Shown here: positions 1-64,000 of the stretch, in pieces
How positions within the stretch are numbered: position 1 is the first letter of the stretch
How the letters are laid out: the number at the start of each line of letters is the position of its first letter
NCBI GenBank assembly: GCA_000165425.1
Contig: CT868066.1
Location: forward strand, 1 to 64,000
Source: Paramecium tetraurelia
Lineage: Eukaryota
DNA length: 64,000 nucleotides
Reading direction: 5' to 3'
Made by a program: the position numbers and the translations under genes
Notes under the pieces: generated by a model
What the model saw: the letters and a program-made list of their open reading frames with translations, nothing else
What the model was told of the DNA's origin: nothing
The model's database searches: none

Positions 1-1941
1 AGAAAACAGAAACATTAAATTTACGGTTGTCGAAATCCCAAAACCAAATTCTTAAAGTATTCAATAAATGTTTTTATAGGAGCTCTATTAAAATCGAATC
101 GTACGGCAAACAATAGGTCTATGGTATTCCGTCCAATGCTTAAGTATAAAGGTCATCTTTTAAACAATTATCATAATTTCCATTCTCAAAGCGAGTACTT
201 TTTTTGTTGAAATATATGCTCCTTAATGGATTTATATGACAATCTTATAATTTCCTTTCAAAATTCATTATTATTAATTTATTTGTCTTATGCAAATCTA
301 TTGGGTTACCTAGCTAAAAATTACAAAAAGTATAAGTATTAATTCACCTTTCATTTATGTATATTGATTATAAATTATAATAATTTTTGAAAATTGTTTT
401 CTACTTTATGTTTGATTACACAATAACTTTATAGAATTTATAGTTTATTATTCTAATAATGGTTTTCTTAAATTCAATATTTTTGTATTATGCTTCTTGA
501 GCAAACAGCTGGGTATCCAATTTATCCATCCCTTTCTTGTTATTAGATTTAAATGTTTAGATTTTGTGATCTAATTTTGGAGAATGGTTTAGTTAGGACA
601 TCAAATCCTCTCTCTCTTTTTATTATTATAAAAAAAATATTCATTAAAATTTATATCGATATCTTTAAGAGCTTATATTATAATTAAGAATCTCTATTAA
701 TAATACTTTTAGGATGAGTTTAGCTATATCTTTATCAAAAATAACAAAATCAATAGATCTATTATTTATCTAATAAATAATTTTCACCTCCTTATTATAA
801 TTCATATTCATCAACTCCTTCAGTATGCACTAGAAAATTTTAGACTGAAATAGTCTGACTTGGAGCAACAAAGTGGCACAATCAGATATGGCGTATATCT
901 ACAAGTTTATTGTTGAACATACGATAAGGGCGATCAATGAGGTAGGAGATAGGATAAATTGATTGTAAAATTATTATTCTAAGAAATAAAATCAAATGAA
1001 GATTACTGAGAATCAAAGACTATTTATATCTTAAAGCTGTTTTTATGTAGGTCTTTAACTAACATATATTATCAATTATTGATAATTTCATTAATATTAG
1101 AAAGTTTTCAATTTAAAAGCAGATTAACCTAGATTTGGGTCAAAAAAATTTTGACTTTTATAATCTTTATCTAAATTCAAAGGATGAATTAGTATATTTG
1201 TCAGCATTCAAAGTAGATTTTTAAGAATTAGAATATAGATGTATTAAAAAATTAAAATTAAAAGAAATTATATATCTCCTTAAATTCTCAGTCTAACAGC
1301 TGTTAGATAAATGAAATCAGAAATTATTCCTAACTATATCATCTCTTCTCTGCATCCCTTAAAAGTTAATCACCTTTATTAGCTTTGAACAGTAATTTAA
1401 AATAATTAGTGATATTAGAATATTAAGATTTAGAATAAATTTTCTCAAGTTTTATGCTATTAAAGTAATACAGTTTTTAATTGAAAACATCAAATTAAGC
1501 ATTTTGTATGAATAATAAATTTAAAACCTAAATTTTATTATTAAATTACTATTTTTATTTTGTAAATTATTATCAATTGAAAAATTATAAAAAGGGATCC
1601 TCTGATTTTTAACCTTATTGGTCTACAAAGAATTTTTAATTGGACAGTTGATAAAAGTAAAAATACAAATAAATTTATTAATTATAGAAATAATATACTT
1701 GTTAGGCTATTTTTTGATTCTTGAATTAAGAGTGATTCGGCTGTAAAATTTTGAGAACGTTAATTGCCCATTTTTTATCAGAGTTGTTTCCTTCTGCCAA
1801 ACCAAGATCTTAGTTCTTTATTTCTTTCTTATCTTAAATAAATTTTATTTTTTAATTGTAAATCTAAGGCATTACCCTAATCAAACCTTTCTTAAATTCA
1901 AATCCATAGGATTTGTTAGTAGTAATATAAAAAAAAATATT

Positions 1942-2650
1942 ATGATGTCACATCCAAAAATTGAATTACAGGCAAGTTATATTATGCTAATTTTAATCCA
2001 TAATCCATCGAAACAATTGCTTAACATGTGGAAAATTTGAAGATCATAATATCTATTAAGATTTCAATAATTTTTATCGAAAAATTATTGAACAAATTAA
2101 AGTTTTTTGGGAATTTAATTTAATTATTAGAAAATTCAACCAATTATTAAAACTACAAAAACTTTTGTTACAAATTAATGTAATTTATCACATGAACATC
2201 TTAAATTAAAATAATATCCAAAAAATGATTGTTTTTGAATATAAAATGAGACCTTAAATTTTTAGAATTCAAGTTGTATTTGAATTACCAATTAAATTTA
2301 AGACTAAATATTATAAGGTTTAGAAATTTAAGATAAATAGAAGCAACAGCAACCTCAATTATATTTATTTTTTTGTAAAGTAGACAATTTTATGCAAGCC
2401 AATCTATTCAGATATTCAGGTGATGTTCATTTCCAATAATAAAATTCAACATAAGAAAAATGCTTTTATTAAAAATGAATTAACAAATACTATGATACTT
2501 AAATAAGTGTTTCAAAGGAAAGCTGAAAAAGGCTTAGACTATACCTATTCAAAAGTAGTGTGGCATATATGATAATAAAAAATAATCTTATTAATATTTG
2601 CTTTAAATATGTTAAATGTTAAAGAGAGAAAAACAAACAAATAAGATATA
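1942..2650 (+). pseudogene. Heavily decayed gene remnant, possibly a paralog of the adjacent B-box/TPR gene
   Basis: Short protein-like fragments (NCLTCGKFEDHN, coiled-coil-like stretches) broken by frameshifts and TGA; no continuous frame. Confidence 0.25.
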
Positions 2651-3876
2651 GTACTAAATTACCAAATTTAAATACAACCTTATTTATGAACTACATATTT
2701 TAACACAATGAAATTTAAGATTTTGTATTTTTATGATATCCAGCATGATGTAAGATGAAAAGTAAACTTTTATATCCAATTAGGAATTGATTTATGAGAC
2801 TACATTATTTAAATTAGGATTTAAATTTTTGAAATATGGATAGAATTTACAAGATAAAATTTATATTAAGATAGTTCAAAGAATTGAAATCTAAACGTAA
2901 ATAAACATAATTTATATAAAATATAAAAAACTGATTTAATAAACTACTTTAAAGTTAAAATGTTAAGAGAATGACCATAAAGAATTTATTGACTTTGTTT
3001 GTTATCATTAATATTGTACATGCTTTCGATTAAATTGTTTTGAATGTTTTAAAAAGGGAATTCATTAAACTCATTTTGATGATGTAAAAAAAAATGAACA
3101 CCTTGTTTTATTTTATTGAAAGTAAAAATTAGGAGTGCGATAATTTGCTTAATAATCTTAGTAGATGTGTAGAAACTATGAATCAATCATTTTCATTTTT
3201 AAAAAGAGCAATTATAAATAAATATTCATTATCAAAAGAAAGATTAACTTAATTGGATTCTTGCTAAATCAATAATTATTTGAATTCAATCACTTAATTA
3301 ACTGAATATAAATAATCAATTTTAACAATAATTTAAGAATAGATTAAGAAATTAACTCATTCATTTGATAATTTACATGAATAATTAAAATTATAATCAT
3401 TAAATTATTATTAAATTGATAATGAAAATATTAAAATATCTGAAGATTTCCAAAGGTAATCAAATTATTATTAGATTAGGTTTTAAAGTATTTGTAGATT
3501 AAAAGTATAATGAGGCTATAGAATAATTAGATAATCAATATTAATAAATCCTCATAATTAGAAATCTTTATATAAAAGGGTGAAGATTATTGATATTAAT
3601 AGGCTAATGTTTAATGTTCTTAAATAAATGTTTAGATGCAATCTTTTGGTTAGATAAAGCTTTAACTATTAAACCTTAAAGTGTTACTTCATTATGTATT
3701 AAAGGTTAGCTACATGTCATTAATATATTAATAGGCTAATGTTTACGATTGTTAAATCAATATGAAGATGCAATCACTTAATTAGATAAAGCTTTAATTA
3801 TTGATCCTAAACATGTAGCTTCCTTAGGGGAAAAAGGTTGAATTTATTATCATTATTATATTAACAGGGTCATGTT

Positions 3877-3906
3877 TATAGATGTTTTATTGATTAAATT
3901 ATCATA
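3877..3906. mobile_element. Putative retained internal eliminated sequence (IES), 28 bp counting one TA
   Basis: TA-bounded; left end TATAGATG resembles the TAYAGYNR consensus; removal leaving one TA restores GSCLRFLNKYEDA, collinear with the neighbouring repeat GQCLRLLNQYEDA. Confidence 0.55.
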
Positions 3907-4037
3907 AGATTTTTAAATAAATATGAAGATGCAATCCGTTGGTTAGACAAAGCTTTAACTATAGATCCTAAATATATCGTTTCCTTAAGCGAAAAAGGTT
4001 GGATTCATTATTATTAATATATTATCAGGAGAATGTT

Positions 4038-4066
4038 TAGAAAGTTTTATTGATTAAATCGTAATA
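4038..4066. mobile_element. Putative retained IES, 27 bp, homologous to the 3877-3906 insert
   Basis: TA-bounded, shares the core gttttattgattaaat, sits at the same position in the next TPR repeat; removal gives GECLILINKYENA; no terminal AG, so it cannot be an intron. Confidence 0.55.
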
Positions 4067-5962
4067 ATATTGATAAATAAATATGAAAACGCAACCACAT
4101 GGTTGGACAAAGCTTTGGCTATTAATGCCTAAACATGTTGGTTCGTTATATAATAAAGGTAGATTTATAATGAACATATTCATAGGCTAATGTTTAAGGT
4201 TAATGAAGAAAATATGATGAGTCTATTTAAATTCATGAATTAAGCTTTATCCATCAATGGCAATCATAAATTTAGTCTTGATTGTAGCGGTATATGTATT
4301 CAATTATATTAAGGGAACTGTTTATAAGATTAGCAGAAATATTAAGAAGCATTGATATATTATGACCGATCATTAAAGATTTAACAAAATGATTAATAGA
4401 TATAACACTAAAAAGGTATTCTTATTTGCTCATTTAGATTTATGTTTAATGACATTGTAATAATAATGAATATCAAAATAATAAATTTCATAATATAGTT
4501 CTATAAAAATAAAAGCTTTTATCATCAAAATCATTCATTTCTTATTGCTTTTAATACTCCCCCCTTTAATTTGCAAAAGAAAATGATCAATTCTATTAAC
4601 TTATAACCAAAAAAGATAACAATATTTCTTATTCTAAAAAGAGACTAGACTAAACCAAACATAAATTAATAGTTTTATGAATTTAATTTTTCAAGCACTT
4701 TAAAAAAAGTCTAAAGTAATAGGCATTTATCCTGACATAAATCTTTATATATAGAGTATTTGTTGAAATTTAATCTTCTTTAGATGATTATATAAACAAA
4801 AAATTGAATAACTCATTGAATAACAATAAAAACTAAAAATTGTGAGAATAATGATATTAAATAAAGGAGACACAAATTATAAAATACTCCATCAAATTGA
4901 TTACTTAAATTAGAGCAATTTACAATATTTTGGATCTAACATAATTTTGATGACTAAGTTTTGGATATTCTTTATTGAGTCTTTTTACTATTACATTAAT
5001 CAAAAATATCTACAGTTGACATAAACTTCTTAAAAAATTCTAATTTTAGAGAGAATCAATCCCTAAAATCCAAAATACAACTGCTGAGGATTGAATTTTA
5101 TTCATTTCTGTCTGATATTGAAGAGTTAATATAAAGGTGGCATAATATAGATTCGGACGTGAATCTATTCATTAAACTAAATAATTTTAGATTTTCATAA
5201 ACAGCAAATTAATAATGTTATAGGGACTAATTCCTGCCTAAAGTGGATTTGGAGCTTGAGAAATTATAATCTTCTTTACCGCACTATAAAATGCAAAGTG
5301 AAATTTAAGGTATAATTAAATCTAATCTAATAAATCAGGTATCGTTTGGGAAATAGGAGTATTTCGAGATGAGTGTTACTAAATGAATTTCTACAACTTA
5401 AACTATTCAAAAAAAATATTAACTAGAAGATGCTATAAAGGATCAAAGAACTTCAACCTGTAGGAAAATTCTTATAGGTTCAAGAAACTGGCATCTTCCA
5501 AATTAATACCCCATTTTATACTCCCCATTGTGAAATTATAAAAACAAAAGATGTTTCGAAATCTAATAATAATTTCTGCTCAATCAGTCAAAAATTTAGT
5601 TTAAGTATCAATACCTATCTCTTAGGTTTCTTAGGTAGACATAGCGTTGGTGGATATGATGACCAAGTTGACTTGGGAATTCAAAAAAGACTACTTGTAA
5701 GAGAATGTGTCTTAAAAATGTGAAGGAGCGCATATCTGAAAACCCAGAACATACCACAAAGGAAAAAAAATATGTTTTTATCGCAAATAATAATAATTTA
5801 CGTTTGATTTAGATATAAATAATTTAGGCTTTAAAAACTCAATATAATGGTAAGTTTTTATTTATATCACCTCAGTAATCTAATAAGAACAAAAAGAAGT
5901 TTAAGTCAATCTCCTGTATAGATTTCCAATCTCAGTTATGCATTTTGAAAAATGAATAATAA

Positions 5963-6930
5963 TCAAATAAAATTGAAATGAACTGCTGAACACAGAAAAT
6001 CAAGGGTCGAATGGGTCAGCTTCATATTTAATTAATGCATGTATTCAACTCAAGTAAAAAGATTGAGACAATAAAAAATAAGAAAGATTATTATAGAATT
6101 CTTTAGATTATTTCAATGTTCGATAATGTAAAAAATTGGTAATTATAATATTTAATCTTCATTTTTGCCTTATAGCACAATTAAATAGGAATTTTTGCCC
6201 CTTGCAAAGTGGGCGGAGAACAAATCAAGATTTAGATTATTAGTTAAATTTGATTTCCTAGTAAATATAAATAAATAATAATTTTTGATGAGATTTAGAA
6301 TAAATGGTGAAAAAAAAATTGATTGGGAAGTTATATTAAAAAAGTATTTGATTTTGTGAATATGGGATTATATTGATTTGATTAAATTAAAGTAGTAAAA
6401 TGGAGATGGGAGTATGGGAGTGAGAGGGGATATATTTGAGAGGGTTTAAGATAGTAAAAAGGTTATTGTATGNNNNNNNNNNNNNNNNNNNNNNNNNNNN
6501 NNNNNNNNNNNNNNNNNNNNNNNNNNNNNNNNNNNNNNNNNNNNNNNNNNNNNNNNNNNNNNNNNNNNNNNNNNNNNNNNNNNNNNNNNNNNNNNNNNNN
6601 NNNNNNNNNNNNNNNNNNNNNNAGGTGTAAATATAACTAAATCATAATTTTTGATGAGATTTCGCATCACTTGGTGACCCAAAAATTGATTGGAAGTTCT
6701 CTTACCAAAGTTTTTGATTTTGTGCCTCTGGGCTTCTATTGCTTTGCTAACCTTCAAGTCGTCCACTGGAGCTGGAAGTATGGGAGTGAGAAAATCTCTC
6801 TTTGCAAGAATTTCAAATCGAACCAAGGTTCTTGTCTGAAGGCATGTTAAGATTTGATAGTATATCATAAGCGATTGAATATCCTATCCTGAAACATCCA
6901 TTCCTAAGAATCTCTAGAACTTTATATTAT
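5963..6930 (-). CDS. Hypothetical protein spanning the (probably false) assembly gap; 5' end not resolved
   Basis: Frame ...KRDFLTPILPAPVDDLKVSKAIEAQRHKIKNF...NYDLVIF continues as TRKSNLTNNLNLDLFSAHFARGKNSYLIVLQGK... once the duplicated flanks are merged. Confidence 0.35.
6473..6622. other. Assembly gap (150 N)
   Basis: Run of N; flanks 6261-6472 and 6627-6838 are two versions of the same sequence. Confidence 0.95.
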
Positions 6931-9900
6931 CATTGTGATTTCAAGATTATGATTTCTTTTTTATTGTTGTATATAGCCTAAGATTAAATCAAAGGTAACT
7001 TTGGAAACCTTGTAATATTGCACTGCTATTATTTGTTGGTATCTATTAATTAAGAAATTTCCAAATTCATATTATATTCTGATCCCATTTAAGACTATGA
7101 ATAGAAATAAGGATGGAAATAAATAGACAACATTTATTATTTGATGATCAATAGAAATATAAAATAGAATTCAGGAATTTTATAGAATGAATTCTCTAAC
7201 TTTTCTGATCGTCACCCTCTTTCCATACCCTTCACTATTCCATAAATTTATCATAATATCTAGTTACTAATAGTTACTTGAATTTTTTGGTGATCAAACT
7301 TTAGAATAAGGTGCATTGATGTAAAGTGCCAATATTCCTATTTTTTTGAATCTCGTATATTGAATACATGTTGCTGCTAATCTCTAAACAGTAAAAGAAT
7401 TATAAGACATTGCTCACTCGAAGCCTAATAAGAGAGAAGGATTTATTATGAATTTAATTTACAATTAAGAAGGAAATTTAATTTGTTGTCGCAAACAAAT
7501 ATATTTATTGATACGAACCAAGAAAACTATATTTTAAGAATTAATCAAGCTTAGCAATTTAACAATTTTTCTCGAATAAGCTGGGGCTTTTGAGATTAAC
7601 TATGGATAATTTATTAAATTGCATATTCATTAGAAGGATTGATCCCCATCAGGAGTCAATTTAGACCAATTTAAGTTATTAGTCATTTCATCAAACTATT
7701 TGAGACATCTTTCTAACCGATAGATCTTAAGGGGTAGGATTAATCCTTTACAAATAAGCTGAGTTTCCTACTTTTGATGTTCTAAATATATATCTAAGAT
7801 TACCTTAGAGCTTAAGAACATGACCAAAGACCTTAATAAAGGTAGAGTCTGGGCGCTCATGGATTTATCAAATGCCAAAAATAGGCTATTTTCAAATTTC
7901 TTTGATACTACAAGAAATATTCAATCTTCTTCAATGAAAATGAATCATATGCCCTTCTATGGGTTTATGAGTAATTATACATCTCTGATCCAATCAAATG
8001 AGTAAAACGTACCTTCTCAATGAAATCTATTAGGGCTTCCTCCTATTTGGTATTTATTTTGATTAACTCATCATTTATTATTAAGAGAATTAGATATAAG
8101 ATGTTGAAACCATAGAAGTTACTACTAATTAAATCCTACTATAGGCAACCAAATCTGTAGTTATGTTAATGATGTGTTATCACCATTTTTGAATTTGTAC
8201 AGGTTGAATTACTAGGTAATTTGTTGAATCTTGTAAAAATATAATGCTTATTAAGTTACCATTAAAATATCCAACTACATCTTTAACAAGAGTTTAGTAC
8301 ACTCAGAATTTAATGACCTGAGTATTACATAAAGTTTAATATTTTTAATTTTTGGAGTTTTTAATTTCTATTGGAGAAAAATTTAATTAACATAAAAAAA
8401 ATTTTTAAAGTAAAATCAAAATTTTATGTGATCAGGTTAAAAACTTCAGTCATATATTAAATTTTAACATACGACTTAACTCTGGCAATCATACACTATA
8501 CCGATTATGTGCTGCATTGATGAAAAACTATAAATCGATAAGAGGAGGCTGCTCTATAGTTGGAAGAAGATCAAATGAAGTCCACGCTTAGAGAATTCAG
8601 CAGCTAACTCTATTGCAGATGGTCTATGGAGATAATTTGGTCTTCAACCCCGCCTCCTTAAATAAGTAAAAGCAGCTTTAAATTAAAAGGTATTCCCTTT
8701 CTGCAGAATCTTTACAGATTAGTCAACTAAGATGAATTAATCACAATTTTTCATACTTAATGAAGTACCTTCAAAGTTTTAGTTACCTTGAAAGGTATAA
8801 CCACAGTTCAAAAGTATGTAGCGAATTAAGTTGTTAGTCTATTGAGCTCGTTGAAAATTACTGTACCACATTTATTTAGCCTGCGTTATCATAATGATTC
8901 TGTTATTAAGATTAGAAATATCTTGGTGATTTATGCTTCGACTGTTACAGATTAAATAAAATCTTTAATGGTATTAATTATCGAAAGGCCACTAGGTACC
9001 ATAAGGGAATCATTCTGGTTTATGATATATTTGTTAAAAATTTAATTTTAATGTTTCCTAGTAATGTATTGTAGTAAAACCAGAGCGGCCTTATATCAAG
9101 TAGTGAAAGATGGAAGTCTACGTTCTGGTATAAAATTTTGATTCTCTAAAAATCAGATTTTTGAAACCTGAAATTTCTATCTTAGGCAAAAGGAAACTAT
9201 GATAAGGAAATTGGAAAATTGATTGACAAATCTTCCCAACTTTAGTTGATGATATCACCCCTCTGTTAATATATAGCGTTTACTTTAGGAAGGATGAGAA
9301 GGGTATTGGCAATATTTACTTAACTAATGCAAGGTAGATGTTTTGTACTATTCAATATAAACAAAAATTTTATGATTCCAACTTAAGGTATATTATATGT
9401 GATTTATCATGAAGATTGATTTAATTCAACTTTCATGCATCCAGAATACTTTTTGATATCTTTTAAAGTTAGAGTTCTTCCCTACTGAATTGGTTACATT
9501 TTTGAATTTATTTAATTAACCAACAATTTGGATGCTTTACCCCATATTCTCATCCTATTTAAAAATGATATCCAAAAATTAAAACAAAATTTAAAATTAC
9601 TATACTCATCAGAAATAAGTCAGCTCCTCTTTGTTATCCATCTTAAATAGCAATTATTCTTTATTATTTCTTCATTTTTTGATCTATTGGAGAAAAATTA
9701 TCAAATTTATTTAATAATCTTACTTTAAAGTTAGCCAAATCTGTAATTCATTGATTTTCTTCTTATATTAATTCTATAATCTTCAATAAAGTGAGTATTA
9801 ATCAGATGAATGTTGATGAAAAAAAATTCAATAGAAAAAATTTGTCTTATTTATTCAATCTATTTCTCTTTCGTTTTATAAGGAATAACTAGTAATTTCT

Positions 9901-11019
9901 TACTTTTTACACTTGATTGATCTTCATGACAAATACTATTTTAATTTGACTAATTTGAATTCAAAGATATTCTAGTATTTATTCAGCGTATTAACTTAAG
10001 GATTTCTTAATTTAATCAATAGATTGAATACAAAAATTTTAAGTCCATACTTTTTAAGAGGAATGTTAGAATTTCTACTTATTGGAAGAATAGTAACCAT
10101 AGGAGGTGATATATCAAAAGTCCTAATTCAATTTTGTTTTTTATCTTAACCGATATCAGAGGCAAACATCATATCATTCCTTACGCCTCAACTTTCTATT
10201 CTTAATAAGAATAAAGGCTTATAATAAGTAATTAATTTACTTTCTACTTTTCTGTAAAAGGTCACACCCTGAATCTATGTTAGCTAAAAAGTAAGCCTTT
10301 ATATTTAGTCTAAGGAAAATTATTTATTTAATTTTATGGAGCAGATTGTTTATAGATAGTTCTAAACATGGTGAATTTTAACTGATCTTAAGCTAATTCT
10401 TAAGTTCTAAGAATATCTCAATTCTTCTATTTTTGATCACACAATACAAGGAATAATGTTTCTCAATCTCTTTTAAATTATCCTTTGATAATATTTCCAT
10501 TAGAGTTTAACGAATAATCCAAGATAATTTTTAATTCAAAATACATCAACAATATAAGGTAATAATATTTCATTGCTATAAACGAATCATTAACAGAAAC
10601 TCTTTAGCCATCATCTACCGTATTAACTTTATCAGAATCCATCTATATCTTAATTATTTTCAAGGCTTATTCTTTATTTCTATGAAGAACCTATCTTTAA
10701 AAATCAAACCAGAATATTATTCTTCATAATTGTTTTCAACTCTTAAATATTTCTATAGATACTGAATTAAAACTAATAAAAATTTGATTATTGAGTTTTC
10801 CCTATTAAAATTATCTTTTTGTAATCCTCATCTACACCGCTTATTTTATAATTTTATCCTTCAGTTATATTGACCCTAAAAAACATTAACCAAAATGATT
10901 ATATTTATATCGAACCATTCTATTTTATCATTTGAATTTTCCTTTCCAGATATCTTTTAATAAAAGCCTAGCAATTATTAATATTGCTTTGAAATAATGT
11001 GCTATCAGATATCATACAA

Positions 11020-11330
11020 TAGAAATTATCCCCCATTTTTGATGAATTACACCTAAGTTAAATTACTATTTCACCACTGTTAATGTAAAATGAACAATTT
11101 TGAGTATAAAGTTGGATTGCTTTATTTGAATCGTCTAATGCACTTTCTATCTCACTCATTTCTTAATAAATTACACATAAATTGGATTTAATATGTCACT
11201 TCTTTTAATTTAAACTTCAGATTTTTCAGGATCAACTTTTATTGCCTAATTGAAATCAAACAATGCTTTTTCTTTCTCTCCCATTTTTTAATATATTACA
11301 CCAAAATTAGATTTATGATTTACCACTGCT
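11020..11330 (-). pseudogene. TPR-repeat gene fragment
   Basis: NFGVIYQKMGEKEKALFDFNQAIKVDPEKSE... and YQEMSEIESALDDSNKAIQLY..., separated by intron-like stretches; flanking frames are broken. Confidence 0.55.
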
Positions 11331-12879
11331 GAAATAAGGAAAAGATATGAGACTATCCTTGGAATCAAAATGAGTTATTTCGCTTTAATTCTTCATATAC
11401 ATTTCATAACAAATTAAGAAGTCATAACTTGAATAGAGGAGGAGGAATGACGGTTTGGATGCATAAGCAATTCTTTTCAAAAATATCTCAAATTTATTTC
11501 ATAAGGTTCATGAGTTATTATAATGCTTACAAATCCAAGTAACAGGTTAATAACTAGAGGTGTTTATACTAAATAAATACTTCCCTTTAGAATAGTATTA
11601 TAAAATATCAAAAAAAGTACGAGAAAATTGTATACAATAACTGATGTCAGCAATACCAAAAGCATTACTTATGATGCACGAAGATATAAATCATCCAATA
11701 AACTAAATGTCTTTCATGAAGGATGTTATTTCAATATAATAATACACCTTTAAAAGGATTATTGAATAATAAGAAGTTAAGAGCAAAAGCGACTCTATGC
11801 TGGTAAATTAAAATTTGTCAGCTCATCATAGTGTATATGAGACTTACTACTCAGATCACCTAATTTTAGTGGCAAAATCTAACTACAGAAGTCACATTTA
11901 TCAGCTAAACAATATTAGATTTATCCAATTAAATAAAATATATACCTTTTAAACTCTCTAAGAAACTAAATAAATCGTTTAAAAAGTATTATTTAGAGAT
12001 ATAATAGAAAACTATCTAAATTCAATGTTTTTAAAGAAGAGCATAAACACTAAAAAAGCATAAATTAAAATTATAGCCAACCAATAAATAGCATTCTACG
12101 TATATAATTAATCAGAAACAGCCTTCAAATCATTCAATAGACTCTTAATTATGAACCCTTCCAAGAGAGATGGTGGTATCATGAACTGTTTCATAGATGG
12201 TGAATCACTTATAAGCTGTAATAAATAAATTCTTTAGAATTGCCTTTAATAGCTTGCCATAGTTTAAGAGATATAAACATATTCTCCACTACAACTACAT
12301 AAATTAAATCCGATATCAATTTTAGAATTTTAATTCAAGAAATAAAGAATATCATAAAATAAAGGGTGAACATTTGATCTAATATCTAATAAATGGATTA
12401 AAAAAAGGAATTTATGAAGTGCCCTTTGATTTATGGTCTTAAGAAACTGCTGATTTAATATTGAATTTTTAAGAAAATTGTCTGGTTGAATAGCCTATAC
12501 AATTTTGCCACCACACGGTAAGGAATTAAAAAGATCAAATTACAAATTCCATGAAAGTTTTAAACCACTATGGTCTCCTTCTCTATGTATGCCCACCAGG
12601 GTTTCACCTTTAAATGTTCAATCTTTTAAATGTTTATTCCCTATTGAATCTATTTGTGATTTTCAAGGATAGTTGCAGCTTGTTAGTAATTATCCTGTGC
12701 CACCTCATAAACTTTTGCCTTTTTACAAGTTTAAGCTAGCCAGGTATCCCTTCAAATCGTAGTTCAGGAAGGAGTTATACCTTTCCTTTTTATCTCTTGA
12801 TACTGTTTTATTGGTTGGGAAAAGATACTATTATGAAAATTAATCCTTCAATATTATACATCGCAAGGTTTGATATTTA

Positions 12880-14313
12880 TCATATTATTTTATAAGCAAT
12901 CTTACAAAAAGAAGTATTATTTTTCAACAATAATTAAACTATCCTAAGCAGATAGTTACATATGTTATTTCTAATTCTGAATTGGTTTCTACTATTCTAA
13001 CAATTTGATAGTATTCTCCTTAGCTAGAATAATCTATTTGAGTTCTTATATCTCTTTCTCAATTTTTTCTTCATAGGACTCATTAGCTAACAATGATAGC
13101 TAATCTACTTCATCTATTTTAAGTCCTCCTTACGTTTATTAAAGTTCATCATATGGTGATCATTTTATTAGAAGTTTAGTTTATTAGTGATAGGTTAAAC
13201 CTAAAGCAAATTTTATTTAAAATCAGGAGAGTTGATAATTCCTAGTTATCTTCATTATTTATATTTTTAAGCAGGAAATTCTGTTTCGATTTTATATAAA
13301 CATAACTCTTTTTTAGTTCTCTTTCTTAATTTTTTTTATTTTAAAAGATTATGTAGGTTCGTATGCATTAACTAAAATATCCTCCAGGGTGTTAAACACG
13401 ACCTTATGATTGTTATCCTGACCAAATGTTTATATAAACTTTTTTCTTCAGTTTACCTATCTCATATATCTCTTTCAGCTAATCAATAAATTCTCTCTAG
13501 ATATTAACTAGTTCATTCCATCTCATAAAGTGCATACATCTTTTATTGTTAGAGAATTACATAGGTGTGAACAATAAAGGGCTCTAGCTGGGCAACACCC
13601 CATTCTCATTAATACATATTAACCTCCCAGCTATCTATAACTCTAAAACTAGTTCTTCTTCTATTTTTCTATATGGAATATTTAAAAGATTAATCTATTT
13701 TTATCTAAAATATTTCTGAATAATTCTGATTTGATTTTAGACTTATTACAGATTATTTTTTTTTCCTACTAAGAATTAAATTTAAAAAAAATTTTTATAA
13801 AGAAGATATTTCTTTTTAAATTTAAGGCTGTCCTACAAATGTTTCCCCAAAACTTCAGTTTTCTTTGCCACATATTAAGTTTGTTCTAATATGTTTCTTT
13901 ATTCCTTAAAATTAATATTATATGGTATATTAATAGGTGTACCATCTAGCTATCTAAGGCCAAACCGAGATAGATTAATTTCTTCACCAAAGGTAGAAAG
14001 CATGGCCTGAATCATGCTTAGTCTAGAATCTTTTGGGTCTAATTTGGCAACAGCCTTTTCTACAATGGCTCCCATCATTCTCTATCTCGTCATTCAAACC
14101 AAATTTGTTCTAGAACATCTTAACCTCAGTCAGTTTTAACTTCCTTATGTGCAACATTAAGAATAAAAGTCAAGCCCCGACTAAATTTTTTTTCTTTAAA
14201 AAATTACAAGCATACTTTTGTAAATTATAGAGTTTTGCTGAGTTTATTTAGAACAATTTAGCCTATTTCTAAACTATAGTGTGAATTATAAATTGCATTT
14301 TGAGTTAACATCA
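12880..14313 (-). pseudogene. Hypothetical coiled-coil protein gene, probably disrupted
   Basis: Long open segments (RMMGAIVEKAVAKLDPKDSRLSMIQAMLSTFGEE; IPYRKIEEELVLELQIAGRLICINENG...; EEKIEKEIQELKQIILAKENTIKLLE) and GT-AG introns, but I could not join them into one frame. Confidence 0.35.
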
Positions 14314-14388
14314 TATTTATTACCAGATATAGAAATGACTGTTAATTAAAAATAATGATTCTTTAATATGGATATTAATATAATAAAT

Positions 14389-17086
14389 TCAACCCTTTCC
14401 AGCAAAAGAGGTCATGTTTGCTAATGTAGATTGTAGGATTCTCAATTTTCTTTAGCTTGCAACCATGTCAGTTTCTAAAATTCCATGTTTGACCATTTTC
14501 TTTGCCTAATACAATTGCAATTAATTCAAAGTTCGAAATGTTGTAAACTTTTAATTGACTTCCATATTCATTGATTATAATTAACATCCTAAATGTTATT
14601 TCCATATAGCAATCATTGGAGTGCTATTGTCACCCAAACCTAATTGATCCAAAATTTTCATTAAAGCTGCTCTTCCTTTTTAGATTGCTTAAAAATATGG
14701 ATTATTTGAGTCTAATCCAACTTCTTATTTTGCAAAATCTAAATCACATCTTCTAGCCATCAAAGCATACATATAAAGCATATATTTCATATGAGGATGA
14801 TTGTTATAATAATAAGTTGCAATTTTGTTGATTAATTCTTCTGGAACTCTATCCCAATAAGCTAATTCCGGATGAGTAAAGGAGCATCTGTCACTATTAC
14901 AATAAGCTTGGACAATGGCTCTCTGACTTTTAATACTTTCAAAGGGACGAGCAATCTCTCTACTTCCTGCAAAATTGAAAGATTCCACCATTGTTTTGAC
15001 AACTTAATTTTTCACATATAATTCATTGTACTCTTTACTCTTTTGCATCGCTCTTTAAGGAACTCCAATTACATTATCTACCTCAACTAAATAACATACC
15101 TAATTCAAACAAAAAGTCCATGTATTCATAAGAAGGTTCAAAGTCATCACTATAATTAATGTTCGATAAGCCATTTAACAAAAATGTGAATGCTACATCC
15201 TCACTGGCAAACTCTGAGGTGAAATAATGACCTTAGATTGTTCTTATATGTCGTTTTCGTTGTGCTCTGGTTAACGCTTAATATTTAGTATGGATCAATG
15301 TGTATGGTCCACCTCCTCTTTCTGGAGTTATGCCCTATCCCATATAAATGTACTTTTCTGGATTCCTTTTATATTCTCTCATATTTCTAAGTTCAGTCAA
15401 GATCAAACCATCTCTTTGTCGCGTGTCACTGCTGGCAATCATAGTTATTTTAGAATCTGTATTGTTTGTTGAAGAGAAGGTTTCCAACAAAGGTACTATT
15501 TCTACATTCTAAACCTTATACAAATTGATTAGATCATTCACTAAGTCATATTGCGATTAGGTTTGGAAATTGGCAATAATAACCATATCTGCTGCTTGTC
15601 CATTTGCATTTAAAAGTGAGATTTCTTTGAATATATTTTTGATCATTGGCTTGATTTTGTTAATCTTAAGCTTATATCAATATTTAATACATCTGTCAAA
15701 TCCTCACCAGCTAATCTAATTTGTCCCAATACTCCTGTTAATCTGAAAATAGAATATAGTTTCTTTAACTTTAAGGCTATAAAATAGTCCTTAGAATCAT
15801 CATTCTTTGCCAGAATATGATCTAGAATTTAATTAATTTAATCTTCTATTTTTTTGATATTAAAAATTGGCATTTGTTAATAGAACTCTTCTAACGAAAT
15901 CTCCTTTTTGACTCTAAACTTATCACTTAAATCTCTTAAGCTTTTACTATACTCTAAAGCTTATTAATATAATTCCAAAATTTTTCTAAAATCCTCATTC
16001 TCCTCTAATTTTGCTTCAGAAATATATTCCTTATATTATTATATAGTCAAATCAATTGTCAACCCATGTGTATAAGTCATAATACCAATTTCCTAATGAA
16101 TAGAAATCAATGTCTACCATTCCTGGATGATTGTCAAAATCAAATGTCAACCAAGTACCTGGAGTCTCAAAATATTCTTCAGGGTTCTACAATCCTAGTT
16201 CATAAGCTTGAGCTACAGCCTTAATAAGATTGGGTAAATATTAAGTATGATAGATTAGAGATTCTTCTATGTACGATACTTTCTATAATTTATTAAGACA
16301 GAAAATTACATTAAAAATTCGTTATTTGTTTGATTAAATAAATAACTTGGCAGCGTACTTTAGATATTTGTAATCATTTTATTCGATCCCTTAGAGCATT
16401 CTACTAATAGCAATCAACTAGGTCAACGAATTTGGTTATGTTGGATGAGAAGTAAATACATACTTGACTCGATTGATTTTAGACTAAAAACATTTATAAT
16501 TAAAATTATATTTGTACTTTATCTCGTTGATTAAAATACTCGATAATTCTGAATTAATCCAGATATTCATATCGAGCGTAATGGCTGCTCAATCTATCAA
16601 ATATCATTAAGCTATAGATATGCCACAACAATTGTTCTGGCAAATCCTTTTCTTCACAACTCAAGGCCTCCATGTCTTTCCCTTAATAAGTATTATCAAA
16701 GTAGATGGACAAGGCATCTTGGAATAATTAGGTTTCTTCATGAGTCAAATTATCAACGTAGGCATCTAATAGCTATAACATAGTCTTCTTTTTTCTGGGA
16801 TTTATGTGTCGGAAATAATTATTTCCTAAATCCATGAGTCTAATTGGAGATTGTTCAAGGAGAGGTTCTTCTTATATGAACTTTTGAATCTCGATGATGG
16901 AGCACCTTTTATCACTAATATATATTGAAAATTTGATTACTCAGCATTAGCAGCAATCCAAAGCATGTCATTCTCTCTTAACTACTTTTCTTTGACGTTC
17001 TCAGACAAGAAATACTTTGGCAAGTATTTTGAAGTCTAGTTTAGATGAGTTGCTCTTCTAAGGTGGGAAGTAATCGATCGTATCAT
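14389..17086 (-). CDS. Divergent phosphoenolpyruvate carboxylase (bacterial/plant-type fold), ~845 aa, 6 introns, mitochondrial-type N-terminus
   Basis: Motifs in canonical PEPC order: VFTSHPTQ (VLTAHPT), GTWLTFDFDNHP (SWMGGDRDGNP), IFRLTGVLGQIRLAGE (FGL..LDIRQES), IVPLLET (VPLFET), MIASSDTRQRDG (MIGYSDSAKDAG), YMGQGITPERGGGP (FHGRGGSIGRGGAP), RTIQG (RVTEQG), AGSRE (GSRP), QRAIV (LRAIP), C-terminal ...FAGKG*. Confidence 0.85.
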
Positions 17087-18671
17087 ATTATTTAAATTAA
17101 ATATAATTCTTTCTGGAATATTGAAATATTTCTACTGATAATGTATTTGGATTGCTAATTCTAGAAAATGCATAGAATCAGCATTTTAACAACAATCCAT
17201 TGTGAATTTTATTTCAATTTGCTTATCTTGCCTATATTTTTTATATATATTAGCTAGAAGTGAATGGAAAATTATATATATTCAATTTACAATGATAACC
17301 TCTTAATCGCATAATAAATCAGATCAACATTTTAGCGTTGCCTTGTCTATGGGATGAAAGTTGCAATAAATTGAGTAATTGTAATTTAAATTTATTTTAA
17401 AAATTATTTTTAACTCATATTATAAACAATAATAATTAGATTTTATTTTTAATTATAATTATAAAATGTGGCAATTTATTATTTTTCAAATCATTCATTA
17501 ATTAATACTTATACATTTATTTCATAAATTATGAATAAGATTGGACGATAATTTTTTTGAACCAATTATGATTAGACTATTAGATTTTGTTTTATGTAAC
17601 TCAACATAATTCTAATGATAAATAAGACTAATTAATAGTCTTAAAGCTAAAGCACAACAAAAGAGTGTTAAGGATAGATATCATAAAATATATATTTTAT
17701 TCAATCTTCTATATACTTAAGCACATTACTAATTTTAAATTTATAATCGACAAAAAAACGAAGGATATATAACATTATGAAAAAAAATAAGTATTTCTAT
17801 CTTGATTATGCTAATATTGTGTTATTAGTCTGGATTCTATGAGCATTTGGTGATTTTCATAGAGCAATCACACACTTTTGATTCTATCATCATTTGAAAT
17901 TCTTTATACAGTTTAAAATACAAAAGTATTTGTATTTAATTATATGTTTTTGAGGCACTTTGAATAATAATATGTTTCCAGTTAACTTTATTTATGTTAG
18001 TCGTTTATGTGGCTGATTTTCTGACTTCTGGGGAATTCTACATCATTTGTTACTTTAATTTTACTATTAAAGTAGTTGCTAAATTAAATTGGCACCGGAC
18101 CGTAAAATTAATTGAAAAAATTTTATATTAAATAAAAATAAACATGATAATATTTTCATTCTTACCTATAATTTAATTAAATTATAAGTAACAAGCAATC
18201 CAAAGAATAATTACGACTATTTATAAGTTAGCAATAGTTGTTTAAGTAATTTTGACTTAATTCACATAGAACGATAAATAATTAATAATTATGCTGTTTG
18301 TTTTATTTGGCGTTGTAATCCAAATTATCATAAATGGTATAAAAGCCTTTCATCTTTGATTATAACAACCACTTATGTGTTAATTTCTTCATTTCATTAA
18401 TACTACTTTATATTACCTATTCAAGTTGGAGGAGTCAGTTGAATTTTTATTTTATCCTTCTTGTTTTGGAAATATTTGTTTTTATACTTTAAACGCGCGT
18501 ATGATAAAGATTTCATATTTAATTTTATCATCACAAAATAATGAATTTAAAATAATTAAATATCCCATATGTATATATAAAACACAATATTAAGAGTGAG
18601 CTCTTTATGTTCACCTTTTAATGGAGCTATTGTTAAGTTTTTATTTAATTAAAAGAAATTAATAATTGTTA

Positions 18672-21600
18672 ATGATTAAGAAGGGAAGTTTCATGTTGTT
18701 TGAACAGTCAGTATTTTCGATACTTTTTTTATTGACCACAGGTTGTCCTTTTCTTGATTATGAGTCATCCTTGTTAAGTAGCACAGGCCCTATAGAAGAA
18801 ACCATTATAGAGGGCATGGGGTCATCTTAAAGTTTTGCTTTTTGGAGTTTTAGTATTCCAATGTGGGAAGTAAAGAAGTACCCTTAGGTTGAAGAAAAGT
18901 TGTATGTTGATAATAGAAATGAATAATTGTTATTTCTATTGAAATCACTTGATGATGAGAGGGTCATAATGTTTATGCATCTTGCATTTTCAGATTTCAT
19001 GCCTTTGGTATCGCATAGACTATATGTAGAGGAGGAGATTGATAGTAGTAATGTCTTTGATTATGATTATTTCTCATCTTAATATGAAGGAAAGTGGAGC
19101 CTAACCATAATAACAATATAATAGAAAAGTGTGATCGTGGAAACGAATGCAATGTCAACTCATTCGATACCCGATCTGTCTCAAGAATTGAATAATGTAA
19201 AATTCATAATAGGAGGAACTGGGATTGTAATTGTTATTGAATAGATTTTAGATCAATTCCTCTCATTAGCTGGGGATTTTTAGAGGAAGATTATCAAAAT
19301 TAATACAGTTTACAGATTATTCAGCAGGAAGCTTTGTATTTATTAGAGAGAATTGTGCAATTCCCCCTAGTGTAGTTGGGAAATAGATTGTAAGTTTGAT
19401 ACCGGGGCTAAAGAACTTTGAAGGGGACACGTAGTTGAACTTCGAAGTGAATGAAGTGGGATAGAAGTTTTACATTTCAGGTTGGATAAAATTGGATCCA
19501 TCAGAAGCGAGTTTTATTACAACATATATGGTTCTTCGATTAACAACGTTTAAGTTATATTCTGACGAATTGAGATTGGGAGATGAAATACTGAAAATCA
19601 CAGTAGATTTAGATCTTGCTGAACCAGCCAATAGTGGTTACAATATAATATCTCATCATTATTCTATGCCTGTTTAAGGGGCAGTGAATCCTGATTTTAT
19701 AGGTAGGAAGAGATTAGATGATCCATCCAGTACTAATTTTTAATCCCAATTGACTAAATGGCATTTCATTGTATTTCAGCATGGATTGTCAGATTTATAT
19801 TAGTCACAGATGAAACTAAATTTTCAATAAGGACAAACATATCAATTGAATGTGATATTTTTTGACGATTTTTAAGCACAAGGATTATTTATAAATACAA
19901 AATACTACTTCATATTTGGAGGTGATTTAACCGTATTCAGAAAATTACGTGGACAAATGCAAAACTTCCAATTCTGTTACAATTACGAGGTGGATGAAGA
20001 TATCTAATTTTGTATGTTTATAATACTAATTATAAAGAATGTCATCCTACATGTTTCAATTGTGTTGGCCCATTAGCGTCTAATTGTTTGGGATGTTAAG
20101 ATGGTTTAAATAGGAGATGGTCAGAAGATCTACAGACTTGTTTTTGCACTTATGGTTACATAGAGATCGAAGGCACTTGTTATTCATTTAATGATTTATA
20201 TCCAACACTATAGTTTGATGAAATGCCTATGGATTAGACAAACTCTATTTGTCCATTCGGTTATTTCTATTTGGAAGTCAATAAAGAATGCATAAGATGG
20301 TAATTTCTTTTTTCTTATGTAGTCCTCAAACAACTTCCACTGATTTGTTGTGTGTTGATTGTTTATTTGATCCCACCACTTGGCCTTTATTTCCGGTTTG
20401 TAAAACAGACTATGTGACTTAGAAGATAAGTGTTTCAGAAGATGCATATAGAAAGCATCGAAGATCAAATACGGATAACGACGTATATTTTATAGATTAG
20501 AATTTCAATTTAAAATTAATTGAAGGTGCATCTGATTATTGTAATACAGATGACGAATTGCCAAATTGTTTTGAATTCGGACAAATGAGACATCTATCAA
20601 ATAAAGTTTATCTAATTTGTAAAGAGAATCATTACTTCTCGAATAATCATTGTATATTGTTAGATGTTAACTGTAAACGAACAGAATACAAGGAACCCAA
20701 ATGTTTGGAGTGTATGTAAGGATATTACCTACTAAATGATAAATGCGAGTAATGTTCATTGAGATGCACATCTTGTAATTCACTTAGTTGTTTATCTTGT
20801 CCATCTGGATACGAAGCAGTTGGTACTACATGTTTGAGTTGCGGCAATTACTGTTCTACTTGCATTCTCTAATTGAATTTGTATACTCTCGAGCCTTATA
20901 TGAAATGTTTAAAGTGTGTAGATGATTAGAAATACTTCCAATCTTTGAATGGAGTGGATTGTATGAAAAATACAATACCGAATTGCTTGTATGCATTCCA
21001 AGTAGCTGCTGAACATGATAGATTGACTACCTTGGATCATTCATTTACACCCTACACAGGATTAATTATTACTAAGTGTGCAAAGTGTAAGGAACCTTAC
21101 TCATTCGATGAATAGACTCTACTTTGTGTTATGAGATCGTAGAGTTCATGTTCCTACAATTATCGTCTGTCTAGTAGTGATAATGATATCTGTCTTTTTG
21201 GACCTAGAACTTCGGATATAGATCCTGTATCCTTCACTACTGGATGTATTGGACTTAATCAAAATTGTTATACCTGCATAAAAGGTCAAGTGAATACAAA
21301 AGTATCGTATCTATGTTTGATTTGTAACAATGGGTATTATTCAGAAAAGATGACTGGACAATGTCAACCATGTCCTATCAATCTTCATTGCTTATCCTGT
21401 TATCAACAAAATATGAAATCTAAAGATAATTGGAAAACTGACATACGAGCTTACTATAGACAAGCAATAGATGATAATTTACAATCACATTCTTTTATCG
21501 ATTATGGCACATCTTAAAATATTGAAGATTATGAAGTTGCCTGTAAATTTTGTTAATCAGGTTATGAACTTTACAATAATCTATGCATTAAAGCTTGTCC

Positions 21601-24600
21601 TGACTCTTGTGTACAATGTATCAAGATTAACAATGAAAACATATGTGTTAAATGTCCAGATTTCATTGATGGTAGATTCTTGAGTCTTCATGATAATGAA
21701 TGTATTCAATGTCCAATTAGTTGCTCATTATGTCGCCAAAGAGATCAAGATGAAATAATGGCCATAAATCCTCTCTTTAACAATGCAAATTTCAAATATT
21801 CATCTAATCAATGTCTAAAACAATTTCATGGTTACTTTGATTAACAATTAGGCATCTTTGTCAATTGTGAACATGCTGAATGCATAAGGAAATTATAGAT
21901 CAATTTAAATTTGTACTGTTCTAGTTCCGATTACAACGATGCTCTAAATTAATTGCTAACAGAAACTGAAATCAAAATATTCAAATAATCTAATATCCTA
22001 ATCAATGATCTGTTTTCTCCAAACAGTTTTTAATAGGTATTTATCAACCATATCATAGTTTGAAACAGATGAATTCTATAAATAAGCCAATGAAAAAGTC
22101 ATCAAAACCATTCTCATTAAAATTGTCAGTAACATACATTAAACTTGTACAATCAATAACACCAAGAATGTTAGACAAATCTTCAGCTAGAATATTTTCT
22201 CTGCCATGTAACTATTATATTGTATTTAGAAATGTGGAACTTGAAATTCATGGCAATAGCATTACAACATTTAAATTCGATAAGGTGATATCATTCATCA
22301 ATTTCAAAAGAGTTTATCTTTCAAAGATTACAATGACTCCATTTGAAATCAGTAACTAAAAATCATTAATCTTTGTGAGTTCTTTCACTTAACAAATCTA
22401 ATTAAGTGATCTAATATATACTGGAGATGCATCTAATCAGAAACAATAAATAATTATCAAGAATTCAAATGATGTAGTAATTGAAAATCTTAAATTATCT
22501 AACATCGATATTAACAATGTAGAAGCCTTTATTACAATTGATCAAATACCTTAAATCTAAAATGTTAGAATATCTAATATAGAATGTGTTTCAAGTTAAG
22601 CCTAGAATCTGATTCTGCTACTTTTAAATTTGAAGGAGACTGATTCTGTAGAGATATCCAATGTCAAAATTACTTCCAAATTTACCTAAGCATCATTTTT
22701 AAAATAAGTATCTGGAAATTTGATCATCAATAACATCCAAATAGACGATAGTCAAATATCAAGCATCAATAGTCTTTTTAATTTTGGAACACTACTTCAG
22801 GTTGAAATCATTCAATTTTCAATTCTAAATTCTATTATAATTAACTCGACACTCTTGTATTTGAATGGATAATCCTCCTTGAATAGTGTAGTATTTGAGA
22901 ATAATGAATTATCTATTGAGTCAGTTGGAATAACTAATAAAAATGTTGAAGTCACATTATATACATTTTAAGATGTTTCATTTAAATTAAATAAATACGA
23001 CTAAAGTTCTTGCTTAGTTAAAATCAAGGAAAGTTTTAGTCCGAATAAAGTAATAAGGATCAGTCAATTAAGTTTAATTGCCAACACATTAACTACAATT
23101 CCAAGTTTACAGTTTTTGGAATAACAATTAACAACTCTGTTCTATCTGTAAATATAGAATGTGAGTATCACTGACTTGTCAATAGAAAGAGCCTATGGCA
23201 TAAGAGACATTACATTTGTAGATGTAATATTCTTAAATCTAAATCAAATCAAAATTCAATAACATAAACAACATGTCTTCAAAGGTCTTCATCAATATGT
23301 GGATTGTTTCACAAGATCTATCTAAAGTCAGTACTACATTACATCACTCTATTTATATGATGTATCTCAAATAGTCATCCATCAATTGACAATAGATATG
23401 GCTGAGTCCATCAACTATCCAATCATCAACATATAGAGTTCTATTGCTGTCTCCTCATCCTCGAAATCGTTACACATTGAAGAAATCACGTTTACGAATA
23501 ACTTGGTAATCATAATTAACAAGATGAAATCAACTTCGATTTTTCAAATGAGTTCTGAATAAGAATACCAAATTACCATTCTCAATTCATTTATGAAATA
23601 TAACTTAATGCATCAATATGAGTAAAATGATCGAATTTATTCAGGACTGATCTTCAATTTCGATTGTCCTTACTGTACAATTAAAATAACCAATCTCTTA
23701 GTCGAAGATAATCTTGTTACAAATACAACCGATAATGTGATATCACTAAAAGCCAAGTCCATCTCAATTCGATAATCAAAGTTCTTTCAGAATTCAATCT
23801 TCTAGTATTCTATCATATAACCATATCTATTATGGGGATTCCATAAAAATGAAGACATCTTTGTTGAACAAATAAAATAAGTATTCCCAATCAGAGTTAT
23901 AACTGGAAATATGAAATTAATAGGTTAAAATATTTAAATAGAAAATCTAAATATTACTAATTCATCTGGATCAGGCCTTTACATAAAGTTAGAGAGTGAT
24001 GCAACTTTGTTCATAAAGAACACTATATTCAATCATATTACAACTCACTACATCGATTCTGATGAGAATGGAGGAGCAATATATATTGATTCATCATATG
24101 CTATGAGATCCAATATTCTGCTCTCAAACATTACTGCATCCAATATCCAATGTAGAAACTATGGTGGCTTAGTATTTTTACTAAATGGAGAGAGTTACAT
24201 TTAAATCAACCTAACTAATCTCAACATTGCTGACGTTTATGCCCTCAAAGGATCTATTGTTTATAGTGAATTTTCATCAACCTTTAATTCAATCCAATCA
24301 TTTAAAATTTCAAACTTAGTAATTGCCAACAACCTACAAAATCAACTATTATACTTTCAAAAATTTGAAGTTAATAAGCTTGATTCTTCTGCAATGCAGA
24401 CATTATCTTTTTAAAGGAGTCTGCTAAAGATATCTAATGCTTGGACAATAACCTTGGAGTATCTGTAAATATCTGAATTACATTTCGAGTCACTCGGATT
24501 CTTTGACAATATCAGAAGTGCTCAATTAAAGTAGATTTAGCTAACTCAGTGTCAATTACTTAATTCTTTTATTGTCATCAATACAATCCAAGATAAATCT

Positions 24601-27600
24601 CAGATTTTCATACAACAATTAAAATTACATAACTCAACTATTTTGGATATTATCCCCCTAACACCCACTTCAGAATGTACTAATTTAGAGTCTCAAACTA
24701 AATTAGTTTAATTTTAATGTTTGACCGAATTCTTCTAAAAATAATCACCGATCAAACTGAATTCTAATAATGAAGAGTTGTCTTCAGTTTGTTTAATTTA
24801 GAAGTTAAAATAACTTGATAGAAAATCTAATGGTAGTTTAATATATCTCAACCTTTATAATTCTAGCTTAAGTATTTCATAGGTTTCATTTTAGTATCTC
24901 AAATGCTCGGATGGGTTATTGTTTATTAACTTTCAGCGTAAGGAAGGGACCCTCTATATGAAAAATGTAAACTTATAAAATAATATATGTGAACTATCGA
25001 GTTGCTTAAAAATAGTCAAAAAAACGAGTTCTTCATCTCGTATCCTTGAGAATTTGAATCAATACATAAATAAGAAATAATATGACTTTAAACTACAAGA
25101 TTACGTTTGTAGTTTTAATTATGGGTATGAAGGTACCTGTCTTTAGATTTCAAATATCAAAACATTAATTGTTTCTTCAATTTTTCAACATAACGTAGCA
25201 CATTAATCTGGTGGATCTATGATTGTGATTGGAGAGGAATCATTCATTTTAGCATATTGTACAATTCAAAATAACACTGCTTAATTTGGAGGAGGATTTG
25301 CTGTTGCTGATTAAATAAGTTAGAATTTGACAAGATTAGGATCTGTGTTGAATGAGAATAATGCATTAAAATTTGGAGCTAATCAAGCGTAATTACCATC
25401 ATCATTGTCAATTACAACGGATATGAAGAATGTTTTGTCAAAGGTTAAGATCATTGAATAGAGTAATTTATTGATAGAATAGATTGAAATAAAGCCTTAT
25501 TAAGTATTTACGAACACATATTCAGATGCTTTGTATGTACCAAATGGATAAAAGCTTTCAATGTATGAGTATTTTGATTGGAAGAAAGGTTAATATTATC
25601 AATACAATTTGCATTTAAGAATTGTAGCTTTGGATCCTCAAAACGAAGTTCAAGAAAATTTAAATGGTACATATTGTGAAATTAGTGGTGGATTACTGAG
25701 GTCTAATGAAATTACTGAATTTAGTAACAATTTTACGAATTTGAAAAATATAAGCTTTAATTCTACAGATTATAATTTAGATGAGATTATATTTTACTTA
25801 GATGATGAACTTAATATGACCTTGTAGATGTAGTTTTACTGCAATTCAATCTATGTTCCAATCTATGGGGAACAGCAGGAAATAATCAGTTATCACAATA
25901 ATTATTACTTAAGATTAAATATTAAGACATTGCCTTGCTAAATGGGTGAAATAAAGAGAACTTCTGACTTAACCTGTTAGCCTTGTGATGCAGAGCAAGG
26001 TTAATATTCTGTGAGCTTCAATTCCCAGGATTGTACTATTAAAGATGACTCATCAATCAAAGAAATAAAGTCAGCTTAAATGAATCTTAGATCTGGATAT
26101 TGGCGACCTTATTTCTATACTGATCAGATTAGCTTTTGTATCAATTTACTAAGCAACTGTTTGGGAGGATGGAAAGAAGGAGATACGTCTTGTTTTATTG
26201 GACATATAGGTGCATTATGTGAAGAATGTGACATATATAACTTACGTGGAGAGGGTCACTTCTCAACAAGTACTAAGTATTCTTGCAGTTCTTGTGCTGA
26301 AAAAGATACAAATTCAATAATTATAACTGCTATCAGCATCTGGTATAAAAATTGATCTACTTTTTAGGACTTTGGTTTCAATCCTGATTTCAGTTAAGGG
26401 TACTGTCTCCTTGCTTGTAGATATTGCATTAAAAGTTCAAGTAAAAAAGATCAGGTTCTTCATGTCAATGCAAGAGTCCTATTCTGGAATTCTCATCAAG
26501 ATGTTAACAAATCATCTATAGATATTATCCACTATCACTAGTTTTAAATTGAATCTGCCCAGTGGAATGTCAAGTGCAATCAATGCTTCTGGAAACCCCA
26601 TTTAAACCATGACCTATTCCCTTGACTGTTTCTTAATGGAAATGTTTTATTTCAACATCCATTATTCAAGAATGATCTGGTAGATGATTATGCCATTCAT
26701 TTATATCTTTATTTTCTTTCTATTGTACTGGATTGCAATCAAATTAAAAAAGGTTACTTATAGTGTAAGTGTAATCACAACAACCTTCATCTATCTGTAT
26801 ATATATCTTCAACCCAATTTAGTAGGTGGCTTAATTTCCTTGATATCCTTCAGGAATATCTCCAATTTTAAGTGGATTCAAGCCAATGTTGCATACAGGT
26901 ATGATACTATATCTCATTTTTTGTGGCTTTTATCCTTTTGTCTTCCAGGCTTACTAATCATAGCCTTCCTTATCCCATTTCTCTTTTATTATGCTTTGTA
27001 CATAAATAAAGACAACCTTAATGATAAGAAAGTCAGGCAATAATGGGGATATCTCTATAATGAATATAAGACTGATGTATATTTTTGGGAAGTTGTTAAA
27101 ATTGTAGAAAAAGAATTGTTAATTATCTTTCTATCTTATTATGATGAAACAATTGTGAAAAAAGGCATCCTTGTTCTATTGGTTGTTTATATCTATCTGG
27201 AACTCAATACTAAATTCAAACCATATTAATCTCCTAACTTAAATAGATTAGATGCTTACTCAGCCAATGTTTGTGAAATCTCTATTGCCCTTGGAATAGG
27301 CATCTATGTTGATTAAATATATGGTTCCTTAGAAATTTAAATACCCTACTTCATTATTTTGGCAGCTCTCAATTTATATTTCCTCTTGCTTGTCTTGAAG
27401 GAAATATTACAATCCTACAAAAGAGATCTAGAAATACAATTAGATAAGGTTCGTGATTTAGTTAGATAAAAAGCACCTTGGACTATGAAATATCGATTCT
27501 TAAATAAAGAACTTCAAAACAGATAAGAAATGAGAATCAGAGTTAAATCAAGATATCGAAAGATCCGAGAATATTTAATGGAACAAGCAAAACAACTTCT

Positions 27601-27786
27601 AGAATTCAAATAATATATGTAAGGAACTAAAACTTTTAAAACTGCCAAAATATATCCTGAATAATTCAGTGAATGTTCTTAACCAGAGTACTTATATATT
27701 TCTTATCTAGGGAAATTCATAAAGAGCCTAAATAGTTCATTCAAGCTAAAGAGAGTCAATCTAATTTGGATGAATGCTTTGTTTGA
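18672..27786 (+). CDS. Giant (~2900-3000 aa) Cys-rich, beta-helix (pectin-lyase-fold-like) multi-pass membrane protein of a family common in ciliates
   Basis: Hydrophobic N-terminus (SVFSILFLLTTG), CxxC furin-like repeats (~20040-21800), I/N/S-rich beta-helix region with GGAIY/GGLVF/GGSM/GGGF motifs, GYWR...CLGG...GHIGALCEECD module, then many TM segments (26320-27400). Several 22-26 nt introns; open frame wherever I checked. Confidence 0.8.
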
Positions 27787-28068
27787 TTAATGATTAAATA
27801 TATTCATCAAATTTATATACAAACATAATAATATATTGAGGAGTTTATAATAAGTTTAAATATTATTCTATTTTAATTTCAATAAATGATCAACTTAAAT
27901 TTAGACCTTAATTAAGTAATATCACACTAAAAATAATTGGATTAGACTTTGATGTAAACCAATTTCATATAAATTTTAATCTTAACGAACTTAATTTGTT
28001 AAGGTATATAATTATAATATTAGCATGTATGTGTTTATTAGAAATACATATCCAATATCATCAACTCA

Positions 28069-28141
28069 GGGGTAGTAGCTCATTTAGTAGAGCGCGTGAT
28101 TTGCATTCACGAGGCGCCGAGAGCGAAGCTCGGCTACTCCA
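28069..28141 (+). tRNA. tRNA-Ala (anticodon TGC)
   Basis: 73-nt cloverleaf: acceptor GGGGTAG/CTACTCC with G3:U70 and discriminator A; D stem GCTC/GAGC; anticodon stem CGTGA/TCACG with loop TTTGCAT; T stem CCGAG/CTCGG; followed by a T run (Pol III terminator). Confidence 0.93.
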
Positions 28142-29303
28142 ATTTTTTTCTTTTTATTTTATATATTAATATAGTTTATTTATTAATAAATATCATATAA
28201 AAAATTATAAATTAGAAACATTCTGATAGGAGTTTGTTTAAAATTATTAATTAGTTTTAGAATAAATTAGACATTAAATTTTATTCATTTTGTGATTAAG
28301 AATTCTATAATATGTAATTTTACAATTTTAATATGTAAAGTTAGGTAGTAACAGTTTATTTATGATTCCTAAATTATGTTTTAGGTATTTAGATGTCTTG
28401 TATTTTCATCTAATTGTACCACCTTTAGCTTAAATATTAATAATCAAAAAAATTAACAAGAGTATTGTTAATTTTATAAATTTAATAAATATGTATATAT
28501 ATTATTATATACTAAGTGCAATTATTATTTATGATTTTACTTTCCTTTTCCTTTCTTCCATTTTTCTAATTTCCATCAATCATATTATTTTCCAATCTGA
28601 AATCTTAACTTCTTAGAATTATAATTTCTAAAATTTATATTTTATTAAATAACTCTTTTTAAATTGGCTTGAGTTCCATAGAATATTTTCTAAATATCAC
28701 TTTATTCTACCAATATATATAAAACTAATTCATTTTAATATTATTAATAATTTGTATAATTTATTATGCCATATGATTTTTAAGAAAAATCTAGCTTCAA
28801 ACTGAATAGATAGATAATTAAATTAAGTTATTAATTTTCATTTGAATTAATTTAGAGTTAAAAACTAATTGTTATCAAGCAACTTAAATTTCAGATTGGT
28901 TTTAGTAGTATGTAAGGGACCGCCAGGATAATAATAATAATAATATTAAAACAAAATTAGAAAATAGTCAATGTAATTTTTTAATATTGGATAAAAACTT
29001 CATCAATCAACATTAATCCTATTTCAAAATAAAAATAATAAATATTTTAACAAATATTATTTGATTAATTGTTTTTATAATCATAATATTTGAAGTCTTA
29101 ATTATTAATATAGATTTTTTGTTTTGGATTCATTTTTGATTGATTTAATCCTGCACAAAACAATCTTATTAATAATTATACTGAATTGCTTATATTATTA
29201 AAAGACTTAATATTCTAAAACTATTAAACGGAGGTATTATAAACTTAAACAGATCAAGGTCCTTTTAAAAATATAATATTATGACTAAAATTAGTCCTTT
29301 AAT

Positions 29304-30595
29304 TCAATATATAATCATTTTATAGCAAAATGAGTGGGGTAGAGATTTAATATTGATATATCTGTTTTCTTCTTCTTATAACTATGTTAACATTTCATTA
29401 AGTTTTAGAGACTCACTTTCAAAAGGTGTTTCTATAATTTAAAGGGCGAGAGCTTTTTTCCAGAAGAGATGCCATTTTTGTAATCAACTTAAATAATTGA
29501 GTATTTTGAAATTAATTCATCTGAATTACTTGCAGTAGTTTTACAAATATAATTATCGTTTCTATCAGAAATAATTGTATTGCACTTTTATTGGTTTAAT
29601 TTCACTTTGGGGAGTTATTCACTAAGATTTGATTAATTGTAAAATCTTCTGTCTTTTCTTTGCCTATTCTCTTGTATAATTTATTTTGGGAGATGGGGAT
29701 TTTCTTTATATTGATCAATTATAGCCCTGTCTTTTAATGAAAGCTTCTCCTAATGTTCAAATCTAAGGGAGGAAACTATGTAAGGTTAATGTTCTGATAA
29801 TCTCAAAGTTGAATATTTCATTTAGTCAATGAAATAGAAATTTATTTTATATTTTATTAAACTTCTTATTCTTCAGTATTGCTTGATTAAGTTAGATGAA
29901 GTGTCTTTGCATTTAAACTTGTTTATAAATAAATAATATAAAGTATACTAGATATTGTAATATTCTGAGAATTTACTTTAGAATATTTTATTGATATATA
30001 TAAGATAGATTAGATTAGAAGATTAATATTTTAATCATTCATTTCTGATTTGAAATGATTTAGTTTTTTGATGTGCTATTCTTCTAAGGGGTTTTTAAGT
30101 CTAAGATATTTCTTGTCTATCTTAATTTCCTGTTTCTATGTCTATTACAATTAAAGATTTCTTAAATTCCACTTTTTTCCTTTGAAACTTTTATACTGAT
30201 TCCAATATTTTCGAATCTTATCTTTTTAAAAATAGCTTAGTTCTCTTTTATGACCTTTCAAATTCAAGTGGAGCATCATTTTAAGAAATTTGAGTAAGAA
30301 TCGGAATTTCAGGTAGGGATCTCTAGTATCTCTTGGGTTTGATTTTGATTAGTTAGGGTAGTTTAAAATGATAAGGAATTTCTATAAGTGGATCACTTTC
30401 AGATTAAGTGTACACTTTATTAGCAGAGTTTCCATTGGGTACTTCAGCTTCTGTTTTTAGGGAATTAGGAAGAACATCAATTTAATTTAAAAAAAGAGAT
30501 GGTCTCATATTTCTTATGTTGGTTTCTTTTATTGGCGAAACCTCTTTTTGAATGATAGTAGGAAGGTGGAATCTGGTCGATGCTGGATGAAACAT
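29304..30595 (-). CDS. Hypothetical low-complexity/coiled-coil protein (internal exon structure unresolved)
   Basis: ATG MFHPASTRFHLPTIIQKEVSPIKETNIRNMRPSLF... opens a long frame; terminal frame ...QLQEEENRYINIKSLPHSFCYKMIIY*. Confidence 0.5.
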
Positions 30596-30932
30596 AAAGG
30601 CTCAATTATTATTATAATAAATGATTTTAGAAATAATATTTTTAATTAATATAATGAAACTAATTAATCTGTCGTCATCTCAAAATTAAATAGTAGATAT
30701 ATTTATTTATAATAAATAATGAATTTAATCAAACTAAACGATAAATTCAGTAAATCACTCTAGGAGGTAAATGAGAACTATATTTCATCTTATTTCCAAA
30801 AATATCATTAATTTTACAAGTATTTTCCTTTTTTAGGAATATAATTTTAATTAAATTATTGTTCAAATTTTTGATTAATTTAAGGAAATCCAAAAGAAAG
30901 TAATTTCTTATAATAATGAAAATATAACAACA

Positions 30933-31680
30933 ATGCATTTTAATCATAGAAGAACGAAAAGAAGTATATTGTCTAAATAATATAAAAAACTAATTGAAAT
31001 GATTATTTTTGTTCCTTTTAAAAATAACTAAATAGGAAAGGAAAGATTTAAATTGATGGATTGAATAAAATTTACAGCATATTTAAGTAACAAATATCTA
31101 TAATGAATTTGAATTGTAATAAGAAAAATTAGGTAAAGAAGGAATAGGAAAGTTTTTAAATAAAGATGGAAATAAAGATAAAGAAAGAGATAGAAAAACA
31201 TTAAAAAAATCAATATAATATTTGATAACTCCTTGAAGACTCTAAATGAAGTAAAAAAAAATTTCAGTTTATGCAAAATGAATAGACTAATTCAAGAAAA
31301 TATTTATTTAATGGAGTCTACAAGAAGCTAGAAATTATTCATCAAACCTAATTTAGCTATTTAACAAACGAGAACAACTGGTCCTAAATCCTGTTCAGTT
31401 GAAAATAGAAAATCAAAAAATTACCTTAAAGGATTAATTTAATTTTAATAACTTGTCTTAAATTTTGAATACTTTAATTCAGTTTCAAGTTTTTAGAACT
31501 GATAGAATATTTATAGAATAATTTAAACTTAGGCATCAGAAGTTTAGTTAAATTAAAATATTTAATATTTTGATTCAATCAAAGTTACTAGCAAAGAAGA
31601 ATAAAGACTTTATCTTTAAAATAGAAGAAGAATATGAACGAAGCCTTAAACAATTAAGTCATCATGATTTTGAATGAGAT
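30933..31680 (+). CDS. Hypothetical coiled-coil protein or pseudogene
   Basis: K/E/Q-rich open stretches (KKEQESFQIKMEIKIKKEIEKH...); boundaries unresolved. Confidence 0.25.
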
Positions 31681-31914
31681 AGAATTAAATAGAAATTGAT
31701 AAATATACACTTAGTAATATACATTGCATAGATATTTATTAAGAGAATATATTTTAATTAGATATTATTACTTGAAGATGTATTGTATTAAATTAACATT
31801 GTAGGAACAAAGAGATGTTTTAATTAAATTACAACTCTATAACAGGAGGGGTGATGTTTTCTTTTTTTTATGTGTTTTATTAAATTTAATAAAATAAATA
31901 AAGTCATCTCTAGC

Positions 31915-32271
31915 ATGCATTAATCTCATCCTGCATTTCCTTATTTGAAATAACAATTAGAAAATTTGTAAAAAAGTGTGTGAAGAACCTTGTTCAAAGA
32001 GTTCCAGAAACCTTTCATTTAATTTGTTTATCTTAAAATAGCAAATATGTTAGTAGATATTCAGATTGAATTTTGTTAAATTCATGCAAGGTAAGATTAG
32101 AAGAAGTAAGGCAGTAGATAAAGAATTTAGATAATTTAATTTTAAGATGATTTTTATGAGTAATCAATTTGAAAAGTGCATTTAATCAGAGGACTCTGAT
32201 AAATGTGTAGAATCAGCCAAAGCAGATGTCAAGAGAGATATATAAATGAATTCCAAAAAAATATTAATTGA
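31915..32271 (+). pseudogene. Small helical twin-Cys family member, frameshifted copy
   Basis: MHQSHPAFPYLKQQLENLQKSV, frameshift at a gtgtgtg run, then KNLVQRVPETFHLICLSQ ... FNFKMIFMSNQFEKCIQSEDSDKCVESAKADVKR. Confidence 0.5.
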
Positions 32272-32287
32272 TAAAATTATATATTTA

Positions 32288-32630
32288 ATGAATTTAAATG
32301 ATTCTCAAATAGTAGAATATCAATAAATACAAAACAAATATCAAAGAAAGGTTCTTAAATACTGTTGGTCCTCTTAATCCAATAGAGAGCAATTTATTGA
32401 ATGCATGCTCAAGTAGTATTAGATATTATAGTAGAAAAAATGAGCTATTTAATATCTAGTAAGAATTATTTCATCATAAATTACGCTTTGTGCTTGATTA
32501 GACCAACAATTAATGTCTCAAAAGTATCAAAAGCAAATTCGATGAATAGATGTGTCTTCAAAATGCCAGAGATTAGATTACCATTTTTTAGGAATAATTT
32601 GAACATACTCTATAGAAAGAATTATTGTGA
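32288..32630 (+). CDS. Small helical twin CX12C protein (~106 aa, one 22-nt intron)
   Basis: MNLNDSQIVEYQQIQNKYQRKVLKYCWSSQSNREQFIECMLK|KNELFNIQQELFHHKLRFVLDQTNNQCLKSIKSKFDEQMCLQNARDQITIFQEQFEHTLQKELL*. Confidence 0.7.
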
Positions 32631-32655
32631 ATGTATTATAAAATAATTATTAATT

Positions 32656-33028
32656 ATGGCTGAACAGCAATAGTAATTGTTTCTAAAATAATTAACTGTC
32701 AATGTGTAATCTCTCCAAAGATATATTCAAAAAGAAACAAATGAATAAAGAGAGAAATGCTATCAAATTTATTTGTAATCCAATGAAAATTATGATGAAT
32801 ATTACAAATGTATTTGCTATTCCAATATCAAAAGGCATTCAGTAATTGCAAACAAAAAGAAAGACAGTTGATCGCACATATGAATCAATGGTTAAGTATT
32901 GGCCATTTTGGACTCAAAATTGTTTTGAAAATTCAGAAACGAAGGATTAAATTTTGAACTGTTAGAAACATACAACAGAATCTTTAACCAATTTTTTATA
33001 GAATTCAATCAATTAATTATAAATTTGA
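32656..33028 (+). CDS. Small helical twin-Cys protein (CX16C + CX12C, ~115 aa, one 25-nt intron)
   Basis: MAEQQQQLFLKQLTVNVQSLQRYIQKETNEQREKCYQIYLQSNENYDEYYKC(intron in the Cys codon)IQQLQTKRKTVDRTYESMVKYWPFWTQNCFENSETKDQILNCQKHTTESLTNFLQNSINQLQI*. Confidence 0.7.
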
Positions 33029-33187
33029 ACATTTAATATATCAATACATTATGGATTATTATAAAGCAAATGCCATCCATTTTATATTCAGATTCACAAT
33101 AAATTTAGTATTTCCAAATAACAAATTCATTTTCAATTTAATTTGTAGTTTTTCAAAATATCGATACATAGTTCAACACTTTGCTTA

Positions 33188-33960
33188 ATGTTCTAAGTGA
33201 AATCTGGCATTAAGTTTAAAAATATTATGGTTTTATTTCAATTAGTGCTATTTTTGGCAATAATAATAATAATACTAATAATGGGAAATAATTTTTGTTA
33301 CTCAAAAATAGACTAAGAATCAACCATATCGTAATTAATTTGTTTATAGAAATTAAATGAATGCAATGTATATCTAACCATTGGAAAAATAGAAAATGAA
33401 GCTGTTGATTGTATGGTATAGGAGAACGACTAATTTTAAAAATTTCCAGTTCCATGTAAATTTTAAACGAATGATAACACGTACAATTTCATCAAATCTA
33501 CTGAAAGTACTTTGATATTATTTAAAGAATAGAAAATTCAAAAAATTATATTTAAGTTTTGTTGAAAAACTATGTAAATGGAGCTGGCTAAAATCATAAT
33601 GAAGGAGAAAAGTAAAAATTATATGAAATAATTTAAGATGTTCTTAAAATAGTAAATTTTATAACAATTATAGGCTGATGAAAGATAAATGAGATCTATA
33701 GCGTTTCCAGTATTTTTAATAAAAGATTATACAACCTCAGCAACAATAATGCTTATGGCAATAAAAATATTCATTGTAGAATAAATCTGTTAAAGACTGA
33801 CAAAAATTTATATCATTTTAAATGTAAGTCTATTTATAAACTGTTTTACTTTAGTCCATTGAATAAGTCTCGAGTTTCAAATGGGTATTTTCATAGGTCT
33901 TTGATATAAGAAAGTCCTAAAGATTGTATGATAGTTCAATCAATGAAGATTGGGAATTGA
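33188..33960 (+). CDS. Degenerate macrodomain-like protein (boundaries approximate)
   Basis: NVYLTIGKIENEAVDC resembles the macro GDIT...DAIV strand; IIQDVLKI|ADERQMRSIAFPVF resembles the macro 'SL..A....LKSIAFP' motif. Confidence 0.5.
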
Positions 33961-34129
33961 GAACCACTGAACTCCTAAACTAAAATGTGTAAATAGTGAA
34001 GAGTAGTATGCCTTGAATTTATAATAACTTTATAGAATTATTCAAAAAAGCTTTAGTTTATTTCTCAATAAGAATGCATACATGAATTTATTAATTTTAT
34101 ATAATTTAATTCCATTCTTACTAATTTCG

Positions 34130-35027
34130 GAATGCTTATAAGTAAATTACCTCTATTAGAATAAACAACATCTCAAAAGATTCTATTTAATAAAACAAAA
34201 TTAATCTAAGAAAACTCAAACTGTGCAGGTTTGGAGAAAACTTGCAGACAGACAAACGCACTTAAAGCTAAAAGACAGTTAAGTATTATGAAACAATTTA
34301 TTGAGTGCAAAAAGTAAATAACCACACAAAATGATGAATCAATATCAAAAAGAGGGCATGTAACCAAGTCATAATCTGACTGCATGATAATTGAAAAACT
34401 TCAATAGGAATTTGAACAAAAGTATTAAGAGCAAGTATGTAGAGAAAGTGATAATTTAGGTGAAGATTTCTGAGGATTTAAAACTAGAAAATGTCAAATT
34501 AAAAATGCAGTTAGATGAGCAGGAATAGCAAATTATTTATCTAAAATTGCTAAATAATGATTTACGCTATTAGATAGAGAACTCTACTTTAGCATAATAA
34601 TTAAAGAAGTTGGAGTCAGAATATAAGGATACTTATAGAAGGATGGATGACACTCTACGAAAAGCAATTGACGAGAACTATGAAAGCTAAATAAAAATGA
34701 AAAATCTATCAATTAAATCTCAACAGTTAGAATAATTTACAGTAAGTGTTACAATAATGAATTAGTTTTCTTTAAGACAGCAACTTACTTGCAAACTTTG
34801 TAGAAAGGAATTGTAAAATACGATTACTGTGATTCCATGTGCACATAATTATTGTTAGCGATGCGTTTCCGGATATGTGGGGAGATGCTTTGCTTGCAAT
34901 GACGATGTAATTATTTAAATTATTAAATAAGAGCGTTGTTTAAGCTACATATCATAATGAATACATTGGCGATTTGATAAATATGTATAAAATATTTGAG
35001 AATATTATGAATATATTAAAAACTTGA
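34130..35027 (+). CDS. Coiled-coil + C-terminal C3HC4 RING finger protein (5' end uncertain)
   Basis: Coiled coil followed by LTCKLCRKELQNTITVIPCAHNYCQRCVSGYVGRCFACND; three 24-25 nt introns; ends ...NIMNILKT*. Confidence 0.75.
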
Positions 35028-35104
35028 TATAATTTATATAAAGTGATTTTTAAGCAACTATAAGATATTAAAATTTATTGATTAATTATATATATAAATA
35101 ATAG

Positions 35105-35556
35105 TCAGAGGTTGAGTAAACCTTAGTAGTAATCATTATAGACATCATGTAGTTATGATTCGATTCTTTGATGACATCTTTCATATTCCCTATCGTTAGT
35201 ATTTCCTTTGTAACATTCAAGAGCCTGTTTTTCGATGAATAGCATTTTGATGGATAGGTATTTTGCAAAGTTGTCAATTTTGCCTTCATGTCTTTCCATA
35301 CCTAAAAATGATGAAATAGAAATATACATGTGGCGAAGAGTTCGAAGGTTTTTGAATTTCTGAGGCAAATCTCTTTCTACTTTTCGGCCAAGTCTTATTG
35401 TTTGAGCATTTGATCAATCGAGATTTAACTGTCTTCTTTTAAAGTTTTTTGAAGTCATTCTCATATTACTATTTTCTTTACATTTGTTTTGGTGTATTTA
35501 ATATTGATTTCCAGAGGTAAGATATTGGTTGGTTTTGAATTATGATAATTCATCAT
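35105..35556 (-). CDS. Small helical twin CX12C protein (5' end uncertain)
   Basis: MLKQQDLAEKQKEICLRNSKTFELFATC(intron in the Cys codon)MERHEGKIDNFAKYLSIKMLFIEKQALECYKGNTNDREYERCHQRIESQLHDVYNDYYQGLLNL*. Confidence 0.65.
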
Positions 35557-35775
35557 TACAGTATATTAATTTCAAATTTGGATGATTCATTATGTAATAA
35601 CAAATAGCGTCATTTTATTAATATCATATTTTTATTTTATATTTATATGATGTAATATGAATAGTCTATAATTTATAGTTCGTTAATTAATTCAGTTAGT
35701 AATTTGGGAAAGCATTTGAGATGGATAATGATAAAGTACATAGATTATAAAATGTAAATAGAATATTGTTAGTAC

Positions 35776-38700
35776 TCAACGACAACTTTCTGAATGATGT
35801 TCCTGCAAATCCATGGAAAGTTCATCAAAGGTTCTAATAGTAATGAAATATCCATCAGTGGATGTGTCTATAGATGGTATATCTACGCGCGTGTGAAAGC
35901 AGAATCGGAATTCTTCAGGGTAGTGTTACTCCAAGATTTCTTTGGTTGTTGAAGAAACCTGGAGATTACCCCTTTCTCCCTTTGATTCCATCTTATTCGC
36001 AATAAGAACATCTGGTCCATAGATATCATACCTAACAATTTCAGTACCCAAGACTCCTCCTATAATATTACCTGTGTGAATTCCAATACGCATGTCCAAC
36101 CCTTGAAAATTAATATGGTCTCTGACTCTCTTGATAATGCTAATCATCTCAAATCCCAATTCCACAGTATTCTTAGCCTCCTATGCTATATTCCTATCTT
36201 TGGCATCTAACATACCCATCACAACATAGCAATCTCCGATTGTATACAATTTATAGACTGACTTTTCTTAGCAGCACTTATCAAACTCAGTGAAAAGGTT
36301 GCGTAACATAAATACAACCTACTCTGGGGATACTTTGCTGGAATATTCAGTAAAACCAGCAATGTCAGCAAATAAGAGAGTAACATTTTCATAACTGTCT
36401 TTAAGGACAGCTCTTTGTTGTTAGAATTTGAGAAATTGTTCGAGCATATGACTTGGTAATTGATGTTTAACCAAGGAGTCTAATTATTAATGCTTAGCCT
36501 TTAGTTTGCATTTATTGTTATATAATTGGACATTCTTATTGAATTTATAGATCTGATTAGAAATAAAGATTAATTATAAGATGATGGCATAATAAATGAG
36601 ACTCTTTTCCCAATTTTTGACCAGAACCACAATCAAATTGACTGAAATCATCGAGATACTCTCTATAACCTTGTATTTCATCTTGATAATAGGGTTCAAC
36701 TAAGTCATGAATGACAAGAAGACTCCAACAGCAATACAGATTTCTCCTACTATGAAACTCTAATAAGAGAAGATATGAATGATCCACCATATCATTGTTA
36801 TAATATAACTGTAGATGAAGTAAATCTCCTTGAAATATTTCTCTCTGTATTATTTCATTATCAATAACACTAAGAATACAATCTTGATTGCCACAATTAC
36901 ATATCCAAAAGATAGATTGATATACCAAGTATATTAGTTCTCAAATATCTATGCAATCAATATGGTTGATGTGTTTTAGACCAACAACAATGTTGTCACT
37001 CCTGCCTTCAATAAAATTACCAACACTGTATTTTTCTTAGTTAATTCCCTATAGAAATCATGTATATGACATTAGTCAACCTCTGGATCAAAGTCCAAAA
37101 AGAGTTTTCTTTTGTCCAAGATCAAAACATCTGTTTCTATGAATTCCTCATCACTCTAATATAATTGCTTCAGTTTCTCCTTCTCTATCTCACTATTGGG
37201 AAAATCAAAATTCTCATCCACCAATAAGTTCTCTTTTCCCAATTTAATCTCTATTGCTTCTATCAAATTGGCTCCTTCCACACTCATTTTATACCCTATC
37301 TAATTTGCATGATCACTATCCCCATGCGAATTCTATTGTTATTGCCCATCTACATTAAGACTTGACTTGTGTTGTAATTTCGGATTACTCTATTTCAAAT
37401 GAGGCAAAACAAGTGTTGGTTTTCTCTTCACTTTCTGATTCCTCCCTACCCTCTCTGAATTATCCTGTGTAGCCACCGAATTCTGTAGATTATTCTTACC
37501 TCTTCCATCCTTCACACACTACTTCTTATGTCTTAATGATTTTCTTTGTTCCTATTCGGATAATATATAAGTTACTAAGACTCCTTTTCCCTTTGCTTCT
37601 ACAAAATCCTTTGTAAATATGAAATCCTATGAACCACTAACTAATTTATAAGCGTCTTCAGAAATCTTGATTTGACCATCTTAACCAGTCGAACATACTC
37701 TACTTGTAGTATTAACCGTATCACCGATCAATGAGAACTAAGGCTTATGATAACCAATCACTCCTGCAATCACATTGCCATAATGAACACCTATTTTCAC
37801 TATTATTTCCCCAGATCCACAAAAATCTTATTACGATGCAAATTTCCTCATTTCAAATGCCACTTGGATTGCTCTAAGTACTGGATTAGCACTGTTTTAA
37901 GAGACAATGTTCTTTAATCCTGCAGCTGCCATATAGGTTTTACCCACAGTTTCTATCTTCTATAATCCATATTGACTACACAATGAATCATATTATCTAA
38001 ATAAGATATCCAATAAATGTATCACATTCTCCTTTTCTGCCTTGATTATTTTATCAAATTAGCATATATCACAAAATAATATTGCCACTTCTCCTTGATT
38101 CTCTTAAATGTCGAATTCGCCTTTCTAATTGATTATATTTCTAATGAACTTCGGCATCAAAATACTCAAAGTGTCACTAATTGAATTCGTCTATTGATCC
38201 AAAGTCAGCATTTGGATGAACTCCTCTCTTGAATTTCTCTGAACTCTAAAATGCATTCCACTTGACAATGCTGTCTGCATTAATGCAATCAAATAGTAAT
38301 TCAACATAATGTATTTATTAAAGTTGGCATCACTGGTCGTATTATTAGCACTGAACCTGATTATAAAACTGATATTGAGAGCAAAACAATAGAAGATGAT
38401 TGTCAAAGGTCTATCATCTATTAATGGCTACAACATAAATAACTACATGATTAACATGTCTGTCAACTCATTGTCATTATCCTGATAAAAATAAGCATCA
38501 TAAACAATTTTATATATCAACCTACTTGTGATCAAAATCTTGCTAATTCTGAAATGATATTTCTAGAATGCCACTGTGTATATGAACAATGCCATCAACA
38601 CCTATGCTGCATTATATCCAATTGTAAAATACAAAAACCAAGTATAATCAACATCTCGATTGATCAACCAAATCTAAACTAGGATTGCCCCTTCCACTAA

Positions 38701-41700
38701 CATCCAACTAAGTGGATAATACAGTCTGTAATATTCGATTATAGATGGTAACTCATTTAATTGATATTTGATTTCTAATTGAATATTTTTGAAGGTTTAA
38801 GTAATCTTATTTATTTTAGTTGTCTTTACACTCAATACTATCCCAGATAATATCTACTTTATTATTGGATCTATTTCTTCTTCGGTCTTAAACAATTTCA
38901 ATATATATTTCTGGATATTTATCACCAAATTATCCTTTCTTCTTTTCTAATTATGTATTTAGATCGGTTTGATCTTATTATTTATTTCAATCTGATCATC
39001 CTCTTTGTATAGGGTAGTATGAACATAAATGGAATGAAATTGAGTTAGAGTCTTCTAAAAACAAAAAAACAATAGTTGCAATGATAATATAAATAAGAAT
39101 GATTCAAAAGATATAATGTATTAGAAGAGATCAAACATATTATAAGCAAAGTAGTCCAAGTAACCAATAGTACAGAAAGCAAAATAAGAAATAGGCAATA
39201 TCATATATTAGTACAAACTAGCATGAGTTAATTATTTTGTTAAGTCCAATAACAATATGATAACAAACATCTGGATCGATTTCATCTCCTCATCAAAGGT
39301 TTTCCCATTGTTGTTCCTTATATCCATAGTACTAATCATGATTGCTATAATTAAGGCTTCAGATGCTGAATAGAGTATTACCTTGTAAAAGAATAGCCAG
39401 TATCTCATCTGTCTAAAATCTAGTTGATTTTGATTAAAGAAATAGACGAGTTAATTTTTGATGTTGGTGGCTTTCTCCCTTTTTGGAGTCATCCTCTGAA
39501 TGTATAACAAGAGACTTGGAATGATATATAAAAAGCTTTGAAAGTAATCTAAAGGAGGATAATAGGTGATGCCTTTGAATAGAATCTAAAAAAACAATGT
39601 AAAACAGAGCAGATAACTTCGATAGAACGAGAAGGTTATGATATTCTCCAACAACTCTGCTGACTGTCTACTTTCAGATAAAACTGTGCATATTAAATTT
39701 GGATAATCTTTAACAACGATATCTGTTGTGCCAACATAAGGTATATTATTATACTAATACTCTATTTTAACGGGAATACTTACTTTTGAAATCCTTTATT
39801 GCAGGCTTAAACGTGATCTAATGGAGTTTGATACTTTTTGAATCCTTTTTAGTTCTCTGCAATTGCTCCATCTTTTCAACGGCAACCTACTGATAAAGTC
39901 TTTGACTCTATAACTAAATAGCAAAATCAGAGTATGCCATCAATCTACTATCATTGTTATCATCCCCAATTACTAAGACTCTTCTTCTCCAAACCTATTT
40001 TTCTTAGAGGATCTTAACTAGTATTGCCTTTTGAGTCTTCGTCATCCTATAACCTACGACTGACGTGGAGAATGCAACGATAAAACACAAATGATTGAAC
40101 ATTGAATTATCTTATGATATTTTATCCAAAGTCTCTCCATGAATCAGAATAGAAAACGGTTTAATTCTTTATTGAGAACTCTATAGTCCAGGCAGGAATC
40201 CTTTGGCACTCTATCTACGGCCACTTGTGTGGATAGATTTGCGTTTCTGACTTGGACTCATCGCTAAGCGATCAGATAATCGTTTTTCTAGAATTGTTGA
40301 ATCCTCCTTCAAATGCTTTATTTGATTGTTATATAACCATTAGATTTATTATTTGATCTATAGAGTGGCATCTTGGGAATCAAAATGGATTATAGGTATC
40401 AAGTCCTTCAAAATTTCTGTTTTATAGGCAATGGGCAAAACTTTATCTAAGGAATCTCCACTGGCAATCCAAATGATCATATCTGCAGCAAGGAAATTTT
40501 TAATGACTGTGGTAATAGACTTTCTTAATTTCTCCTTGATTCCTATAACGAGACTCAATTCATAGGCTCTTGGCTATGTTTTCAATTCTTACAAAGGGTT
40601 TTTTAAGAATTGCTAATATTAAGTGTTGTCCATAAAGGATTTAAAGAATACTACTGGTCTGCATCCATTCATATAGAGTTTATAGATCATGTTGTCCCAT
40701 TTCTCCCTCTCCTCCTTATTCATTAATATCTAATCACTCATCTCTTGACTATCATCTCTGATAAATTAAACATAATCATATGCTTAATCGATATCTTCAA
40801 AAAATCTTCTGTAATCTTATTTTGTTAGTATCACACTTACTTTATAATGTTCCAATTGAGTTACAGTAACAGGTACTTCTGTCAGTCTGCCATTGATTTC
40901 AACAATGTATTTACTCTTATTTACTGCTGAGCATATGAATCTGTAATTGAAATGAGAGATGAATTCTAATTGTAGATTATCTATTTTTGATGAAAATTCA
41001 TGTTTGAATGTATCTTCAGATTTATTGTAGGTGGATTAGGTGTTGTGACATATCATTAGTATCAAGATAGCTTCTTCTGTTTATTTTCTACTTTCACTAG
41101 TAATCAATTTATTCAGAAAGTCCTTCTCATCCAAACTTCTCAGATCTTCATTGTTCTTATTTAAAGCATCTTCCGACAGGAATTTAGTGAAATTCATTGA
41201 TCTTTCAGCTCCAAACCTCTTCTGTTTTTCAGATCTATCCATTTTGATACTGTGCTTAGCTCTGATAGTGATTCCAGATATCAGAGTAGATTTCTTCATA
41301 TCTTTGGGACTTTGTTGTTGTTGCTGATTGCTATTCAAAGATTGTTATTGATTGCTGATTTATTACTATTGATTGTTGATATTATTGTTGCTACTTTACT
41401 ATTAGATGCTATTGATATTCATATTGCTATTTTGCTGCTATTATTATAAATATTATTAGACTCCACTTCCTTATCCATAATTGTTGATATCTGTGTTTGA
41501 TCCCCATGAATCCTGAAATATTTTAGGTTGTTTACTTCGATGTATGTCTCTCAATTTGAAGTTATCATCGATTATTTCTTCAGGGTCAAAATTAGCTTAG
41601 TCGTTGTTGTTGGTATCACAATTTTCCTGATTGGAGGGTACCTGCAATTCCTCTTATTAAACAGGCCTGATTGATGGGTGTTTGGAGATGCGTTTCATTT

Positions 41701-43367
41701 GTTTGGGTTTTGGAGAGATCCTCACTTGAGAGGCCTCCTTTTATTGAGATTGGGATTCCTTCATCAAGAATTGTTGGAGTTCCTGGTTGTCCTGCTGTTG
41801 TTGTTGGTAGGTTTTCCACTCATACAAATCATCAAATGTTTTGTGTTTGATGGAGAACAATTGATCATTGAAATGAATCATCTTCAACTTGAAAGAAGGA
41901 ATGGTCATTGTACCAGTCTTATCAAATATCACACTGTCTATTAAACTTAGATCAGCTAGAGGGGAGTCATTGATTCTCTGATAGTTGGATGACAATTGCA
42001 AAGGAGTGGAGTCGCAGGTCTTTGGAGTGGGTTGAGTTGAATGCTTTTGGAATTAGTACTATTTAAATATCATTGTACATAAAGTCATGAAATCAAACAT
42101 AAAGTGTAAATAGTAGGGGATCATATTAAGATATCCCAAAAGATACTTACACAAGGTTTGAAGACTCCATGATCGACCATAAGCCATAAACCTTAATGAT
42201 TCCGTCATCCAAGAGGCAAAGGAGAGGACAATCAAGAGGACTAGAGTGAATTAAAAGAACCTGTCAACTTTGGTGTAAAAGAAAGAGTGATTCACTCTTG
42301 TCTTGGGCTAATTGTAGTAGTAGCGACAACTCAATCCAGCAAAGAGGACCAATCCGTAGATGTAATCGCAATTCAATAGGAGTTGTTCTCTGAAGAGGAT
42401 GTTCTCTTTTTTAATGTCAATGGCTTGAGGATCGTTTTTGAGTCTCACAAAGCCTGAATATAAGGATTTGTCGTTGTTGTTCCTATCATAATTGACTTTA
42501 CCACTTAGTAAAAGTCGATACTCAAAGGAGTTATTCTTAAATTGATGCATTCTGGACATGCTGGTTAAGATGTTGGGTGATTTGTATATCTGATTGGTAT
42601 TACCAGTGAAGTTGGCAACATCAACATTGCAATGATCTGAATTGGATTCCAAAATCAATAGATCTGCTGGAGAGATCTCATTTCTTTACAATACAACTAT
42701 GTCACCCACTTCCACTTCATCCCAACAGACTGTTTCAAATATCTATACTTTCTGTTCCGGTCTTGGAGTTGATTAGACCTTCTTTTCATCTCTGAACGAC
42801 GAAATTATCATCGGTTTGTATACGTCTTATTTGCGTGGAGCCGAAAAGAGGATGATATCATTGTTGTTAGGGTGTTTTGTGTCCTCGTGAACGATAGTCT
42901 TATTTGTTGAGTTGATTCTCTTTAACCTTTTGAATATGGTCACTCTTCTCTTGTTGATTTGTTTGTCTTGTTGATGTTTGATCATTGAATAATAGAGCAT
43001 CTTTATTAAGTACATGGCAATACCCACCAATAAGGGAATGACAAATTGATAGAATAGTGAAAAGTCCTCGCCCTTCAAATCGATGATCGATAGACAAACT
43101 ATGTTGGTTATGATGAATATCCAGTTCCCTGGACGGTTGGCATACTCTCCCAGTATTTGTGAGTAGGAGAGATACGAATGAATTCCATTGTGCAATTCAG
43201 CAGATGCTATTCCTTTCAAATTCACTGATTCCCCCATCTCGAATTCTATCTACACTATCATATAGCTTTTCTACCTGCCTTGAATAGAGCTCTTCCGATC
43301 TACGTATCATCTTGGTCACATACTTCTTATTAATGTACTCGTATAGAGCCAAAGCAACTTTTTACAT
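35776..43367 (-). CDS. Alveolate-type bifunctional P-type-ATPase-like / guanylyl cyclase (~2450-2500 aa)
   Basis: P4-ATPase-like half: VGDIVVL...PADLLILES, VIFDKTGTMT, WIASGDS, VIGDDNND, TM helices. Cyclase half with two TM blocks: C1a LFCDI..KIETVGKTYMAAAG..GVIGYHKPQFSLIGDTVNTTSR; C2a LFADIAGFT..KLYTIGDCYVVMG..MRIGIHTG..GVLGTEIVRYDIYGPDVLIANKMES. Confidence 0.95.
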
Positions 43368-43640
43368 TTAATAATAATAACTTAAATATTTTTCATCGTA
43401 TTTTCACATTTTTAACTCCCCTCCCTTCCATTCTCTCCATTCAAATTCCACCCAATCCACCCCATTTTATGCACCACTCTCCCCAACTGACCCACTGTGC
43501 TTGTTATAAGGATACCACAGTGGATATCCATTTCCAACGTCATAAATTAAAAGCAAACCAAATAATATGAATAAGCAGATCTAAGATGTTTATGGAAAAT
43601 TAATAAAATCTTTTTATCTATCCAAAACACTAGCATAAAT

Positions 43641-45076
43641 ATGAAAAACAGCCAGAAATTGGGAGGCAATCAAAAAATTCAACAAATCTATAACCACGAG
43701 GAGATGCTTGAATAAGAAGAGATGTCAAAATAACTTAAAGATCAGCTATCACTCATATTAAACACCTCAAACGAACAGATCACCGTCAAGGAAGCACTTG
43801 AAGCAATTAAATCCGAGAATCTTCTCGAAACTCATAAAGCATTAATTTAACTCAGAAAGACCTTGTCTGTATTATTGTTTCAATAATTTAATAAGAATTT
43901 TGATTAAGCAGAACTATTTACTAATGAACTTGTACCACTCCTATTCTACTTAATCCAATTCGGAAGCACATACATCATCAAATTAGAAGCTACATGTTAA
44001 ATTAATTATATATATTAGAAATCATCTCCATTTTTGCAGGGGGCAAAAGTGAAATTTCAAGAATAATCTTTGAAAATGGCATTCTTCAATTGGCTTTGTC
44101 CATCCTCTAGAATGAAAACCCAGAATTGTCAATCCTCATAGTAGTCATACTGGGTAAATTGGCAGGAGAATCAATCCAATACAGAGATTGCATACTCCAA
44201 GTCTGTAATTTAGAGGCAATCATACAGAAAATGGAACTCAAATACGAAGCAACCTACGTCTGGTGTCTCGCCAATATGTGTATTGGAAGACCCAGTCCAA
44301 AATTCGAATTGATAAGACCAGCCTTCAACATATTCATGAAAGTCATCATGTATGAACCTACACCAATTAATATCAAGATGATCAACGATGCAATCTGGGC
44401 ACTTGGATACATGCTCGATGGAGAACCTACTAGAATTAACATCCTAATTGAATAAGGCATCATCAAAAGATTAATGGAATTGATGCATCAATGCAATTTT
44501 GTCTCCATCTTGAGAATTTTTGAATGCATATTCCAAGGCAATCAAGAATAGATCCGCTACTTATTGGAATGTGGATTCTTATCCGAAATCAGGAACATTC
44601 TGGATCCCAAAAGTCGAGAAAAGAGTGGCAACATGATCTAAACATTTGCAGCTACTGAAACCTTATTCAAAGTGTTGTCCAATCAGAATTTCTTAATATC
44701 TCTGTTTCGATCTTTATCGGATGAGAATTCAGAAATCAGAGGAGATGCTTTAGAGATGATCGGAAATGCAGTATAACATGGGACTAATGAAGATGTAAAT
44801 CAGATGGTCAAGAACAAACTCATTCAGAGTGTTTTAGGGATGCTGGAGTTAGCTTAGGACAGAGATATACCTTCTCATCATCTTAAGAAAGGACTAGAGA
44901 TACTCATAAGAATACTGCGGAAGGGGGAAATCAGATCAAAGGATAGACAGGACAATCAGTATTTTACCGTATTCATGTAGATTGATGGAAAAGATGTAAT
45001 ATAAAAGCTACTATCCTTTAAATAGGATGACGTTGCGAAATATGCTTACATCTTTAAATAGGAATTCACCTTATGA
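43641..45076 (+). CDS. Divergent importin-alpha-like armadillo-repeat protein
   Basis: ALIQLRKTLS, KLEAT|QIISIFAGGKSE, ILGKLAGESIQYRDCIL, YVWCLANMCIGRPSP, DAIWALGYMLDG, EIRGDALEMIGNAVQHG; two introns. Confidence 0.85.
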
Positions 45077-45119
45077 ATACATAAAAATTATAAAATTATA
45101 TCCAATTTTTCCTCCAAGA

Positions 45120-46676
45120 ATGCTTGCACTTTTTATGCTGATTCCATTGGTTGTAAGGGCCATCCTCCAATACACCGTCAACTATGGAGAGGTCAAAACA
45201 CTCTTCAATATTAACGATGCCTTGGAGGCTGAATTGATTTTGTTAGAGTACTCATTCCTCATAACTCTCTAGTCCAACCGAAGAAGCTTAGTGTTCTCTC
45301 CTCAGTCCCACTATTCAGTTCCAAGAGGAAACCATTCACCTGTTGTCAGAATACACCGATACAGATACTGATGATTTGCTCATAGATATGATTACTACAA
45401 ACGAAGAAACTCAAATAGGCCTCACTGCAAGTTCCAACCTATTCTACTTCTATAATTCAACCAATACAACCACTCTATATAAACTAAGCATCAACTTTGA
45501 TTAGGAAATATTACCTTAATTGCTATATTCGCCTTAATAATTAATTATTATATATCCCAAGATCGCATATTCAGTAGATATCTAATAAGGAAGTGTGTGG
45601 AAATTGGTTCCCACTCTCCAAGGTAGAACTAATCGTTATTACTCAAAAATAATCAACTCCTATTTGATATCTGCAGTTGGAAGTGATGGCTTGGATATTT
45701 ATCGCAATCTCACACTATTGGAATCACTAAATACAGGGTCCATTGGACTCCAAAGCATTGATTTCAGAGACTTTGCTGTGTATCAGTTAAATGAGAGAAA
45801 ATTCCTCATTTTTATCCTATGCAAAATCAATGGGGTTGTAGTTGTGGAGGTGTCCTTCCTTAGAGAATAGGTAGCCTTTAAAGTACTACTAAAACAGATT
45901 GGCCCCAGATCTGATGGAATTGTGATTGACATTTGGGATCAATCGAATGTCTTTGTGGCTTACAAAAGCAGCCATTATCATTATTTGGTTCACTACAATA
46001 TTGAACCTTACAATAAGAAGTGGAGTTCCATTGCCAAATACAACATATCTAATCGAATCATAGACATCGATGTAAATGAAAACTATGTTTTGGTTTAGGG
46101 AACTTACAATCATCATTTTATTTAGTATAAGAAATAGCAGAACAGTGTCTCATTTCGCTTGGGCTCAGTCAAACAGTTCGTATCATCATAGAATTATATT
46201 TATGGCACTACATCTAACTACTTATTCAAATTTCGTCCTCTAATATAACCATATTCAATCAAATGCTATATCGAGTGTAAATTAATTCAATAGAAATTTT
46301 AGCTGATCAACAATTCATTCGATAAAAATATAAATTACTTTATAAGACACAACTAAATTGGCAATCGACAGAATTTGAAGTTCTCTTCAATCAAATGCCA
46401 TTTTCGATATCATCAAATTTGATAATTTTGATTATCATATTTTCAATCATCATACTCCTTGCGATTCTCGCAGCCTATCAATATAAACAATATCAACACA
46501 GGAATAATGAAAAAGTCAACTTGGAATAGAGAATCTAATATTTACCTCAAAACAGAGCTTCAAAATTATTGATGCCTCATACTTTTAGAACTAACTAACA
46601 ACATGTAGAATAAAAAATGAATACAATGAATTTCACAGATGAAACTATCTATCCGAAAGATAAGAAGATATTTTGA
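45120..46676 (+). CDS. Hypothetical type I membrane protein (signal peptide, beta-rich ectodomain, one C-terminal TM)
   Basis: N-terminus MLALFMLIPLVVRA; TM ILIIIFSIIILLAILAAY followed by QYKQY; short cytosolic tail ending YPKDKKIF*. Confidence 0.7.
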
Positions 46677-46945
46677 ATATACATCAAGATATTGAACTTA
46701 AATACAAATGTTATTTTTCTGATAGCAATCAAATAAGCTATAATTAATTATTATATATTTCATTACACTATCTTAAATTCTACTTCAAAAGATCCTATAA
46801 AAATTAAGTATAAATTTATATTCTATGAACGATGGGTTCAATTAGTTTAACAGATTTAATCAATTACGAATTGATTGGGGCTAATTTTGATTAAAGTGAA
46901 TTATAAAATTAGATATTAATATTACATTTTATAATTATTATAACA

Positions 46946-49557
46946 ATGTTGCCTGGAGAATATAAATATTTGAGCATTATAGCGAGAACCTGGAATGAAG
47001 TCTATATGGCTGAAAATGTAATATCGAAACAAAAATGCTGCATCAAACAAGTTTTGATTGATTCCTCGTTAAAAGAACGGTTTTCATTAGAAATTTAGAT
47101 TCTGCAAAAAATAAAGACAAGTCCTCATCCTAATATTATTGCATTTGAAGATAGCTTCTACTATGAGAAGGTTACAACATAGGACAAAGTAAGAATTTGC
47201 CATTTTAATGCAGTCTATCACTTTTGGGTGTATTGTGATGGAATTGGGAATCACTAATTTATCTCAATACATTAAGTCTAAGAAGCAGTCTGATCCTGAT
47301 TTTAAATTCAAAGAGTAAGATGTGGCAAATTTTTATGTCTCCATGATCAAGGCACATACACATCTTTAAGAGATGAAGATTGCTCATAGAGACATTAAAC
47401 CTGAAAATATTATACTCGTAAATGACGAGAACTTGATCTTTAAAGTTTGCGATGTAATCATATTATTATACCAAGCAAGGTGGGTTTTGGTACAGAAATT
47501 ATTGATGAAGAATCGAGATCTCGTACTATTGGAGGGACCATCGGATATCAATCTCCAGAAATCTATGCAGCATTTAAGAGAAGAAAACCTTAAGCTAAGT
47601 ACAACCCATATAAGAGCGATGTTTTCTCGTTGGGGTTGGTATTTCTTTTGTTTGCCACCACACAAGTAATCAGTAAATAGGTAAATGATGAGCCTTAAAT
47701 TTATTAGCAAAGAGAGGAGTTATTTGACGACGAGAGGAAGTTGACTAATTATTTGAAGGTGTTGAGGAGAAAGATTAAGGAGACTTATCCTCGGATCAAG
47801 GGGATATCAAAGATTCTAAAACTAATGTTGGAAGTGTCACCAGATGAACGATATGACTTCATCTAATTGAATGAAATAATTCATGAGAGATCGTATCTCG
47901 AAGTAAAATAGGTAAGATTTGGAATGCTATTGATTAGCCTGCCAAGATCAATCACCAGCATTTACAGTCAATAACTCAATTTGAGAAGTTTTAATTAGAT
48001 ATTTAGAATCAGGAGGATGTGTAATTAGATTTGAATGGGATGCAGAATAAATCGCAGGAGGAGTAGCTGAAGGTTCTGGAGGCTATTGCTCAATAAGTGA
48101 AAAACTTTTAGATGGTCACTTTGCAAATAAAATTGGAGATGAGTAATTTAAGTGTAAAAACTGTGGCTCCATTGGAGAAGATCTTGAGCAGGGCTTTGAA
48201 TTTGAAGGAGTTATCATTGCAATTTTGGAAGTATTGAAATATGTCTAACGTCAAAGTAACAGATTAGGGAATTTGGGTTTGTTGATGTTGTCAAAGGCAA
48301 TAATGAAGATGGTGGGTCTGAAGAGGTTAAACTTAGAAGTGTCGAGCAATATGCTCTCAGATGAAGGGATAAATAATTCATTGCCTCTTCTGGAGAATTT
48401 GGTATAAATGGAAGAACTGCGTTTGGATTTTGGATTGTATAAGTATGTTAATAAATGAAGAAACCATCTTCCTATTGAATGTTGTGAAGCCTTTTTTACA
48501 GTGATTTGTGCAATGCCAAAGTTGAAGAAGTTGGACCTGAATTTGGAGAGCAATTACATGAATCAATTGTTGTCAAGGATGGTCAATCAATCGCTTAAGA
48601 AATTGCCGAATTTGAGTCATTTGGTCATCAACTTTTCAAAGTAAGAGACATCATCTATGGATTAGCAACCCATTACAAAATGAGGGATTTTATGAATTGG
48701 GAGAGGGTATATAGGGGTTGGAGTATTGTGAGTTGATTTTGTGGAGTTGTTAAATAAAGGATTTGGGTATGGAGGAGTTTGCGAAGGAGTTGTCGAAATG
48801 TCAGAAGTTGAAACAATTGAATTTGATATTGTGGAATAATTCGATTACGAAGAGAGGTTGCGAAGCTTTGGGATAGGCATTGTTGAAGTTGCCCAACCTT
48901 AGTGTGTTGGTGATTGACTTATCGAAGAATAGGATCGAAGATGATGGTGTAAGGTTTTTGGCAAAGGCAATTCATGAGATGAAGCAGTCTTTGAGGGAAC
49001 TGAAGCTTTGGATTGAAAGTATGATGGATTAATCATTATACAAGTGTTAATTGTACTTGTTATGGGTTGAGATATGTGAATAGATTTCTGACGAGTCAGA
49101 AGAAATTGCGGAGTATAAATTTGAACTTTAGATCCAATCAGATAGGATTGAATGGTATGGAGTTATTGTATAATTGTTTTGGAGAAGCAGGGCAATTGGT
49201 GGAAGTGAAGATGATTTTGGATCAGTATCATAACATTATATGTAGCAATCCATTAGGCGAGAAAGGAGTGGATACTTTATTTTAGGGATTGCAGAAGTTG
49301 AAAGAGTTGCAGAAGTTGATTTTGAGTTTGGAGAGCGTCAAGGGCACAGGGGGTTCGGTTACTGTGATGCTTCAGTCGATAAGGTCGTGGACAGGGTTGA
49401 AGGAGATGCACGTGAATTTCTTAAAGTAAAAATGCAGTTGTTGAATGTTAGAAATCAAACAGATTGGGGTGACGAATTGAATTTGAGAAACAGATTGTTG
49501 GAGGTGTAGTCGACAGCCAAGATTAACATTGAATTAAAGTTTATAAATTAATAGTGA
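46946..49557 (+). CDS. Ser/Thr protein kinase fused to RNI-like leucine-rich repeats
   Basis: CCIK, HPNII, HRDIKPENIIL, CD|VGFG, GTIGYQSPE, KSDVFSLG; then LxxLxLxL..N.I...G...L repeats (LKQLNLILWNNSITKRGCEALGQALLKLPNLSVLVIDLSKNRIEDDGVRFLAKAI). Confidence 0.88.
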
Positions 49558-49575
49558 TCATTTATAGTTTTAATA

Positions 49576-53256
<3,681 letters not shown>

Positions 53257-53349
53257 TGATTATTATTAACGATGATAATTTAATAATTATTTTTGAATTT
53301 TTTGGTTGTAATTTAATTATTTATAAAATTTGAATATAGAAGATTAGCG

Positions 53350-54418
53350 ATGGTTTTAAAAATATTTAAGTCATTATTAGTCAAGAACAGGACCTAAGAA
53401 TCAAGTGATATTTGACGGAGACAAGAAGAACTCGATCAGAACTTATAACGGTATCATTCTTGGTTGAGAATATAGATAATGTGAATAACAGACAAGGATT
53501 CAAAATAGGTTGGGACATAGATTAAACCAGAAAGGAGGATTATAAACTAGCAGGCAAGGTTGGTTAAGACCAGAGGAACAACAACAATGCTGCCTATTAA
53601 GGAAATGTCTATTAAGCCGAAGTATTCAATAATAATATCAGTAAAAATAAGACGACGACTATCTGAAGTAAATGTACTACCAGGAGATGCTCAAGAAGCA
53701 AGAGTAGGCTGGAGTCTAACACAAACAACCAGAACAGTATTATTAAGATTCACTTGACCAATATGGGAAACCATATGGATCTCATAATTATAACAATTAA
53801 GACAATCACAATTACTAGTAACCGTAACTATTGTAGCAATCCAACAAATATGATCATTATCAATAACCCAATGATGATGAGGCAATCTACTAAAAAGTAT
53901 GTCACATATTTCAAGGATTTAGTATAAACAAGGAAGCAGTGGCAACAAGGTCTATTCTGCTAAACCACCAATTTAACAATACAACCCAATCACTGGAATT
54001 GCTTATGGTGCTCAGAATACTCAGAATGCTTATAACGGAGATCCCAATTCGTATTAGAAAAATAATCCATATGAATAACCACAATAGGATGATGCTCTCA
54101 GCCAATTCAGTTAATGTATTGGATACAATGATTATCAATAGTGTAATAGCATAAAATCGCATCCATTAAAAACAAGAATTCTAACATTTTCAACGTCGAT
54201 CTCCAGGAGACTGAGAATATGAATAATGCACGTTAAAACAGCAGAGTTCTGAATCGCAAGAAGGAATTGGATGATGCTCAATACAAAGGTTATGGTAAGT
54301 AAGTATTGTAACCATAGGACAATTCTACAACAATCCTATTGAATAGGCTCCGAGTCAGTACAGGGAATAGAAGTTTGTCAACAGAAACAAGGTTGACAAT
54401 CGCATATTCCCAAAATGA
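53350..54418 (+). CDS. Hypothetical Q/N/Y-rich low-complexity protein, several introns
   Basis: ATG followed directly by an intron; exons such as DDYLKQMYYQEMLKKQEQAGVQHKQPEQYYQDSLDQYGKPY; ends DNRIFPK*. Confidence 0.6.
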
Positions 54419-54521
54419 TTATTTATATATATATATTAATATTTTATAAATAATTATTACACGTATATTGCAATTATATCACTTAAGTTATTATTGTGTG
54501 TGATTCAATAATTAAAATAAA

Positions 54522-54774
54522 ATGAGCCAAGAAACTCTCAATGGAATCAATGGAATCTTGTCTGATGTCTAAAGTTTCGGATAGGAAAGCTACAGATTCA
54601 TGAGAAAATGCACTAAACCAGATAAAAGAGGTATATCCCCTTAATATTCAAATTATAGAATACATCAAAATAGCAACATCATGTGCCATTGGATTTGCAG
54701 TTATGGGAGCTGTTGGATACTTCATCAAATTAGTCTTCATCCCAATTAACAATATTATTTTGAGTGCAAATTGA
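54522..54774 (+). CDS. SEC61G: Protein translocon Sec61 gamma subunit (SecE/Sss1)
   Basis: [74 protein letters not shown]; one 28-nt intron. Confidence 0.97.
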
Positions 54775-54835
54775 ATCAGCTTTACATATTAATCGATATT
54801 ATTAATATTTATTTAATGAACAAATTATAAAATGA

Positions 54836-56733
54836 TCACCAGCAGGATGCCTCCTTTAATTATTCAATGGCTTCATCTACGTAGGAGTTGAACTGTTCTT
54901 CTTCTTTAAACATCTCAATGATTTCTTCAATTGAGTAATTTGTGGGATCTGACAAAATTTCACTTATTCTCTTCCAATGTGCCTCTGTGTCAGTACTAAG
55001 TCTTGCCTTAATTCTGTAATAGAGCATTTGTCTGAAAATATAGTTAAATTATATTACTAAATTTATCTGAGTTATTCTTCTTAAGGTTTGGCTTTGAAAG
55101 TCTCTACATTAGCCAACAAATCTAATAAATCTTATCTCTTATTGAAGACGATGGCTTGAGGAGGAGCTTGCTATTGAGCTTCTGGCTATTAAACAGGAGG
55201 AGGGATGTTAGGTCTGAAATGTTGAGGGAATCCTGGCATTTGTTAAGGGAAAGGTCTTCTCATTCCTCCAGGACCCTACATTCTCTATTGCATTTGGTAG
55301 GGAGGAAAAGGCATTCTCTAACCAAATGGAGCAGGACCCTAAGGCATAGAATACATTCTTCTGTTGGGTGATTGTCTTTAATTGTTTCTTCTTTATCCTC
55401 TTGATTAGGATTATTGGGGGAAGAGATGTTAGAAGTATTTGCCACCAGCAGTTTCGACACTTGGATCGAAGAGTTTCTTGATTTCTTCAAACTTTTCGTT
55501 TTCCTTGAAATTCTTAACCAATTTGTTGGCATCAGAAGCCTAATCGAAGACTATGTATCCAATTCTGATGATCTATTGGAATCCTTATTGCATTTTCTCC
55601 AGTCTAATCTAAAATGATAGTGTCATAGGGATACCATTTGAATATCACCATATCCACATTCTTTGAGAGTAGTTCTGATCATTTCTTCAGTGACATTTCT
55701 TGAGAGATGATCAGCATAGATATATTTAGCAAAGATGTTATTGTCTCTTTACTGTTTTCTATCTGTCTTGGTCTAAGCCCATCCAACATACATCATTCTA
55801 CCGGTGCTCAAGGGATCTCTCTTTTGAGTTGTACCAAGTTCTCTTTAGGCCTCCTTGGCATCTTGATGTCTATTGAAACTAACGAATGCAAATGGTGCTT
55901 TTCTTTCAACATCAATTTTGACTAGGATTGAAACAATTTATCCATAACCCTTGAACCACTCATTTAATTTCTCTCTCATTTCTTTTTCCTAGAATGATGA
56001 ACATTAATTATACTAAGGATTCGCGAACTTCTGCGTTTTCTAAATCATAATTATCGAGTGTTGGCCAGAAGTTCTTGATATAGAGATTGTTTCGCTTATC
56101 CTCTCTGTCTGTTTGGCCTTTCTTAACAAATCTCTTGATTATGATCTTAGTGTTTTCGTTGTATACGATTGTGCCATCTGTACTCTCAGCCAACAATTCA
56201 TTGGCTTATTCCTTCTTCTCAAATTACACCCATCCATAACCTTAAATTGAATTTCACATTGTACCTCGACTTTTCTTATTCTCATCAGTAGACAACTTCA
56301 CACTGACAACTTGCCCCCATTTTAAGAAGAATTCTTCAAGTTGCTTTAATGTTACAGTCAATTCGAAGCCTGCAAAGAATAAATTAGCATCCTTCTCGTA
56401 TTCTTAGATGTAAGTGATACGCATTGGCTCTCTTAAGAGCTATTTGTAATTCATCGCTTCCTTTGCTTTACGAGCCTCTTCTTGAGACGAGAAATATATG
56501 AAAGCATAGTGCTTAGACTTTCCGATAAAAGGATATCTATTTTAGGAATTCATATGCATACCTATGCAATTTTACGAAGCTAATTTATCCAAACTTTCTA
56601 AATTCCACATATAATTACTCCTCTGTTATACCTTCCTCCAAATCGGAAACATGAAGTCCGTTTTATGATGGTCTGTTTTGATCCTAATATGGTGCGTACC
56701 TTAACACTAATACAATAACTCAAACTCTTTACT
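54836..56733 (-). CDS. Polyadenylate-binding protein-like (4 RRMs, P/Q/M-rich linker, divergent PABC domain)
   Basis: GLHVSDL..HYAFIYF; ANLFFAGF..GYGWCQF; NNLYIKNF..APFAFVSF; NNIFAKY..GYIVFD; C-terminal RQMLYYRIQARL...FNSYVDEAIEQL. The ATG is split by a 26-nt intron. Confidence 0.85.
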
Positions 56734-56814
56734 TTGAATCCGATTTAATAAATAAGATTTAAAATTTCTTTAATTTTTTCTTTATGCTATTCCCGCTTTG
56801 CAGAAGTTTTATTT

Positions 56815-57460
56815 ATGCTCAACGACAAGGACTTAAATTTAAATAAGAAGTCCCCATCCAAATTTCGAACAATATCCTCATAGATCCAGATGGTCATCAA
56901 TACTAGATTTAAACTCAGCAAACAGACATCCAAGGTACTCCTATCCATCACATCAATTTAAGGCATTGCATCCCAATTTGAAACCTAACTCAACGACAAG
57001 GATGAAGTACTACTCTACATCAAAGAACTAAACTGCAATGGATAAAACATCAAGACAAACATCGCAATCAATATGAAACAATAAATTCAAAAGTCAACAG
57101 AATCTGCTATTCTATACAAACAAATTAAAAAGAAGATCAAAAAATTCAACCAAGTTTTTCAAAAATCAGGCTAAAAACAGTTACTAACCAAAGAAATCAT
57201 CCAACATGGGTTAAAAAAGGATCAAGAACAAGTACCTCGCAAAAACTCAGAATCCTTAACCATCACCAACAACGATATCAGCTACATCAAATATCTTGAA
57301 TCATTGAGCAATGGCATAAGCAAGAGTAATTTATTATTAATATCATCTCTTAGAATACGTGATTGAGTTTTTCAAAAAATAGAAAATCAGAAGTGAGAAG
57401 TTCATTAATATAATGTACCCATCACTTCAGATTGAGTAAGAACTATTTGAATTTTAATGA
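56815..57460 (+). CDS. Hypothetical protein (~205 aa, one intron)
   Basis: Open frame MLNDKDLNLNKKSPSKFRTISSQIQMVINTRFKL... through a 28-nt intron to ...QIEQELFEFQ*. Confidence 0.65.
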
Positions 57461-57689
57461 TTTCACAATATCATCGTTAGAATTTAATCATGAACCATTT
57501 CTTCATTCAATTTATTCAAATCCTCATCCAACCCTGAGTTTATCTCATTTAAAGATCTCCCACCCATCTCTTAATAACATGTTTCATCATCTCAATCCAA
57601 TCCTCCTTATACTCAATTCATTAAACTTACAATCAAGAAATTACCTTCATAAATTTAATTAATAAAGATTGTTAAGTAACATAAATCAA

Positions 57690-58201
57690 TAAATTTTTAA
57701 TAAATCCTAAATCCATTAAATTGATGGACAAGCCTTCCTTTCTATGCGAACAGGTTCCTCTGCATCTTTCTTTAAGCTATTCTAATCATCACTAAGCGTC
57801 TCTCTTGTTGCCACACTTCTTAACTCTGATTTCTAAGGGGGGTTTTCTATATCAACTCTTCCTGGCTTTATCTAATTCTCAGGGTAATTCAATTTCACAA
57901 AGGGATAGAGTATGAAATCCAAGAATATATTAGATATTTTCAAAATTGTTAATCCTATTAGGAATGCATTCACTCCTTACTAATAAAATAGAAAATGTTT
58001 ATTTACACTAACACATTCGGCTACGAAAGTACAACAGACAAAGAGTTCACAAAAGATGTAAAATCCTATAATGAGATGCACTTCATCAGCCAATCTTTTC
58101 TATGGGTTCAGTTGACACACTATACACAATATCAATGTAATCATCTCAATTACACTTGAACCTAAAATCGAAATGGATCTGTTTAAGTTAAACTTATCCA
58201 T
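57690..58201 (-). CDS. Hypothetical small multi-pass membrane protein (3' end uncertain)
   Basis: MDKFNLNRSISILGSSVIEMITLILCIVCQL...VHLIIGFYIFCELFVCCTFVAEC, with about three hydrophobic segments. Confidence 0.45.
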
Positions 58202-58241
58202 ATAATAACTAAATCTTACGAAAATTATTACTATATATAAA

Positions 58242-58696
58242 ATGACATCAGATCCAAACAAATTGCAATTAAGTATACCTGAACCTGTAGGACTATTCCA
58301 ATTAACTTATTTGGGAGAATAACCAAAGAAAATATCATTTCTATGGAGAAAAATTCTAATATAAATAGCACCAAACAGTTTTCCCTTCTAAAATTCTCTA
58401 CCAATAAGTAAACTTATATCGCAACGAACAAACAGACAAAGCATAATATGTAAATTTTTCTCACTTTATGCTTAGGTCTTGCAAACACTAACCCTAAGAC
58501 TATCAAACCGACTAAAAGTTGTAAGCCTGATAGAAAATAGGAGGCCAATTCTTCAGATTAACTTATTTTAATGAAATTCTTACTTTTCTACACTGAGTAT
58601 ATAATAAACAAAGCAAAACAAAGTTGTGAATACATGAAACTGAGGAATTGCCAAAAAACAGAGAGATTACATCTTTGTTCAAAAAATAAATATTGA
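58242..58696 (+). CDS. Hypothetical protein (~142 aa, one intron)
   Basis: Frame MTSDPNKLQLSIPEPVGLF... stays open across a 26-nt intron to ...LHLCSKNKY*. Confidence 0.45.
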
Positions 58697-58881
58697 TAAA
58701 CTTTATCGTTTTAATGTATAAAAATAATTAATCTTATACTAAAAATAATTAAATTTAGAGATTATAAAATTATTTTAAAATAAATTAATTTTAGTAAATT
58801 AAATGTCAATTATTATAGAATGTAATTTTCTTACATTCTTCTAAGAGACTTATTCTTTAAATTTTATAAATTATATATTTA

Positions 58882-60921
58882 TCATGTTCTTAATTTCAAA
58901 AACATTCTCTTGATCATTCTCGCTTCGTAAGAGACTGTATGCTTCTCATCCATCTACTCAAGAGGGTTGATCACCTTACATAAGAGATATAGCTATTACA
59001 GATGGAATTGCTTTGCCACAGGAATCAGAGGCATCCAGGAAGTCCAATATTTCGCTGTAAGATGTGTCTTTGAGTATGATCATGTGTTTAGCCAGAACTT
59101 CAATGAGTGCAAGGAAACATCGCTTTGCATAATACCATGTGTCTGTATTAATCTAATTGTAATATTTCGATGTATGTATCTTACTTTTTTGTTGTAAGGT
59201 TCTAAGGACTTGATAACTCTGGATACACCAAATTCGTAATTGTTTTTTGAGCAATACAATGTTCCTATGACCAAGTTTACAATGCAAAGATGATAAACAG
59301 GTTTGTCAGGTTCTTAATATTGTGATTTTTATTCTTCAGCTTCTAATTTTCGCATCAATTCTTCTGCATCCTCATTCTAATTGACCATAATGTAACTGAC
59401 ACATAAATTGGCTATGACAATGGCTGTCAATGACAATAGATTATCATTGTTTTTCTTAACAATTGGTTCATAATATCTTATGGCTTCTTTATATTTATTA
59501 TCTTAGACATAGAAAACGTGGGCAACATTCAATTTCCAAACATCATGATCTGCACAAAATTCGGCTGATTATCGAAATAGCTTTTCAACTTGTTAATAAT
59601 TGTCCTTATCCCAATAGATTTTAGCTTAGGCCATCAAGACAGGAATATACTTCTCAAGACATTCATCAAAATCTTTCAATGATTTCTTGATACCCTCATT
59701 ATCTCTGTTGAGTCGAGAATCTTAAATTGATTTTGTAATTCTCCTTAATGTGTCAATATGTTTATTGGCCAAGATTTAGAATTTTCGAAATGATTCTTCT
59801 GGACTGCTGGCTGTTAAAATGAGAGCATCAACAAATTCGAAATCGTCTTGACTTATTGTGTTAAATGTGAGATCAGCATTTTCTGCCAAGATATCTGCAG
59901 CCATATCAAAGTATCCGTATTTGCAATATAAGAGCAATAGATTTGAAAAGGTCTCAGGGGGGAATGGAGGATTCTATAATAAATGATTCAACTTCTTGAA
60001 TCCTTCAGCTGTTTTCTCTTCTATATTCATCAATGCTTAATTCATCAAGGAGACTGGGTCTAGTTCGTCCTCTTCTCTTGGAGGCATATCAATAAGTGCT
60101 TCTTTGGCAGCAGAATAATTTTTGATTGTATATTCTATAGCTGCTTTCAAATTAAAAGCCTCAATCAGGGCTGACTCTTTTAATGCCTATGAATTTCCAA
60201 CGCTTTTAACTTCAATTCCTTCAGCATTTGATCCCACTCCCAATTGAGGGTGTTCTCTGACTCCCCTTTCGATGATTTCTGCAATAAATTTCAATGACTA
60301 TGCCAGTTATTTTTATTTATAATAGCAAAGTGCAATGTTATATGAGAGTTCGCAAGAATACCCTGTTAAATTCATGGCATCTTGAAATCTCTATCTAGCC
60401 TCTTCAAATTTGTTCTCCTTGAATAGGATGCAGGCCTCATTTATTATTGAATCAGGGTCGTCCATATCATTTTATTTGAGTAAGGTTTTGGCATGTTGAA
60501 ACTCATTCTTCTCATATCGAATCAAGGCTTGCAATTATACGATTTTGCCTTAATATTGAGGGTTTTCAACGGAAGCACAAATTTTGAGAGCTTCATCATA
60601 AAGACCTATATTTGAAATAATTGATTACTATCTTTGTAATAGGATTGAGCTAAATAGATTTTGTAATCATCAATTTCTGGATAGTACTTGACTAATTGTT
60701 CATAACTAGATTAGATGGTATGGTATGTACATAGCCACTGCTTGAGAAAAATCTTGATTCATATAATGACAATATGCCAAAAGTGAAAGAGCTCTGCTTT
60801 TGGGACAAAATTGTAATTCGTAGTTCAAATAATTGATGGCGTCTTTGTATTTCTAGTCTTTGATTAAGGTGTATATAGTTCTAGTTCGCTATCCTTCTAC
60901 AATAGGTTGGACTGGTTGCAT
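58882..60921 (-). CDS. IFT70: Intraflagellar transport protein IFT70 (TTC30/fleer/DYF-1)
   Basis: MQPVQPIVEGQRTRTIYTLIKDQKY..RALSLLAYCHY; IIEKGVREHPQLGVGS; DMPPREEDELDPVSLMN; NPPFPPETFSNLLLLYCKY; HLCIVNLVIGTLYCSKNNYEFGVSRVIKSLEPYNKKLDTDTWYYAKRCFL. Confidence 0.97.
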
Positions 60922-61116
60922 TTATATTTGAAATGAATATATATATATATAAATAAATATAAATTGTAATGACTAATTCACAAGTAAAATTATTTGATTT
61001 GATGAAAGTACTGGTGTTTAATTAAACAGAACAATCATGAATTTAGATTGCATTGTTGATATTTTCTTCATTAAAATTAATTTTTCCCAATCAGATTAAA
61101 CAATCAAAATTTGGAA

Positions 61117-61650
61117 ATGCATCGAAAATTAAATACTATTCCCCCTCTAAACCTCCTAACGTATGAACCCTATAATGACCATCATCAAATCACTGGCATT
61201 TAGAGCGAAGCCACTTCTCCTAATTATTCATTGGAGACTCCAGTTATCACTAACAAACACAAATTCAGAAAGAATTCACATTAACACCTCCCAACTGTTT
61301 AGTAATCCTCCCCATACATCAAGTTACCCATGATTGAAGAGAAGTTTCTTACTCCAAGACAACAACAAATAAATTTAATGCCAGATCTGACCTTCAAAGA
61401 TTTATTTAAGAATCCAATATATTATGAAAAGAATGGTTTGAGTCCAAAAGGGAGCGAGGAGATACTCAAGAAGTTGAGAATGAGACACAAAAGAGTGGAC
61501 TTCTCAAAAATGGTGGACATTGTAGATGAAACGACAAATTCCATAATTAAGGAATCCTTGAATGATCACAAAGAACATAGACGATTAAGCAGAAAAAATA
61601 CTCGGAGATTCCATCTAAGTAATCCTACCTAACTTACAGAATTTGAATGA
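61117..61650 (+). CDS. Hypothetical basic disordered protein with RVxF-like motif (177 aa)
   Basis: Intronless open frame; contains RHKRVDFSKMVDIVD. Confidence 0.7.
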
Positions 61651-61688
61651 TTTCTATTATCATATCTCAATTAATTTTTATAAGAGAA

Positions 61689-62243
61689 ATGCATCCATAT
61701 CTCAAGCCAGCAAGATCATTGCATCTCGCCTCTCAAAAAGATGAATTAAAATCTAAATCTAATTAAAGAGACATTGATTTCGACCCAGCAAGTTTCCTAA
61801 ATAACTTCGATGCACTCCCAGATTACAATTTGAGGTTCAAATCTGAAAGCATTTCTCTTTTGACCAAATAGACTGAATAAAAAAGAGAAATGCAAAAAAC
61901 TCAACATACCAAATTTTTAGTGCTCCCCAAAATAAATTCCAAGTTTGTTCGAGATAATGCTGTTGAAGATGTTTACTTCTTCCCCGAAACCAAATAAAAA
62001 TACTAACACTAGAGCAGAATACTCCACTCAAATACTGTGCTATAACCCTCCTCCATTGATAAGTCTAGCAAATCCTTCAAGGATCTTGAATAACTATAAG
62101 CCAAAAAAAAAAAAGTAGAATTCAATACTGCCTTGGAAATTGTGGATATCGAAGGAAGGGTTAGTACTGAAATTATTCATCCCGAATAGTAAACCATGCC
62201 AAGACAGAAAAGATTCTCGAGACTCAAAACACTGGAATGCTGA
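61689..62243 (+). CDS. Hypothetical basic disordered protein with RVxF-like motif (184 aa)
   Basis: Intronless open frame; contains KKKKVEFNTALEIVD. Confidence 0.7.
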
Positions 62244-62386
62244 AATTTAGATATAATTGGTTTTACTTATCATTTAATCAATTATTTTTTTTGCTTGTTT
62301 AATAACCCAAAATCAATATCGCAATTCATAAGTTGCATATATAAAATCAAAAAGATAGAAAATATATATTTATTCAATGAAAGAAA

Positions 62387-63871
62387 TCAATATTCATTTT
62401 TTAAATATTTCATCTCCAATGGTTCTTTGTCCTTTTAAGATTAAAACACAAACCTTAACGAATCACTGACTGGAAACACCAAAAGCTACTGTTCAACCTA
62501 AACTAAATATAGATTCATTTTGTATTCCTCTAAAAATACTTTATGATCTACTCCCTCTGTTTGAATGCATATCGTATCCCAATCAAGTATTTCAATCTTA
62601 AGAAATATCTTCTTAATTTTACTCGTTTAGATTTTTATGAAGATATTAAAGATACATACCATAAAACTCACTATTTTTTTACTGTATGTTTTTATAAGAA
62701 ACGACTTATAATTCTCACCTTGGATAGGTAACAATTTTAGGTCCAAAAAACTGTAATAAGTTGACAATCTTTTAAGTAGAATGTACATGTTTACTAGCCC
62801 AATTTGTTCGTTATTGATGGAAAATATTGTGTACATTCCTAATTTGAAAAATTTGTTGGTAATATGATTGGAACGAGAGGAAATAGATCTTAATAATTAC
62901 TTTTTGATTAAATTATTTGATATTGATTATTTCTCTTTATGCTTATATTCTTCTAAAATAATTAAACATTTAAATCTTTCGACATTTAGGTTACATATTC
63001 TAATGGAATAATGCTTCAGATTGTTGCTATACCAAACTTCTTCGTTATTCTTTCCCTATATTTGCTCCTTATGTATATAATCGTCGAGTAATTTTTACTC
63101 TAATGTCTTCTTGTCCCTTATACAAAATCGTAAGAATGACCTCAAATTGCATCCTTCACAAAAATTGGGATCGTATGAAGGGAACATCTCTATCTGATTA
63201 CTCAAAATGGATCTAAACTGCTTTGTAAAATTTTCTAGAGTGAATTTGAAAAATGGTTTTTAGATGATATTTGGAAGCTACTGTTACCAGATTTGATCTT
63301 TTAAAAAGAGAGTAAATTGCTATCTACTCCATTCTTTAAAGAAATACATAACTATCATTTTAATGGACGCACATAAAATGTTATTGACAATTTAAAATAT
63401 GTTGACGCGAGTACCTATGAAATATTCCATAAAAATGTTGTTAGCCGATTAAAGTACTATTTAGAAACAACCAACATCGAAAACCTACAATATATGTAAG
63501 TGATATTCTAAGTCTGTAAGTGTAATTAGATCGGTAATTTTATCATCATCATGGCCCATATGTGAATATAGGTGTTACAACTTTGAAGAAATCAAGATAA
63601 GATTTTCAAAGAATATAGCTTCTTTTCCGAATTGTGGATATTTGCAGAGAAAAATTAAAGTAAATGCTATCAAGACGATATTGATTAATTTCCAGGCAAG
63701 TCCAGTTTCTAATGAACAGTATAGCCATTCTGAAATGAACTAAAGAACACAAATTACTAAAAAGATAGTTAAAAAGTAGTAATTTGATTTAGTTCTATAC
63801 ATTTCAAATTGGCTTTACTCATACTGTTTTTCCAGAGCGGGATCTTTGAACCTGAGGGTCAATCTATTCAT
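62387..63871 (-). CDS. Hypothetical multi-pass membrane protein with an N-terminus like ciliate sensor kinase/cyclase TM modules
   Basis: MNRLTLRFKDPALEKQYEQSQFEMYRTKSNYYFLTIFLVICVLQFISEWLY followed by several TM segments and a soluble C-terminal part with no catalytic motif that I could recognise. Confidence 0.6.
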
Positions 63872-64000
63872 TATATGTGATTTAAATAATCGAATGTAAT
63901 TGGAATACAGTAAATGATAAAAATTAATTTTATATAATTTTAACATATAACAAATTTCAATAATAAGTTGCTTTCTTTTTAGCCTGCTGTTGTGATGAAA

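Follow-up and report, generated by a model that had tools for sequence, protein, structure and literature searches.

Phosphoenolpyruvate carboxylase (PEPC) is the textbook anaplerotic and C4 enzyme, with a catalytic loop and a feedback site that are thought to be near-invariant. In the window analysed here, i.e. the whole stretch of 64,000 nucleotides of Paramecium tetraurelia contig CT868066.1, a gene on the minus strand (14389..17086) raises the question of whether a protein in which both have been rewritten is a PEPC at all and, if so, which reaction it would catalyse, under which control and in which compartment. A sequence-only reading of the locus had proposed a distinct ciliate PEPC class, probably mitochondrial, with either different allosteric control or altered chemistry.

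Gene structure and transcription

Under the ciliate code 6, the coding region runs on the minus strand, as do all the features below, from the ATG at 17086-17084 to the TGA at 14391-14389, and comprises seven exons and six introns for a product of 845 aa; 31 TAA and 8 TAG codons are read as Gln and a single TGA as stop. Exon 1 (16941..17086) codes for a basic N-terminal extension, residues 1-36 of which correspond to 16979-17086, and is followed by intron 1 (16915..16940, 26 nt, GTA...TAG), the excision of which keeps the frame open and fits the orthologues. Exon 2 (16518..16914), intron 4 (16093..16117, 25 nt, GTA...TAG) and intron 6 (15078..15099, 22 nt, GTA...TAG) are given by the gene model together with the match to orthologues, and intron 3 (16283..16309, 27 nt, GTA...TAG), lying between exon 3 (16310..16483) and exon 4 (16118..16282), by the gene model. 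As for intron 2 (16484..16517, 34 nt, GTA...TAG), three RNA reads (run X23) join 16483 to the letters of 16518-16525, while at intron 5 (15665..15690, 26 nt, GTA...AAG) 12 RNA reads break at 15663/15664 and resume in exon 5 (15691..16092) from 15691. Exon 6 (15100..15664) holds the catalytic core, with its motifs located by alignment to E. coli Ppc, and exon 7 (14389..15077) the C-terminal motifs, the tail and the stop codon.

All 845 residues match the public P. tetraurelia protein P0256 (UniProt A0CEM0, 847 aa), the P. sonneborni orthologue P0001 aligns gap-free with identity at 798 of the 845 (94.4%), and among 11 complete aurelia orthologue models nine likewise have 845 aa. The 20-nt intron 5 of the public 847-aa model, ending at 15671, was rejected for the 26-nt form in view of the orthologue lengths and the RNA reads.

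This seven-exon PEPC-like gene is transcribed, with 52 and 172 reads from two RNA-seq runs in the sense fitting the minus strand, spanning 14401-17127, and zero depth at 17128-17300. The runs were picked by species label and two of the three raw-read runs were aligned; with short reads of 58-nt and an empty junction table, splice evidence is limited to introns 2 and 5, the junctions of which were seen via loose read ends, and two contig runs aligned to the gene gave three short pieces each, uninformative for splicing. Eight fixed differences separate the RNA reads from the window, which indicates that the RNA stems from a different strain or, in part, from a paralogue. Thus, the intact six-intron gene of about 845 aa described from the letters is borne out by the gene model, by identity to the public protein and by RNA. 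Around it, nine frames of at least 140 aa (10000 to 22063) have no Pfam match, and the neighbourhood is consequently uninformative.

A divergent member of the PEPC fold

Regarding sequence profiles, the window protein (as P0256) matches neither PF00311, whose gathering score is 22.4 bits, nor PF14010, even at E 10. The six stop-to-stop frame pieces holding the exons have no PEPcase match at E 1, seven full-length relatives yield no usable PEPcase match in Pfam, and PF14010 matches none of the family members tested; at E up to 1, PF00311 matches two of the 32 aligned family members (best 3.4e-5). NCBIfam returns no match for the ciliate proteins and, for the distant relative P0070, a 17.8-bit match to PRK00009, far below cut-off. 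Searches of PDB sequences, by phmmer with exon 6 and by hmmsearch with the family profile, gave chance matches and no PEPC. Compared directly by hhalign in local mode, the ciliate and PEPC profiles align weakly (probability 18-24%, P about 1e-3; P 8.4e-4), yet colinearly over 711 columns. Step by step, the ciliates align to a distant non-ciliate group at E 3.4e-56, this group to canonical PEPC at E 7.8e-19, and the ciliates to divergent bacterial PEPC-like ORFs at E 2.9e-8. Of the PEPC assignment made by the sequence-only reading, what the Pfam models and the direct comparison left unsupported or weak is thus upheld by the stepwise chain: as judged from these aligned profiles, unnamed bacterial and metagenomic relatives link the ciliate proteins to canonical PEPC.

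Structure prediction points the same way. The AlphaFold (AF2) model used is that of the orthologue P0001, 94.4% identical to the window protein (pLDDT 85.5, pTM 0.85), and it matches E. coli PEPC over the whole length. With Foldseek, all 26 matches listed are PEPCs (best E 3.4e-16, TM 0.63-0.68); with VIA-align, E. coli PEPC 1jqn gives Z 23.3 and rmsd 3.9 over 703 of 874 residues at about 13% identity, and 23 PEPC entries give Z 21.5-23.3 over 680-718 aligned residues at 12-16% identity, against Z 17.6 for the archaeal-type 3odm and at most 12.3 for pyruvate kinases. A feature search of the ESM Atlas returned PF00311 clusters for 30 of 30 matches (best 0.93). Since exon 6 is 54-98% identical in 36 relatives and the fold matches PEPC, the resemblance is not due to chance and, on the modelled structure, the window protein is a true, if very divergent, member of the PEPC fold over its whole length.

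Family, phylogeny and earlier record

Family members outside Paramecium are 41-54% identical, in keeping with selection on the protein, and the nearest non-ciliate relatives are unnamed metagenomic proteins of 580-740 aa together with one Caballeronia protein; a word-index search with P0070 found 16 proteins. When loci of distant relatives were searched for, the distant-group alignment offered no conserved stretch and the Caballeronia-type protein gave 22 pattern matches, none of them confirmed. In a tree that took in no plant or archaeal PEPC rows, the ciliates and their unnamed relatives are split from canonical PEPCs by a fully supported branch, and the degenerate copies described below appear as separate paralogues.

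The clade itself has an earlier record. UniProt A0CEM0, the window's own protein, is named phosphoenolpyruvate carboxylase, and CAK67653.1 (P0262), 94% identical to the window protein and in the same 90% cluster, was placed in a ciliate PEPC clade (Chi et al. 2014, PMC4196954). The same source describes ciliate PEPCs as lacking the typical C-terminal tetrapeptide, belonging to no known type and branching after the archaeal ones (PMC4196954). Of the proposed 'distinct ciliate PEPC class', the relatives and the tree therefore sustain a ciliate-wide clade, while its newness falls to the UniProt name and to PMC4196954. In the literature searched on ciliate PEPC biochemistry, phylogenies and one transcriptome mention were found and no assay of any member. 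Annotation of the gene as PEPC, the clade and the odd tail are hence already known; new here are a map of the residues, proof of the fold, the connection to unnamed relatives in bacteria and the catalytically dead paralogues. As the clade, its mechanism excepted, has been published before, the degree of novelty is modest.

The N-terminal extension and the cellular compartment

About 70 residues precede the conserved core, which starts at about residue 72, and the fold alignments to PEPC begin at model residues 69-92. The Arg/Ser/Thr-rich, acid-free N-terminus from which a mitochondrial location had been proposed is present in the translation with the composition described (MIRSITSHLRRATHLNQTSKYLPKYFLS): residues 1-28 include five Arg/Lys and no Asp/Glu, the first acidic residue being Glu29. 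In the model, residues 1-36 have pLDDT below 50, and this low-confidence part includes a predicted helix (residues 2-16). Across the family, the extensions run 29-233 residues ahead of the fold and their sequence itself is unconserved; in 27 of the 30 members with an extension, the first 30 residues hold at most one acidic and 3-9 basic residues.

Judged on N-terminal composition, the extension may be a mitochondrial presequence, to which we would give slightly less than an even chance. Evenly poised is the reading of an ordinary cytosolic anaplerotic PEPC whose extension, like the regulatory N-terminal one of plant PEPCs, would serve regulation or be a disordered tail. To our knowledge, the known PEPCs are cytosolic; besides, the extension varies freely in sequence and its composition is common in AT-rich ciliate genes, such that basic Ser/Thr/Asn-rich N-termini may be no more than a reflection of AT-rich coding sequence. 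Against a cytosolic location stand the basic, acid-poor make-up, which those 27 members have in common although their sequences have drifted apart, and the low-confidence helix at residues 2-16. No proteome or GFP localisation data for ciliate members were found in the literature searched.

Residues kept and residues replaced

The motifs singled out by the sequence-only reading, namely SHPT, QIRL, PLLE, SSD, ERGGGP, RAIV, TFDFDNHP, YMGQGI, SDTRQRD and FAGKG, all occur in the translation, in an order that both hhalign and a joint MAFFT alignment show to be colinear with E. coli Ppc, and the equivalents of His138, Arg396, Glu506, Asp543, Arg587 and Arg713 (E. coli numbering) are retained as it had claimed. 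The counts below refer to the 33 family rows of the alignment, window included. In exon 3, VFTSHPTQ (16436-16459) carries His194, the equivalent of His138 and a His in 32/33 rows. In exon 4, TWLTFDFDNHP (16124-16156), the counterpart of SWMGGDRDGNP, keeps the equivalents of Trp248, Asp252 and Asp254, with Arg253 replaced by Phe. In exon 5, GQIRLAGE (15703-15726) carries Arg420, the equivalent of Arg396 (27 rows), as set by the joint MAFFT alignment with QIR paired to DIR, hhalign having misplaced that stretch; its segment forms a strand (residues 416-422) in the AlphaFold model. The metal-ligand equivalents, Glu489 for Glu506 in VPLLETF (15476-15496; 27/33) and Asp508 for Asp543 in TMIASSDTRQRDG (15407-15445; 29/33), are assigned, like the active-site geometry, by sequence alignment alone. 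Arg544 in YMGQGITPERGGGP (15305-15346) stands for Arg587 and is kept in all rows, while in exon 7 AGSRE (14956-14970) carries Arg656 for Arg699 (26 rows) and QRAIVQAY (14902-14925) Arg669 for Arg713 (27 rows). Trp248, Leu504 and Met538 form the hydrophobic PEP pocket, which is intact: the equivalents of Leu504 and Met538, as well as those of Arg609 and Gln613, are also kept. Every core catalytic equivalent tested is present in 26/33 rows, including the window. The remaining seven (P0028, P0029, P0031-P0035) have lost the equivalents of Arg396, Glu506, Asp543, Arg699 or Arg713, and still carry the family's own invariants.

Most of the replacements hold throughout the family. The glycine-rich loop YMGQGITPERGGG retains Arg544 and fails the canonical pattern FHGRGGxxGRGG; the reported change of FHGRGG to YMGQGI resolves into His579 to Met536, with Met, Leu or Ala across the family, and Arg581 to Gln538, with Gln in 33/33 rows. 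Likewise, the Lys of SDSAKD is indeed lost, Lys546 corresponding to Gln511 in SDTRQRD (Gln in 27 rows, Lys in 6), between Arg510, invariant in the family, and Arg512. RAIPW has lost its PW and reads RAIVQ, with Val and Gln in place of Pro716 and Trp717. A replacement absent from the earlier list concerns Lys620, which is Glu579 in IRTIQGHYFTSEF (15209-15247) and Glu in every row. Aspartate binding involves Lys773, Arg832 and Asn881; here, MARRCD (14743-14760) provides a basic pair at the place of Lys773, and the chain ends on SFAGKG (14392-14409), followed by the stop codon, with FAGKG where RNTG would stand. The family tail is F[N/A/T]GKG, with GKG invariant and Asn ahead of it in 23/33 rows (most ciliates). 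Invariant throughout the family are Arg510, GQG, ERGGG, RT-QG, Glu579 and GKG.

Several of these positions have a known weight. E. coli Lys546, Arg396 and Arg713 presumably correspond to Lys600 of the Flaveria enzyme and to Arg450 and Arg767, respectively. Lys600 is one of four bicarbonate-site residues, and Arg450 and Arg767 are essential according to a title cited in the same article (PMC6363079). For E. coli PEPC, His138, His579 and Arg587 are reported as important for activity (PMC11832675) and the K620S variant of Ppc as active and malate-insensitive (PMC6048880).

Activity and control

We infer the activity and regulation of the enzyme, as we do its location. From the aligned residues, it is slightly more probable than not that the gene product works as a PEP carboxylase under changed feedback control. 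In the mechanism proposed, Glu489 and Asp508 would hold Mg2+ or Mn2+ and polarise PEP, the phosphate of which would be held by Arg420, Arg656 and Arg669; attack by bicarbonate would give carboxyphosphate and enolate, His194 would aid CO2 release, and the enolate would capture CO2 to form oxaloacetate under the Arg544 loop. Around this putative core, the Gly-rich loop lacks its second basic residue and its His (Gln538, Met536), Gln511 between Arg510 and Arg512 takes the place of the bicarbonate-site Lys, the invariant Glu579 that of the Lys without which E. coli Ppc becomes insensitive to aspartate/malate, and F[N/A]GKG that of the aspartate-binding RNTG tail. From the changed loop, Gln511, Glu579 and the tail, bicarbonate kinetics are expected to differ and classical feedback by aspartate/malate to be weak or absent.

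Three residues present in canonical PEPCs at or near the bicarbonate/carboxyphosphate site are replaced, two of them in every row; carboxylation could be impaired or swapped for another PEP reaction. It is rather unlikely, though, that the enzyme binds PEP and a metal and forms the enolate but has lost classical bicarbonate activation, making it a PEP hydrolase/phosphatase, an oxaloacetate decarboxylase or a carboxylase with another electrophile or acceptor. Such altered chemistry would agree with the replacement of Arg581 by Gln and of Lys620 by Glu throughout, of Lys546 by Gln in 27/33 rows and of His579 by Met/Leu/Ala, and with the SD-x-x-QR and G-x-G-S/Q patterns common to the ciliates and the distant non-ciliate group, which argue for an old fixed state rather than drift. 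When His138 or Arg587 is mutated in the E. coli enzyme, hydrolysis of PEP becomes uncoupled from its carboxylation, so the PEPC fold is able to run a partial reaction. A role in the bicarbonate site, as reported for Flaveria Lys600 (PMC6363079), adds to the same side. Yet, the equivalents of precisely the carboxylation-linked His138 and Arg587 are kept, in 32/33 and 33/33 rows respectively, and Arg510 and Arg512 beside Gln511 could make up for the lost charges. In canonical PEPCs, moreover, single mutants at His579, Arg581 and Lys546-type positions stay partly active.

A broader proposal would make the ciliate proteins and their bacterial/metagenomic relatives a third PEPC-fold class, outside both Pfam models, with Arg581 to Gln, Lys620 to Glu, Ala545 to Arg and a ciliate GKG tail as its signature, a PEP reaction unlike classical carboxylation in mechanism or product, and, in ciliates, a mitochondrial location with dead paralogues as partner subunits; taken as a whole, it is improbable. 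A non-catalytic PEPC-like regulatory or scaffolding subunit is less probable still: the seven degenerate rows that keep the family invariants would indicate a use of the fold independent of catalysis, and the never-varying residues differ from the classical catalytic set, but the window and 25 other rows keep all the tested core equivalents, which is hard to explain without catalysis, and the degenerate copies are separate paralogues.

Significance and comparison with known PEPCs

The ciliate clade is a natural experiment on which PEPC residues the chemistry needs, the metal, PEP and His/Arg core being kept and the second loop Arg, Lys546, Lys620 and the tail swapped. Ciliate PEPCs could offer feedback-insensitive carboxylases and, were the enzyme mitochondrial, PEP would be turned into oxaloacetate within the organelle, changing models of central carbon flow in ciliates. 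The practical gain is smaller, as the gene is already annotated and the tail already in print.

Compared with the bacterial/plant type (PF00311; 1JQN/1FIY, maize 1JQO, Arabidopsis PPC1), the window protein has the same whole-chain fold and motif order, the chain ends align and the C-terminal Gly is likewise the last residue. It differs in having no Pfam match, in reading TFDFDNHP, YMGQGI and RAIVQ instead of GGDRDGNP, FHGRGG and RAIPW, in ending on FAGKG instead of (R/Q)NTG, and in the about 70 additional, basic residues at its N-terminus.

By analogy, the plant Class-2 PEPC, where divergent bacterial-type subunits (BTPC, catalytically active) join plant-type ones, may offer a parallel, ciliates likewise holding intact and altered paralogues. 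Class-2 hetero-octamers show reduced malate inhibition (PMC13172252). The ciliate case, for which a hetero-oligomer would be hypothetical, differs in that catalytic residues have been lost from its altered copies.

Chi et al. (2014) labelled CAK67653.1 and Tetrahymena XP_001021914.1 as 'ciliate PEPC', and UniProt has A0CEM0, A0CA36 and A0BC60; the portion of the article available to us gives the clade without residue analysis, structure, location or activity (PMC4196954), the first two of which are treated here. As for the archaeal type (PF14010; Clostridium perfringens 3ODM), it differs by its length, about 530 residues (PEPcase_2 chains about 500-540) vs. 845, and by its lower structural score, but its TIM-barrel core and catalytic half align with the ciliate model over 438 residues (model 186-845) and, like the ciliate form, it is described as being without the classical tail (PMC4196954).

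Gene structure and transcription

The gene lies at 14389-17086 on the minus strand, in a window with a G+C content of 29% and a single assembly gap, a run of 150 N at 6473-6622. Read in the ciliate code, it appears as six overlapping open pieces, which join into a single 845-codon frame once six short introns (26, 34, 27, 25, 26 and 22 nt) are spliced out, all starting with GTA and ending with TAG in five cases and AAG in one; the frame holds 31 TAA, 8 TAG and one TGA codon, the latter terminal. The intact six-intron gene of about 845 aa seen in the sequence-only reading is confirmed. The public P. tetraurelia protein P0256 (847 aa; CAK69237.1, UniProt A0CEM0, named phosphoenolpyruvate carboxylase, PEPC) matches all 845 residues of the window protein, which assigns the window to P. 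tetraurelia or to a strain almost identical with it. This public model uses a 20-nt fifth intron (window 15665-15690 region), with which the frame also stays open, to 847 aa. Such a version is disfavoured and the 26-nt intron (15665-15690) preferred, since the window protein aligns gap-free with its P. sonneborni orthologue P0001 (798/845 residues identical), whole orthologue models of the aurelia complex are 845 aa long in 9 of 11 cases, and 12 RNA reads depart from the window at 15663/15664 to resume in exon 5 letters from 15691.

Regarding transcription, two oligo-dT RNA-seq runs, chosen by shared species label and with reads kept at a likeness of at least 95%, placed 52 and 172 reads on the gene, covering 19 and 27 of 30 bins; the first mate lay on the plus strand in nearly all, which fits minus-strand RNA given usual stranded libraries. 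Depth was zero across 17128-17300 and almost nil below 14400. No row of the joints table came from these 58-nt reads, and direct splice support, from loose read ends, concerns introns 2 (3 reads) and 5 (12 reads) only. Eight differences from the window, fixed in most or all reads (14572, 14986, 14992, 15650, 15741, 15757, 16063 and 16077), suggest a different strain as the source of the reads or, locally, a paralogue. A few reads have loose ends at 14546, 14582 and 15018, where a short match is followed by unlike letters; these do not fit the intron model and may be of paralogous origin. The surroundings are uninformative, with no Pfam match in nine neighbouring open frames. Of note, a 613-aa open frame at 20222-22063 on the plus strand is rich in regularly spaced Cys and likewise has no Pfam match.

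Sequence relatives and fold

The profile test proposed with the sequence-only reading gave no support: neither PF00311 (PEPcase, bacterial/plant type) nor PF14010 (PEPcase_2, archaeal type) matched the window protein at a cut-off as lax as E 10, nor did the Pfam scan find them in the exon-bearing frame pieces or in seven full-length relatives. Among the 32 aligned family members, two matched PEPcase at E 1 or better (best 3.4e-5); NCBIfam had nothing for the ciliate family, and its profile found no PEPC among PDB sequences. Searched against 1.84 billion representatives, the family profile returned 88 hits with E up to 0.001, with no canonical PEPC among them and with eleven distant proteins of 587-739 aa; a further search from the latter yielded 16 relatives. 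This distant group (P0046, P0070-P0072, P0079, P0081, P0086, P0095, P0110, P0116, P0121 and P0267-P0278) comprises PEPC-like proteins of about 580-740 aa from metagenomes, plus one cluster corresponding to a Caballeronia hypothetical protein, and stands closest to the ciliate clade. The eleven proteins from the profile search have in common the motifs TFTxHPT, W-G-D-D, R-I-S, IPL-E, AGSD-QR, G-GS-RNG, RT-QG, GSR and RAI. Most of the group have no Pfam match: among 13 scanned, three matched PF00311 weakly, at best barely above the cut-off (22.9 vs. 22.4 bits), and one PF14010. P0086 and P0095 bear signal-peptide-like hydrophobic stretches at the N-terminus.

The bacterial comparison set, drawn from Pseudomonadota, consisted of 19 canonical PEPC-like ORFs and 7 divergent ones, 26 of the 61 genomes searched having a PF00311 match. 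By hhalign, the ciliates align with the distant group at E 3.4e-56 and the latter with canonical PEPC at E 7.8e-19, just as the ciliates align with the divergent ORFs at E 2.9e-8 and these with the canonical ones at E 6.9e-46; the direct ciliate-PEPC alignment reaches only P about 1e-3, yet is colinear over 711 columns (window protein 69-834 against E. coli 34-872). A quick maximum-likelihood tree was built from 51 rows (without plant or archaeal rows, and without the truncated P0046); its 14 ciliate rows are united with support 100, and ciliates plus distant group are split from the bacterial PEPCs of the comparison set, canonical and divergent alike, by a fully supported branch. The seven divergent ORFs (949-1077 aa) score only 35-109 bits against PF00311 and end in GALG, HAFG or GAFG in four cases and otherwise in three, and three otherwise canonical bacterial PEPCs carry G[A/S/W]TG in place of the expected RNTG.

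It is the structure, as modelled, that settles PEPC membership. The AlphaFold2 model of P0001, built from 32 of 36 relatives (leaving out the fragments P0007, P0013 and P0036 as well as P0003, whose gene model is visibly broken), has a mean pLDDT of 85.5 and a pTM of 0.85, with residues 1-36 below 50. Foldseek returned 67 PDB matches at E 0.001 or better; among the matches listed, 26/26 are PEPC (best E 3.4e-16, TM 0.63-0.68, identity 13-16%). Aligned with E. coli 1jqn by VIA-align, the model scores Z 23.3 and rmsd 3.9 A over 703 residues (model 86-843 on chain 4-883), and all 30 matches of a language-model look-up were PF00311 clusters (best 0.93).

Active-site residues and probable function

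The hydrophobic PEP pocket of PEPC consists of Trp248, Leu504 and Met538, and the aspartate site of Lys773, Arg832, Asn881 and Arg587; single mutants at His579 or Arg581 retain part of the activity. The E. coli counterparts of Flaveria Lys600, Arg450 and Arg767 are presumably Lys546, Arg396 and Arg713. PMC6363079 places Lys600 among four bicarbonate-site residues, and a title cited there describes Arg450 and Arg767 as essential. In E. coli, His138, His579 and Arg587 are important for activity (PMC11832675), and K620S is active and malate-insensitive (PMC6048880).

All six catalytic equivalents named by eye were borne out by alignment: His194 (E. coli His138), Arg420 (Arg396, placed by joint MAFFT alignment as hhalign misaligned that stretch), Glu489 (Glu506), Asp508 (Asp543), Arg544 (Arg587) and Arg669 (Arg713). 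Also kept are Trp283, Leu487 and Met503 (Trp248, Leu504 and Met538), Asp287 and Asp289 (Asp252 and Asp254), Arg569 and Gln572 (Arg609 and Gln613) and Arg656 (Arg699). The core of the earlier reading, in which the protein is a divergent PEPC whose loop and tail have been rewired, was right. In E. coli numbering, Arg253 is changed to Phe, His579 to Met, Arg581 to Gln (33/33 family rows), Lys546 to Gln (27/33, the adjoining Arg510 of the window protein being invariant), Lys620 to Glu (33/33), Pro716-Trp717 to Val-Gln and the tail MRNTG to F[N/A/T]GKG, in which GKG is invariant and preceded by Asn in 23/33 rows and by Ala in Paramecium aurelia species.

The metal site, three phosphate-binding arginines, hydrophobic pocket, catalytic His and loop Arg appear intact in the window protein, and this core set is retained in 26/33 rows, though the family is only 41-54% identical outside Paramecium; these residues point to a functional enzyme acting on PEP, and PEP carboxylase, the simplest such reading, is moderately favoured. 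The fixed swaps would lie at the bicarbonate/carboxyphosphate side and the feedback site, so that altered bicarbonate kinetics and lost or changed aspartate/malate inhibition are to be expected. With the PEP side kept and the bicarbonate side changed, a different PEP reaction is conceivable but unlikely. A non-catalytic role, set against such retention of the core set, seems highly improbable. Besides, in seven rows (P0028, P0029 and P0031-P0035) several of the Arg396, Glu506, Asp543, Arg699 and Arg713 equivalents are lost, with the family invariants Arg510, GQG, ERGGG, RT-QG, Glu579 and the GKG tail retained; these degenerate copies may be dead partner subunits. Since P0029, P0033 and P0035 group together as a clade and P0031 falls elsewhere in the tree, catalytic residues were lost at least twice.

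N-terminal extension

The fold starts at about residue 70, and the stretch upstream is not conserved in sequence. Its acid-free character was correctly noted, as the first 28 positions of the window protein hold 5 basic residues and none that is acidic; in 27 of 30 extension-bearing members, the first 30 positions hold 3-9 basic and at most one acidic residue. Such composition fits a mitochondrial presequence and also ordinary AT-rich ciliate coding sequence; mitochondrial import can be put forward only tentatively, at somewhat less than even chances. Literature searches found no localisation data for ciliate members.

Relation to known PEPCs

The ciliate PEPC clade is not in itself new: the distinct class proposed earlier holds as a clade of its own (support 100), but it is already present in PMC4196954 and in UniProt, where the window protein and its paralogues are named PEPC. 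No paper was found on the activity, structure, residues or location of a ciliate member, the supplements of other papers being outside the scope. A Tetrahymena protein figures among sequences from the Pfam PEPC families in PMC3521007 and may or may not belong to this family. In PMC4196954, the paralogue CAK67653.1 and one Tetrahymena protein represent ciliate PEPCs, which are described there as lacking the typical C-terminal tetrapeptide, falling outside known types and branching after archaeal enzymes. In structural terms, the P0001 model aligns with 23 PEPC entries at VIA-align Z 21.5-23.3, the archaeal-type PEPC 3odm coming next below at Z 17.6, whereas pyruvate kinases reach at most 12.3 and share the barrel only.
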